The translations under genes and the position numbers were made by a program. Under the pieces are notes generated by a model, which worked only from the letters and a program-made list of their open reading frames with translations, made no database searches and was not told the DNA's origin. DNA of 61,951 nt, counting the filler, from Basidiobolus ranarum (Eukaryota), in the NCBI GenBank assembly GCA_040143965.1. It is 10 parts of 10 records of this genome, joined end to end, with 100 filler letters (N's around TTAATTAATTAA, not from the genome) between each part and the next. Parts side by side here need not be neighbours in the genome. Positions count along the whole stretch, not along the records: positions 49,670 to 55,761 come from JASJQH010001412.1; 9 more parts are not named here. One strand, written 5' to 3'. Below are positions 1 through 61,951 of this stretch, one piece after another (the stretch's first letter is position 1; each line of letters opens with the position of its first letter).

Positions 1-1
1 T

Positions 2-279
2 TGTTGAATTGAATGTGTCCTATTTATAGTTTAGTTTGAATTACAACTATTGGTTATGCTAGATCATAAAAACCGTGCCTGTTAAGCATGGGTGAAAATT
101 TCAGGTGATTGGGACAAGTTTTGCAAAAATAGTGAAAATTGGTAAAAGCAATCTAATTGATATTTCTATTAATTAAAGCAATAAACATACATATTTCAAT
201 GACAGAAATGAGTACTAAACAATCAAAATGGGAATAAACTATCCACTAAATAATGAGTTGCTATTTACCTATTTTCAAT
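2..279 (-). repeat. 3' LTR of the copia element
   Basis: Lies directly after the PPT and ends in ...TTCAACA on the minus strand. Positions ~150-278 are homologous to ~3250-3377. Confidence 0.7.
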
Positions 280-1090
280 GTTCCCACTCAAAATTATTTT
301 ATATTTCTCTTAAACCAAACTTATATCTCAATAATTCACACTGTGCTTTTGCTTAGGTTTGGTTAAGATGTCAGCAATCATTTCTTCTGTAGGGCAATAG
401 ACAGGTTCATTTATAACATTCCCTCTTGCCTCTCTAACATAATGATTTCTAATATCTTTATGTTTTGTTCTGGCACAAAATGTAGGGTTTCTAGCTAATG
501 ATATATAACTTTGATTTTCTTGAAATACAGTAGTAGCATGTTTTTGCATGTATTGTAAGTCTGTAAATAATTTTCTTAACCACATAGCTTCCTGTGTAGT
601 AGCAGAGGCAGCCATATACTCTGCTTCTGTAGTGGAAAGTGGTATGGTTGGTTGCTTCTTACTATTACTAGTTATGGATCCATCACCATAAAGACAAGTG
701 TAAACAGTTGTTGATCTTCTATCATCAAGATTTTTTCCCCAGTCTGCATAACTATAGCCTTCAAAATTTTGTGCATCAGAACTAGATCTGCAGTTCCTCT
801 CAAGTACCTGAATATTTGTTTTACTGCAGTTTTGTGCTTTGATCCTGGATTTTTAAGATAGTGGCTGACAGTTGCCACTGCCACAGCAATTTCTGCATGG
901 TTCTAACCCTTATATACATTAAGCTACCCACCATGGATTGATAAGGGAACTCCTGGCTTTGATTTGAGTCATGTTGAGCCATATCAGACAATCTTGATTT
1001 GAATTCCAAGAAAATAACTTAATTCCACCATATTAGTCTTCTGAAATAGATTTAATAAGCTACTTTTAGTCTGAATAAGTGCTTCTATAT

Positions 1091-1540
1091 TGTTATGCAC
1101 CAATATAAACAGTTGTTTAGCTTATGCAATTTCTATATAACTTGTATGAATATCTGTTTAGCTTCTCATAATCACTAACTAGTTTCCTGACCTGATCCAG
1201 TGACTCAATCATGTGACTTATTACATGACTAACTATCTATTCTCTTATCCCTTCTATCAGATCATATGACCAATCATATGATCATTATACAATCAGTATT
1301 AAACTCTGAGTCATCTGCCTAGACACAAGTCAATAGAAGTCACAAGGTTCATAACCAATTATCTTTTGTTGCCAGGATTTCAGCTGGTGCATGACTCACT
1401 TATCTGTGTATCTATCTATCCAATCACATTTTCTTTTTCAGAATTAGTCATCTAGTATCTTGGCACTGATTTATTCATTTGGCTATCAAAAAGTATAAAT
1501 AAAGCTAACTGAACCTTTTGGTTTGGTGTGTGTGTCAACA
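1091..1540. mobile_element. Solo-LTR-like insertion inside the copia RT
   Basis: TGTTA...CAACA ends, flanked by TATAT/AATAT (imperfect 5-bp TSD). It interrupts RT just downstream of YVDH. Confidence 0.65.
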
Positions 1541-1550
1541 AATATAGGAT

Positions 1551-1812
1551 TGTAACACTTCTCAATGTTTCTTGACAAGGTCAATATTCCCCTTTATTTC
1601 TATCCAAGCCTGGTATCCACTAGCACCTACAGAACACCCAGCCTAGTGGCCTAGCGAGTCTATTCTCTACTGTAGGAAAGCAACCCATTGCTATTCCCAA
1701 GACATATATTAGTTTGATCTGCTCTGCTGATACATTCTGCTTAAACAGTTCTAAGATTCTGCACTTAACTGTTTCTTTGGTTCTGACTTTTGATCCACTC
1801 TTCTCTTGGACA
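1551..1812. mobile_element. Second solo-LTR-like insertion
   Basis: TGTAAC...GGACA ends, flanked by GGAT/GAAT. RT homology resumes immediately after 1812. Confidence 0.5.
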
Positions 1813-2801
1813 GAATATAGATCATATGTGTCTATCACCAGGTGATCCACATATAGTGCCAAGACAAGGATCCTATTTATGGATGTTTTGATGTAAATTC
1901 TGTGATCTGCTGTGCGTTTTTGGAATTCTAGTGATTTGAAATAGATATCCATCTTGTTGTATCATGCCCTGGGTGCTTGCTTGAGTCCATATAGCAATTT
2001 TTGCAGTTTACAGACCACAGCAGGGTGGTTTGGGTCAATAAATCCATCTGGTTGCTTCATTTAGTTCTCTTCTTCTAGATTTCCATTCAAACTGCTGTTT
2101 TTACATCCATTTGATGTAAATCAAGGTTATCAATGGCTGAGAGTGCCAGGACAGATTTGATGGGGACAAACTTAGCTACTAGAGCAAAAGGTTTATTAAA
2201 ATCAACTCCTGGATTCTGGTAATAACCTTTTGCAACTAATCTTGCTTTGTACCTTTCTATGGTTTCATCAGCTTAGTTTTTGCCTTTGTAGACACATTTA
2301 TGGTCTAGTGCCTTTCTCCCTGATGGTAGGAGATTTAAAACCCAGGTTTTATTGTCCTGAAGTGAAGAAAACTAATCAGACATTGCTTTTTCCCATAAAT
2401 TGTATTCTAGCCCCTCCAGAGCTTGATTTTGACACTGTGGCTTGTCACAAAATGCTGCATAAGCATACACATCAATATTGGAAGTGTCCCACTTGTTTCC
2501 CAGCTTATTTCTCATTCTGAATTATCTTCTGGCTCCTGAATCATTTTCTGATGTAATTGGGACTGGAACTTGGTTGAATAGCTCTCAGATAAAGCTGAAA
2601 TTTTGTCAGACACTTCCTGCATAGTGCTAATTGTGTTTTCTGAACCAAAAACTGTGATTTGAGGTAAAAAAAGTTGTTCTTTCATAAATAATCATATCTC
2701 TACACTTAATTAACTTCTGATTTTTGATATTGAACAGTCTATAGGCCTTATATCTATCACAGTAACCAAGAAATATGCATTTTCTGCTTTTGGTTTCCAA
2801 T

Positions 2802-3377
2802 TTAGAGCATTTCTGAAAGTGCTATGGTTGGTTGCTTCTTACTACTCCAAGCAATGGATCCATTACCATAAAGAAAAGTGTACACAGTTGTTGATCTTCT
2901 ATCATCAAGATTTCTTCTCCAATGTGCATCACCATAGCCTTCACAAATTGGTGCATCAAGAGTGGCAGAGTACTCCAGAACTAGATCTACAGTTCCTCTC
3001 AAATACCTGAATATTTTTTTACCGCAGTTTTGTGCTTGGATCCTAGATTTTTGAGATATTGGCTTACAATTGCCAATGCCACAGCCATGTCTAAATGTGT
3101 TTGGTCCATTGTATATATTTAACTTCCCATCATGGACTAATAAGGGAACTCCTGGCTTTGATTAGAGTTATTATGAGCCAAATCAGATGCTATTTTGATC
3201 AATTTCACATCAGGATCCATTGGTGTTGATACGGGCTTGCTATTCTGTGATCTAATTGTTACTTCTAACAATTAGTGCAATAAACACATGTTTTTAAATT
3301 ACAGAGTTGAGTGCTAATAATCAGAATATGGCAAACTACCTACTAAATAATGAGTTGCTATTTACTCATTTTCAACT
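2802..3377 (-). mobile_element. Copia RT/RNase H fragment plus LTR fragment
   Basis: GYGDAHW...DDRRSTT...WSSKKQPTIALS is paralogous to 640-980. Positions 3250-3377 match the LTR at 150-278. Confidence 0.85.
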
Positions 3378-6122
3378 CAGTTCCTCTTAAATACCTGAAA
3401 ATTTGGTTTACTGTGCTTTGAGCTCAGATCCTGGATTTATGAGATATTAGCTCACTGATCCACCAGCCACAGCAATGCCTGGACATGTAAAACCAATAAA
3501 TATATTAAACTACCCACTATGGATTGATGAGGGAACTCCTTGATTTGATATGAGTCATTTGGGGCCAAATTGGAAGAAATAGTTATTATTTTCACATTTG
3601 AAACCATTGATGTTGATACAGGGCAGCTATTCTCAATGTAGTAGCATTTTAGGATTTCTAAGATGTCTAGAATGTATCTAGACTAATTCAGCAAGTTTTT
3701 CTGATTTGGTTTGGCTCTCTTGATTTGGATTACAAGGAAATAACTTAATCCATCCATGTTGGTCATCCAAAATTGGTTTGCTAAGCTGCTTTTCATCTGA
3801 TTAAGTGGCTTTCAATTATGTGTAGCTATGTTCAAATCATCCACATATAGTGCCAAGATAAGAATTCATTTCTGGTTGTTTTGATGTAAAACAGGGCCTG
3901 CTGTGATTTCTGGAATTCAATTGACTTGAACTAATATCCATCTTCTTATACCATGCCCTGGGTGCTTACTTAAGGCAATATGGCAGTTTCAGCAACTTCA
4001 AGCCATATTAGGATGTTTGTGGTCAACAAATCCATCTAGTGGCTGTGTATTTGTCTCTTCTTCCAGATTACCATTTGGAAAAGCTGTTATGACATTCATT
4101 TGATGTAAGTTAAAGATAAAGATAGTGGAGAGTGTCAGGATTGATCCAATGGTGCTAAACTTAGCTACTGGATCAAAAGTGTTGTAAAATCAAATCTTGC
4201 AATCTGGGAATAATCTTTGGCAATTAATCTTACTTTGTACCTTCCTAAGGTTCCATCAACTCAGTTCTTGGCTTCATAGTCCTATTTGGTGATTTTGGCT
4301 TTCTCCCTGATGATAAAGGACTTAAAACCTATGTTTTAGTGTCCTGAAGTGAACAAAACTCACTAGGCATTGCATTTTCTCCTAATTTTGATTCTGTACA
4401 CCCCAGAGTCCAATCTGGAGTCTGTGGTATGTCACCAATTGCTGCATAAGCATTGACATCATCATTGAACATGAACCACCAGTTGACTGGCATATTCCTT
4501 CTTCTGGATGAGCTTTTAAGTCCTGAGTTATCCTCTGATTTATTTAAAGCTGAAGTTTTGAATGAACCAGGCTTAAAAACAGCTATAATTTGTTAGACAC
4601 CTCATGAATAGGGCTGACTGTGCTTTCTGTATCACACACTGTAATTTGAGGTGAAAAGTTTGTTTTTTCATCAAAATCATATCTCTGCTCTTAATCAACT
4701 TCAGGTATTCAGTGTCTGACAGTCTTCAGGCCTTTGAACCATCACTGTAACCACAAAACATGCATTTTTCTACTTTTGGGTTGCAATTCAGAGCATTTTT
4801 GAGTGGAATTTAGGAAATAAACTGTGCAACCTAAGATGCTACAGTAATTCACTCTTGGTTTTGATCTGTATAGGGCCTCAAAAGGGGTACTTATTTGAGG
4901 CAATCCTGTTATGCTTCAGTTTTTGAAAAAGACTGCAGCAGAGACAAATTTAGCCTAATATTAGGAACCTGTTGCTTTACTCCATGTTTAGAACAAAAAC
5001 TAGCAAAGGCTTTAGAGCGGTATTCTCCACTGATTCCACTATTTGTACCCTCATTTTTGGGCTGATTATTTGTCTCCCATTGCTTTGTAGTTTTTTAACT
5101 TAGGTTAGGCTTCAGATTTTGATTTAAGAAAGAATGCCCAAGTAAATACTGTTTTCTCATTGTTAAATGCTGTAATGTACCTTTTGCCACCAAGTGAGAT
5201 GTTTTTCACGGGCCTGCCTAAGTCAGAGTAAATCAGAGCAAAATTCTCAGTTAATTTGGTCACTCAAGAGCTTGAAAATAGTTGCCTGTACTGCTCTTCA
5301 TGGGCCTACATAAGTCAGAATCATCCAGGACAAAATGCTGAGTAAATTTGATCACTCCAGAGCTTGAAAAGGGCTGTCTGTGATGTTTCCAAAATGAAAC
5401 CTTCACACAGATCTACTTAAGTGATATTTTTAATTTCTGATACTGAAACAAGCTGATTTTAGATCATTTGTATCAGATTTTGTTCCTCAATGTTGCTCAA
5501 TCTTTTTTAACACATTTGACAGCTTATTTCACCAGTTTTGGCCAAGTCTGCATGCTCAGAATGCAATTTGTTGCTTTCCAGCTTGAATATGTTTGAGATC
5601 TTGATACTGGTAGATAATATGGCTTTCTTGTACATGTGATAGTGCATCCAGCCTTGCTGAATGTGAAATTTAGTCCTTGAGCTGTTGCTTGGCATACTGA
5701 GAGTAGATTCTTGGCTCTACTTGGTATGTAGAATACATCATTAAATTTTGCAGATGGTGAAGTTAAATGTTGATCCAAATAGAGCACAATGATGCCCTTA
5801 CAAACTGCATATAGTTCATAGTCATCTCTTAAGCACACTTTCTTTGTTTAGATGGGTTTCAAATCAGAAAATCAATCTTTCTTGTTTGGCATATGCCAGG
5901 AAGCTCCTGACTCAATGTACAATGTTTCTGAGTGTTCCTTAGTGGTTTCTGATATGGCTGACACAAATTGATGGTTTCTATCAATGCAAACCTGGCATGA
6001 ATTATCTGATTTCAACATTTTAGCAAAATCAATTTGTGCAACTGAGGTCATTTTGGGTGAATATTTTTCATTTTCATTAAACAAAACATCCCTGGACTTG
6101 ATTAACTTGGAAACTTTGGTAT
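3378..6122 (-). mobile_element. Degenerate Ty1/copia pol (protease, GAG-pre-integrase, integrase, RT)
   Basis: YIESGASWHM (protease DSGAS), VFYIPSRAKNLLSV, SDLCRP (HSDLCGP), KKCMFCGY, then RT paralogous to 1800-2400. Confidence 0.9.
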
Positions 6123-6222
6123 NNNNNNNNNNNNNNNNNNNNNNNNNNNNNNNNNNNNNNNNNNNNTTAATTAATTAANNNNNNNNNNNNNNNNNNNNNN
6201 NNNNNNNNNNNNNNNNNNNNNN
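6123..6222. other. Artificial contig spacer, first of nine (others start at 12344, 18558, 24768, 30977, 37179, 43376, 49570, 55762)
   Basis: Identical 100-bp N44-TTAATTAATTAA-N44 linker that gives stops in all six frames. Confidence 0.99.
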
Positions 6223-7525
6223 TAATGGTTCCATCGGGAACTTCATCGTCAAAGAGCCCATGGTATTGGGACACGAGTCAAGTGGGGTGGTGGTAGAAGT
6301 CGGAGAAGGAGTAACACATCTAAAACCTGGTAAGAATCGTAATGAGATATATCACGCCGAGTTCCCCACTAATAGATTTCTTTTAGGGGACAGAGTTGCA
6401 CTTGAACCTGGAGTTCCTTGTCGTATGTGTCAACATTGTAAAACTGGACATTACAATCTATGCCCCGAAATGGAATTTGCTGCTACCCCACCATATCATG
6501 GAACTTTAACCGAATATTACACACATCCAGCAGATTTCTGTTTTAAGTTTGTATTAAGCACTTGTTCATCGAGCGCGATGAAGTACTAAAATTCGTTGAC
6601 ATGAATAGACTTCCCGATAACGTATCATACGCTGAAGGAGCTCTCATGGAGCCATTTTCAGTTGCCATTCATGCATGTCGACGAGCAGGAGTTACTCTTG
6701 GAAGCAGTGTGCTTATTTGCGGCTCCGGTTAGTCACTACTCTCAACACCAACCCATTTTTGAATAGAGGCTAAATCTTATATTGTAGGTCCAATTGGACT
6801 TGTTAATGTATTGGCTGCTAAAGCAGCTGGTGCAACCTTTATTTGTGTTTATGGTGAGAATTCATTATACCTTCATATTACTTGGCAATTCTCTAATTAT
6901 GAACTTGTAAAAGATATTAATGGGGGCCGGTTAGAAGTCGCTAAAGAATTAGGTGCACATCATACAGTCATTATTGACCCGAAGAAAAGCCCAGAGGAAA
7001 CGGCACAAGATATATGCAATCAAAGTGGATTTCCCTTGGGTTTTGATATTTCCATTGAATGCAGTGGCGCTGAATCCAGTATGCGTACTGGAATCTTCGT
7101 AAGTTTCTAAATCCAATCAGAGTCACGTGACTCGACATTTTTACTAATATTGTGTTGCAATAGGCTACCAAGCCTGGTGGTAAGATGACAATGGTTGGGC
7201 TTGGACATCCAGACGTTAGTTTGCCAGTAGTAGATGGTTCTATTGTAAGAGAAGTTGAGCTGCGCGGATCATTTCGGTATTGCAACACGTAAGTTCAACA
7301 TAATATCATATGACTATACTATAAGCCATCGACTAACGCCCATTTCAATGCAGGTACCCAACAGCTATTCAACTAGCTAGCTCAGGATTGGTAAATCTGA
7401 AGCCTCTATTGACACATCACTTCAAATTCGAAGACAGCATCAAAGCATTCGAACTGGTTCATTCTAACGCACCCGGTGTAATCAAAGTGCAAATCTGGAA
7501 TGGTGATGAAAATACACGTTTATAA
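6223..7525 (+). CDS. Zn-dependent sorbitol/xylitol dehydrogenase (MDR family), 5'-truncated, 6 introns visible
   Basis: [24 protein letters not shown].......C, GALMEP, GSGPIG, GSFRYCN. Spliced C-terminus [15 protein letters not shown]. Confidence 0.95.
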
Positions 7526-8344
7526 GGCATGCATCTATATCTTAGTTTACAGCACTCTATTGAATTTGTCTGAATCTATTTGTAAACCACCTGGAAATAA
7601 ACTCTCTTTTGATGAAGTGACATTATCCACACAAACATTGATACGGTATTTTGGTAAGCGATATAACCGTGATGGCCTCGTGTGACATCACCAATCTCCA
7701 CCCAAGCTAGTGGTTAATTTAACCTGGATTCATAATCAATTATGTGAAGTGCCAAAAACAGAGTGGTAGAAGCTTGGTGTAAATTAAATTCATCTGGATC
7801 ACTTGTCCAGGCAACGTTGTCTGATACCACAATCACAAAGCCATGAACGCTAGATGAGGAAATAGAGTAGCGAATCATATGAATTCATCGTGAGAAAGCT
7901 GACTCTAAATACAGCTCGGTTTAACATTGTACGAGCTATATATGTAGCGAAGGGTGGATTGGAGCGACCATGCTAGTATATGGGACATATATATCTCTTC
8001 AATATAAGGCAAAATAGTCTTCCGCTCGAGTTCAACCTGGGATAATTAATTATGTACTTGCTGCTGATAGTTAATTATACTATATATTTCGATCATCTGT
8101 GTGAAAGAAATCATAATAGACCTTTTGTCTTCCTGAGGCGTAACCTGGATTCTTCAGCCTTCTCCCATTATGGGAACATTTGGAGTTTCTGTATTCGTAA
8201 GTCCAATATTTTGGTGCATTGGATTCTCAGGTCCAAAAACAACGTAATTGATTTTAAACTGATCATTCGCGCTTGAACTTTAAATACAACCACTAAAATA
8301 AACTTTCCATACGTCTTCTTTACTTTCCTTTTCATTTATTAACT

Positions 8345-11300
8345 ATGTTTTGGCGCAATGTGTATGCTGTCACAAAGTCTCTACCAAGAGCCCAACTTGT
8401 AACTGGTAATATCAAAGCTAGTTCAGTATTAGCTAGGTCTATCCATTCCGTCTCTAGGAGTAAGAATTTCGTCTACTCGCCTGAAGTCATTGAAGCTATT
8501 AATAAGCAACTTCCTATCGTTGCTTTAGAATCTACTATCATTAGTCATGGTACAGTTATCTAACTTCCTAAAAATCTTTCTTTTGTATTCACTCACTCGA
8601 AATCCTCTAAAGGTATGCCATATCCTCAAAATCTTGAGACCGCCAAGGCTGTCGAGAATATCGTCCGTGAAAACAAATGTGTTCCTGCTACCATTGCTAT
8701 TTTGGATGGAAAGGTTCATATCGGTAAGTATTACAAACTTCAATACTCACCACTCACCATTCTTTTTATCATTCTAATACTCTTACTGGATAATAGGTTT
8801 GGATGAAGAGCATTTACAAAAGCTTGCTAGTCTCGGAACTTCTCCTAAAAAAACCTCACGTAGAGACATCGCTACAGTCGTTTCTGAGGTAAATATTCTT
8901 TCACAAATGAACAAACCCCTAATATCGTTCTAAACTCAGTCATGTGTGGTGTTAGAAATCAAACGGCTCCACTACAGTCTCTGGTACCATGGTCCTAGCT
9001 CATAACGCTGGTATTAAAGTATTTGTAACTGGTGGTATTGGAGGTGTTCACCGCGGTGCTGAAAACAGTAAGTTGAGCTCTAGTACAGTTATGTGATAAC
9101 AAAACCAAATTAACAAATAAACCTTAGCTATGGATATCAGTGCGGATCTTACCGAACTCGGCCGTACTCCAGTGGCAGTTGTTTGCGCTGGATGTAAATC
9201 CATCCTTGATATCGAAAAGACATTGGAATTTTTGGTAACCTAATGTAATTGCACAATGATATTCAAGTTCAAGTATTCATAAGTTTTTTAAAATATCCAG
9301 GAAACTCAAGGTGTCACTGTGACTACCTTCGGTGAAGGAGCTGAATTCCCCGCTTTCTTTACTCCAAAGTCAGGATTTAAGGTAGGATACTCGTGTTTGC
9401 ATATAGTTCAAAATTTCCTTGATTAACAGTGATTTTTAGTCTCCTTCCAATTCAAAGAGTATTGAAGCTTGCGCTTCTTTGATCAGTAAGTATACCATGG
9501 ATTTTTCCCTTTCTTTGGCATCATCTTTTGACACCATTCATTCAGAGGCCAGCATCGACATAGACATGGATAGTGGTATCGTTATTGCCAACCCTATCAA
9601 CCAGAAAGATGCCGCTGATACTGAACAAATCCAAGCAGCAATTGACCAGGCTGTTCGTGAATCAGTGTATGTTTTCACAAATATGTACAACATTCAATAC
9701 TAGCCGTATCTTAATCCCTCATTACCTCCTGTAGTGAACAAAACATTCAAGGAAAGGAAGCCACACCGTTCTTGTTACAAAGAGTCAATGCATTGACTGG
9801 TGGTAACTCTTTGAAAGCAAGTAAGTACTTTCAGTAGACCCTTAACAGGGGAATTTTCAGTATAGTCACATTTCTCTGAACTATTTTCATTTAGATATCG
9901 CGCTCGTGAAGAACAACGCAACCATCGGTAGTAAGATCGCCTACGAGCTTAACCAGCTCCTCAAGACATCCAACGTAACCGATACCAAGGTCTCTAACCA
10001 ATAGTCCCTATAACATAATGATTGGTTTTTAAACTTCATTTTATTAATTGTTTTGATAATATGGTTATATATAAATGCAATTGTAATGAGCCTGAATTAA
10101 TTATTCTCCTTTCGTTTCTCTTTATATCATGTTATATGCCAACTATGTTCAATATCGTGTAAAGACCACCAAAAGTCCGTACGTTGAAGTGAAACCGGTA
10201 ATATAAATCTACCTGTTACTCAATTGTAGTAACTCTTGGCAACATCTGTAGTTGTCGAGCCAAAATAGTGAAATAAATGTCTACCTCGCCGCAACTTAAA
10301 CAATGCATTAACGTCTCTCTTAGATGGTTATAGGTGGGTGTGCTCTAGATGTAACCTCTACCATGACAGAGGAGTTGACCACAATGGGAACATCTATCCG
10401 CGGCAAGTCTAGAAACTCGTTGGGAGGAGTTGGGTGCAACATAGCACAAGCTATCTATAGACTAGGATTGAACCCTACCATCATTTCAGCTGTAGGCAGT
10501 GATAGCAGCGGTGATGTTGTACGCAGCAAAATGAACGAAATTGGACTGGTAAAGCAACTCGTTTACTGATTACAAATTCTGAATGTTAAATGCTAAATAG
10601 GATTTCTCTTCTCAATTCAATCAGAATACCACTGGAATCGCCACTTTACCAGGCTACTCTACTGCAGTGTACAATGCTGTGCATGATAAGAATGGAGACT
10701 TGATCATTGCAGTAGCGGATATGGAGATCTTAGATAACATCCCAAGCGCTTTAGTAAGTGAAAAACTTAATAGAGACATCGAACTGCATACTAAAAAACT
10801 ACCGTAGGTGAAAGATCAAATCAACGAAAAGAAACCCAAATTCGTATGTTTCGATGGAAATATCTCACCTGATGTTATGACCACTATTGCAGAGGAGTGT
10901 CAAAAATTCAACATCCCAGGTAACTCGTTCTAGCATCCATTCATCGCTGAAATCTGGATTTACTGACTTGAGAAATCATAGCCTTATTTGAGCCTACATC
11001 AGTTCCGAAATCCCTGAAGTTGTTGATAAACCCACGTACTTTAGAATGTCGAAGTGTGAAATATATCACCCCGAATAATTATGAACTTCAAGCAATGAGC
11101 TCAAAATTAGCCAACACTCGCAGAACAGATCTTAACGTATCTTTGATTGATGCCTTTTCAAAAGAGTTCACTTTCAAGAGTAAGTACTAATATAGAATTC
11201 AGTACTTTGCCTTAAAAGCATTAGTATCTGGTATTTAGACAGTTAACCCTTCTCTCCTATATTCTCTAGAAATGGAAAGCACTTCCCTCATTAAGGATAG

Positions 11301-11726
11301 TCTAACATTGCTTCCATGGATTGACCATTTGTTAATCAAATTGGGTGGTGATGGCGTCCTTTTGGCGCGTCGCATTCAATCGGAGTATGCGAATACTAGC
11401 ATTACAGCTGAGCAACATTTCGAATATGACGGCGGGTTATATGGATTCAAACATTTCCATGGAATACCCAATGTACCAGTAGTCAATGTCACTGGAGCCG
11501 GTGATAGGTAAGCCTTTATCATAGGATTCTTTCTTTTTTTAAGGGCATAATTTAATTAATTACACTTTAATGTAGCTTCGTAGGGGCTTTTACCAGTGGT
11601 CTCTTGGTTCATGGTCATAATCAATTGGAAAAAACTCTTAATTTGGGACAATTGGTTGCCACTTTGACTTTGCAATCTCATCAAGCAGTGTCCGAAAAAG
11701 TCACACCTGAACTGTTGAAACTTTAG
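8345..11726 (+). CDS. Bifunctional pseudouridine-5'-phosphate glycosidase (PsuG/IndA) + PfkB pseudouridine kinase, multi-exon, with an N-terminal mitochondrial presequence-like segment
   Basis: [73 protein letters not shown]; then [43 protein letters not shown] phase-0 linker exon at 10165-10197 joins the halves. Confidence 0.92.
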
Positions 11727-12167
11727 AGTTAACCACATTTTAATCAAGTTTACTCTCATTTTGATAAATAAATTACGTTAATTGCTCACTGTAAGTTACT
11801 TGGAAGAACTCCAAAAACCATCGTAACCATTGATTTACCGCTATTTTATTTTCAGTGATTTCTAGGAGAAAATTATGGGAGATAATACGATTCAAATTCC
11901 ATGAATTCAAGAGCGGTAGCACCTAAAATCCAATGATTGAAATTTCCAATAAAAAGAAAAAAGAAAAAAAAAAGGATTGTTTCCCACTAGAATAGAAAGT
12001 GAATACCATTCTATCTCATTCATAAATTTTACCTTATTTCTGCCTAGAAAAAAAATCCTTTTTTCTTGGTTTCTATTAGATTTCTTTTAGTGTGCATATT
12101 CTTTCACTCCTTCTTTTCACAATACCTGGAATTAATTTGATTTGATACTTTAGTTATTACTATTAAT

Positions 12168-12343
12168 ATGGCTGACGATGATGGTATGATGTTAAATTTT
12201 ACTACCTCAAGTGCACCTTCAGGTAGACGCCCACAAGCTCGTGTTACTCAAGTTAAAGGCGGCTGGAAACAACAACACAAGGCGAAAAAGATTGCCCAAC
12301 ACGGTACTTCTGCTTCGCCTACCGCAATGACGTTCGATATGCC
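12168..12343 (+). CDS. DBP7: Probable N-terminus of DEAD-box RNA helicase Dbp7 (truncated by contig end)
   Basis: MADDDGMMLNF...KGGWK resembles fungal Dbp7 N-termini. No helicase core is visible. Confidence 0.6.
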
Positions 12344-12469
12344 NNNNNNNNNNNNNNNNNNNNNNNNNNNNNNNNNNNNNNNNNNNNTTAATTAATTAAN
12401 NNNNNNNNNNNNNNNNNNNNNNNNNNNNNNNNNNNNNNNNNNNCCCCCGATATTTATAAAAACATCATA

Positions 12470-13270
12470 ATGTCAACTTGTTCTACCAGCCACAAAGAAG
12501 AGCATTCGATCATTACTGCAGACGGACTTACTTTGGGTGCTACATTAACGCATAAAAAAACTGAAGAAGTGATAATCATATGCCATGGAATGCTAGATAC
12601 ACGTCGTTCAAATGCAGTGAATAGTCTAACCAATTTACTACCATATTCATCACTTGCTTTCGATTTTCGTGGAAATGGAGATAGTGAAGGTCGAACTAGA
12701 TATGGAAATTATTACGAAGAAGTAGAAGACCTAAGAGCAGTTATCGAATATGCAAGAAACGTACTCAAATTCACTGTAAACTGTATAATTGGCCATTCTA
12801 AAGGTGGTTCAGTAGTTTTACTTTACGGGTCTAAATATAACGACATCCCCTTGATAGTTAATATTAGTGCACGTTACTTCCTTGACCATACTCCTATTCG
12901 TCGTTTTGGTTCGGAGAATCTTTCCTTACTAGAAAAGCAAGGTTGGTTTGTATGGAAAAAGTACGGTCTTGAAATGGAAAGAGAGTACATCATATCAAAC
13001 GAAGATCTTCAGGAAAGATTTACTACTGATATGAGTAAGGCAAAACCCTCACCTAAATCCAAAATCAGATATCTAACTATTCACGGTGATTCTGATAAAG
13101 TAGTCCCGGTTGATGATGCGTTAGAATATCATAAACTTCTTGGTCCTGAACCTCGCCATGAGCTAATAATCCAGAAAGGTGCCACTCATTTCTTTAACTC
13201 GGAGACCGAGCAGAGAGAGCTATCAAGCACCATTATTCATTGGATTACACGAGTGCATCCACATCTGTAA
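12470..13270 (+). CDS. Alpha/beta hydrolase (serine esterase/aminopeptidase-like), intronless
   Basis: ICHG, FDFRGNGDSEG, nucleophile elbow GHSKGG, HGDSDKVVP, GATHFF (Ser-Asp-His triad). Confidence 0.92.
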   Translation: MSTCSTSHKEEHSIITADGLTLGATLTHKKTEEVIIICHGMLDTRRSNAVNSLTNLLPYSSLAFDFRGNGDSEGRTRYGNYYEEVEDLRAVIEYARNVLKFTVNCIIGHSKGGSVVLLYGSKYNDIPLIVNISARYFLDHTPIRRFGSENLSLLEKQGWFVWKKYGLEMEREYIISNEDLQERFTTDMSKAKPSPKSKIRYLTIHGDSDKVVPVDDALEYHKLLGPEPRHELIIQKGATHFFNSETEQRELSSTIIHWITRVHPHL

Positions 13271-13619
13271 TGGTAATTTTTACATCATGCCTTTCATCTC
13301 AAGTAAATAGTCAATCAGCATTCAACGCATGGATAGAGATTTCTAGAGAATACACTGACTATACGTAGGAGCATTAATAGGTACCACTTGAATTTTTATT
13401 AAAACAAACTATATACCAGTCGAACACGGGAAAGCAATTTAACTCTAAGGTTATAGCTAAAATATAGAAAAGATACTCGGTAGATTCTCTTCTTTTACGG
13501 TAAACAAACAAGGTCAAAGGATAATCATGGGTGGATGGTGACAATATTGGAGTGGAGACTAAATTACATTAGCACTAACGGTTGATTCACAGTACAGTCT
13601 CATTATATATCATCTAAAG

Positions 13620-14672
13620 TCAGCTTTTCTTCAATCGCTCTTCAAGGTCTATTTTTGCAAGGGTCTTGGCAGCACCTTCAAATTGAATACAATTAATGAT
13701 TTGTTTAATTGCACAAATAGGGAAGGTCAAGAGAGCGAGGATATGAATCAAGCAAATGGAGTATCCAGCGATACTTAAGACTGATGAAGGAGAATGAGAA
13801 AATGTTAATTGTAGTTCACGAATCAATATCACAAGGTTCTGGTTTTCTTACCTTCCGGTCCGGTGTTAAAGGCCAAGATGTAGAGCAGAATGAAAAATAA
13901 TTCATTACCAGCGCAGATTAGGAAGAGGACGTTCTGTTAAAAGAATAGGCAAACATTGAGATATTTGACATGTTCATAAAGTATATAACCTGAACGTACA
14001 TTATTGGAATAATAGGCTCTAAGAATGAAGTTCTGCTTCTTGGAAATAACTTTGTGTGACGAAACACCTGAGGAGAGAGAACTAAGCAATTATCAGCGTT
14101 GATTTCTTGATTGCCAAAGATAAAAAAGTAACTACCTATACATATGCAAGTAGTGACTACTAAGGTCCAAAGAAATAAGGAACTGGAACAAAAGGGACCA
14201 GGAGGTATAAACTTGAGCCAAATAACACATCAGACAAGTGGTGGTGCATCTATTTTAAAAGTTAAAATGCTGGGCTAGCAAGAAAAAGAATTCTAACCCA
14301 TACCTGTCAGTGACCATGTCGAGTACAGCACCAAACTTACTACCTATACACAGTCGAATGGACAAGATCGAACATTTAATCAGTAAACTGAACCTTAACG
14401 TATGGGTATGGAAATTAAGCTACATTGATTGAAATATCTAGCAGCATGACCATCAACAGCGTCGAGTAAGCAGGAAATAGAGTATAAAGCGACACAGAGA
14501 ATGGGAGCTTCTGGCATGTAGTAAAGAGCTATCGCAGCTAGGATGACACGCGAGTACCCTAGATGGTGAAAAAATAATGAGATGGGTTTTGGTCATTGGA
14601 TTCAGTCGCAAGGTTATATCTACCAATGATATTGGGTACGAACAAGAAAATATTCTCTTGTTTGATGGACAT
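13620..14672 (-). CDS. PIS1: Phosphatidylinositol synthase (CDP-alcohol phosphotransferase), multi-exon
   Basis: ENIFLFVPNIIGYSRV, LLDAVDGHAAR, KFGAVLDMVTDRCTT, DLSSHYLH, CAGNELFF, KQIIN..Q. Confidence 0.95.
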
Positions 14673-15477
14673 CTCGCTGGAGGAGTTATACAGAAGACGT
14701 GTATAATTAGAACAGGGCAATAAAATACAAAAATTAGTGTCGGTAGATTCCAAATGTAGATCTAAGGCTTATTATTGTAGTAATGGCGAATTTGAACTTA
14801 TAGTATAACCAATCATTGGCGATATTTCATATACCGAGAGAGGTGTATATATGAAATTGTACCGAAAATCACGAAGCTGTTTAATGTCATCGACTTGACT
14901 TTATTACGACTCAGATTCTTTGAATCCCTAGAGGTTTATTCTGAGATGGGTTTCTAGTGGGATACGCTCAGTAGCAATTTTATTCGAAACCTCATCGACT
15001 TACATGTATAATGTATCTTCAATCCTATCAGAGCTAGGTTGTGTCTGACCGGTAATTGCTTTCTACAAATAAACTGTCTTTTTGTAGTTGAGTAGCGGTA
15101 GCTCAACTGCGATCATTAGCATCGAGGAAGGGCATAAATCACTCGCAAGGGATCTGTTAGATCCGACTCAGGTTCCTACTTAGACAAATGGCATATATAC
15201 ATGGTACATATACTGAAACTTGTTTGTCCCTCATTTCAGCTTGGATATATTGTATGGATCTAGTCAGAAATAAAGAACCTATAATGTCGCACACTCCAAA
15301 TGAAACAAATTACAGGCATTAGTTCAGAATCATCCTTGACTGTTATTTATTGTGGCACTATATCCACAGAGTATTTATCGGAATAGGGCTTGCTGGTTTC
15401 CTGAACAAATTAGCTACTAAGCTATACAACTAGATGACATAATTACAAATGAAAGCAAGGCAGTTGTTATATAGAAG

Positions 15478-17115
15478 TTAAAGTCTAGATCTATTGCTAG
15501 GCAAGGTAGTTATCTCATCATAAATCAAGGTAGTCAAGAAGTCTGCATAATCTGCATCCTTCCCTGTCACCTGTCCTGCCATATACTTCTTCGCAAGATC
15601 GAATTTGAAGCTACCGTATTTGTTGCCAAGTTGCTTCTTCAACGAGTCGGTTTCTTCGTCCAACAGCTGTAAAAGCCATTGCTGACTGACTTGCTTGCCT
15701 TCCGCAGTCTTCACTGAGTGCTTCGCCCATTGCCACAGCTGCGAACGAGATATCTCAGCGGTGGCCGCATCTTCCATCAGATTGTGAATTGGGACACAGC
15801 CAAGTCCACGAAGCCAAGCCTCCGTGTAAGCTAGACCCACGGAAATATTGCTACGAATGCCATTTTCTGTGACCTTACCACCCTCAATGTTGTTGTTGAG
15901 CAAGTCTGCTGCTGTCACTTGAACCTCATCCCGACGAAGATGGAGCTGATTAGGTGTGGCCATGTGCTCATTGAAGATACCAAGGGCAATCTTGACAAGG
16001 TCTGGATGGGCCACCCACGTGCCGTCATGGCCGGCCTTCACCTCACGAAGCTTGTCATTGCGAACCTTCTGCATGGCTGCCTCATTCGCTTGCGGATTGT
16101 TCTTGATCGGGATATTTGCTGCCATTCCACCCATAGCATGAACTCCACGCTTGTGGCAGGTCTTGATCAACAGACGTACATACGCATCCATGAATGGTGA
16201 GGTCATGGTGACGTCTGAACGATCAGGAAGAACAAACTTCTTATGCTGGCGGAATTTCTTGATGAAGGAGAAGATGTAGTCCCAACGGCCACAGTTGAGT
16301 CCAGAGGAGTGATCCCGGAGTTCGTAGATGATCTCGTCCATCTCGAAAGACGCTAGGATGGTTTCGATGAGCACTGTGCCTCGGATGGTACCACGTGGAA
16401 CGGAAAGCATATCTTGTGCTGCATTGAATACGTCATTCCAGAGTCGTGCCTCAAGATGAGACTCCATCTTGGGTAGATAGAAGTATGGTCCAGATCCAAT
16501 CTCAAGTGATCGGCGAACGTTGTGGAAGAAATATAAACCAAAGTCAAATATCGAAGCTGAGCATGGCTGACCATCGATCAACAGATGCTTCTCCTCCATA
16601 TGCCAGCCACGAGGGCGGACAAGCAAGGTGGCAATCTTGCCATCATCTCTAAGCTTGTAGTACTTTCCGTTGGGTGCAGTGAAAGTGATGGTACGACGAA
16701 GTGCATCCCTCATGTTGACCTGACCATCAAGAAGAGTATCCCAGGTTGGTGCAGAAGAGTCTTCGAAATCGGCCATGAAAGTCTTGGCCCCAGAGTTCAA
16801 TGCATTAATCACCATCTTTCTGTCCACAGGACCTGTGATTTCCACACGGCGATCTTCGAGGCCTGGGGCGGGGCGGGCAGCCCTCCAAGTGAGGTCATTA
16901 CGAATGTAGGCAGTCTCAGGAAGGAAGTCAGGGAGGACCCCGTTGTCGAGTTCCTTTTGACGTTCGTCGCGACGCTTGAGGAGAGCGATACGAGTTGAGT
17001 TGAAGGTGCGATGAAGAGTGGCGACAAATCGAAGGGCATCGTCTGTGAGGATTTCAGCCTGTGCAGGCTTAACCTTTGTGAGAACTGAAATACCAGAAAC
17101 AGAAGTTTTGAACAT
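15478..17115 (-). CDS. MLS1: Malate synthase (glyoxylate cycle), peroxisomal
   Basis: [53 protein letters not shown]-terminal PTS1 SRL. Start placed at the first in-frame ATG (17115); the ORF track start is a GTG. Confidence 0.97.
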
Positions 17116-18657
17116 TTTCTTCACTACTTGCTACGTATAGATACCTACTACAGATGCCATTCGTTTTATAGTAAAAATTTAATATCAGGGGCTATCAAGT
17201 TTGTGGGCAGCGTCATCTGTATCAGTGTTTGCATTAGAGGAAGCTGTATGAAATGTCTCGGCAATCTCAGGTGTTACAAAATCACTACCTACTGACGAAT
17301 TATCCTAAGATTATCTATGCTCACAATTAGTTATGTCGACTATTTACTCAGCACTTTATTTTGTGTTGCACAACACTTAATTTGAATTACGAATCTGAGG
17401 GATTTTCTTTTATACCCCGAGTTTACTGCACTTTCGGACTTTAACCTAGTTAGTAACATTCACACGATAAAAAACCTTCGATTCAACAGCCACTGTCGAA
17501 GAACCTGTTCAAAGCCATAGTTGCAAACTAGTACTTCCAAACCTACCAATTTTCATTGGCTCAGTAATATTTACTAGTTCTGGACTGGAATTTTCAGTAT
17601 AAATGCAGATTATCTCACGTAGATCAAATTGCATACTGAAATATTTAGAATAGATCTTACCTTTGCGACGTAATTCGCTAGAGAATGTCTAGAAAGGATC
17701 CACAAGAAGATAGATTTCCACCAACACCGGTTATTATATAAGGCTGCTTCGTTGACTTGTCATTTTTTGCAACGATGTGCAGATCCATTAGATACTTGTT
17801 AGTTAGATTGTTACCCAAGGACACGAATGGCCTTTGTCGAGGTTTGCAGGTAAATCACTGAATTTCTTGGACTACCCAGTATATGTCCAACGAATGATTT
17901 GTAGATATCATTGGATTCCATGCCTGTCTTCAAGAGGGAAAGGCAAGTATCGAGAAGCCACAGGATTTCTTTTGGTGACTGATCTCATCAATTTTGATTA
18001 AATAAGGTATGGATGGGATCATGAGTGTCTTCACAATGGAAACATTCCTTCTATCTGGTAAGTTAAAGGATTTTCCATTGAATACTTGGATTCTGAAACC
18101 CTTATACTATACTGTTGCAAAGGCGAACATTAGTAAGCATGTATGAAATGACCATCAATGACAGAGGAGATACACGCCATCAGGATAGCAGCTAGCTAAC
18201 GAACAGGCGTTCATCCATCCAAATTCACATTTGTCCCGGGGAATGGGAGGAGCGTAAACCATTTGTTTACCTAGGTTGATTTGATTGTGCTAAACAGAGT
18301 CAAAGCTAATATTCTATATGTTGAACATTACAAAAGTAACAACGAGGCTAGGCCTAAGCGCACAACACCATTCACAACTCATGATGCCATTCTCCTGAAG
18401 ATCCACAAGATTTCCTTGACACTTGATTCATTCAATAGCTGATACAGAAACCAAAGCTTGCTGGTCAGATCTGGATGACAGCTATCCTGATCCAGAGAAT
18501 CTTTTTTCAACGCTGCAAAACTGATGAATCGGGGGTATGGTTAATATGCCAACTTTTNNNNNNNNNNNNNNNNNNNNNNNNNNNNNNNNNNNNNNNNNNN
18601 NTTAATTAATTAANNNNNNNNNNNNNNNNNNNNNNNNNNNNNNNNNNNNNNNNNNNN

Positions 18658-18840
18658 CCTCGTGGTGCCGCTGCTGCCGAAGTTCTCTGGTCCGATATCA
18701 AACTCGCAGATGGCACTATTCGTAAGACTGGTGATGTGTTCCCTCGTATTCACGAGCAAAGAGCACGTTTGGTTGATCGTGGCATCGGAGCGGATCCTAT
18801 GCAACCATTGTGGTGTGCTCGCAATCCTCGCAATTGCTGA
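18658..18840 (+). CDS. C-terminus of a GH20 beta-N-acetylhexosaminidase (5'-truncated; missed by the ORF track)
   Basis: Frame from 18658 reads PRGAAAAEVLWS...PRIHEQRARLVDRGIGADPMQPLWCARNPRNC*, the typical GH20 tail. Confidence 0.88.
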   Translation, partial: PRGAAAAEVLWSDIKLADGTIRKTGDVFPRIHEQRARLVDRGIGADPMQPLWCARNPRNC

Positions 18841-19594
18841 AGTTCCTCATTTTTAAATTAATTGGGCGATTATTCAAGTAATCAAGTAGTGATTATTCAT
18901 CAATATTTTCGTTAAACAAGCGATTTTTGTTTCTTTTCCAAGATAATAAAGCTCTTAACATGCATATATTTAAGTTTCAATGCGACGATCATGTGATATA
19001 GTTGTTGGTCATACGTGTAATGAAGATAGGTTATGTTGTTATTTAACTACCACATCAAATTTGTATTGAGTATCAATGAAATGAACTGACAACTGTCCAA
19101 TAGTCAATTACGACCAATCAACAGCCATGTGATATAGTCACAATTCATTCATCAGTGAATTTCATTGGCAACTATTTGTCGCTTGGATTGGATTCACTCA
19201 CTCCGTAAATAACCCACGCATGTGGTGGAATATCTCAGTGGACTAATGATCTAATGTAACGGCAAGAAAAAGAGCTTGTGTGATATTTTGTCGTTACAAG
19301 TTGTGTGGCTCAAAAGAGCTCTCTGCTATGCGAATTCCCCTGTGCATGGATTGATTCCAGCCAGTCAGGCTGAGAAACTAGGATATTGGTGGGAAATAAT
19401 TAATCTTGACTTTCGGCAAATTACCCTCTGTATGAGAATTAGAAGAATACTTCACACGCAGATGATTTAATTTAAGCACCTTGTTCAAATGACCCCTACA
19501 ATGACAATATAAGAAGCTTAGCTTCCCCAGATTTCCTTTCACAATTACCTCCTTTAATCTTAACTGGCCTTGGCTTGTAATCACCTTCACAAAC

Positions 19595-20830
19595 ATGAAT
19601 ACCTCGTCTGCTACTATGGATGGTCCCAGAAATATCTTCCAGCGTAATGAAACATTAACTCGCTTTGCGTTTGGTGGTCTGTCATGTATGACAGCTGCCA
19701 TAGTAACTAACCCTGTTGATGTTATGAAGGTGCGATTACAACTAGTTGGTGAGCGTATTCACAATCCAACGTCCAATTCAGTCGCCTTGAACCACTCCCC
19801 CTCACATAATTTTTCACCACCAATGGCCCGATCAAATATGACTATTTCTGTAAACGGAACAGTACCTGCAATTCCTTCGAACTTGAAGACTTCTGGAATC
19901 GGTCCCCTCAATAGTCTAAACAGAGCTCGACTATTGTTGATCCAGGAAGCAGGCAATGGATACGGATTTTTATACAAGGGGATCGTGCCTTCTCTTATGC
20001 GCGAAGGGACTTACTCTACCATAAGGTAGATCATATGTTCTTGTCCATGTCTAATTCTTCTATTCTAACTTATCATATTCAGAGTTGGGCTCTATGAGAC
20101 ATTTAAAAATTTACTAGTCACTCCTGAATCTCAAGATAAGCCTCTTCCGTTGTGGAAAAAAATTCTAGCTGCAGGTTCTGCCGGTGCAATTGGATCAGCC
20201 ATTGCTAATCCAACAGATCTAGTGAAAGGTATAATCTGAATACAAGTAAATAATCATTGTTCTTGTCTAACTGATTTCCTAGTGAGAATGCAGGCGAAGT
20301 CGGATGTAGTGGTATACAGGTCTACTCTAGAAGCCTTTGTTCGGATTTATCGCGAGGAAGGTGGAATCAGAGGGTTATATCGAGGAGTTAGTCCTACTAC
20401 TCAGCGTGCCATGCTTCTGACTTCTTCTCAACTACCAAGCTACGATCAATCTAAGCAAATATTGTTGGGCTTTGGTTACAGAGGAGATTCAGTCTACACC
20501 CATTTCTTAGCTTCTTTTATGGCTGGTAAATACTCCATTGACGTGAGTTGTACAAATATTTCCTGAACTAACTGTAAATGTTTGTTAGGTTTTGTGTGTG
20601 CTGTTACGACCTCACCCATCGACTTAGTCAAGTCCAGGTTGATGCTTCAAAAAGATAAGAACAAATATCGCGGAGTGTTAGATTGCATGGTTAAAACTAT
20701 CAGATATGAAGGCTTCCTTGGGTTGTATCGAGGTTTTTTGATGAATTGGCTCCGAATGGGCCCACATACTATAGTTACATTTTTGATCTTTGAGAAGCTT
20801 CGTAACCTTGTTGGCATCAAGCCATTGTAA
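19595..20830 (+). CDS. Mitochondrial carrier, UCP/dicarboxylate-carrier clade, 4 exons
   Basis: Three PxDxxKxR repeats (PVDVMKVRLQ, PTDLVKVRMQ, PIDLVKSRLM), REGTYSTIR, QRAMLL.SSQLPSYD, WLRMGPHT. Confidence 0.93.
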
Positions 20831-21727
20831 AATGAGGTTGGCTTGCGATATTGAGAATCCCACAATCATTGTTACCTGATCCACCCACTACTCACCATTC
20901 ATTATCACTCATTACCCACTTGAAGTAATATATGTACATACAATGAAGCAGAATTCAACATCAACTTAAGCAAGGATTTATGGGTGGATTTATAGGTAGA
21001 TCCATCCGTTTTTTTTCAAAAAGATGCAACCTGCACTAGTAAATTACAAAGAAGTGAGACAAGAAACAAACACATGGTTATGCGTTAATAGGACAATGTG
21101 GATGATCCATAAGAAATGTATATGAACATGTTGAATCAAGATTGAGGAGGCAATATGATCCATGTCCAATAGTGACTGTTTAAAAATCACTTCCTTTTTC
21201 TCCGATTCAAAAGGTAAAATGCCAACAGTCACATTGATCTGTCGATTATTTAGGCGACCTTTTAAGGTGACCGGTAGATGGATTGTTTGAAATGTGCAGG
21301 TGACATCTCTATTGGTAGCCCCTGGAGTATATTAATGTTATCTCCGAATGTATTGCCGTTTGAGGACATCCCTCTCGGAGGAAATGCTGGCGCTCATTTA
21401 AAAGTGGTTCGTATTCTATTGAACCATCATACTATTTTTGTATTTCCCTTTGTATTTTCCTCCTTTTGTCCATAGTCTGCCTTTTCTACCTAAAATTTTG
21501 CACATATTTTTTTACTCGTTTTTTAGTAACCCCTTAAAGTAATCCTCTCTAACCAGCTCAAGCAAATGTAAGTAACCTCTTCCTTCATCGTATTGAGTTT
21601 GTGTTGAGTTCATGTTATTTAATCGCTATCTCTGCACTAGATTGGAATCTGAACGTTAATACAGAGTCGATTCATTTAGTACATTTTTAAACCCTCGTGC
21701 CCCTCCTTGCATTTCAACCCGACAAAC

Positions 21728-23170
21728 ATGAATGAGACCAGACTCGCTCGAATGCCTTCCTTTGAGCTTTTCGCTGTTAGTCAGGAAATGGAAAAGATTC
21801 AGAATGAAAATATGAGAGTGAGTGTCACCAACAAACCCCTGAATTGAAACCATTTCGTAATTATCAAAGTAACTGACTTATTCTATTCTCACCGTTTAGT
21901 TGCTCACTCAACTCCAAGAGTTTACTGATACAAATAATGCCTTGTTAGAAGAGAATGCTTTTTGTAAAAAGAAATATTCAGCCATCCAACAAGATGTTCA
22001 AACAGCTCGCAATATGTATACAAGATTAGAAACTCAATTGTTCATAAGTGATGGTCAATTGGAAGATTTACGTAAGGAAAATATCACTCTGGTACGTCGC
22101 TCTAAAGAGATAGAGAAAAAACTAGAAATGGAGACAAAAGAGATGGAACGTGAGAGACTTCTAACGTCAGAAAAACTAACTTCACTTCAAACGCAACTAC
22201 GAAGATTGAAGATCCGCTCAGCTCCACCACCAGCTAGAAATATCACTCCCACTAGTGATACATCAAGTACTCCTGCTAATGAGTTTAAGGACATGTTCAG
22301 AGAAAATAGTATTCTAAACAAGACAGTCAAGAGCCAGGACAAGTTGATTTTGGAGTTACGAGAGGAATTAGAAAAGTGCAAACAGGCTACTCAATCCTCA
22401 GTTTCTCGCTGCCAAGAGTATTCCTTACGGATTGCCTCATTGGAAAATGAGAAGCAACAGATCAAAAGAGTCAACCTAACTCTCATGGAAGAGAACGAGT
22501 CCTATCAAGTATTACTCCACGAGAAAACAATGAGCGGTAGTTTCATGCTGAACCCAATCTTACAGGTAACTTCTTGTGTGAAAAAATCTTGTTTGGAATC
22601 TTTTTGATGAGTAAATTGGTCAATTTTTAGAATCGTATTGGATCCATTGATGAAGAGGAAGAGGGTTTGGGCTCCTTGGCTAAGGAAATCCTTTCCGCAC
22701 CCACTTCCCCTACAACTGCCGATTTTGACACCACTTATACAATTGAGAAGCTTAGGGATGATATAGGGACCTTTAGGGATGAAAATCGTACATTAAAAGA
22801 TGAAAATAAGGCCCTAGCTCTCTATATCAATAAAATACTAACTCGAATTCTGGAGTGTGGTCAAATGGAGATAGTATTAAGCTCTGACTATAAAGCACCC
22901 AGCCCAAAGGTTGAAAGTGAAAAGGAACTTTTAGAAGCCACTGCTGACAAGAATCGAGTCTCTTTTGAGGTAAAGGAAGAAGTTACAGAAAAAAGTGTTA
23001 ATAAGGGAGGAAGATCTAGACGCTCTCATTCTATGAGTAATCAAAATACCCCGTCTCCCGGTGGTGTGACTGGTGGTTTCCGTGCTGCCTGGAAGCGAAT
23101 GAGTGTTAGTGGATGGAAGACAGGCTCGTTAAGCACCATTAACACTAGCGAAGACGTCGAAAATAGTTAG
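21728..23170 (+). CDS. Conserved fungal long coiled-coil protein, 3 coding exons
   Basis: Exons 21728-21817, 21900-22565, 22631-23170. Heptad-rich, with LMEENESYQVLL.EKT and LKDENKALALYINKILTRIL. Probable 5'-UTR intron at 21568-21640. Confidence 0.8.
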
Positions 23171-23470
23171 GGCGTTCTTATTTTTCCACCACTCAATTTA
23201 CATATCTTCTTTTCGTTTTTTCTTCTGTTTTAGATTTGGTTTCCCTATGTTTAGTTGTTCATTGCCACTTGTGCTTACTCATCTTAATAGAATCTTAAGT
23301 ATCTGATATACCTAGGAGTACATATCACAAAAAGAAAAGCAATAAAATCCTAATAAAACGAATGTCAATCAATTTATCAACTCCGTTTATACCTAACAAA
23401 ACAAGTCGTTGATTATTAAGAGAACCATAATATCATTAGCGATTGATATTACAGATACAAAAAGAAAAAT

Positions 23471-23543
23471 CGAGGCACACGGGACTCGAACCCGCAATCC
23501 CCAGATCCGAAGTCTGATGCCTTATCCATTAGGCCAATGCCCC
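23471..23543 (-). tRNA. tRNA-Arg (anticodon TCG), intronless
   Basis: GGGGCAT-TG-GCCT.AATGGATA.AGGC-A-TCAGA.CTTCGGA.TCTGG-GGATT-GCGGG.TTCGAGT.CCCGT-GTGCCTC-G folds as a cloverleaf and is followed by a T-run Pol III terminator. Confidence 0.96.
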
Positions 23544-24009
23544 TTTCATATTTAATAATTTTTGAGTATCGTAACGATATAAAAGTTGTGTAAGTATTCT
23601 AAAAACATCCTGGATTTATTTAGTAATTGTGTAGATAGATATTCCAATTTGTTGGTGAGTGATTTAATTTTTGCTTAGCCTACTTAATTCCGTAATAACA
23701 TCGCACATTATATTCATCAAATTTGTAACTTTGCTCATGTGAATAGCATTTTAGTTTGTTCCTCGATGTTAGCAAGGATTATGTGTTTGTGAGGAGCAGA
23801 GAATAGTCAGTGAGTATATTAATTCTTGAACTACGTTGTAGGAGTGGATTGTTTCGTATTTTGCTATCTTTTTGATAAGAATCGATGTCCTATGATACAG
23901 ATAGTTACACACCTGAGTATCTCACTTAGGACAAGGTTAGACAACACTAAAAACCCACCCCTTCTGGGTATTTACCGACTAATAAATGTTTCTTGTTTGC
24001 TTAGATAAG

Positions 24010-24466
24010 GAAGCCTCTTGTGAGGCCAAAGAAAAATTGACGAACTCCATTGAATGCTCCCCCTCCACGGAAATCTTTAGTAAAAGGCGAAAGATTTATC
24101 CGACTAAATGAAGAGGAAGCTGGAGTGATAAGCGATTCCAAGGAAAACTTGAACTATCTTATAGCAGGCAATTGTGGATTCAATTTATGGGAACTCCTCT
24201 AATCTAACAGTCTAGAAATTTATTCCAATCAAGACTTCCAATAGGGCAATCAATTAATTTTCTTTAACTGATCGCGTATTAATCCCACAATCTGATGTGT
24301 CATTGTTGAATATATATAAGTATGACACATAAGGCAGGCAGAATTCATCACTCCAGCTTCCTCTTCATTTAGTCGGATAAATCTTTCGCCTTTTACTAAA
24401 GATTTCCGTGGAGGGGGAGCATTCAATGGAGTTCGTTAATTTTTCTTCGGTCTCACAAGAGACTTC
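24010..24466. repeat. Long inverted repeat: ~120-bp arms with a 90-bp perfect core and a 217-bp loop
   Basis: 24040-24129 is the exact reverse complement of 24347-24436. The outer ~30 bp carry a few transitions. Confidence 0.95.
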
Positions 24467-24867
24467 TCTATCCCGAACAAATCAAAAACAAACGTCAATT
24501 AATGACGGGTTGTTTATCTAGTATGTTTTCTCTTACATTGATGTCGTGATTAAACGCTTGTAATATACGAAGTTAATCTTTGGACGTTATCATCAATTAT
24601 ACCAGAAAAGAACCCGAGGGAGATAGTGTTTAAAAGGTTAGAACGTATAGCTATCCTGTAAGTGGTATAGTGAATCACTTCAAAAGCCAAACTTCGTTAC
24701 ATATATCAATGCGTAGGATAATGCGACAAATAGCTTTAAGGAGCTTCAAATATTTCGAATAGACAGANNNNNNNNNNNNNNNNNNNNNNNNNNNNNNNNN
24801 NNNNNNNNNNNTTAATTAATTAANNNNNNNNNNNNNNNNNNNNNNNNNNNNNNNNNNNNNNNNNNNN

Positions 24868-25197
24868 AGTACTTTAGAATATGAGAAAAAATTGAAGAAG
24901 GTGGCCACCCGTGGTGGTAAGTTAAAGCTATGGTGTTTGTCTGGTCATGAAGGCAGTTCTAATATTTCTGATTATTCCAGTTGTGAAGCTATTCAACGCT
25001 ATCAAAGCACAGCAGAGAGAGGCTGATGTAGCTCCGGTAACAAAATCCAAAGTGGGCAAAGATCAAGGTAAGCTATTTATTCTCAATCTATTTCTTACTA
25101 GACGTTAGCTAACCAGTAACGAATAATGTAATCTTTAGTGTCGAACATGTCAAAGGCCAAGTTTTTGGATGTTTTGAAAGGCGGCAAGGCTGTCTAA
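24868..25197 (+). CDS. RRP15: Rrp15 ribosome biogenesis factor, 3' end (5'-truncated)
   Basis: Spliced EYEKKLKKVATRG|VVKLFNAI...MSKAKFLDVLK. Confidence 0.88.
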
Positions 25198-25739
25198 TTA
25201 AATAGCTTTAATGACCCAACAATCTCACTAAGCTATTCAAGTTACATTTAGGCCATCTATTCACTTATCCTTTGAATATGTAATCTTAACATTTAGTCCC
25301 ATTTTTCTGTTCTTTATTTTACTACATCTATACGACCATCGCTTCCGCAAGTCAATGTACGAATATCTTTTCGAGTTGTCTACTTTTTTCCGTTTCGTTT
25401 TTTAATATAGAAGTGAGCTCTTCAGCAGTAAGAGTTTTCCCACCTTTTGCAATGATTAACTTATAAAGTGGTTTTATTTCACTGTAACATTCATTTGGAT
25501 CGTTTTGGTGTGGTACTTATATGAGGGTACAGTATATATCACTCAAGTTCAACACGGTCTTTCATTTCACATTGTACATTTCTATGACTTGATTCAACTA
25601 AATTCACCGAGATGTTAACTCCGATTTTTTGGGTATGGTATGGAAAGCTTAGAGAGGGAAGATGCTACTTCTGGAAAGGAAAGAGTGTGATGAGATTCGC
25701 TTATTAAAGAAGTGAGAGAGATAAAAGTCTAGCAGTCTT

Positions 25740-27243
25740 TCACGCTATAGAGTCATCAGTTTCAGAGGTCAGTGTGCTGTAGGCGTACGAGTTCAATGGG
25801 TAGCTTGAACCATCTCCCATACTAGAGTGAATATTATGTTAGCGAGTCAAATTCTCTATTGGTGATCATTGCTTATCTACCTGTTGTATACTGGTATGAA
25901 CCACAGTTGCCATTTCGGTCCTAACACTTGCATGAAATTACGTCTAGGAAACAGCAAAGTTATTATCTGTTGGGGATTCAAAGAATTGAGAGAGACTTAC
26001 CTCTTTCCTAGATCGAATAGGTTCACATATTTATGAGAGGAGGGTTCTCCGTCAATCTTGTAATTGTGCTTCTGGTAGGTTTCAATAGTGGTCAGATTGT
26101 TTAGTATCATTGAGGTATGAAAGCCAGTAAATCCAATCAAACAAATAGAGAATAAGCCACCCGCCAGAACCAGAAACACCCAGTGAACGTCTAATAACAT
26201 GAATCCCTAAACACGACGGTTAATGACTGAATTTGGATGCACTTGAATTATAGTGGATTTTACGTTTTCTAAGTAAAGCAAATGAATCAACGGCGGGAGT
26301 GTAGTCAAGCAAATGAAGGTACAGTAGAGAGACCCGTAGAAAATAAATAGATAGAAGAACTTTTGATTTCCAAACCCTACACAGTTGTTCACCCTAAAGT
26401 GAAGAGTTACTTTTGTCATTTAAAGGAATTATGCATCGTTTGCTAACTTACCATGGGCAATGACTATTATGAGAGGTCATATAAGTGTAATAATTCAGTG
26501 TGTTGAATTTCGATTAGTTATTAAATAATAATTGAAGTTCTTACTGGTCCATCTTTAAAACGCATCTATACGTTATAACAATCAGTTAATTCTAACTTGT
26601 GAGTATTGCTTTAGTGTGCAGTTGATTTTAACTTACTCTTGACATACGCTGCAATGATGTGCACGATCAGGCTTTTCGACTCTGCACTTACGACAAAATC
26701 TCTTTGTACCATCGTTCTTGACTGTGATAGTGCCGTTTTCCTTCGTACGCGGCAAAAGTTCAGTCAAGTTTGAATCGTTCAAATTTAAACTTTCACTAGT
26801 TTCTACTTGAAAGCTACTTCCTTCACCAGTTTCGGTTGGCAAAGGTGCTAAATCTGGTGGACTCTAGAAGATTATGTTGTCATCAATCTTGTTTGAGAAA
26901 ATTTGAACTTTCTTCAAAAGATAAGCTTACCTGGGTCGGATACCCGGGCTTGGTAAACACGCACTTGAGATAGCTCCAGACGAAGAGTACAAGTAATATG
27001 TGATAAATGAACAAATAAAATACACCTTAATTTCACAAAATAGTTAATGTACATGAAGTAATGATTTTGGAAAGGTTAAAGTATACCTAAGGGGGTATTT
27101 TGATCAATAATGTAGCTGCAAACGCTAAATACATATCCGTAATATGACCATGAAATGATACATAAACACAAAATTACTAGGAAATATCCTGTTGTTTTCC
27201 AAACTTTCTTACGACTACAGCGTATAGTGAGTAACGGATTCAT
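25740..27243 (-). CDS. DHHC palmitoyltransferase (Pfa3/ZDHHC2-like), multi-exon
   Basis: [72 protein letters not shown]. Confidence 0.94.
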
Positions 27244-27857
27244 TATCTCGAAGTCACCTAATTTTCAACAGTAACGATGATAATCAAGTTATTCTAGTAG
27301 TATGTCAAGTAATAAAGCTCAGAACTCGTGGATAAATATAATGAAAAGTCTAAGGTAGTAGCTAACGGAAATCGCTACTTTAACTATGTGGGGTAAAAAA
27401 AGGAAGGGTGGATAAAACGATGGAATTCCTAGGATGATATTAATTTACTTTCATCCACTTATCTACTCGTTGATCACATTCTGTTGAAAGGCTTTAGAAT
27501 TCTCATTTTGGAATGTATACAATTTGTGCGGTTGGGATAACATTATGTGGAGACTTGTTGAAATAAACAAATTTATTATATATACTGACTTATAGATTAT
27601 TAGACAATCGCCGTGCTGCCGGTCCTGGTCCCTAATGATTCATTTCATGCAATTCGATTTCAATTTGAATTTCATTTTGATTTCAAGAATCAAGTGTAAT
27701 TTATTATCAAATGCCCATTGATCTGTAACTACGTAGCTAACTGTTTTTGAAGTTTCGTTAAACACACCTGTTGAAGGTATTTGGCTAAACTTAAGTGTTC
27801 TATTTAAACAGTATTATTGCATTTCATTATTCATACCCTATATTTAGGAATCAGCTA

Positions 27858-30113
27858 ATGCCACCCAACACCACTTCTACGTTTGTCTTAATTTACGACT
27901 GGCTGATACTCTTAGGTTCACAATTACTATTTTTTGCGTTCGGCTGGGTGTTTTTAGTGAAAAAACTTTTCAAAGATTATGAACTCAACACTGAACGTCA
28001 TGGTTTACTTCAAATCGTATTCGCTTCAACCTTTGCTATGAGTTGCACGTTATTTGAATTGATTATCTTCGAAATAGCCGGAGTTATGGAAAATAGGTAA
28101 TGGAACTTTAACAAGCATTCAATTGGACTCCAGTTACGATTATGAGGATGGTGGTGTTTTTTTCGGAATTAAGTGTATTTAACCTTATTTTCTACGTAGC
28201 TCTCGCTGGTTACACTGGAAACTAAACATCTATGGACTCCTATTGAATGTTATCGTATTGATCCCATTCTTTCAATTCTTCTTACTTCTCAGTAACCGAC
28301 GTGAAGGTAACCTTTATAACGTAAACTGGGAGATAGTTGTCTCAGAGAATTAATCATGTTTTCCCTTGACATCGATTTTTAAGGATTCACAAGACGTAAT
28401 TGTTTAGCTTTAGCAGCTGGTTGTTGGCTAGTATACTTTTACTTTTTCTGGAAAGTTGGTCACAAATTCCCTATTCAAAACGAGGATAAAGGTATTCAGA
28501 CACTAATAGTAAACATCTGAGAATCAGTGTACTTATGATATGAATGTATATTAAGGATTCTTGGCTATCGAGCCTGGACTTAGTCGGGTGGGTGTCATTG
28601 GAGTTACCATGATGGCTATTCTCTCAGGATTTGGTGCGGTGAACAGTCCTTATACCACGCTGTTTGTGTTTATGAGGTGAGTTGTATTTTCGATGGGATA
28701 AATCTTATCAATTGCTAATTTACGTTTCCATTCGGACCAATAGACAGGTTCAAGATACTGATATTTTAGCGGCAGAGCGTAAACTCGCTCAGACAATTGA
28801 CATGATCATGACCAAGAAGAAGCGAATCGTATCTGCGCAAATGAAAGTCAAGGGAACACAAGAGGTAGATAGTTTCAACTGTTTCCTTTGATGAGATATT
28901 TGTCATTAAATATGTATTATTGAACAATAGAAGAATGATAGCGCAAGTGGATTTATGCGTCGTATGTTCAACACTGTAGCGACCAACATTGGCTTTTCTG
29001 GCGAAAGTATCCTTTTATTCATTTCTGACGGCTTTCAGTTACCATGCCTTCATTTGCATTCTTAATCCTCGATATTGTTAGATGTGAATATGCTGAGGCA
29101 GGAAATTGATGCATTGGAGACCTTCAGCAGGCAACTCTTCTTGGACATTGACGATTTGTATCAAGAGAAGGTATTTGGTTTCCCTTGGGATCGCATAAAT
29201 TTATTCGTGATCCTCTAACGCTATCTTCAGGATCGACTAAAGTACGCAGAGACTTGGCAAGGAAAATATTTCAACCTTATGGGCTACTTCTTTAGTGGAT
29301 ACTGTGTGTACAAAGTGTTCATGGTTTGTTACTTTCTTTTTCAGTTCTAGCCATCATGAGGATTAATCCAACTAACCTACAACCAGGCAATTATCAACAT
29401 CGTTTTCAATCGAATTGGTAAGACTGATCCTATCACATATGCATTAGCATTAATGGGAAATTACGTGAATATGGAAGTGGATGTTCAATTCTGGTCACAA
29501 CAACTCAGTTTCCTTTTTGTTGGGATCATGATCATGTGCTCTATCCGTGGGATGCTTATTCAATTGATGAAGGTATGTGATCTTGATTGCGCTTTCATTG
29601 TTCTTCAGCAAAACTGTCCCGTTTTTAACCGTTTACCCAGTTCTTTAAAGCTTTTTCCACCAGTGTTTCACCAGGCAACATTGTGCTTTTCTTGGCATAT
29701 ATTATGGGAATGTACTGCTTAAGCACTGTGTTAATGCTCAGGATGAGTTTGCCTTTAGAATACAGGTTAGTATACTCGTAATCCTCTTTGTTAATCTTCA
29801 ACTGATTGGATTCATATCTTGTAGAACCATCATATCGGAAGTATTAAGTGCCATAGAATTCAATTTCTATCAACGCTGGTTCGATGTTATCTTCTTGGTC
29901 AGTGCTATCGCCAGTATGGTATTTATCTATTTCGTCCATCAACAAGCCACAAACCCCGCTACGTCAGGATCTGTGGATGCCTTCGAGCTTCCAGGGATTG
30001 GATCAACCGGTAGAAGTACAGGCTCCTTCGACTTTGATCGCTCTTCACCTTCACCTACCTGGGGGAAAGGTTCAAGAAGCTTTGATGCCTATCCACATAG
30101 CCCTTTTACCTAG
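27858..30113 (+). CDS. Golgi pH regulator / GPR89 (GTG-like) membrane protein, multi-exon
   Basis: FFAFGW.F...[85 protein letters not shown]. Confidence 0.94.
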
Positions 30114-31519
30114 ATCATCCATACAATACACCTGTATATGCGCATGTACCCACACACGTAGTAAATGTTTTATTCTTGCCCTTTTTGGATGTACACTAGA
30201 GAACCATATTCTTCACTCTCTTTATAAATTGTTGGCTCTTAGTAAAGAATCAAAAATCAGTATCTCTTTCTGATACGTCGTTTCTAACTGGTATCAGTGA
30301 TTCACCGAAAGTTGATAAATCCAAATATAATACTGGCTTAGCTTGAATTGGAGATATGCTATCTTTTTGTATGACCCTATTCTCGAAAATGTAACATCAA
30401 CTAGTCGAGCCTGGATCAAGGGGTAGCTTGGACGAGTGGGCTTGAAGATGCGTAGTGTATACAAATCATGTGAATCCATCTTGGGTTGACCACCTTGGTG
30501 CTAGTGTAATGATACAATGGATGACGAAGACAACACGTACCCCTTTTGTTCAACCCCATGCCAAACATTCAATTAATCTTATGTGTGTGAAACAGATCTT
30601 GCTTGCCACCTCCACCTTCTAACAATAAGATACTGATATTATTTATTATAGAGTGAGCTAGAAAATCCCATATACCCACCCTAATTTGTGTTAGCCCCGT
30701 TTTAGATAGGATTACAACAAAACATGCCAAATGAAACAAATATCCGATAATTATTGACACCGAGATGTGACGTGGGAGGTGACTGCTTCAAATCATATGC
30801 CTCTAAAATAACCGGTGATAGGATGATTGGATAATTTCAAATAGATGTTGGACAACAAAAGCCTATAATATTGGCCAATTGTATATCCACGAATTAACGC
30901 ACTGCTTAGGTACCAGCAGGTGAGTTTGTTGCGTGGTATTGGAGTAGTAAGGAAAGCGTCAGTAAGAACGTTATATNNNNNNNNNNNNNNNNNNNNNNNN
31001 NNNNNNNNNNNNNNNNNNNNTTAATTAATTAANNNNNNNNNNNNNNNNNNNNNNNNNNNNNNNNNNNNNNNNNNNNTGATATTTCGATTTAACCATCTTT
31101 GAAGTCTTACAACTGAAAATCATCAGGTTTGCACGTTATGTTGACTTGTTTATTTCATAGAAATTTTCCCATTCTTTTCGAACTCTAATTTCAATGATAC
31201 CTATTTATTACTTTGGCATAGATTCTGGTTATATTCTCCAAGTCCAATTCAAGTAGATGTCTTAACGAATGTTGCGTTTTATATGTACATAAATGTCTTG
31301 AAGTACTTCTCTTCGTTCTTTAAATTACATTACATTACATTGCATTAATACTTGTGCATACACAGAAGTCTCGTGAGGTCGATAATCGAGTACTCCTTGA
31401 AATATATCACATCATTATTCCAGCTTTTTCTTTATCCCCCCCAAAAAAAAATAACAAACCCATCTAGCATTAGAGTATTTTATCAATAACGAATGAATCA
31501 AAATAGAATGAATGAGTAT

Positions 31520-32319
31520 TCATGAGGTAGGAGGAACGATACCAGAGTGAACTGTGTAATAAACCACGGTAGAATCTGTCGAAGTGATGGCTAACATAAC
31601 ACTACTGAAAAGAGAAATATGCCATTTGAGTAATTCCTATTTGTATATATATACGGAAGTTTACCCCTTACCTCGGCTTATTATCCAGTATCTTCTCAAG
31701 TTCAATAAATAACTTCTCTATTCTGAAGCATATTCCTTTAGTTAATAATAAACTCTCTTCTAAAGAGAAATGAACAACTAAAAACCTTTCTAGTGACCAC
31801 CGTTCAGAAGCCAAGGTAGGAACGATGTAACGTATTTCTTCCTAGATGAATAGGAATGTCCGGTTAAATTCAAACAACTATTTTATGAAATCACTATAAA
31901 CCAATAACTACACATACTTTCAACTCTTTCTTTCCCTCCAACACGAATCTGGAAATAGCTTTCACATGTTTGGTTTCTACCAAAGACCATTCCTTTTCTA
32001 AAAAGTAAAAAGAAAGAATGAGGTTGATTTAATAAAACATTGATGAGATATTCACTATCAAGTTTAACGTAGGATATAAACTCCTCTTAAAATACAAAAA
32101 CTATAGGAAAGTCTTCACTAAGTGATCAACGTAGCTATGTATATGTACCTAAAGTTAGGTCCAAATAAACTTGAAACAAAACCTCCGCTTCTTCAGGGTA
32201 TGTTTCGCATGCTTCAGCTATTTCTTTATACTTCGAAGTAAAATAAAACCCCTTCAGTAACCGTTTATGTGCTGTAAGGGGCAGAATCTGCACTTTACCT
32301 TTGGATGAAGGTGTAACAT
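31520..32319 (-). CDS. SEN15: tRNA-splicing endonuclease subunit Sen15, multi-exon
   Basis: Spliced MLHLHPK|YKEI...FQVYLDL...KEWSLV...IVPT...MLAITSTDSTVVYY.VH.G..PP* follows the TSEN15 pattern. Confidence 0.85.
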
Positions 32320-32611
32320 TAACCAAGATGCGTAGTAAACGTTCTTGTCATGGGATGGTATGGAGATCAATAATAAATCGACCAGTCTTCATCCAATCAT
32401 CAGAGTGGATTAGTGAGTGGATGATCAAAAGAAAAAGAAAAATCCCCATGGATGAATTTGTAAAATGGATTTATTTATAGATATTCATTTAAACCGGTTC
32501 AATTTCACAGTCGACATACGATGAATTATAGCGATGGAGGAGTTTGAAAGACTAGGAAGATTTCACCGAAAAGGAATCCCTATGCTATGCTATGCCATGC
32601 TATCTTGATCT

Positions 32612-34035
32612 TCATTTAACCGTCCACCACCCAATTCCATCAACTCCCCATTCATACTCTTTAATCATGTTGATGGTCATTTCGGCGGTTTGTCGATAGA
32701 GTCCGTCGTCAAATCCGTTCTCTTGTTCGGCCCACATTAAAGTCCGGACTATGTTGGGAACTTTTTCATCTTGGCTTAAAAGCACTTCGCTGATAATAAC
32801 GGGCCAAGATTTGGGTTGAGTAGTGGTAGTGCTGTTTACGTGATTCAGGATCTGAGGCCTTCCTTGAATGATAAAGTGTGAAATGACGGCAAGCCAGTAA
32901 ACACGGAATAACCGTGTACGGTCGATTGGTGAAAGATGGGGAATCAGAGAGTTGACAGAATAAGCGGATGTCAGGATATGACCAAGGAATATATTCGGTC
33001 GACCTTTTTGGCACTCAGATGCGTATATCTGACTGACGGCTCGGGTTAACTCTCGAAGTTTTTGCTCAGCGTTAATAGCTTCGCCTAAAAATGAATGATG
33101 TCGGTTAGCCTAAAGAGCGTCTATAAATGTATATTTCTGTATGTAGTATTAGTTACCATAAGCTACCCAAGCATCCACATAACTCTTCAATAGATCTCCT
33201 CTTGACTTGACCAGGATCTTGACTTTGGTCTGGAATTGCCCTTCAAAAGGCCCATCAAATCGTTTGTCAGTTCGGATCATCTCTAGTATCTGCCTGCACT
33301 CAAGACTACGAATGGACTGAGCTGAAGAATCATCGACTAGCTCTCCGTACGATAAGTACGACATAGCAGCATACGCTAACCCTTCCGAAGTAACAGAGGG
33401 GTGTTCAAATTCGATGCCAAAACCCAAATGTACCAAAGGATGCAAAGAGTTTCCGAGTAGTCCTGGTATCAGGATTGAACCGTACTTTTGGAACGTTTCC
33501 AGTAATCCAGACGTACGAATACGCTCATCAAAGAATTTCACATAATCGGTATAGTATCTGAAGATAAGGAGAAGTAAAGAAGAAGCAGGTGAATACTACT
33601 TTCAAGAAATCTTTGTCTATCTAAAAAAAGATGCTTACTTTTTCTGTCCTAGAAAGAATCTCCAGTTTGCTTCGGATATATTGGTCTTGGAAGGGGGGAA
33701 ACGCTCCAGATTTTGAGCAGATTGGTTAAAGTGGCTGGTTAAGCACTCGGAAGTAGCTATACATGGTGCAAATTAGATGTGAGATAGTATAGGGTTAAAT
33801 ATATACAGACAACCCACTTACCACCAAGTGAATAGAGGGAAAAGAGATTGTGGGCTATATGATTCGCCAGGTAACCTCATTCTATATGGAAGCGACGGTG
33901 ATGTTCGTCTAACAAGTTAAACAGTGTATCTTTGTCACAGACTTCCCTCGCAGTGATATTTACATGATATGTGGTGGAGTCATTATGAGAATCTTGCTGA
34001 AGAGTAGGTGTGTGGAAAACTTGGCATGTAATCAT
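32612..34035 (-). pseudogene. HypA/AflY (questin-oxidase-like) oxidoreductase family gene with one in-frame TGA at codon 53
   Basis: FHIE*GYLANHIAHNLFSLYSLG, NW..FLG, Y.DY..FF, LHPLVHLGFGIEF, EGLAYAA, QGRP, W...GIGW. All three introns and the rest of the frame are intact. Confidence 0.75.
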
Positions 34036-36159
34036 TGTAAAGAAACAAAAATTAGCGGAACGAAGGTGGAAGGATTTTAAGAAATATTACAAACGAAAAG
34101 TAGTGTTGATGAGCTGTGATGAGTGACTATTTATATATTAGAGTCCATATTGTTTGTTGGCTATAAGAAGTAAGTAATTTGGCGGGACCATTTATCTTCA
34201 CATTTGGCCACAATACCAATTAACATGAAATTGCATCAGGTGTTGGATGATAAGACTGCTCGCGATTCTGTCATGCTCTCCGTAGATGGATCATGATGTT
34301 GCTCCCTCCCAATCTTAATTTATGTTTCTCTTGATGAGTCGCTGATTGGATACTGCCCGAGCTGTGAGAAACATTGTTGTCGTCGTCTGGATGGCCAGAA
34401 GAGCAACATATGCAGCTCGCGATTCACGGAAGGGGACTCGGAATTGATCCGCCGGACCTTGATCCACCAGATAGCATATTGCATCGGATTAAACAGTGCT
34501 ACATATACGATATAAATAGATTCCAGGAATTGACTCAACTTGTAATATAAGGTATCCAATTATTGTCAGCAAACCGTAAGCTGCAAATCACAAATTAGAG
34601 ACTTGGCCTTCCTTCAACCACTGCATTTGTTCCTAGAGTAGGGAGGGCTCACCCAATGAAGCTTCTATATATCTTTGTAGAGAATTGCTAACCAAATATA
34701 GATGTATCATTAAATACGTTGACTTAGGCCTACCGCAAGTACGATCGAAGCTCTAGGTGTGTAAATGAAATCTGATGCTGTTCATCATGATCCCGATTAT
34801 GTAACTATTAGATGCTTAAATCCTTCTTCTTCTTAGCCTCATTCATCACCCCAATGGTTCCTGCCATATATATCGGCAATCTACCAAGCAGTCGACTGGC
34901 GAAGTGTGCCTCAGCTACTTTGGGATGTGCCCAGGAGCATTTAGCCACCTGGGTATAATTAACTATATACATTGATTTTAATATAGCTCGTTAAGGATCC
35001 ACGGACATGCCAAATCACTGGATAAATGAGGTGATGGTCAAATTAAAAAAGCCAGTGTTTCTGGATCCAAGAATCATCGTTAATGGATTTTATATTACCG
35101 GATCTCCCATCCAATTGATTTGGGATATTTTACACAGGCTGGATCTCTTCGGCGTTTCAATATCCGATCGGTTTATACTGCCACTGCTGTAATTAATAAC
35201 AAATTCCCCACAATTATCAAACAATGATCGAATTGTGGTCTTTTTCTCGCAAGGCTCGAATACAGATACGTAGTTCTTGGCATTTCTTTCATGGTTGTGC
35301 TAGAATGATCTTCCGAAGGTATTAGATTGGTGTCATGTTGAGTAAAAATAGCCCATTACTTGTCTGCCCTAATTTATCCGTGCAATGCTTATTTGTGATA
35401 TAGCGCATCGCCAATCTTCACCCTGTCCATGTTCAATACTCCCAAATTCGAGCTCAGCTTTTAGCCCACTGGAGAAGTGTATGTTCTTTGAGCCTCCTAT
35501 TCTTCTCCTTGGCTATCCGTCTAGAGGAGGTGCCAGTAAACATAGAGACTAACCCTGGCTAAAAAAGTTGATGCCGTCGTTTGCTTGTATCTCACTTGTC
35601 TTAGGCTTGCTACCAACTCTGCTAGTTGTTTAATCTTGCTTACGTGGTAAATCAATTTTCATTAAGGCTCGATATTGATTGTGATGCCGGCACTGTGATT
35701 GGATGGTTTGTTTAATAGGAGAAGTCTCAACAGCTCCGTAGAACACAGAGATATGGCATAATAAGCACCTATGATATCCTACCAACTTGTAGTTAGTCAA
35801 TGGCAACCTGTTCTTCCAGACTACTCGACTAAGATTTTGATCCACAAATCCTTAGCCTGTTGCTGTAGACCAGGAAAGTTTTCTTATCTCAATATTAGTT
35901 TCCAATTTGCATTGACATCACAGTTTGTGTACTATTTTTACGTCTCTTATCGGCAGTGGCAATAATGAAAACAATCTCATTCGAATTAATTCTAATGATA
36001 TCTGTGAATGGTGTTGTATTCTTGGCTGTTAGTGTGGCTACTCATTCGATGCAGCTATTCAAGTGGCACAGCTAGTGACTTGATAAAGCTCTACATCGCT
36101 AATTCTATTATTGTAGTTCATCAGTCCTGATGTGCTTGAAAATCGAAACAAAGTTAGAA

Positions 36160-36830
36160 TGTTATCTCAATAGCAAAGAAACATAAACGCTTAGGGATTG
36201 TGGGAATATATATATCAGGTTCAGAAATACTGAGAATATAGTATATTTTTATTCAGATAAGCAGTTACTCTAGATTTGTACTACACCTCACAAGATTAAT
36301 TATACATGGATATAAAGTTTCTGGCTTCATTCCATTTTCCTCTCTATCTGAAGCCATACCATTGCTGTTTGCATATTTGAGGTCAAGTATTTTCAATGAT
36401 TACTTGGAACATAGCTGCTTCACTATAGAGAAAGGTATATCCAGTGATAGATCTATTGGGAAAATATGGGCTGTTTGGAGGAACTTTAGAAAAGTGGAGC
36501 TGTGAATAGCTTTGTGAGATAATTATTTATTGTCCAGAAATAAAGCATTTATACATTTTGGTGGAAATACAGAAAACTAACACTGTGGTTGTGTTCAGAA
36601 CATCTGTGGGAGTAAAATGAGCTTTTTTGGGGCAATCTGGACAAGTTTGAAACTTCCAATATATGAATTGCTATTTGGCACACTATTCACATATGTATAT
36701 AATGTATGTTCTGATTTTCAGTTAAGTGATATTGGACTAAGCAATGTTTACTAACTATATATGCTATATGATATAGTTAGGTGTATAAAAATAGAGATAA
36801 CAAACATGATTAAGACAATAAACCCCAACA
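36160..36830 (-). mobile_element. Copia-family LTR in reverse orientation (left boundary approximate)
   Basis: Starts TGTTGGGG on the minus strand at 36830. Positions 36551-36830 are a diverged reverse complement of 36899-37178. Putative TAACA end preceded by AATAAA. Confidence 0.6.
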
Positions 36831-37178
36831 AAGCCAAAATTTGAAGAATCAAGATTTAAGTTAGGATTAAGATATATGAATATTTAGTTGAGTGGGAGTG
36901 TTGAAGTATATTGTCCTCATCATATTTGTTATCTCTATCTTTATACACCTAACTATATCATATATCACATATACATTAGTTAATATTACTTAGTCAAATA
37001 TCATTTAACTGCAAATCAGAACATATATCATATATATATGTGAATAATGTGAGAATTAGCAATTCCATATGGAAATTTCAAACTTGTCCAAATTGCCACA
37101 AAGATAGCTCATCTTACTCCCACAGAAGTTCTGAACACAACCCCAGTGTTAGTTTCTGGTATTTCCACCAAAATGTAT
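36831..37178 (+). mobile_element. Copia 3' end: RNase H tail, PPT and start of 3' LTR
   Basis: KPKFEESRFKLGL, then TTGAGTGGGAG|TGTTGAAG with the LTR starting at 36899. Confidence 0.75.
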
Positions 37179-37415
37179 NNNNNNNNNNNNNNNNNNNNNN
37201 NNNNNNNNNNNNNNNNNNNNNNTTAATTAATTAANNNNNNNNNNNNNNNNNNNNNNNNNNNNNNNNNNNNNNNNNNNNTACGACAAATGCTAATTAAAAT
37301 GGGGAAAATATTCATGTACATATAGATTTATTATAGCTTATGACTGAAATACGGTGAATAAGCATACAAATTCGATTATTTTTCCTACCTGGTGAACAGA
37401 TATCAGTGAGCATGT

Positions 37416-38351
37416 TCAAATCCAACTAATAATTTGAGAGTTAAGTGTTGTATTTGGATAGTGGTATTGTGTGTGCCTAGTGGAGTAAACTTCATTGATT
37501 TGACAAGATCTACAGCAAGAAACTGCAATGTGCCTACAAAAAACTCCAAGCTTACTAAAGGCAGGAGTCTCAACCATGCATACAATGATATTAGCTTTAA
37601 AAATATAGTTACTCATGTGAATGCTGTTAGATAACCATTCAAATTCCCCAATTAGAGGCTACAAGCAGCTATTTGCAAGAAGTAATGACTTAAGTCCAGA
37701 TAGAATGGATAATATTGAAATATCATAACTCTTATGTTGCCCAGAAAGAGGAAGAATTAAGTTGATTAAAATTATTAGCCCACCAGACTTTCCAACAGTA
37801 TTCATGTCTAGTGAGAAACAATCCAGAGCCAATGCAAATACTTGATCATATGTGTTCTCATAGAAAACTTGACTTTTCAGATTTTTGTAGTGATATCCAT
37901 CAAGCATATTGGCAATACCATCAGCTTTATGGTGAGTACCTGGGTACTGGATCTGGGATTTATATTTGGGTGCTTTCATCAAAACTTAAGGACAGGGAAT
38001 CATTGGTAAGTAAGCTGAACATGAACAATATTTATATGAATCTGTGATTGCCAATTAAGTGCAAACAGTACATGACTGCATATCTTTGTGACCACCAGTG
38101 AAAGTCAAGCAACCATTTGCACATGAAGGTAGTTTAATTACTGAAGGATTATAAGTTATACAGTTGACAAGTGTTTTCCACTTGTACCAGGTCAGTGGCA
38201 AGCAACAGTTGCCAATCAACAGTGAAAAAAGTGCAAGAAAGCCAATAAACACTTTGTTGCTAAGATTGGATTGAACCCTCCACTCCTCAATAATCAGAGC
38301 TGCTTCTTTTACTGTAAGTGCTATGAATGGACTAATGCCTGCCAATAACAA
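37416..38351 (-). mobile_element. Degenerate CACTA/EnSpm-type (Transposase_21-like) DNA transposase
   Basis: CANGCLTFTG...SCTVC, NMLDGYHY, FALALDCF (LDGF), IILINLILP, NSCL*PLIGEF, ETPAFSKL...HIAVSCCRSCQI occur in the expected order. Confidence 0.75.
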
Positions 38352-40439
38352 ACAATCTGTATAAAACTGTTGACTTCTTGATCTTCTGATACACTACCTT
38401 CAGTACTGGAATAACCATGGGCAACAACTAGCCACATGTTTGCAAAGTTTTCTGGACTCACTGGTTTGACCAAACTTGCACTTCTACCTACATCATTCTG
38501 GTAATGTAGCTGTGTTAGCTCCACTGTATCTTGACTTGTAGCAGTGTTACCAAAACTTGGAGATAAAGCACAGCCAGTGGACCCAGTGAGCAAAACGAAT
38601 GTCAATCTTGTGCACTTACTTCTATTGCAACTCACAAGGCTTTGTACCATTACCATGCTTGTGAATATTTTCTCTATGAAGCCTCTGGCTTTGGTAGCAC
38701 AAGAACCTGTGACTAGAATATTAAGGCATCTTTAAACATTTGTGCTACAGCCTGAGAAGGATATTATAGCAAAAGAGCACCCATGATGTAAAGGTGGTGT
38801 TTTAGATATACCCTATCGACAGTAAAGCATTTATCAATTTACCAACCATATCCCTTTCTAGTGATAGTGCAAGTGAAGAGATCACAATCCCCCAATGAAA
38901 TAGTAAATCAATAGTAAAGCAAAGCTCAACCAAAACACCATCAAGACAATCAACTTTCAAAACTCCACTTGCCCAACTATTGCATATCCCCCATAGACAA
39001 TTTGGATAGAATCAATACAATCTCAGGCAGAACACCATAATCATTTATATGCAATCAACAGTGAGTACGATGGAGCTGCAACCCAGGCCATGACAAGCAA
39101 TGATGCAACAGTATCCCATTCAATGCAGCATTCAGAAACAACCAGTCAACAGTTAGAGAGACACTCAACATTGATACAAGACCTTAAAAATGCTGTACTT
39201 GAGCTATAGCAACATGCAGTTCTTTCTGTCCACTCTCATATGGGATTTCTATCTATCCCACACCATACATATGAATGTCACCATGACAATCTAGCAGAGC
39301 TGGATATGTGCTAGACTATGAAGCCTACAAAACAATCCAAAGTTGCTTGGGCACATGAAAGTAGATATCTCATAGCAAAATCAGCACACCAAAAGACTCT
39401 GAATGTCATAGCTGCTGTCACTTGCTCTGATGGTACATGGTTTTACATTTTCAAAACTGTAAGGAATTGTGTCCAAAATCATCTTGATTGGTGCCAACTG
39501 AGGAAAAACCAAAGACCTTGAATCACTCAGAAAATTCCCAACTTGCTTCAGGTGGCTTATCATGGGTTTTCACTAGCAATTAGCAATTGAGCTAGTATAG
39601 GATTAATTATGAAACATCTCAAAAATGTAACCATATATTAACTTGAAGAAAGAAAAGCAGCTAAATATATACTCAAGGACCAGCAAGTTATTAAATGCAA
39701 GGGAAAAGCAAAGGAGCCAGTGAGTTTAGGCTCTTTCTTTCCACTTGACAAATTCTTAACTCCATTACAGAGATCTGTATTTTGAGAGTCAGATTTACTA
39801 GCAGATATACTGGCACAAAGGCTTAATTTAATCTTGCAACCAAGTACACCAGTTGGAAGATTGCAAAAGTTGAGAGTTTGTCCATCACCTGGCATCTCTC
39901 AACAAGCTAAGACACCTGCAAATAAAACTTATGGCTTTCCAACCTCAATTGGTATATTTCAAAGTGTCAAAATTAGCCCTAAATGTGAGAGCAAGCAGAA
40001 AGCACCTATACACTGCAAAGCATGCTCAGCAGTGTCACACTACAAGGATGTATAAAAGTTGTAAAAGTGATTGGAGAGTATTTTGAAATTATGATTGGAA
40101 AAATGCAATGCAAGTATACAGAAAGTGGTGCCAGAAGAACATTTAAATTGATATTTAGTCTGGTGTTGACTGTACAGATATCAGGAAAGAACTTACTGCA
40201 GAGTGCCATAATCTTGCAGGGTATGTGCCCAAGAGCTGGAAGAATGTTGATTCAGCAAAGTTAATAAAATGGTAGGCTTTGATGGGGATAGTGAAACAAA
40301 CCTGTGTGGGATATGAGCTAAACCTGGGGTATGAAGAACTCTATAAGAATATTCAGGAGTATATATCAAAGAACCTAGGGATTTTGAGGTGACAAATTAG
40401 CATTCAAGTGGTAAATGTGTAAATCTCAAGTTTCATTCT

Positions 40440-43000
40440 TTACACATGTGTTGGTCCATAGTTTTCAGAAATTGTAACCAATCATGTGATACCGTTCCGA
40501 AAGATCTTGAAATTTCAATACCAAAACTGAAATAATTGATTAAAATCAAATCTAACTTGATGATTTTAAGACAATAAGTAAATGGTCAATCCCAAATGTA
40601 TTAAAATTGTGATGGTTTTCCTACAATAGCAATCCTCAAATTTCTGTCAGGGGATACCCTGCAATATTGTGCCACTCTGTATTAAGTTCTTCCCAGATAT
40701 CTACATGGTCAACACCAGACTGAGTGTCAAGTTGAATGTTCTGCTGAAGCCACCTTCAACTTGTTGAATTTGTGCTGGTAAGTAAATGGCCAATCCAAAA
40801 TGTATTAAAATTGTGAAGGTTCTCTTGCAATAAAAATCAGTAAATTTCTGTTAGGGAAAATAATTGGGGCTATTTCTGCCCCAGTTGGATCTCCTGATTT
40901 GAGATAAGGGTAATATGACTTCTGGCATTGTATTGGGCACTTAAGTAGGTTGCATTTGGGCTGAATATTTCACAGGAGTGCTATTTTCTTCATTTAAGTG
41001 ATTTGAATCAATTTGGATAACTCAATTGGGAGAAATTTCATTTTCATGATCTTCTGAGCTTATTTTGAGAAAAACATCTTCCTTTTCATTGAACAATACA
41101 TCTCTGGATTTGGTTAAGTTGGGAATCTTGGTATCATAGAGTCTGTAGGTCATAGCTTGAGTTCATTAACCAAGAATTGTATTTCTTGCTTTTTGGATCA
41201 AATTTAGACCAATTTTTGATCATAATTTTGTCATAATCAATGCATCCAAAGCTCCTCAAGTGTTTTATAACAGGCTTAACTCAAAACTAAGCTTGCTAGA
41301 GTGTAGAGTAAGACTCTCTTAGAGTAAAACTCCTATTCTTCAGATATACAGCTTTAGCAACAGATTTGACCTAAAAGTTACAAGATAGTTTTTGTGCATT
41401 TATCATAGATCTTGCCATTTCTATTGTATTCCAGTTAGCTTTTTCAGCTACTCCATATTGTTGAGGTGAATAGGGGGCAGTAGTATCTTATTTGATTCCA
41501 TGAACCTTACAAAAGTAATTCAATAGCATTGAAGTATATTTTCCACCAGTATCACCTAATACCTCTTGAGTCTGGTTGCAGTTTTAGTCTCCACAAGTGT
41601 TCCAAAATCTCTAAAGATGTAGGGAGGTTCTTCTTTTCTTTCCATAGAATAGACCCAAGTGTATCTTTTATCATCATCAATAAATGGGATTATATGTTTT
41701 TTCAGCCTAAAGTTATATTTTGCATAGGTGCACACAAATGAGAATGAATGAGATCCAATTTTTTGATAGATTGAATTAAACCAAAGCTCTTGACCTATGA
41801 ATGGCCATCTCTCATGAAAACCTTTCTAAATGAGTTTTCTTCATAATCCACAAATCAATGATTTTCAATTGTGAAATTTTGGGAGGCTCCAGAATCCTGA
41901 TACCACATCTGAGACTTCTTGTTAGTAGTCATACACAAAACAGATATCATCAAGTGATCTTTTGTTATAATCACATTTCCAGATTCAATACATTTTTCTT
42001 CTTTTGGAATTCTTTTAAAGCAGTCCTTGCTTAAATAACCATTTCTTCTACAGCAATCCCAGAATGTGCTACTTTGCTCCTTAAAGTGTTTAGCCTTTGT
42101 ACAAAGGTTTCAGATAGCCTATGAAAGTATTTTCTTCACATATTGGTTGGAGCCTAATTTTCAAAAATCTTAATCAAAAAGTCTGTTAAATACACACTAT
42201 GAGGTCTAATTTTAAGTTATGATTTTAAAGCTATGACTAGGCTAAGAAACATCTGTAGAAAGCTATTCAGGAACATGATTGCAGTATCTTGATTAGTAGT
42301 ATTTACTCCTATGCATTCTATTACATCTGCACAGATAGTGATCAATTTAATTAGTGACCAAATGTTCCCTCCTGCCTTCAACATTAAGTTAAAGAATTGT
42401 CTTCTTAGAAGCTACTTGTTAGCAGCTGAACAAGTCTAGTAGGTGTCTTCAAAGGCCTTCCATCTTCTTCACTGTTTTAGCTCTTGAACATTCAATTAGC
42501 ATTTTGTCTTTTACCTCAAGACAAATTGTGTCAAAGGCACTTTGTTCTTTCACACCCGAAGCAGTATTTTGGTTTCAGATAGTTTTGCATTGTTTTCTTC
42601 TCCTACAACAGTGTCCCAAAGTCCTTTTTGCAGCAGCATTTTCTTTTTAATTTTCCAAACTTGATAATTGGCTCCATCCAATTTTTCAGAAGAGGGAAAA
42701 GTCCCATAGATTTGAGTAGGAGACAATACAGAGAGTGCAAGCTGGGGGCTCATAACCTGTTAAAGTATTTGGGAGCTTGTTGGAAGTGGTTTGGAGAATT
42801 AGAGGAATTAGTGGTTTTCACTAATTGATATATTGAGTAGAAAGTTCACATTTATAGTTTTGTGAATGTGTTTAAAATACTACCATATAGAATGTGTTAA
42901 GGAAGGTCCCAGGAACTTGTGTGCAATGTTTGGGGCTTCTAGCACAAGTTTGAAAAATCAATATATCCGAGAACTTCCAAGGTTATTGATCTCAATTTTG
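40440..43000 (-). mobile_element. Degenerate Ty1/copia element, 5' half (5' LTR, PBS, gag, integrase)
   Basis: The LTR end TTTAACA abuts PBS GGTTATGAGCCC (42746-42757). gag KLDGANYQVWK...KGLWD, a zinc-knuckle remnant, and integrase GDTGGKY and TAPYSPQQYGVAEKAN. Confidence 0.9.
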
Positions 43001-44148
43001 CATGATGCACTAAGCAGTAAAGATAGCATAATTTTAGAATTAACAAGAGAATTCAGCAGTTGCCACTGTTTGAAGCTGTAGATGCTGATTTGCTTTGGTT
43101 ATTTTTGTTGTCTCCTTGATATATTCACAGAAGGAACTTTGCTTGAAACTCTGTGCTGAGTTGGTTGGTTTGATCCTGCTGAAGTTCCTCTACCTTGGCC
43201 AGCATGAGTTGTGGCTTGAGGTCAATGTGCTGTGGTATGATTTGGCCCATCCAGTCTAGTTTTCAGTTTGTTTGTATCTACCGTCTGTTCTTGAGATGTG
43301 GAGCCTTCACTTCATTAGTCAACCAGCCGTTGCTGCTGGTGTGCAGCTCTACATGTTGACCTGGAATTTCTTACTNNNNNNNNNNNNNNNNNNNNNNNNN
43401 NNNNNNNNNNNNNNNNNNNTTAATTAATTAANNNNNNNNNNNNNNNNNNNNNNNNNNNNNNNNNNNNNNNNNNNNAAGGGGCTGGGGGAAGCCACTCCGG
43501 CGAGAAAACTTCCCAAACTCCACTTTCGATTAGTTAAGTCGAGCTAAAGGGAATCAAATAAGCAAATAGAAAGATCGAGTGGATCTTAGTGATGAATCGT
43601 TTGATTAAATACCCATCACTTCTAAACATTGTTTCAAACCCGAATTCCCCAAGCCTTGACTTAGACAGTCACTATTTTATATCTCATCTCGTCTATCGAA
43701 CCTCATACACCCCCCAACATAGTTGTGAAATAACAAATGATGATATATCACCACTACTAGTATACTGAATCGATGTAAATCGGAGTAATATCCACTTGGA
43801 TGAAAAATCTATAAATTTTATACCTCAGTTCATTTTCATGAAACTGATCCTTGAAACTAATCGTATATTAGTCGAAAAATAACTTCCCTTCGAATATCCG
43901 ATAATTTATGATTTAAATTTTTGAACGTTATCAAGGTAACATTGGATGTTTCGGAAACTTGGAAGGCACGATGTTTTAACAGTAGTTTTGTAACTAATTT
44001 ATGAAGAAGACAATTGTTTACTAGAGGACTCATGGTTATATTGGTCACTCGAAAGAAGTATAAAGCAAAGTGAATATTACATAAAGTGATGAATTTGTTA
44101 ATGAAGGGTATAAGAGAACAAAAAGAAAGCTCTAATATACGAAGGATG

Positions 44149-44427
44149 TTATATATTACAAGGAACTGTACAGTTGTGTATGAGTATTTTCTCAGAAGTA
44201 TGCACGCGATTCATGTACTCCTCGAGTCGAGCTGATAGCTCACCTACTGATAAGTTACTTTCTATACGCTGACCTCTAGTATTGTGACAAAATTTCTTTG
44301 CTTTTTCTAGATTACGCCGGCGTTGAATTCGTCTCAAAGGTGTATATGTATTGCTAGTTTTTTGTGCTAGCATGTGGTAGTATTTTCGTGCGTCGTTCAA
44401 AAAATTCGCGGTTAATTGATTCTCCAT
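44149..44427 (-). CDS. Hypothetical small basic protein (92 aa)
   Basis: ATG-initiated uninterrupted ORF, TATAAAA ~140 bp upstream, AT-rich 3' flank. No recognised family. Confidence 0.45.
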   Translation of the reverse strand: MENQLTANFLNDARKYYHMLAQKTSNTYTPLRRIQRRRNLEKAKKFCHNTRGQRIESNLSVGELSARLEEYMNRVHTSEKILIHNCTVPCNI

Positions 44428-46183
44428 GATTCAAGAAAATGGGAGGTGATTTTACGTGATGTTAGAAGGTTTATTGCTGAAGGTCTAACAACTAATTGAT
44501 TGTAGGGTAGGATATAGAAGGTAGAATTAGAGTTAGTGAATGCCCCGTTTTGTCATTTTGTACATTTTTATACGCGAAGATCCATTGCGAAGATAATTGG
44601 CTGAATATCAGTTGATCTTTGGGGAATACAGCCCCACACTTGGCTTGGTCACGATTTAACCATTTTCTGACGCATTAGTTGATTCTATATCGAAGGGTTA
44701 AATATAATCTTGATTAGGGACTCAAGCACTATAAATTAATATGAATCATTGCCAAGAATAGTATAGATGACGTAGATTCAGTAGACTCTTAAACAGTCAC
44801 ATAATGGTGTCAGACTAATTTACAGGAGCCAGCGTTCTTTATTCATACTCAATTATTTTAAATCACTCTAAATTCGAATCACAGTAAATTGAACGAAGAA
44901 AAGGCACTTTTAATTGGAACTATACTTCAACATGAAGCCGCTAATATTCTGTTTAGTATATATATAATAGTATACTATTTAACGACTTCGCTATTTGACA
45001 TCAACCCCTTAGTTGGTGAACAAACAAATCATATTTTGAGAATGTGAGGTGAGAGGTAAAAGAAGAATATAGTTTTCAGAAAATAACAGAATATGCAATA
45101 ATAAACGATACTTCTGAAACTTGCCTTAGCTGACATGAAAGTTACTTGGGCGAAGGGTTACCTATGAAGATTGTCAATACAAATATTGCGGCGAGGTCAT
45201 TTACATCACCAGCTATACATTGAGGCTGTTTTAAACAGGACTAAAATCATGATAGCGTTGATTGGAAAACACCTTCCGCACCATAAATTACCAACAAACA
45301 TTTGCCACTTTTTTTTGAAACACTTGATAATAAGTGTATGTTTTCGAAAGTTACTTCCGCAAGTTACCTCTAATTGATTTTTTCTCCTAAGAATGCGCAA
45401 ATACGTGTTTTTGACAACATTGTTCAGCTTTAGGATTCAGAATGAACAACAGAGGAATTTAAGCTACCATCTGAATAATTGGCTCCATGTGGACACTTGC
45501 GCCCAATCATCACATGGAACTAATCTTTGGGAATCTGAATGGGTCATCTCTGATATCGGCAAATAACTGTTATCGATAAAAGCAGTGGCTTTATCTGTAT
45601 ATTTAATCAGTTGCCAACTATAGTAAATAGAGGAGATTAGATAGCAATATATGGTAAATGTTATTTTAAACTACATTTCCTTATTTATTAGATTTTTAGC
45701 CAATCAATAGCAAGTATAAGATATTATTTCCATTCTTGAGTAATCTTTAGGATACAGTTCAGAAAATTGCGATGTTGCCAAGCATTTGGACGTGTGTTTA
45801 AATCTAAGAGGGTAAACTTTTGGTACATACCTGGTGGAGAAACCCCATGACAATGCTTCAATAGGTTATTTTCACATGAGGATCACAATGCAAACTATCA
45901 AAGCCGTCTATGAACAAACTAGTCCCAACTATTTTACTTTTGCGACTACTGATTAGAAAGAGATTCCAAAAGTGTAATATACGCGAGGTAATTTGGATAT
46001 TAGCGTGGTGTGAGGTTTTATTTCTTTGTTACTCACAAAAGTGGTTTTCGGAAGCTATTAGGTATTATCGCAGGAATATGAAAACGAATCAAAAGTAATA
46101 CAAGTACATGGGAAAGCTGACTTAATGGTCTATAACAGCTTGAGTTACCGCAGAAGACATATACAGAGCTGAAGTTGACATTA

Positions 46184-46426
46184 TTAGATGGAGGGGGTTT
46201 CAGCAAAATGGGAAGCGCAAGAGTTGTTCATCAAAAGAGTGTAGATATGCTCAGAGAAATTGGACTTTCTGACTACTCGTGTGTTCTTTTCTCTAGCCAT
46301 TGGTACGCCCCCGAGAAAAGTAAGAGGAGACTGGGGAGATGAAGGTGAATATTTCTTGTTGGTTGCGGTATGGGTATCTGAGGTTCCGAACTCGAAAGAA
46401 ACAGTTTCAAAAGCAAGTGGTGCCAT
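46184..46426 (-). CDS. Hypothetical small protein (80 aa)
   Basis: Good start context (GACATGG), TATAAAAA ~65 bp upstream, many C-ending codons, and GC above the flanks. Confidence 0.5.
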   Translation of the reverse strand: MAPLAFETVSFEFGTSDTHTATNKKYSPSSPQSPLTFLGGVPMAREKNTRVVRKSNFSEHIYTLLMNNSCASHFAETPSI

Positions 46427-47685
46427 GTCGAGAGATATAAGGCTGTACAGAATGAATTAGATGCCTTTGTTATATGGACATAACTCTTCTTTTATAAGAT
46501 TCTTGTATTTCGTAACCAGGCCGTGTTTTGACCAATCAACGGCCCTTATATTGCCATTCTCTTAAAAATTCCCCTAATATAGGAATATAGGTAAGACACG
46601 AAGCAGGTTTGGATTTCCAAAAATCTGCCGTAGACCAATATTGGATTATTTTAAGAAGATTACAATAGATATAGGGGCAATCATAAGATCTTGTTTCGTG
46701 AAATCATTTTGAATCCCCTCCGTGTTGGGTTTCTGGGATTTAATAAACGTAAACGCTTCTAAACAAAAAAAGTAAAACCGCTCGATCACACTTTCGCATT
46801 TTTCATTTACAATGACGTCCCTCACTCATCAGACATTGGCAAACCACATACAATTAGAGTGCAGGGATTCATTTTCTAGACTAGAAATCACTTTGATTAC
46901 GATGGAAAGCCATAGATGCAGAACAGGGTGCATAGTCCTAACATGTAGAGGCTATCACCGATTCTCTATTATGGCATCCTTCAAACCTGTTTTGGATTAG
47001 GCACAATTTGCGGTGCAATAATCCTTTCAATTCTAGAAGTTGCTGCAATCATCCTTAAATGATAGCCAATATCACTCATTGTGGTTTAGGACAGAGTAGC
47101 GTAGCGTCGCCCAAATGAATTGGGTACCTGTTCGAAGAAAACGGCCCAATATGGCTGGAAGGATGACCGCGGCATTGTTTACTGAATGAACAAGATCTTC
47201 TAGCCAAGTTAGCAAGTGAGAAATGCACGTACGCTGATGTTTATCTAACGCATCCTCTTGTTACAAACTACTTGTCGCATCTTCGATGAAACCTCAAAGA
47301 TACCAAGCTATGCTTTACAGTATTGCTACTGCGTGATTAGCTTGATGCATATGGATTTCACACCTGCTTATCTATCAACTTGTTTCTAATTTAGGCTGCG
47401 GTATTGGTCTCATCCATTAGCACCTACTAAGTATCTGACAAAGATTGTGTCACATTAAAACGGTGCTGTGATTATACAACAGTGTACTGGTTGGTTCGTA
47501 AAATATTTGATCATGATTAGCCACAATAGCTTGAGTGTATTAATCAACAGCCTGTGTCGTAGAAATTTTTTGGGGTGAACAAGTTTTCACCAAATTCATA
47601 AAAAATTGATGTGTTGTATGTCTATATACATTAGGTGAATAACCGTTGAACTATTCTCGTCACAGTTTGTAGATTTCCCAAGAAT

Positions 47686-48669
47686 ATGTATTTTAGAATT
47701 CTGGCTGGTAATTGTACTAAGAAGTCTTTAAGTACAGGACTATTGAATGTAAATCCAAATATTTCTATTTAATTTGTGAGAAATATGGACTAATGTCATT
47801 TACTTGTTTTAGAGATTTGGCGCTACTCAATACCACGGTATCAAAACTGCTGTAAACGCTGTGAAAAAAGGCCAAACTATCGAGTTTAGAAATGGCTTAT
47901 GGGTAGTGAATGGAAAGGAGCACGGTGTCATGGGTCGTGGCAGTGCTTTAGTTAAGGTATGTTGTCAAGAATAAGCAACATATTGACAGTCGAACTGATC
48001 CTTTTGTTCACAGCTGGAGCTTCGTAACACCACTAACGGAGCTAAATGTGTAGAACGTTTCCAACCTAGTGATTCAGTTGAAGGTAGCTTCATATATAAT
48101 AGACTGACTATATACGTTATTATTTACTAAATTTCACTTGCTATGCTATAGTCAAGCAAGCTCATTTGGAACAGTATCAATATCTATACACTTCCGATGA
48201 TAGAGTCTATCTTCTTCACCAGGATACTTTCGAAGAGCTTGAGTTAGATAAAAGTGCCCTAGAAGGTTAATTTATAACTTTTCTTACAATCTTTCATGAT
48301 AGTTGATATTGATATTTCATTTACTTTCGCATAATCAGGTGGTGACAAAGTTTTCCCAATGTTAGAGGGTAATTTTATATATCTAAAGTTTATCGTATTT
48401 TCTGACTATGTCTAATCGATTGCCAATTAGACAATATGATTGTTACAGTCCAATTCATAGAATCAGCTGGCCCTGTTGCTTTCCGTCTTCCCGCTCAACA
48501 CGTCTATACCATTGAGTCTTGTACTGATGTTGTAGGCCATTCAAAAGGTGCCACTTATAAGCCTGCTACATTGACTAACGGTTGTCGCGTCTCAATTCCC
48601 GACTTTGTTAAGGCAGGTGATAGAATTTTAGTAGATACTGCTGAAATGAAGTACCTTAACAGGGCCTAG
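47686..48669 (+). CDS. efp: Bacterial-type translation elongation factor P, nuclear-encoded and probably mitochondrial, 6 exons
   Basis: Spliced MYFRILAGNCTKKSLSTGLLN|RFG...VKKGQTIEF..GLWVV..EHGVMGRGSALVK|LELRN..NG...ERF..SDSVE|..YQYLY....L....TFEE...YKPATLTNG..VSIPDFVKAGDRILVDT...Y..RA* covers all three EF-P domains. Confidence 0.9.
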
Positions 48670-48832
48670 ATTCCTCATTTTTTTGAGTTTATTTCCGAAA
48701 AGTCACAATATAATCATTTCATTCAAAAACTATTTTGTTTATATTTATTATATATTATGAAATACTCATAGCTCGTCTCGGCTAATACTAATGCCAAGTC
48801 TAGTTGTGGCATCACGTGATAAATGGCTCACA

Positions 48833-49569
48833 TGTTGAAGTATTTTGGGGGCTTATTGGTAGTGGTTTGAAGAATTGATTATTTTCACTTATCAGTTTAT
48901 TGAGTAGAAAGTTGACATTTAACATTTTGTCATGATGTAAGCAAATAAACGTGTAGGATGTGCTAAGGAGGGTCCTAGAAATATGTGTGCCAAGTTTGGG
49001 GCGTCTAGCTCAAGTTTGAAAAAATCTATATATTTGAGAACTTCTAAGTTGGTGTCAATGTTCTAAGTAAATTCCAATTGAGAATAGTGGGTGATATCTT
49101 AGTTCAATATGGAATGACTAAATACTAAGCTATATATGACTATATAGACGTTTAGGCTATGCTAATTTCTGTTAAAGTATTTTGGGAGCCTGTTGGAAGT
49201 GGTTTGGAGAGTTTGAGAAATTGGTGGTTTTCACTTGTTGAATTATTGAGTATTCAGTTGACATTTATAGTTTTGTCAAGATGTAAACAAACTAACGTGT
49301 ATAATGTGTTAAGAAAGGTCCTAGAGATATGTGTACAAACTTTGGGGCTTCTCACGCAAGTTATCAAAATCTATATCTTCAAACTTCTAAGTAAATTCCT
49401 CTTGAGAATAATGGGTAATATCTTAGTTCAATATGTTAAAGTATCTGGGAGCCTGTTGGAAGTGGTTTGGAGGATTAGAGGAATTGGTGGTTTTCACTTA
49501 TTGATTTATTGAGTATTCAGTTGACATTTATAGTTTTGTCAAGATGTCCACAAACTAACGTGTAGATTG
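48833..49569 (-). mobile_element. Three co-oriented, truncated copies of a copia LTR
   Basis: TGTT(G/A)AAGTAT..GGG starts at 48833, 49170 and 49434. Same family as the LTR starting at 42758. Confidence 0.88.
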
Positions 49570-49669
49570 NNNNNNNNNNNNNNNNNNNNNNNNNNNNNNN
49601 NNNNNNNNNNNNNTTAATTAATTAANNNNNNNNNNNNNNNNNNNNNNNNNNNNNNNNNNNNNNNNNNNN

Positions 49670-52071
49670 GCGGTCTAAATGGCTTACTGACCGGAGTTGA
49701 ACTCGATGAATCGTTTACTTCACGCTTGCCAAATCCATTCGGATTAGGAATCGTACCTGGACCTAACACAGCAAGCAAGTCAGGTGCACTATTATTATTG
49801 ATTGCCATATTTCTGAACGGCTTGTTGACATTTCGCTTCTCACCTACTGCGCCTGAAGAAGGAGTAAAACCACCAGTAAATCCCGAGAACAATGATTGTG
49901 GTTGAGAGACGGTGGTCGAAGGATATACAGTGGTTGGAACTGGAGCGGTAGGTATTTCACTCAGCGAAGAGAAAAAACTTCCACTACCCACTGTAGAATA
50001 ATTGACTGGAGTAATACTGGTATTCGTAGGGTGATGATTCTCATTAGGACCAGATAGAGAAAATTCAGGTAAAGTTTCGCCACTAGTAGGGCCAAACAAC
50101 CGATACCCACCAGTATAGGCGTTATCGAGACGGCCCAATCTTCGAGCCTTGTTCAATTCCTCCATAATAGACCACTTTTCGTGATCTAGTCGTTGCAATT
50201 TCTCTTTGATATTTCGTTCAAGATCTTGAAGCTGCAGATAATTCTGAAAAAGAGCCCTGTGTTCTTGGTCCAGAGATTTCGTCTGATTTCTTAACTTATT
50301 GTCAGGCTCGGCAATCCTTTCGTTTTCATTCAAAATTCTCTGAAACTCATCTTTTTTGTCAGCTATTTCATTCCATAACTCTTCTTTCGTCATCGTAACA
50401 TTCGAAAGCTCCTTTTCAGCAAATGAAATATCATTATGAAGCTTTTTAATCGACTCTTCTAACTCGGCTTTTTGATTGTTAAATTCAACCTTAGCTTTTC
50501 GAATTTTATCTTTGGCAGTTTCTAATGAGTTTTTATGGCTTTCCTTTTCCTTTTCTTTATTACGAAGAGCATCGAAAGAATGTTGTTTAGCATTCTGTTC
50601 AAGTTTCAACTCTCGTTCTAACTTCGTACGTGCGGCCTCTGCTTCAATTTTAGAATCATCCAGCGATTTGAGTCGACTTTTTAATTTCATTTTAGGTTCC
50701 TCTTCGGCTCTTTTAAGTGCACGAAGACGTTCCAATTCGTTCCGTATCTTCTCCTCTTCGTTCTTGGATTGTTTCTCTACTTCCTGGGCATTTTGTGCTA
50801 TTTCTTGACGCTGTTTCTTAACAATATCGCATTCGCTCCGCAATGCATCTATTTTTTCCTCAGTAATCGCCATTTGGGAAGTATCTTCTTTTTTCGTATC
50901 ATTCTTAGTATTGAGTGTAGAATCAAAGGATTCTACAGGTTTCGATAGGGTCTCTTTTTTTACTATAATGGTAAGTAAAAAAGTTAATACTTGAAGTAGA
51001 TATCCATTCATCAAATCAAGGGAAGGAGTGTACCTTTATTAGGTGCAGGGAATGAGACCGGAACGATGGGTAGCGTTTTGATAACGATACATTGTGAAGG
51101 GGTTCGTATACGAGAATTCGAAACTGCCCATACGCGAATTTTATACCAAGAATCTGCAGAAAGACCCATGATTTCCACTGAAGTTTCTTGTTTATCCGAC
51201 TCTCCTGCCAATACACCATTAATTTCAATAAGGTATTTCTCTACAGATGGTTTTTCGGGAAGTGTCCAATATATACTCGTTCCAGTTTCTTTTATATTTT
51301 TTATATATATCACTGGCGGCTTGGGAATCACTAATCCGAAGAAGAGGCCAACTTTGTCAAACGATGAATGAACGAAAAATGCAAAATGATATAATATCCA
51401 TAGGAACCCAAAAGAAGTACAATGAGCTGCTACAGGCGCCATAAACTCCGGAGGTAGCGTATTACACCATGGTAACCAATATCTAGCTGCTGAAAGTATC
51501 GACACTAACATCCAGCCAACGATATCTAATCCGTGAAAGCCGTGGACCAAGGAAGCATTGACTACTGACGAAGCTAAGAAGTTGGTGACTCGATATGAGA
51601 CTAACAAGTAGGTCAACGCACTTGTTGTAAGTATTAAAGTGAAAAATACAATGAACACCGCTATACTGATGGAGAAAGCGTTGAAAAAAATTGTAAAAGT
51701 GAAATAAGAAAAGAGCAACCATTCAATAGGGATGTTAAAGCAATAGTCAAGCAAGATCATAATCAGACAAACAAGAATTACACTGAAAGCGCGGTGACTG
51801 TTAATAAAAATTGGAAGTTAGATACCCGTAAATAGCAAGGCGATAAGCGTCAGAAAGTCGAATAACACAACAACGTCATAAATGTCCAACCACAGAGAAA
51901 ATTTCAAAGTACAAAACGAGAGTTAGCGAAGGATATTTTAGAGATAAAAATAACACGAAAATACCGGTCCAATGAAGCCGCAAGACGGTCGATGAAATTG
52001 GCATCTTTTATAAATGGAGAAGAACCAGGTCTCCGCCAAGTAGTTCTCGAGGTGAGATCATCAGTATCCAT
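49670..52071 (-). CDS. Multi-pass membrane protein: macoilin-like TM region + FN3 domain + long coiled coil + low-complexity tail (3'-truncated)
   Basis: Three exons (starts MDTDDL..; introns ~51964-51800 and ~51034-50965). Hydrophobic block ending PVAAHCTSFG; FN3 IYWTLP..YLIEING....L....WYKIRVWAVS; ~240 aa coiled coil. Confidence 0.85.
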
Positions 52072-53784
52072 TCAAGTTTATCAAAAACAACTGGTTGATG
52101 TAAGCTCAAGTAATTTAAAACGGTAACAGTGAATGGAGGTAGAAAATAGTAAACGAAAACCAATATACAAAATGAATAGAGTAAGTGTAGAGTTTTGAAA
52201 GGCAAAAAACGTACAGAAACTAGCCCAACAAATTTCACCACACGTTCACCTCTGGAAATAAATCTGTGGATAACCCCTCGATGTAAAAGTAAACTCATAT
52301 CTTACCCATCTGTGGAAGTAATGCTCATAACTCTACCATCCAATCCGATGTTGAGACGGAAAACATCGAAAACCACTGAATACCATACCATTCTGATGAA
52401 GATAAATATCGCCAATTCCAATTGCAGACCTCCGATGCTCAAAGCGTTTAACCTCAACGGCATTTCCTCGCTCTCCGTAATGACGTACAAAAGCGTACTG
52501 TTACACTGGCTATACGAAATATGATTTATCGCCTTTTTAGCCAATCTTGCTATGTTGCTTCCATACACAGGTCATGAAGCACATTATAATCATTGTCTTA
52601 TCTGAATCTAGATCAGACACTTAGAGCAAGAGGACGCTCGCATTTATATGTATCAACTACAAATTAAGATTTTTTCAAAAAAGGGCATAATCCTCATGAC
52701 TGGCAAATACATCTGTCATACCACATATTAGCCTTGCCTTGATACCATGCTTAGCTCTGAGGATAATATGTATTGTTGTCTCAATTCCATATACAATTGT
52801 TGTACTAGAGCTGAATTAAGGGGTACAACTGGATTTAAAGAGACTATACCTGCATTGACAGAGAAGCTAAGGGGATGAATAAAATTTTCGGTATTTTGGA
52901 TTACTACATGAAAATTGTGGATTTCGAATATATGCCAATCCATCGTTAGCAACTGCGGCTGTTTACTATGAAAATGTTTCTCCTTCACTAGACAAGTCAG
53001 GATGAGGTCAATAGACCCATTCTTTGTTACCTGGCTGAGCAACTAAAGCATATATATATAAAATAACATGTTTGACTGCTTAAACCAGCGTAGGTTCTGA
53101 CCAACTTGAAAAGAATGTGGAATTGGTTTTTGCCTGTTAAAAGGAAGCACTACGTATTTTTTAAGCTGGTTGCGAATCTTGAACATAATTGGATTCAGAC
53201 CATGAAGAATCATTCTCTCTTTGAACATCTCTAAAATTCCGGATCTATAATAAAAAGAAAGTCTAATCTCGCTGAGTGGACCTGCAAGAAGCAGTGATGG
53301 ATCTTGTCAATGTTGTAATAGATTCCCATCACGATAAGGTGTCTTGGAACTTGCTATACCTCTCATCTCTTTGCTAATTTCTCTCTACTTTGTTGGTAAA
53401 GATTTACGATAGCAATAGAATTAGTGCCTTTAATGTTATGCATACATATATAAATTTCATCGATTCTTTGGATATTTTTGATTGTCATTCGTATCACTGC
53501 TACTATAATTGTTAAAGAACACTTATTGGTACATTGAGCATATACAGTTAATGATACTTTAACTTTACTTAAATGGTATAGTTTCGTCAGAACCATTGGG
53601 TCTTTTGGATGATATAATTGAATTACAAGCTAGCTCCTTCAGGCTAGGGGGTAATTAGAACTTGGTTCAGAATATTGAATAAATTGGAATTGAGCAGACT
53701 CAGGCTGGAGTCGAATATTTAATATATTATATATAGTATCATTTTGCAATATAAAAACTAAGCGAGCACAATAATTTCTTATGA

Positions 53785-55607
53785 TTAGCTCATAAACCCC
53801 TTGAAATATTCATCAATTTGGCTTGTGTTTTGAAGGTAAACGGCAAGTCTCAAGTAACCATTGGGACGAATAATTAAAGCCACTGGGTCATTGTTGGTAA
53901 ATCCAAACTTAATTTTTACGTCATCGAAAGTCACATTAAAAATGTTTTCTGGTCCGAAATTTTCCTTCAAAATAGAAACTGTGGTTTTGTCGGCATTGTT
54001 TGTTTCGTCAGTAATAACTAAAGGCTCAATAAATGAAGTAGCACCATCGTAGGTGCTCCGGAGTTGTGCTATCATGGATACCAGTGTTTGTGTTGCATCC
54101 ATGGATGTACTATTTAGTGGCACCCACAAGAGGAGGTGGAAGGTGGTAGGTTTGGAAAAGAAATCGTATAAACTTTTAGTCTCCAAGCCATGAACTGTGA
54201 TATCAGGGACACGACGGCCAGATTTAATACATGTGGGTCCTCGGCTTATCCAACCTCCATGAGGAATAGTGAGTGGACCTGAAGGATATTCAGTAGTAAA
54301 CCCAACCAGTTTCTGAGTTGCTATTTCTCTGGCAAATGGAATAGAACCCACGACATACACCAATTGACTCCTAATAGACGATAAAAATGATACATTACTC
54401 AAGAAGGTTCGAAGTAATGCTCCACTTGCATTAAGTACACCGGATGCAATAGGACCTCTTTCTTCAGTGTAACTAGAAATCAGGGTGGATCTCCTCCCGT
54501 GATGATGTTCAATTACTCCAAGCTTCCATGCCAAATTATAGCCATCCTGAATTCCTGTATTCATTCCTTGTCCACCAGCTGGACTGTGAATATGAGCGGC
54601 ATCGCCACATAGGAATATCCTTCCTTGACCATAATCTTTAACTTTGCGTTCATTCACTTGGAAATCGGTGAACCATATAACCTTCTTTACATCGAATTTA
54701 AACGGTGAAATAAGATCTTTTGCTAATTTGATGTATGCCTCTTCAGTAAGGTTGACATCTAGTACATCAGTACTTTCCGAATCGACGAAAACCTGGTAAG
54801 TGTTCTCACCCATTGGTATTAACAACAGGGAATTCGGCCCATTCCAAATCATGCTAACAATACAACACGATTAACAAAGAAAAGGATTTTGAAATATGAT
54901 GCTGTACATACTTGAAGTCATGGCAGGAAGGAAGGTCTGTATCTATCTCAACATCCATGAAATACCATTTGTTCTTGATTGACAGCCCTTCAAACTGAGC
55001 GCCTAGCTTCTTCCTTACAGTGCTGTGAGCACCGTCGCAGCCAATCAGATATTTGATCTCAATGGTTTCTTCTTTTTCCTTTCCATCATCACCACGTCTG
55101 GTAACTTTTACCATGACTTTATCTTCAGAATTCTCAAAGTCTATTAACTCAGTGTTTCTTTCAATACTTATTCCGTGAGTAATAGCCAGGTGATTGCTAA
55201 GTATTTTTTCAGTTCTGACTTGAGGCAATGAGAAAATCGCAGCACAGGGTGTATCCAATTGATCTAAAGAAAGTTGAGCGATGGACTTTCCTTCGCTGTG
55301 AAAGTTCAATCTATGGACGTGGAAAGATTTCTCCAGAAACTCGTCAACAACGCCTAAATTACGAAAGACCTCCATAGTCCGAGCGTGGACAGCCAACGCT
55401 CTCGATTCTTTGACATGGCTTGAATTTTCATCTAGTTTAAAGCAAAAGTGTAAAGAAGCTGCCTCGAAGAAGTAGATCAAATGCCCCCTGGCTATGGAGA
55501 CTACCTATTATTCTAACATCAAAGCCCACTTGAGCAAAGGATATAGCACTGGCCAAGCCAACAGGACCGCCGCCGATTACTAAGATTTCAGTCTTTGAGT
55601 GGCTCAT
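53785..55607 (-). CDS. FAD-dependent aromatic monooxygenase (FAD_binding_3, phenol-hydroxylase-like), 3 exons
   Basis: VIGGGPVGL, SRALAVHARTME, LIGCDGAHS.VRK, GDAAHIHSPAGGQGMNTGIQD..NLAWKL, IIRPNGY. Confidence 0.94.
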
Positions 55608-55947
55608 ATTTCGAAGATTGTGTTTGAGAAGCAGATGAGCAACCTCTATATACAGTCGGGGTTAGTAATGTTTCGTCCAAAAATTGCAAAAAAAAGCACA
55701 ATAAACACTCACTTTTCATGTTCAACTTACTCATGAACAACATGGACTAACTTCCTAGAATNNNNNNNNNNNNNNNNNNNNNNNNNNNNNNNNNNNNNNN
55801 NNNNNTTAATTAATTAANNNNNNNNNNNNNNNNNNNNNNNNNNNNNNNNNNNNNNNNNNNNATGAAAGAGGCTTGATTAGATTAAAATTCCCCACAAAAA
55901 CCATCATATATCGAAGACACATGGAAGTGAGTTTGAGGTGGTTGAAA

Positions 55948-57262
55948 TTAATCATTGGCATCACCAATACCATCAGAGTATATAGCACACACTGCTTCTG
56001 ATTCAGGTAAACAAGGTGAGTCATATATTTTACAGATACGAGTCTCACCACGCCCTTTTCTCAAGTATAAACGAGTTGTTGAGGCATGAGCCATGATGTT
56101 TCCACCGATGGGCTTTTTAGGGTCGGCGTTGAACATAGCGGCACCCCCGTCAACTTGAGCTACGACCTGGTTGGTGATTATAACAGCAACACCAAACTAA
56201 GCAAAATGGTATGTTAAAGAAATGGACTCTGATTGGTTATTTTCATATCGAATTTACCTCATCAGCAAGACGCAATAAAGTTCGTAAGAATCGCGCTAGA
56301 TGCATTTGTCGTGCTGATAGCTCACCTCGCCCCGAATAATCTGTACGATACAACGCCGTTGCAGAATCAACAATCAATAAAGCAAATCTTGATTCGGCCA
56401 TCATGGCTGATGCTTGTATTAAAAGTGCTGACTGGTGATCCGCGTTATATGCTCTAGCATATGCTACATTATCCAGTACCTCTTCACCATTCAGACCAAA
56501 CCGTTCTGCAGTAGAGAGTAGGCGTACTGGACGGAAGGTGCCTTCAGTATCAATATACAGACATTTACCTTCTCCACCACCCATTTCAATTGGTAGCTAC
56601 GTGTATCAAGTGATCAATATGATGGCTACATATTTAGAAAATAACCCTTCTTACTTGGCATGTGACTGCAGCTGTATGACAAAGTTGAGATTTTCCTGTA
56701 CGAAATTCTCCAAAAATTTCGGTAATAGAACCAGTTTCGAAACCACCTGTAGTTAAAGATATTTTAGTCAAGTTCTGATGAAAAGGGATACAATGGTACT
56801 GACCTCCTAGTAATTTATCCAATTCTTTGGAACCAGTAGTTATAGATATAAGTTCGCTTCGCCGTTGATGGAATTCTGTAGCAGTAGTGAATCCCATAGG
56901 AACAAGCTTAGAAGCTATGAGGTGTTAATTTTGAAAGACCTCTTTTATCAGTATTATCGTGATCGTATACCTTCAGCAATGATTTTATCCGCTTTTGCCT
57001 CAGAGATACCTCTAACAGTTATCAATTGTTTTTTAGGAGTATAAGCGATCGCTTCCACAGTATAATAACCTGCTTCAACGAGCTTCTTAACATCTGAAGC
57101 ACTAATACCACATTCCTAATGAATAACAATCGTTTGTTTAGTTTGATGAAATAATAAAAAGAAAAAATGTACACCAACTTCAAGTTTTTGTACAGAAAGA
57201 GGGCCGAAAGCTCCCTCTTCTTCAACTGCTTCTAACTCTTCCTCTCGTTCCATTTGTGCCAT
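55948..57262 (-). CDS. RAD51: Recombinase Rad51, multi-exon
   Basis: [75 protein letters not shown]. Confidence 0.97.
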
Positions 57263-58414
57263 TTTAGAGATTATGAGAGAAAAATTGGGACTGACGAAGG
57301 AATAGAATATATCAAAGGCGAATGTAAGTGTGCACTATTGCGAAATAACAATAAAAACTTGGCCCAAAATTCAACCCAGTTGTGACTATGTATCAAGATC
57401 AAAACAAAAACAGCTTTAATCAGATCGGGTGGGAAGGGTCTTTATAGTTGCGTTAAATTTGAAAGACGTCTATATATTCCAATAAAAATGTCATAAATTG
57501 AAGGTATGAATTTTTTTTAATAATTGAAGACATGATCGTGTGCTGCGGCCCCCTCATGTTTAAAAGCAATCAATCAAGTTTTCAACTTGCCGCAGGATTT
57601 GCTAAGCATTTGAAATCAATATTTGTAATCCATATGTTTATAATTGATTTATAGATTATTTAAGTGAATCATTGATTCAGGAAGTAGAAACTACAGATTG
57701 TTACCAACACAATTACCATTGTTTAACTCGATTAATCGATATATAGATATATATGTACATAGTTGAACTTAGATTAGGAACTTAATTGATCACATTGATT
57801 TAACATATTAGATATGCCGACGTAGACCAATTTCGAAAGGAAAAAAATAAACAAATTCAATGAAAACCCGCAACCTGAATGAAAGATTCTGATTAGAAAA
57901 TAAATATGGAATAATATCTTCTACAATCTGATCTTGAATCTGGAACCATTGATCCTCACATGCTTTCCTTCGTATGAAATGTTACATATGATCTTTGGAA
58001 GAAGTTCTGTCACTGGAGGAACAATACCATTTTCGGTGATTGATACAGCTTCAGATACTGAATCTAACTTTCTCTTCTTTACTTCCAGTTCTATAGTGGA
58101 CATCAATTCTTTTTTAAATACAATAAATAAACGCATACTCCATCAAGTTTACAGTTCTTGAATTTTGTGTTGAAGAATATACATACATAACCGTATATAT
58201 CAAAAAAACATTTACGATTTTCCGACCTAGTCCAACTCCTGGGTGACTGCTTGAGATTATCGGCAAATAGATTTATGCTCAATTTGATCGCATTGCATTC
58301 ATTTCCGTGGTGCTTTTTTTTCTTTTTCAAATATTGTGGTTTGTATCGAGAAAATGAATATTTCAAAGCTGTGGCTCCAAGTTCCCATTGTTACGTATAT
58401 TTTTTATATTCAAT

Positions 58415-59145
58415 ATGTCTACGCAAAACATTTGGCTTGCAGCTAGTGATGGTAATTTAGAGGAAGTCAAAGGGTTCTTAGAAGCTGGTATCAGTGTTGA
58501 TGCTAAAGATCAAAATGGATATACCCCTTTGTAAGTTCACTTGTAAATAACAGTTCTTGAGTTGGCTCGTTTACATTATATTAATTGTTATCTTTTTAAG
58601 ACATGCAGCTGTATCGTATGGTCATACCGAGCTAGTCCAATTCTTGTTAGATAGTGGTGCCAACGTTAACATTACCGATTCTGATGGCGATACTCCTCTT
58701 CACGTATGTGAGAATTTCGAAGTCGCTGAACAACTCGTTAAGGCCGGCGCCGATATTCAATTACAAGACGATGAGGGAAAAACTGTAGGCTTTTTTGGTT
58801 TATTTTTTACTAGGGTTTCTCTTTATCACTCATCTAATAGAGATCATGTTATAATAGGCCATTGATACAGCGGAAGAAGAAGGACACTATGATGTGATGA
58901 TCTTTTTACAAGAATACCCTAACAATGTAACTACATTGCCTTTACCTGAAGAAGCTAAAGAAGAACTTGCAAAAAAACTACAACCTGTCGACGTTGATGG
59001 AACGGCATTCATGGAAAAAGCCACCGAAGTTTTACGTCAAGCTGACCTTCAGGGCTTAGATCGTGATGCTGAGCTTCAGAAACTAGTAACTGAAATGGTT
59101 CTTAATCAACTATCCAATGGAGCCTCGTATGAAAATGATGATTAA
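58415..59145 (+). CDS. Ankyrin-repeat protein (YCR051W-like), 3 exons
   Basis: MSTQNIWLAASDGNL..KDQNGYTPL|HAAVSYGH..DSDGDTPLHVCE. Confidence 0.88.
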
Positions 59146-59392
59146 ACCCAATTACTAAATTATACAGTAACATGATCGAAAAGTAAACCTTCCTTTGCTT
59201 TAATTTTATTATTGGAACTAGATTGATGCTATATATGTATGTATGTTAAAGAGTACTCCCACAACTTCGTATACGAAATGTTCACAGTACTTTTATGTGG
59301 ACATAGATGATGAAAGCATACATGGTATAAACAAGAAATGGAATTGTAAAAATAATGCTTAAAGAGTTATCCTGTTGAATGGTGGCGGTGGC

Positions 59393-61025
59393 TTAATTGT
59401 TACGAATATCCTTGAGCATGTCTTCAACATGGTTCATGAACTCACTTGTAGTGACATAGTGAGAGCGGTTCATCTGTTTACCATGGATAGCTAAAGCTAA
59501 ATCCTTAGTCATCTTCCCGTTCTTATCCACGGTATCAATACAGGCACGCTCTAAGTCAAGAGAGAACTTCAGAAGTGCCTCATTGTTGTCGAGTTTGGCA
59601 CGATGGGCTAAGCCACGAGTCCATGCGAAGATAGAAGCAATAGGATTGGTGGAGGTTTCATTTCCCTTCTGGTGTTCACGGTAATGTCTGGTAACAGTCC
59701 CGTGGGCAGCCTCAGCTTCCAAAGTTTTACCATCAGGAGTGACAAGTACTGATGTCATCAAACCCAATGAGCCGAAACCTTGGGCCAATATATCGGATTG
59801 AACATCACCATCATAGTTCTTTGTGGCCCAAACAAAACCACCGCTAGACTTGAGAGCTTGAGCAACCATATCGGCAATGAGACGATGCTCGTACCAGATT
59901 TTCTTCTCTTCGAATTTGTTCTTGTAATCCTTCTCGAAGATATCTTGGAAAATATCCTTGAAACGTCCATCGTATTTCTTAAGAATAGTATTCTTCGTGC
60001 TCAAATAAAGAGGCATATCCTTGCTTAAAGCCATTTGGAAGGAGCTATGGGCAAATCCAGTAATAGAATCATCATTATTATACATGCCCATACCAACACC
60101 GGGGCCCTTGAAGTCATAAACGACCCATTGTTGAGGCTTTTGAGAGGAATCTTCTGGAGTAAAGGTCATCTCGAATCTACCGGGTCCATTTACTACAAAA
60201 TCAGTTGCCCGATATTGGTCACCAAAGGCATGTCTACCAATGACAATTGGCTTCTCCCAGCCAGGAATGATCTTTGGGACATTTTGAAGGAGAATAGGCT
60301 CACGGAAGACAGTTCCGCCGATAATGTTACGAATTGTGCCGTTGGGAGATCTATACATCTCTTTCAAGTTGAATTCTAGATAACAGATATTGTAATGTCA
60401 ATAACAATTTAACCATCAATCCTATATTGTATATGGTGTAAAGGTACCCTTGACTCTGGCTTCATCTGGTGTTATAGTCGCGCACTTTATGCCAACGTTG
60501 TATTTCTTGATAGCTTCAGCTGCTTCCACGGTAACTCTATCGTCAGTCTATATAAATTAAAGCAACATAAGTTTTCGGGAAAATCTTTGGAAATTATAGC
60601 AATCCAAAGTCATACATCGTTTCTGTGCTCCATACCCAGATCGTAATATTTGATATCGAGTTTGACATAAGGGAAGATTAACTATATTTATGAAATATTA
60701 AAATCTTCGTACTAGTATACACCATTTTTACGTACAAGCTTACCTTTTCCTTGATCATTTTCCAGATAATACGAGTCATTTCGTCACCATCGAGGTCGAC
60801 AACGGGATTATCAACGATGATACGCGAGTCTTGAGAGTCTATTAATTTACAGAGAAAGTCAAGATATTAGCAACAAGGGTACTAATACAAACATAGAACA
60901 ATATATTTACAATCTCGCTTAGATAAGAAAGGCTTGGTCCCAAGGGCGTACAAAGTAGGCACAACCTTCTTGGAGCTAGCTCTTAGAAGGCCGAGTGAAG
61001 ATACTGAACGAGCAAGAGAAGACAT
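59393..61025 (-). CDS. IDP1: Mitochondrial NADP-dependent isocitrate dehydrogenase, multi-exon
   Basis: Arg/Ser-rich presequence [73 protein letters not shown]. Confidence 0.96.
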
Positions 61026-61951
61026 AATAAAACTAATAAAGTTGGCGGTCTAGGAAATAAAACCGGGAAGAACGAGCAAGCCTTAAATATCACCGAACTA
61101 CGGTTGTGTACGCCATCTTATATAATGGTGCTAAACCTGATTCAACCGAAGGCAACACCAAATATGGAAGTTTTCAGCTGGCAGTTTCCCCTTTTAAAAG
61201 CCTCTGAATAGCATCATTCTTTTCCTCTCTATACCTGTATTCTAGCATAGAGTCTGAAGCTTTACTAATATTAAAATCGAGAATAAGGAATCAGCTGACT
61301 AGTAGATTTTCTACAATTTGGTCTCTTATAGTAAATCGAGAACATGAGTCATCTTTATGCGAAAGTTGACAAATTATCTGAGTAACAAAGAGATTAAGAG
61401 TCATGAAGTTTGAACCTATTATGTTGATACTTGGGTCTCTACACGAACCTTTTGAGTAGATATTATACTATTGGTACGAGATGTTACGATGCTGAGATTA
61501 ACTGTCGACGAATCTAATCATGGACGTGTAGATGTTGTTGCAAACGAAGATGGTATAAGAGGCGTCATTTCTGCCACTTTGTTAGCTCTCCGATTAGTCA
61601 AATGTGAGCTTAAATAAACCACCACACTTCCGCACATATTGCGAAACAAATAAACTCAATTCTATGTCAACTTATCAGCATCGTGATACACCCAAAAATG
61701 ACAAAAAGTAGCCAGTTAAAGATTTGTTTATCCGATTTTTTGGCAGTAAACATTCGAATACCTTGGCAGATATTATTCGTACCAACTCTAGTTCTACCCA
61801 AACATCACTTCTGTCTTAACAAAATGACCTCAAGCAGCTTAGCTATTTTAGATTCTAGCTATGATGAAGAGGAGGATCTTGATTATGTTGCTGACAATAG
61901 CTACGAGTAGGAGGAGTACGATAGAATAGACTATGGGGTCAGCCCAAGCGA

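Follow-up and report, generated by a model that had tools for sequence, protein, structure and literature searches.

A fungal family of membrane-anchored FN3 and coiled-coil proteins with remote similarity to animal macoilin

Results

An intron-bearing gene at a contig end in Basidiobolus ranarum

The window, a stretch of 61,951 nucleotides made up of Basidiobolus ranarum DNA and filler, carries a three-exon gene on its minus strand, running from 52071 to 49670, encoding 721 residues and cut by a contig end. Exon 1 (51965..52071, minus strand) contributes the start codon and a basic N-terminal tail, namely residues 1-35 and 2 nt of codon 36, and is supported by two relatives, P0002 and P0151, whose N-termini align with it beginning at residue 1. 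Intron 1 (51798..51964, minus strand; 167 nt, GT..AG) follows, and its removal restores an RHRA junction that is conserved in the relatives. Exon 2 (51034..51797, minus strand) encodes the membrane domain and a fibronectin type III (FN3) domain, and is 100% identical to residues 1-242 of P0001, a database entry named 'hypothetical protein K7432_013743, partial [Basidiobolus ranarum]', to which the window protein as such is identical and which also has the junction at intron 2 (50963..51033, minus strand; 71 nt, GT..AG). Exon 3 (49670..50962, minus strand) encodes a linker, a coiled coil and a low-complexity tail, and has no stop codon because the contig ends there. Positions 49570..49669, to which no strand applies, are a non-biological assembly linker (N44-TTAATTAATTAA-N44) joining two separate contigs. 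A hydrophobic open frame within intron 1 that resembles an additional membrane helix was considered and rejected as an exon; it is non-coding, since the frame is lost in every splice combination and the relatives pass directly from exon 1 to RHRA.

The peptides quoted in the initial annotation all fall within the minus-strand open reading frame 51011-51760. Exon 2 matches 220 database proteins at E<=0.001, 29 of them at E<=1e-30, more than chance would give. What lies here is a real gene, interrupted by introns, from an early-diverging fungus.

Domain architecture

The minus-strand reading frame bears out the order of parts given in the initial annotation: a hydrophobic region comes first, FN3 next, and after it a long helical region rich in charged residues. 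In full, the basic N-terminal tail is followed by a membrane domain of six helices, a single FN3 domain, ~255 residues of coiled coil and the low-complexity tail. The membrane domain (51320..51796, minus strand; model residues 37-195) is predicted by AlphaFold2 with a pLDDT of 91.4, and in that model (m38dc21e8d366) its helices span residues 2-20, 24-43, 45-65, 68-87, 92-113 and 116-152. The FN3 domain (51077..51313, minus strand) passes the Pfam threshold for fn3 (PF00041; E 3e-6, 27.8 bits, cut-off 25) and is predicted to adopt the expected beta sandwich, with 8 DSSP strand elements from E162 to E240; block pLDDT across the region, residues 161-250, is 90-98, and the pLDDT for that model is 93.1. 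It is present as a single copy with the membrane domain on one side and the coiled coil on the other, and is predicted to be cytosolic rather than part of an extracellular array.

The coiled-coil region (50109..50873, minus strand; model residues 321-575) was called from composition, periodicity and its hhalign alignment to macoilin: E, K, R, D and Q make up 49.8% of its residues, P and G only 0.8% each, a 129-residue run lacks both P and G, and the hydrophobic periodicity is 3.5 residues. A complex prediction with two copies of residues 318-575 scored 0.00, which counts neither way on self-association. The truncated C-terminal tail (49670..50108, minus strand) is 13% P, 10.3% G and 25.3% S+T.

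For the membrane-domain model, Foldseek found no match to solved structures at E<=0.001, and the best VIA-align score over 48,161 chains was Z 4.4, although the absence of a solved relative does not amount to a new fold. A PDB sequence search returned only weak FN3 rows, and none for the membrane profile; the ESM Atlas returned only FN3 clusters for the whole exon, and no usable match for the membrane domain alone. Six membrane-only pieces matched no Pfam family.

An unnamed fungal family

The gene is a member of an unnamed fungal family with a fixed architecture, in which a basic N-terminal tail, a compact membrane domain of six helices, a single FN3 domain and a coiled coil of ~250 residues are followed by a disordered tail. 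Its named members belong to Basidiobolus and 8 chytrid genera and carry database labels such as 'Fibronectin type-III domain-containing' or 'hypothetical'. All three parts of the window protein are present in P0002 (Basidiobolus meristosporus), P0151 (B. ranarum), P0004 (Borealophlyctis) and P0006 (Polychytrium). Over exon 2 the full-length relatives match with E-values from 1e-110 down to 1e-30 (4.1e-110 for P0002, 4.8e-50 for P0004), and in BLASTP the 721-residue model aligns with 1-712 of P0002 and 45-565 of P0004. P0002 (828 aa) and P0151 (852 aa), both complete, continue for ~110-130 residues beyond the end of the window copy, which is a truncated paralogue. In the membrane domain it is 80% identical to P0151, which comes from the same species. 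The window protein also lacks three residues that are conserved in the family, W10, D59 and P67. A further 54 relatives align only from the last membrane helix on, through FN3 and the coiled coil, and bear out the proposed connection with other membrane proteins of fungi that combine FN3 and a coiled coil.

Single-sequence and Pfam comparisons with macoilin

The macoilin reference set comprises 54 environmental contig loci fetched by a short macoilin motif; that motif overlaps the one shared with the fungal proteins, and the set is probably all animal. All 22 of the loci scanned match the Pfam Macoilin model (PF09726) with E-values from 7.6e-54 to 1.8e-254 and 184-847 bits, and fn3 was found in 0 of the 22 macoilin ORFs at E<=0.001, as the initial annotation had stated for animal macoilin. 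The macoilin fragments that it quoted likewise agree closely with the sequences fetched.

The Pfam profile check that it had proposed was negative on the membrane region. The Macoilin model, whose gathering threshold is 32 bits, had no match at E<=1 among the window ORFs, matched the membrane domain in none of 58 family members, and found nothing at E<=10 in the six membrane-only pieces; its sole match among the 58 relatives was to the coiled coil of P0004 (E 0.0015, 17.7 bits), below the cut-off. Word-seeded protein searches returned no protein labelled PF09726, but this is weak evidence, since they also missed many true family members. Scored against a macoilin-only HMM, the window's membrane domain by itself reached 8.0 bits, at about the 99th percentile of decoys and not significant, and the link to macoilin therefore rests on the family profile and not on the single sequence.

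Profile comparison of the membrane domain

At the family level, the fungal membrane domain appears to be distantly but detectably homologous to that of macoilin. Alignment of the two profiles with hhalign gave a probability of 92.75 (P 4.1e-7, score 48) over 124 collinear columns, and the alignment is collinear across all six helices. A comparison of 44 fungal with 28 macoilin sequences gave a probability of 87.8 over 131 columns; the membrane-domain probabilities as a whole lie at 86-93%, none above 95%. In a local repeat the real score was 45.4, as against 17.4 and 17.5 with one side reversed and a mean of 13.8 and maximum of 20.3 over 100 column shuffles. When macoilin columns were instead shuffled in 20-column blocks the scores stayed high (mean 29.3, maximum 37.0, vs 41.4 real), and a few blocks thus supply a large share of the membrane score.

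With the fungal membrane HMM, the 28 macoilins obtained 12.6-36.7 bits (median 28.8, best P 2.1e-13), while reversed decoys reached at most 1.4 bits, shuffled decoys 5.5 bits, and 2016 local-shuffle decoys that preserve hydrophobicity 16.3 bits. The similarity thus goes beyond generic hydrophobicity. With the shared P-x-A-A-H-C region cut off, macoilin scores still reached 26.7 bits (median 18.1), and a fungal profile built without Basidiobolus gave 15.4-33.5 bits on macoilins.

Sixteen of the 44 conserved fungal positions bear the conserved macoilin residue, among them an E, an R and the P-x-A-A-H-C motif. This motif opens the last membrane helix and reads P-V-A-A-H-C in the window protein, matching the P-F-A-A-H-C of macoilin. 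Each of its positions is found in 16/16 macoilins; the fungal sequences have P in 38/44, the first A in 43/44, the second in 42/44, H in 27/44 and C in 42/44.

Profile comparison of the coiled coil

The fungal coiled coil is, as judged from the profiles, a remote homologue of the macoilin coiled coil. The two align over 204 columns (hhalign probability 96.7, score 82.1), including a closing segment before the tail that is conserved in both families. Reversed controls scored 42.0 and 45.7 (probability 55-71), and with gaps trimmed the real score of 71.0 compares with a mean of 22.3 and a maximum of 44.8 over 40 heptad-block shuffles.

Discussion

Overall, we believe that the window gene is a genuine member of a fungal family remotely homologous to animal macoilin in both its membrane domain and its coiled coil, and that its product would act as an ER or nuclear-envelope scaffold with a cytosolic FN3 domain, a reading to which we assign a probability of roughly 0.7. 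The proposal that this is a macoilin-like protein, and that macoilin predates animals, is supported by membrane and coiled-coil profile tests that both exceed their controls. The resemblance to macoilin (MACO1/TMEM57; C. elegans MACO-1; PF09726) takes in the basic N-terminal tail, a compact membrane domain of several helices in which the conserved W, E, P, G, W, R and P-x-A-A-H-C are collinear, and a long coiled coil at the C-terminal end whose closing segment also matches, all in the same order. At the same time, the fungal protein falls below the Pfam Macoilin threshold, membrane-domain identity is only about 20-23%, and FN3 stands where macoilin has a low-complexity linker. In PMC3789837 macoilin is listed as a metazoan-specific gene, whereas the relatives described here are fungal. 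A search of the literature library covered here found no paper joining 'macoilin' with 'fibronectin type III', and the available portions of the literature that mentions macoilin and fungi describe no fungal macoilin homologues.

The basic N-terminal tail and the six helices suggest that both ends of the protein would be cytosolic, which would in turn place FN3 at the cytosolic face of the membrane, with the coiled coil, probably dimeric, projecting from it. The analogy with macoilin makes a membrane-anchored coiled-coil scaffold of the ER or nuclear envelope the most likely role of the window protein; PMC3093358 places C. elegans MACO-1 in the rough ER, gives it a role in neuronal excitability, and shows a need for both the membrane and the coiled-coil parts. 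Within the membrane domain, polar residues that both families conserve (E61, R141 and, from the P-x-A-A-H-C motif, H161/C162, in model numbering) suggest that the domain holds a conserved binding or active site and is more than an anchor.

In a rival reading the resemblance does not stem from common ancestry. Hydrophobic helices and a charged coiled coil can inflate profile scores, and the fungal family might then be lineage-specific and unrelated to macoilin; the Macoilin model is itself involved in known false positives of membrane-protein profile comparisons, according to PMC3146951. Such a reading would account for the failure of Pfam Macoilin to match the membrane domain in any of the 58 members or 6 pieces, for the lack of a usable ESM Atlas match, for the 8.0 bits of the window's own sequence, and for reversed coiled coils that still score 42-46 at a probability of 55-71. 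We nonetheless consider it quite improbable, as composition and hydrophobic-block controls score far lower (17 reversed vs 45 real), none of the 2016 local shuffles exceeds 16.3 bits where the real median is 28.8, the alignment is collinear through all six helices, 16 conserved positions coincide, including E, R and P-x-A-A-H-C, and the signal comes from two separate regions whose order is kept. In a narrower alternative, the membrane domain alone is common to the two families, and domain shuffling brought the fungal coiled coil and FN3 to it independently. Generic heptad similarity is hard to separate from ancestry, as the reversed controls and the single heptad-block shuffle at 44.8 illustrate, but none of the 42 controls comes close to the coiled-coil score (82.1, or 71.0 gap-trimmed), the alignment spans 204 columns, and it takes in the closing segment ahead of the tail, which both families conserve; we find independent shuffling very improbable.

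A different alternative concerns function. Rather than a passive anchor, the six-helix domain might be an enzyme working within the membrane, or a module that binds lipids or ions, with FN3 and the coiled coil regulating or positioning it. The E, R and H/C of P-x-A-A-H-C lie in predicted helices and are conserved in fungi and animals alike, D and S are also conserved in most members, and the conservation, with macoilin membrane domains 65-87% mutually identical, goes beyond the needs of an anchor. Against this, the searches with Foldseek and VIA-align point to no solved enzyme or transporter fold, the membrane domain has no Pfam family, the motif H is present in just 27 of the 44 fungal sequences, and the window protein itself lacks the family-conserved W10, D59 and P67. 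We consider this alternative unlikely and favour a membrane-anchored scaffold related to macoilin.

Common ancestry of the two families would imply that the ancestor of fungi and animals already had a macoilin-like protein, and the profile data do suggest that macoilin is older than animals. More tentatively, macoilin could be the animal branch of an opisthokont-wide protein whose ancestor had the six-helix domain and the coiled coil, and possibly an FN3 domain that animals have lost, with the charged and Cys/His intramembrane positions, retained from chytrids to animals, forming a putative ligand-binding or catalytic site; if so, that site could be studied in tractable fungi. Macoilin is a conserved ER protein whose mechanism is poorly understood and without which C. 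elegans neurons do not function normally (PMC3093358). It has been counted among metazoan innovations (PMC3789837); a fungal sister family would date its origin to the ancestor of fungi and animals. The fungal family would also reveal which membrane-domain residues have been kept since that ancestor, open fungal genetics on proteins so far studied only in animals, and provide a first annotation for widespread fungal 'FN3 domain-containing' hypothetical proteins.

Gene structure and protein anatomy

The macoilin-like gene sits on the minus strand of the piece at 49670-55761, where strand reading and the ORF list resolve three exons, 52071-51965, 51797-51034 and 50962-49670, separated by a 167-nt and a 71-nt intron that are both bounded by GT..AG. 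Exon 3 has no stop and reads into the linker; the assembly cuts the gene short, and the spliced product, at 721 residues, is missing its C-terminal end. Exon 2 is 100% identical to the database relative P0001, which also has the same exon 2/3 junction, and this protein is recorded by its source as 'hypothetical protein K7432_013743, partial [Basidiobolus ranarum]'. Support for exon 1 comes from the relatives P0002 and P0151, which start with the same N-terminal segment, joined directly to the conserved RHRA. A hydrophobic open frame within intron 1 was rejected as coding because no splice preserves the frame. All of the peptide stretches quoted in the initial annotation are present in the ORF list, in the order claimed there.

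The product begins with a basic tail (residues 1-36), followed by a membrane domain of six helices (residues 37-195) in an AlphaFold2 model built on a 44-sequence alignment, with a mean pLDDT of 91.4 for the membrane domain alone and 93.1 for the membrane domain with FN3. The FN3 domain (residues ~198-276) was rightly called at the outset: Pfam fn3 matches at E 3e-6 (27.8 bits, cut-off 25), and the model folds it as a beta-strand domain. Residues 321-575 are half charged or Gln, nearly without Pro and Gly, and show a 3.5-residue hydrophobic periodicity, a composition and periodicity that we read as a coiled coil. The tail beyond residue 575 is rich in S, T, P and G.

The fungal family

A full HMMER search with exon 2 over 1.84 billion representatives returned 220 proteins at E<=0.001, 29 of them at E<=1e-30. 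The family includes P0151, a complete 852-aa paralogue from B. ranarum itself, and, among the matches for which names were shown, proteins of Basidiobolus meristosporus and of the chytrids Borealophlyctis, Phlyctochytrium, Polychytrium, Cladochytrium, Dinochytrium, Spizellomyces, Zopfochytrium and Nowakowskiella. Their source names are only hypothetical or FN3-containing, and precomputed Pfam annotation is PF00041 or none. BLASTP with the 721-residue model matched 132 stored proteins. In 54 the match extends to the first three membrane helices (42 of these also enter the coiled coil), in another 54 it starts only at the last membrane helix or FN3 and runs into the coiled coil, and the remaining 24 are FN3-only or fragments. 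A short N-terminus is found in 53 of the 54 late-starting matches, and from these coverage classes we conclude that the family has a long-anchor and a short-anchor form.

Numbered from the H of RHRA (model number = position + 36), the conserved features of the fungal membrane domain include the RHRA lead-in, W10, P-x-E-W at 23-26, F48, P67, L-V-x-G-x-H-G at 83-89, G-W at 94-95, R105, P-W at 109-110 and P-x-A-A-x-C at 121-126. Most of the family and all macoilins carry W, D and P at positions 10, 59 and 67; in the window copy these are C, S and S. Given these substitutions and the complete paralogue P0151, the window copy may be diverging. One relative, P0012 (Nowakowskiella sp., 539 aa, partial), lies on a 2444-base contig and matches VPS13_N (E 1.2e-28) beyond its FN3; this could reflect either the merging of gene models or a genuine fusion.

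Probable relationship to macoilin

Direct searches did not place the gene in the Pfam Macoilin family: the window ORFs gave no match at E<=1, the membrane domains of the relatives (26, then 32) gave none, and six membrane-only pieces gave none at E<=10. The sole Macoilin row among the relatives falls in the coiled coil of P0004 (E 0.0015), where its 17.7 bits stay short of the cut-off, 32. No usable match came from the ESM Atlas with the membrane domain as query, and nothing was found in PDB sequence and fold searches. Word-seeded protein searches yielded no Macoilin-labelled protein, and these are too insensitive to count, having missed many true family members too.

Reference macoilins were gathered by matching metagenome sequences to a degenerate DNA pattern built on a short macoilin motif, and the resulting loci all carry that motif because they were picked by it. 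The scan gave 54 loci, of which 39 have ORFs of 580-944 residues; in these the motif lies 70-307 residues into the ORF, a layout that fits transcript contigs. Pfam Macoilin was confirmed in all 22 scanned loci (E 7.6e-54 to 1.8e-254), none of which has an fn3 match at E<=0.001, in keeping with the earlier description of animal-type macoilin as lacking FN3; the macoilin fragments quoted there also agree closely with the fetched sequences. These are probably all from animals, and identity among their membrane domains is 65-87%. Two loci, L005 and L025, have a 12-residue insertion inside the conserved G-L-A-F-S of the membrane domain, which could come from an alternative exon or from an intron left unspliced.

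When 6 fungal membrane domains were aligned to 16 from macoilins, hhalign gave Prob 92.75, P 4.1e-7 and a score of 48 over 124 columns that run collinearly through all six helices, as the initial annotation had proposed. Shared hydrophobicity is a rival to common descent, and the controls bear on it. A local repeat of the real pair scored 45.4, compared with 17.4 and 17.5 (12-13 columns) with either side reversed, 30.7 (134 columns) with both reversed, and a mean of 13.8 (sd 2.6, max 20.3) over 100 column shuffles. With 44 fungal sequences and 28 distinct macoilins the score was 41.4 (Prob 87.8, 131 columns), and with default columns the same sets matched over the first four helices only, at 44.0 (82 columns), a match that excludes the shared motif. 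The harder control, 40 shuffles in 20-column blocks, reached a mean of 29.3 and a maximum of 37.0; the real 41.4 exceeds all 40, and the narrower margin indicates that much of the signal comes from only a few blocks.

The HMMER profiles behave similarly. A fungal membrane HMM gave the 28 macoilins a median of 28.8 bits (range 12.6-36.7, best P 2.1e-13). It scored reversed decoys of them at <=1.4 bits, fully shuffled ones at <=5.5 bits, and 2016 decoys shuffled only within 10-residue windows, which retain the hydrophobic block pattern, at no more than 16.3 bits. With the motif region cut away it still gave up to 26.7 bits (median 18.1), and a profile without Basidiobolus gave 15.4-33.5 bits. 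In the reverse direction, a macoilin-only HMM scored chytrid members at up to 25.5 bits (decoys max 15.0) and the window's own membrane domain at 8.0 bits, not significant alone. Of the 44 fungal positions conserved at >=60%, hhalign pairs 16 with the same conserved residue in macoilin; W, E, P, G, W, R and P-x-A-A-H-C are among the residues common to both families.

The coiled coil gives a second match. For 37 fungal segments and the post-membrane parts of 39 macoilins, hhalign gave Prob 96.7, P 3.9e-10 and a score of 82.1 over 204 columns, compared with 42.0 and 45.7 for reversed controls; after gap trimming the real score was 71.0 versus a mean of 22.3 and a maximum of 44.8 for 40 heptad-block shuffles. 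The alignment takes in a final segment that is conserved in the fungal family and in macoilin.

Overall, the suggested relation to macoilin goes beyond hydrophobicity, since membrane domain and coiled coil, two separate regions, match in the same order and above composition- and block-preserving controls. We believe the fungal family to be remotely homologous to macoilin along the full protein, with a probability, judged from sequence, of about 0.7-0.75. At the same time, the fungal proteins differ from macoilin in bearing an extra domain, FN3, which may have been inserted in fungi or lost in animals, and fall below the Pfam threshold, and on these grounds we file the family as a variant related to macoilin, outside PF09726.

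The basic N-tail and six helices would place both protein ends in the cytosol, with FN3 on the surface of the membrane and the coiled coil projecting from this domain. C. elegans MACO-1 resides in the rough ER and depends on its membrane domain as well as its coiled coil (PMC3093358), and by analogy the fungal protein would most likely act as a scaffold anchored in the membrane of the ER or nuclear envelope. Residues E, R, H and C, conserved within the membrane, could mark a binding or active site. One paper counts macoilin among metazoan-specific genes (PMC3789837), and the accessible parts of the literature on macoilin and fungi describe no fungal homologues. Literature searches for macoilin with choanoflagellate gave nothing on homologues, and those joining macoilin with fibronectin type III found no paper; the link may already stand in curated orthology databases.

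Genomic surroundings

The window consists of 10 separate contigs of ~6.1 kb each, chained by nine N44-TTAATTAATTAA-N44 linkers (within 6123-55861, spacing ~6.2 kb), so that adjoining pieces are not genomic neighbours and genes at piece ends are cut. Upstream of the macoilin-like gene, on the same contig and with no evident link to it, lies an FAD-dependent monooxygenase in two frames (53785-55504, minus strand; Pfam FAD_binding_3, E 9e-34 and 9e-29), probably split by an intron near 54854-54870, with a weak Pfam match to a phenol hydroxylase dimerisation domain. The preceding contig holds a short plus-strand ORF (48436-48669) with an elongation factor P C-terminal domain (Pfam Elong-fact-P_C, E 2.1e-14), unusual in a fungal nuclear gene; either contamination or an exon encoding part of an organellar-type factor could explain it.
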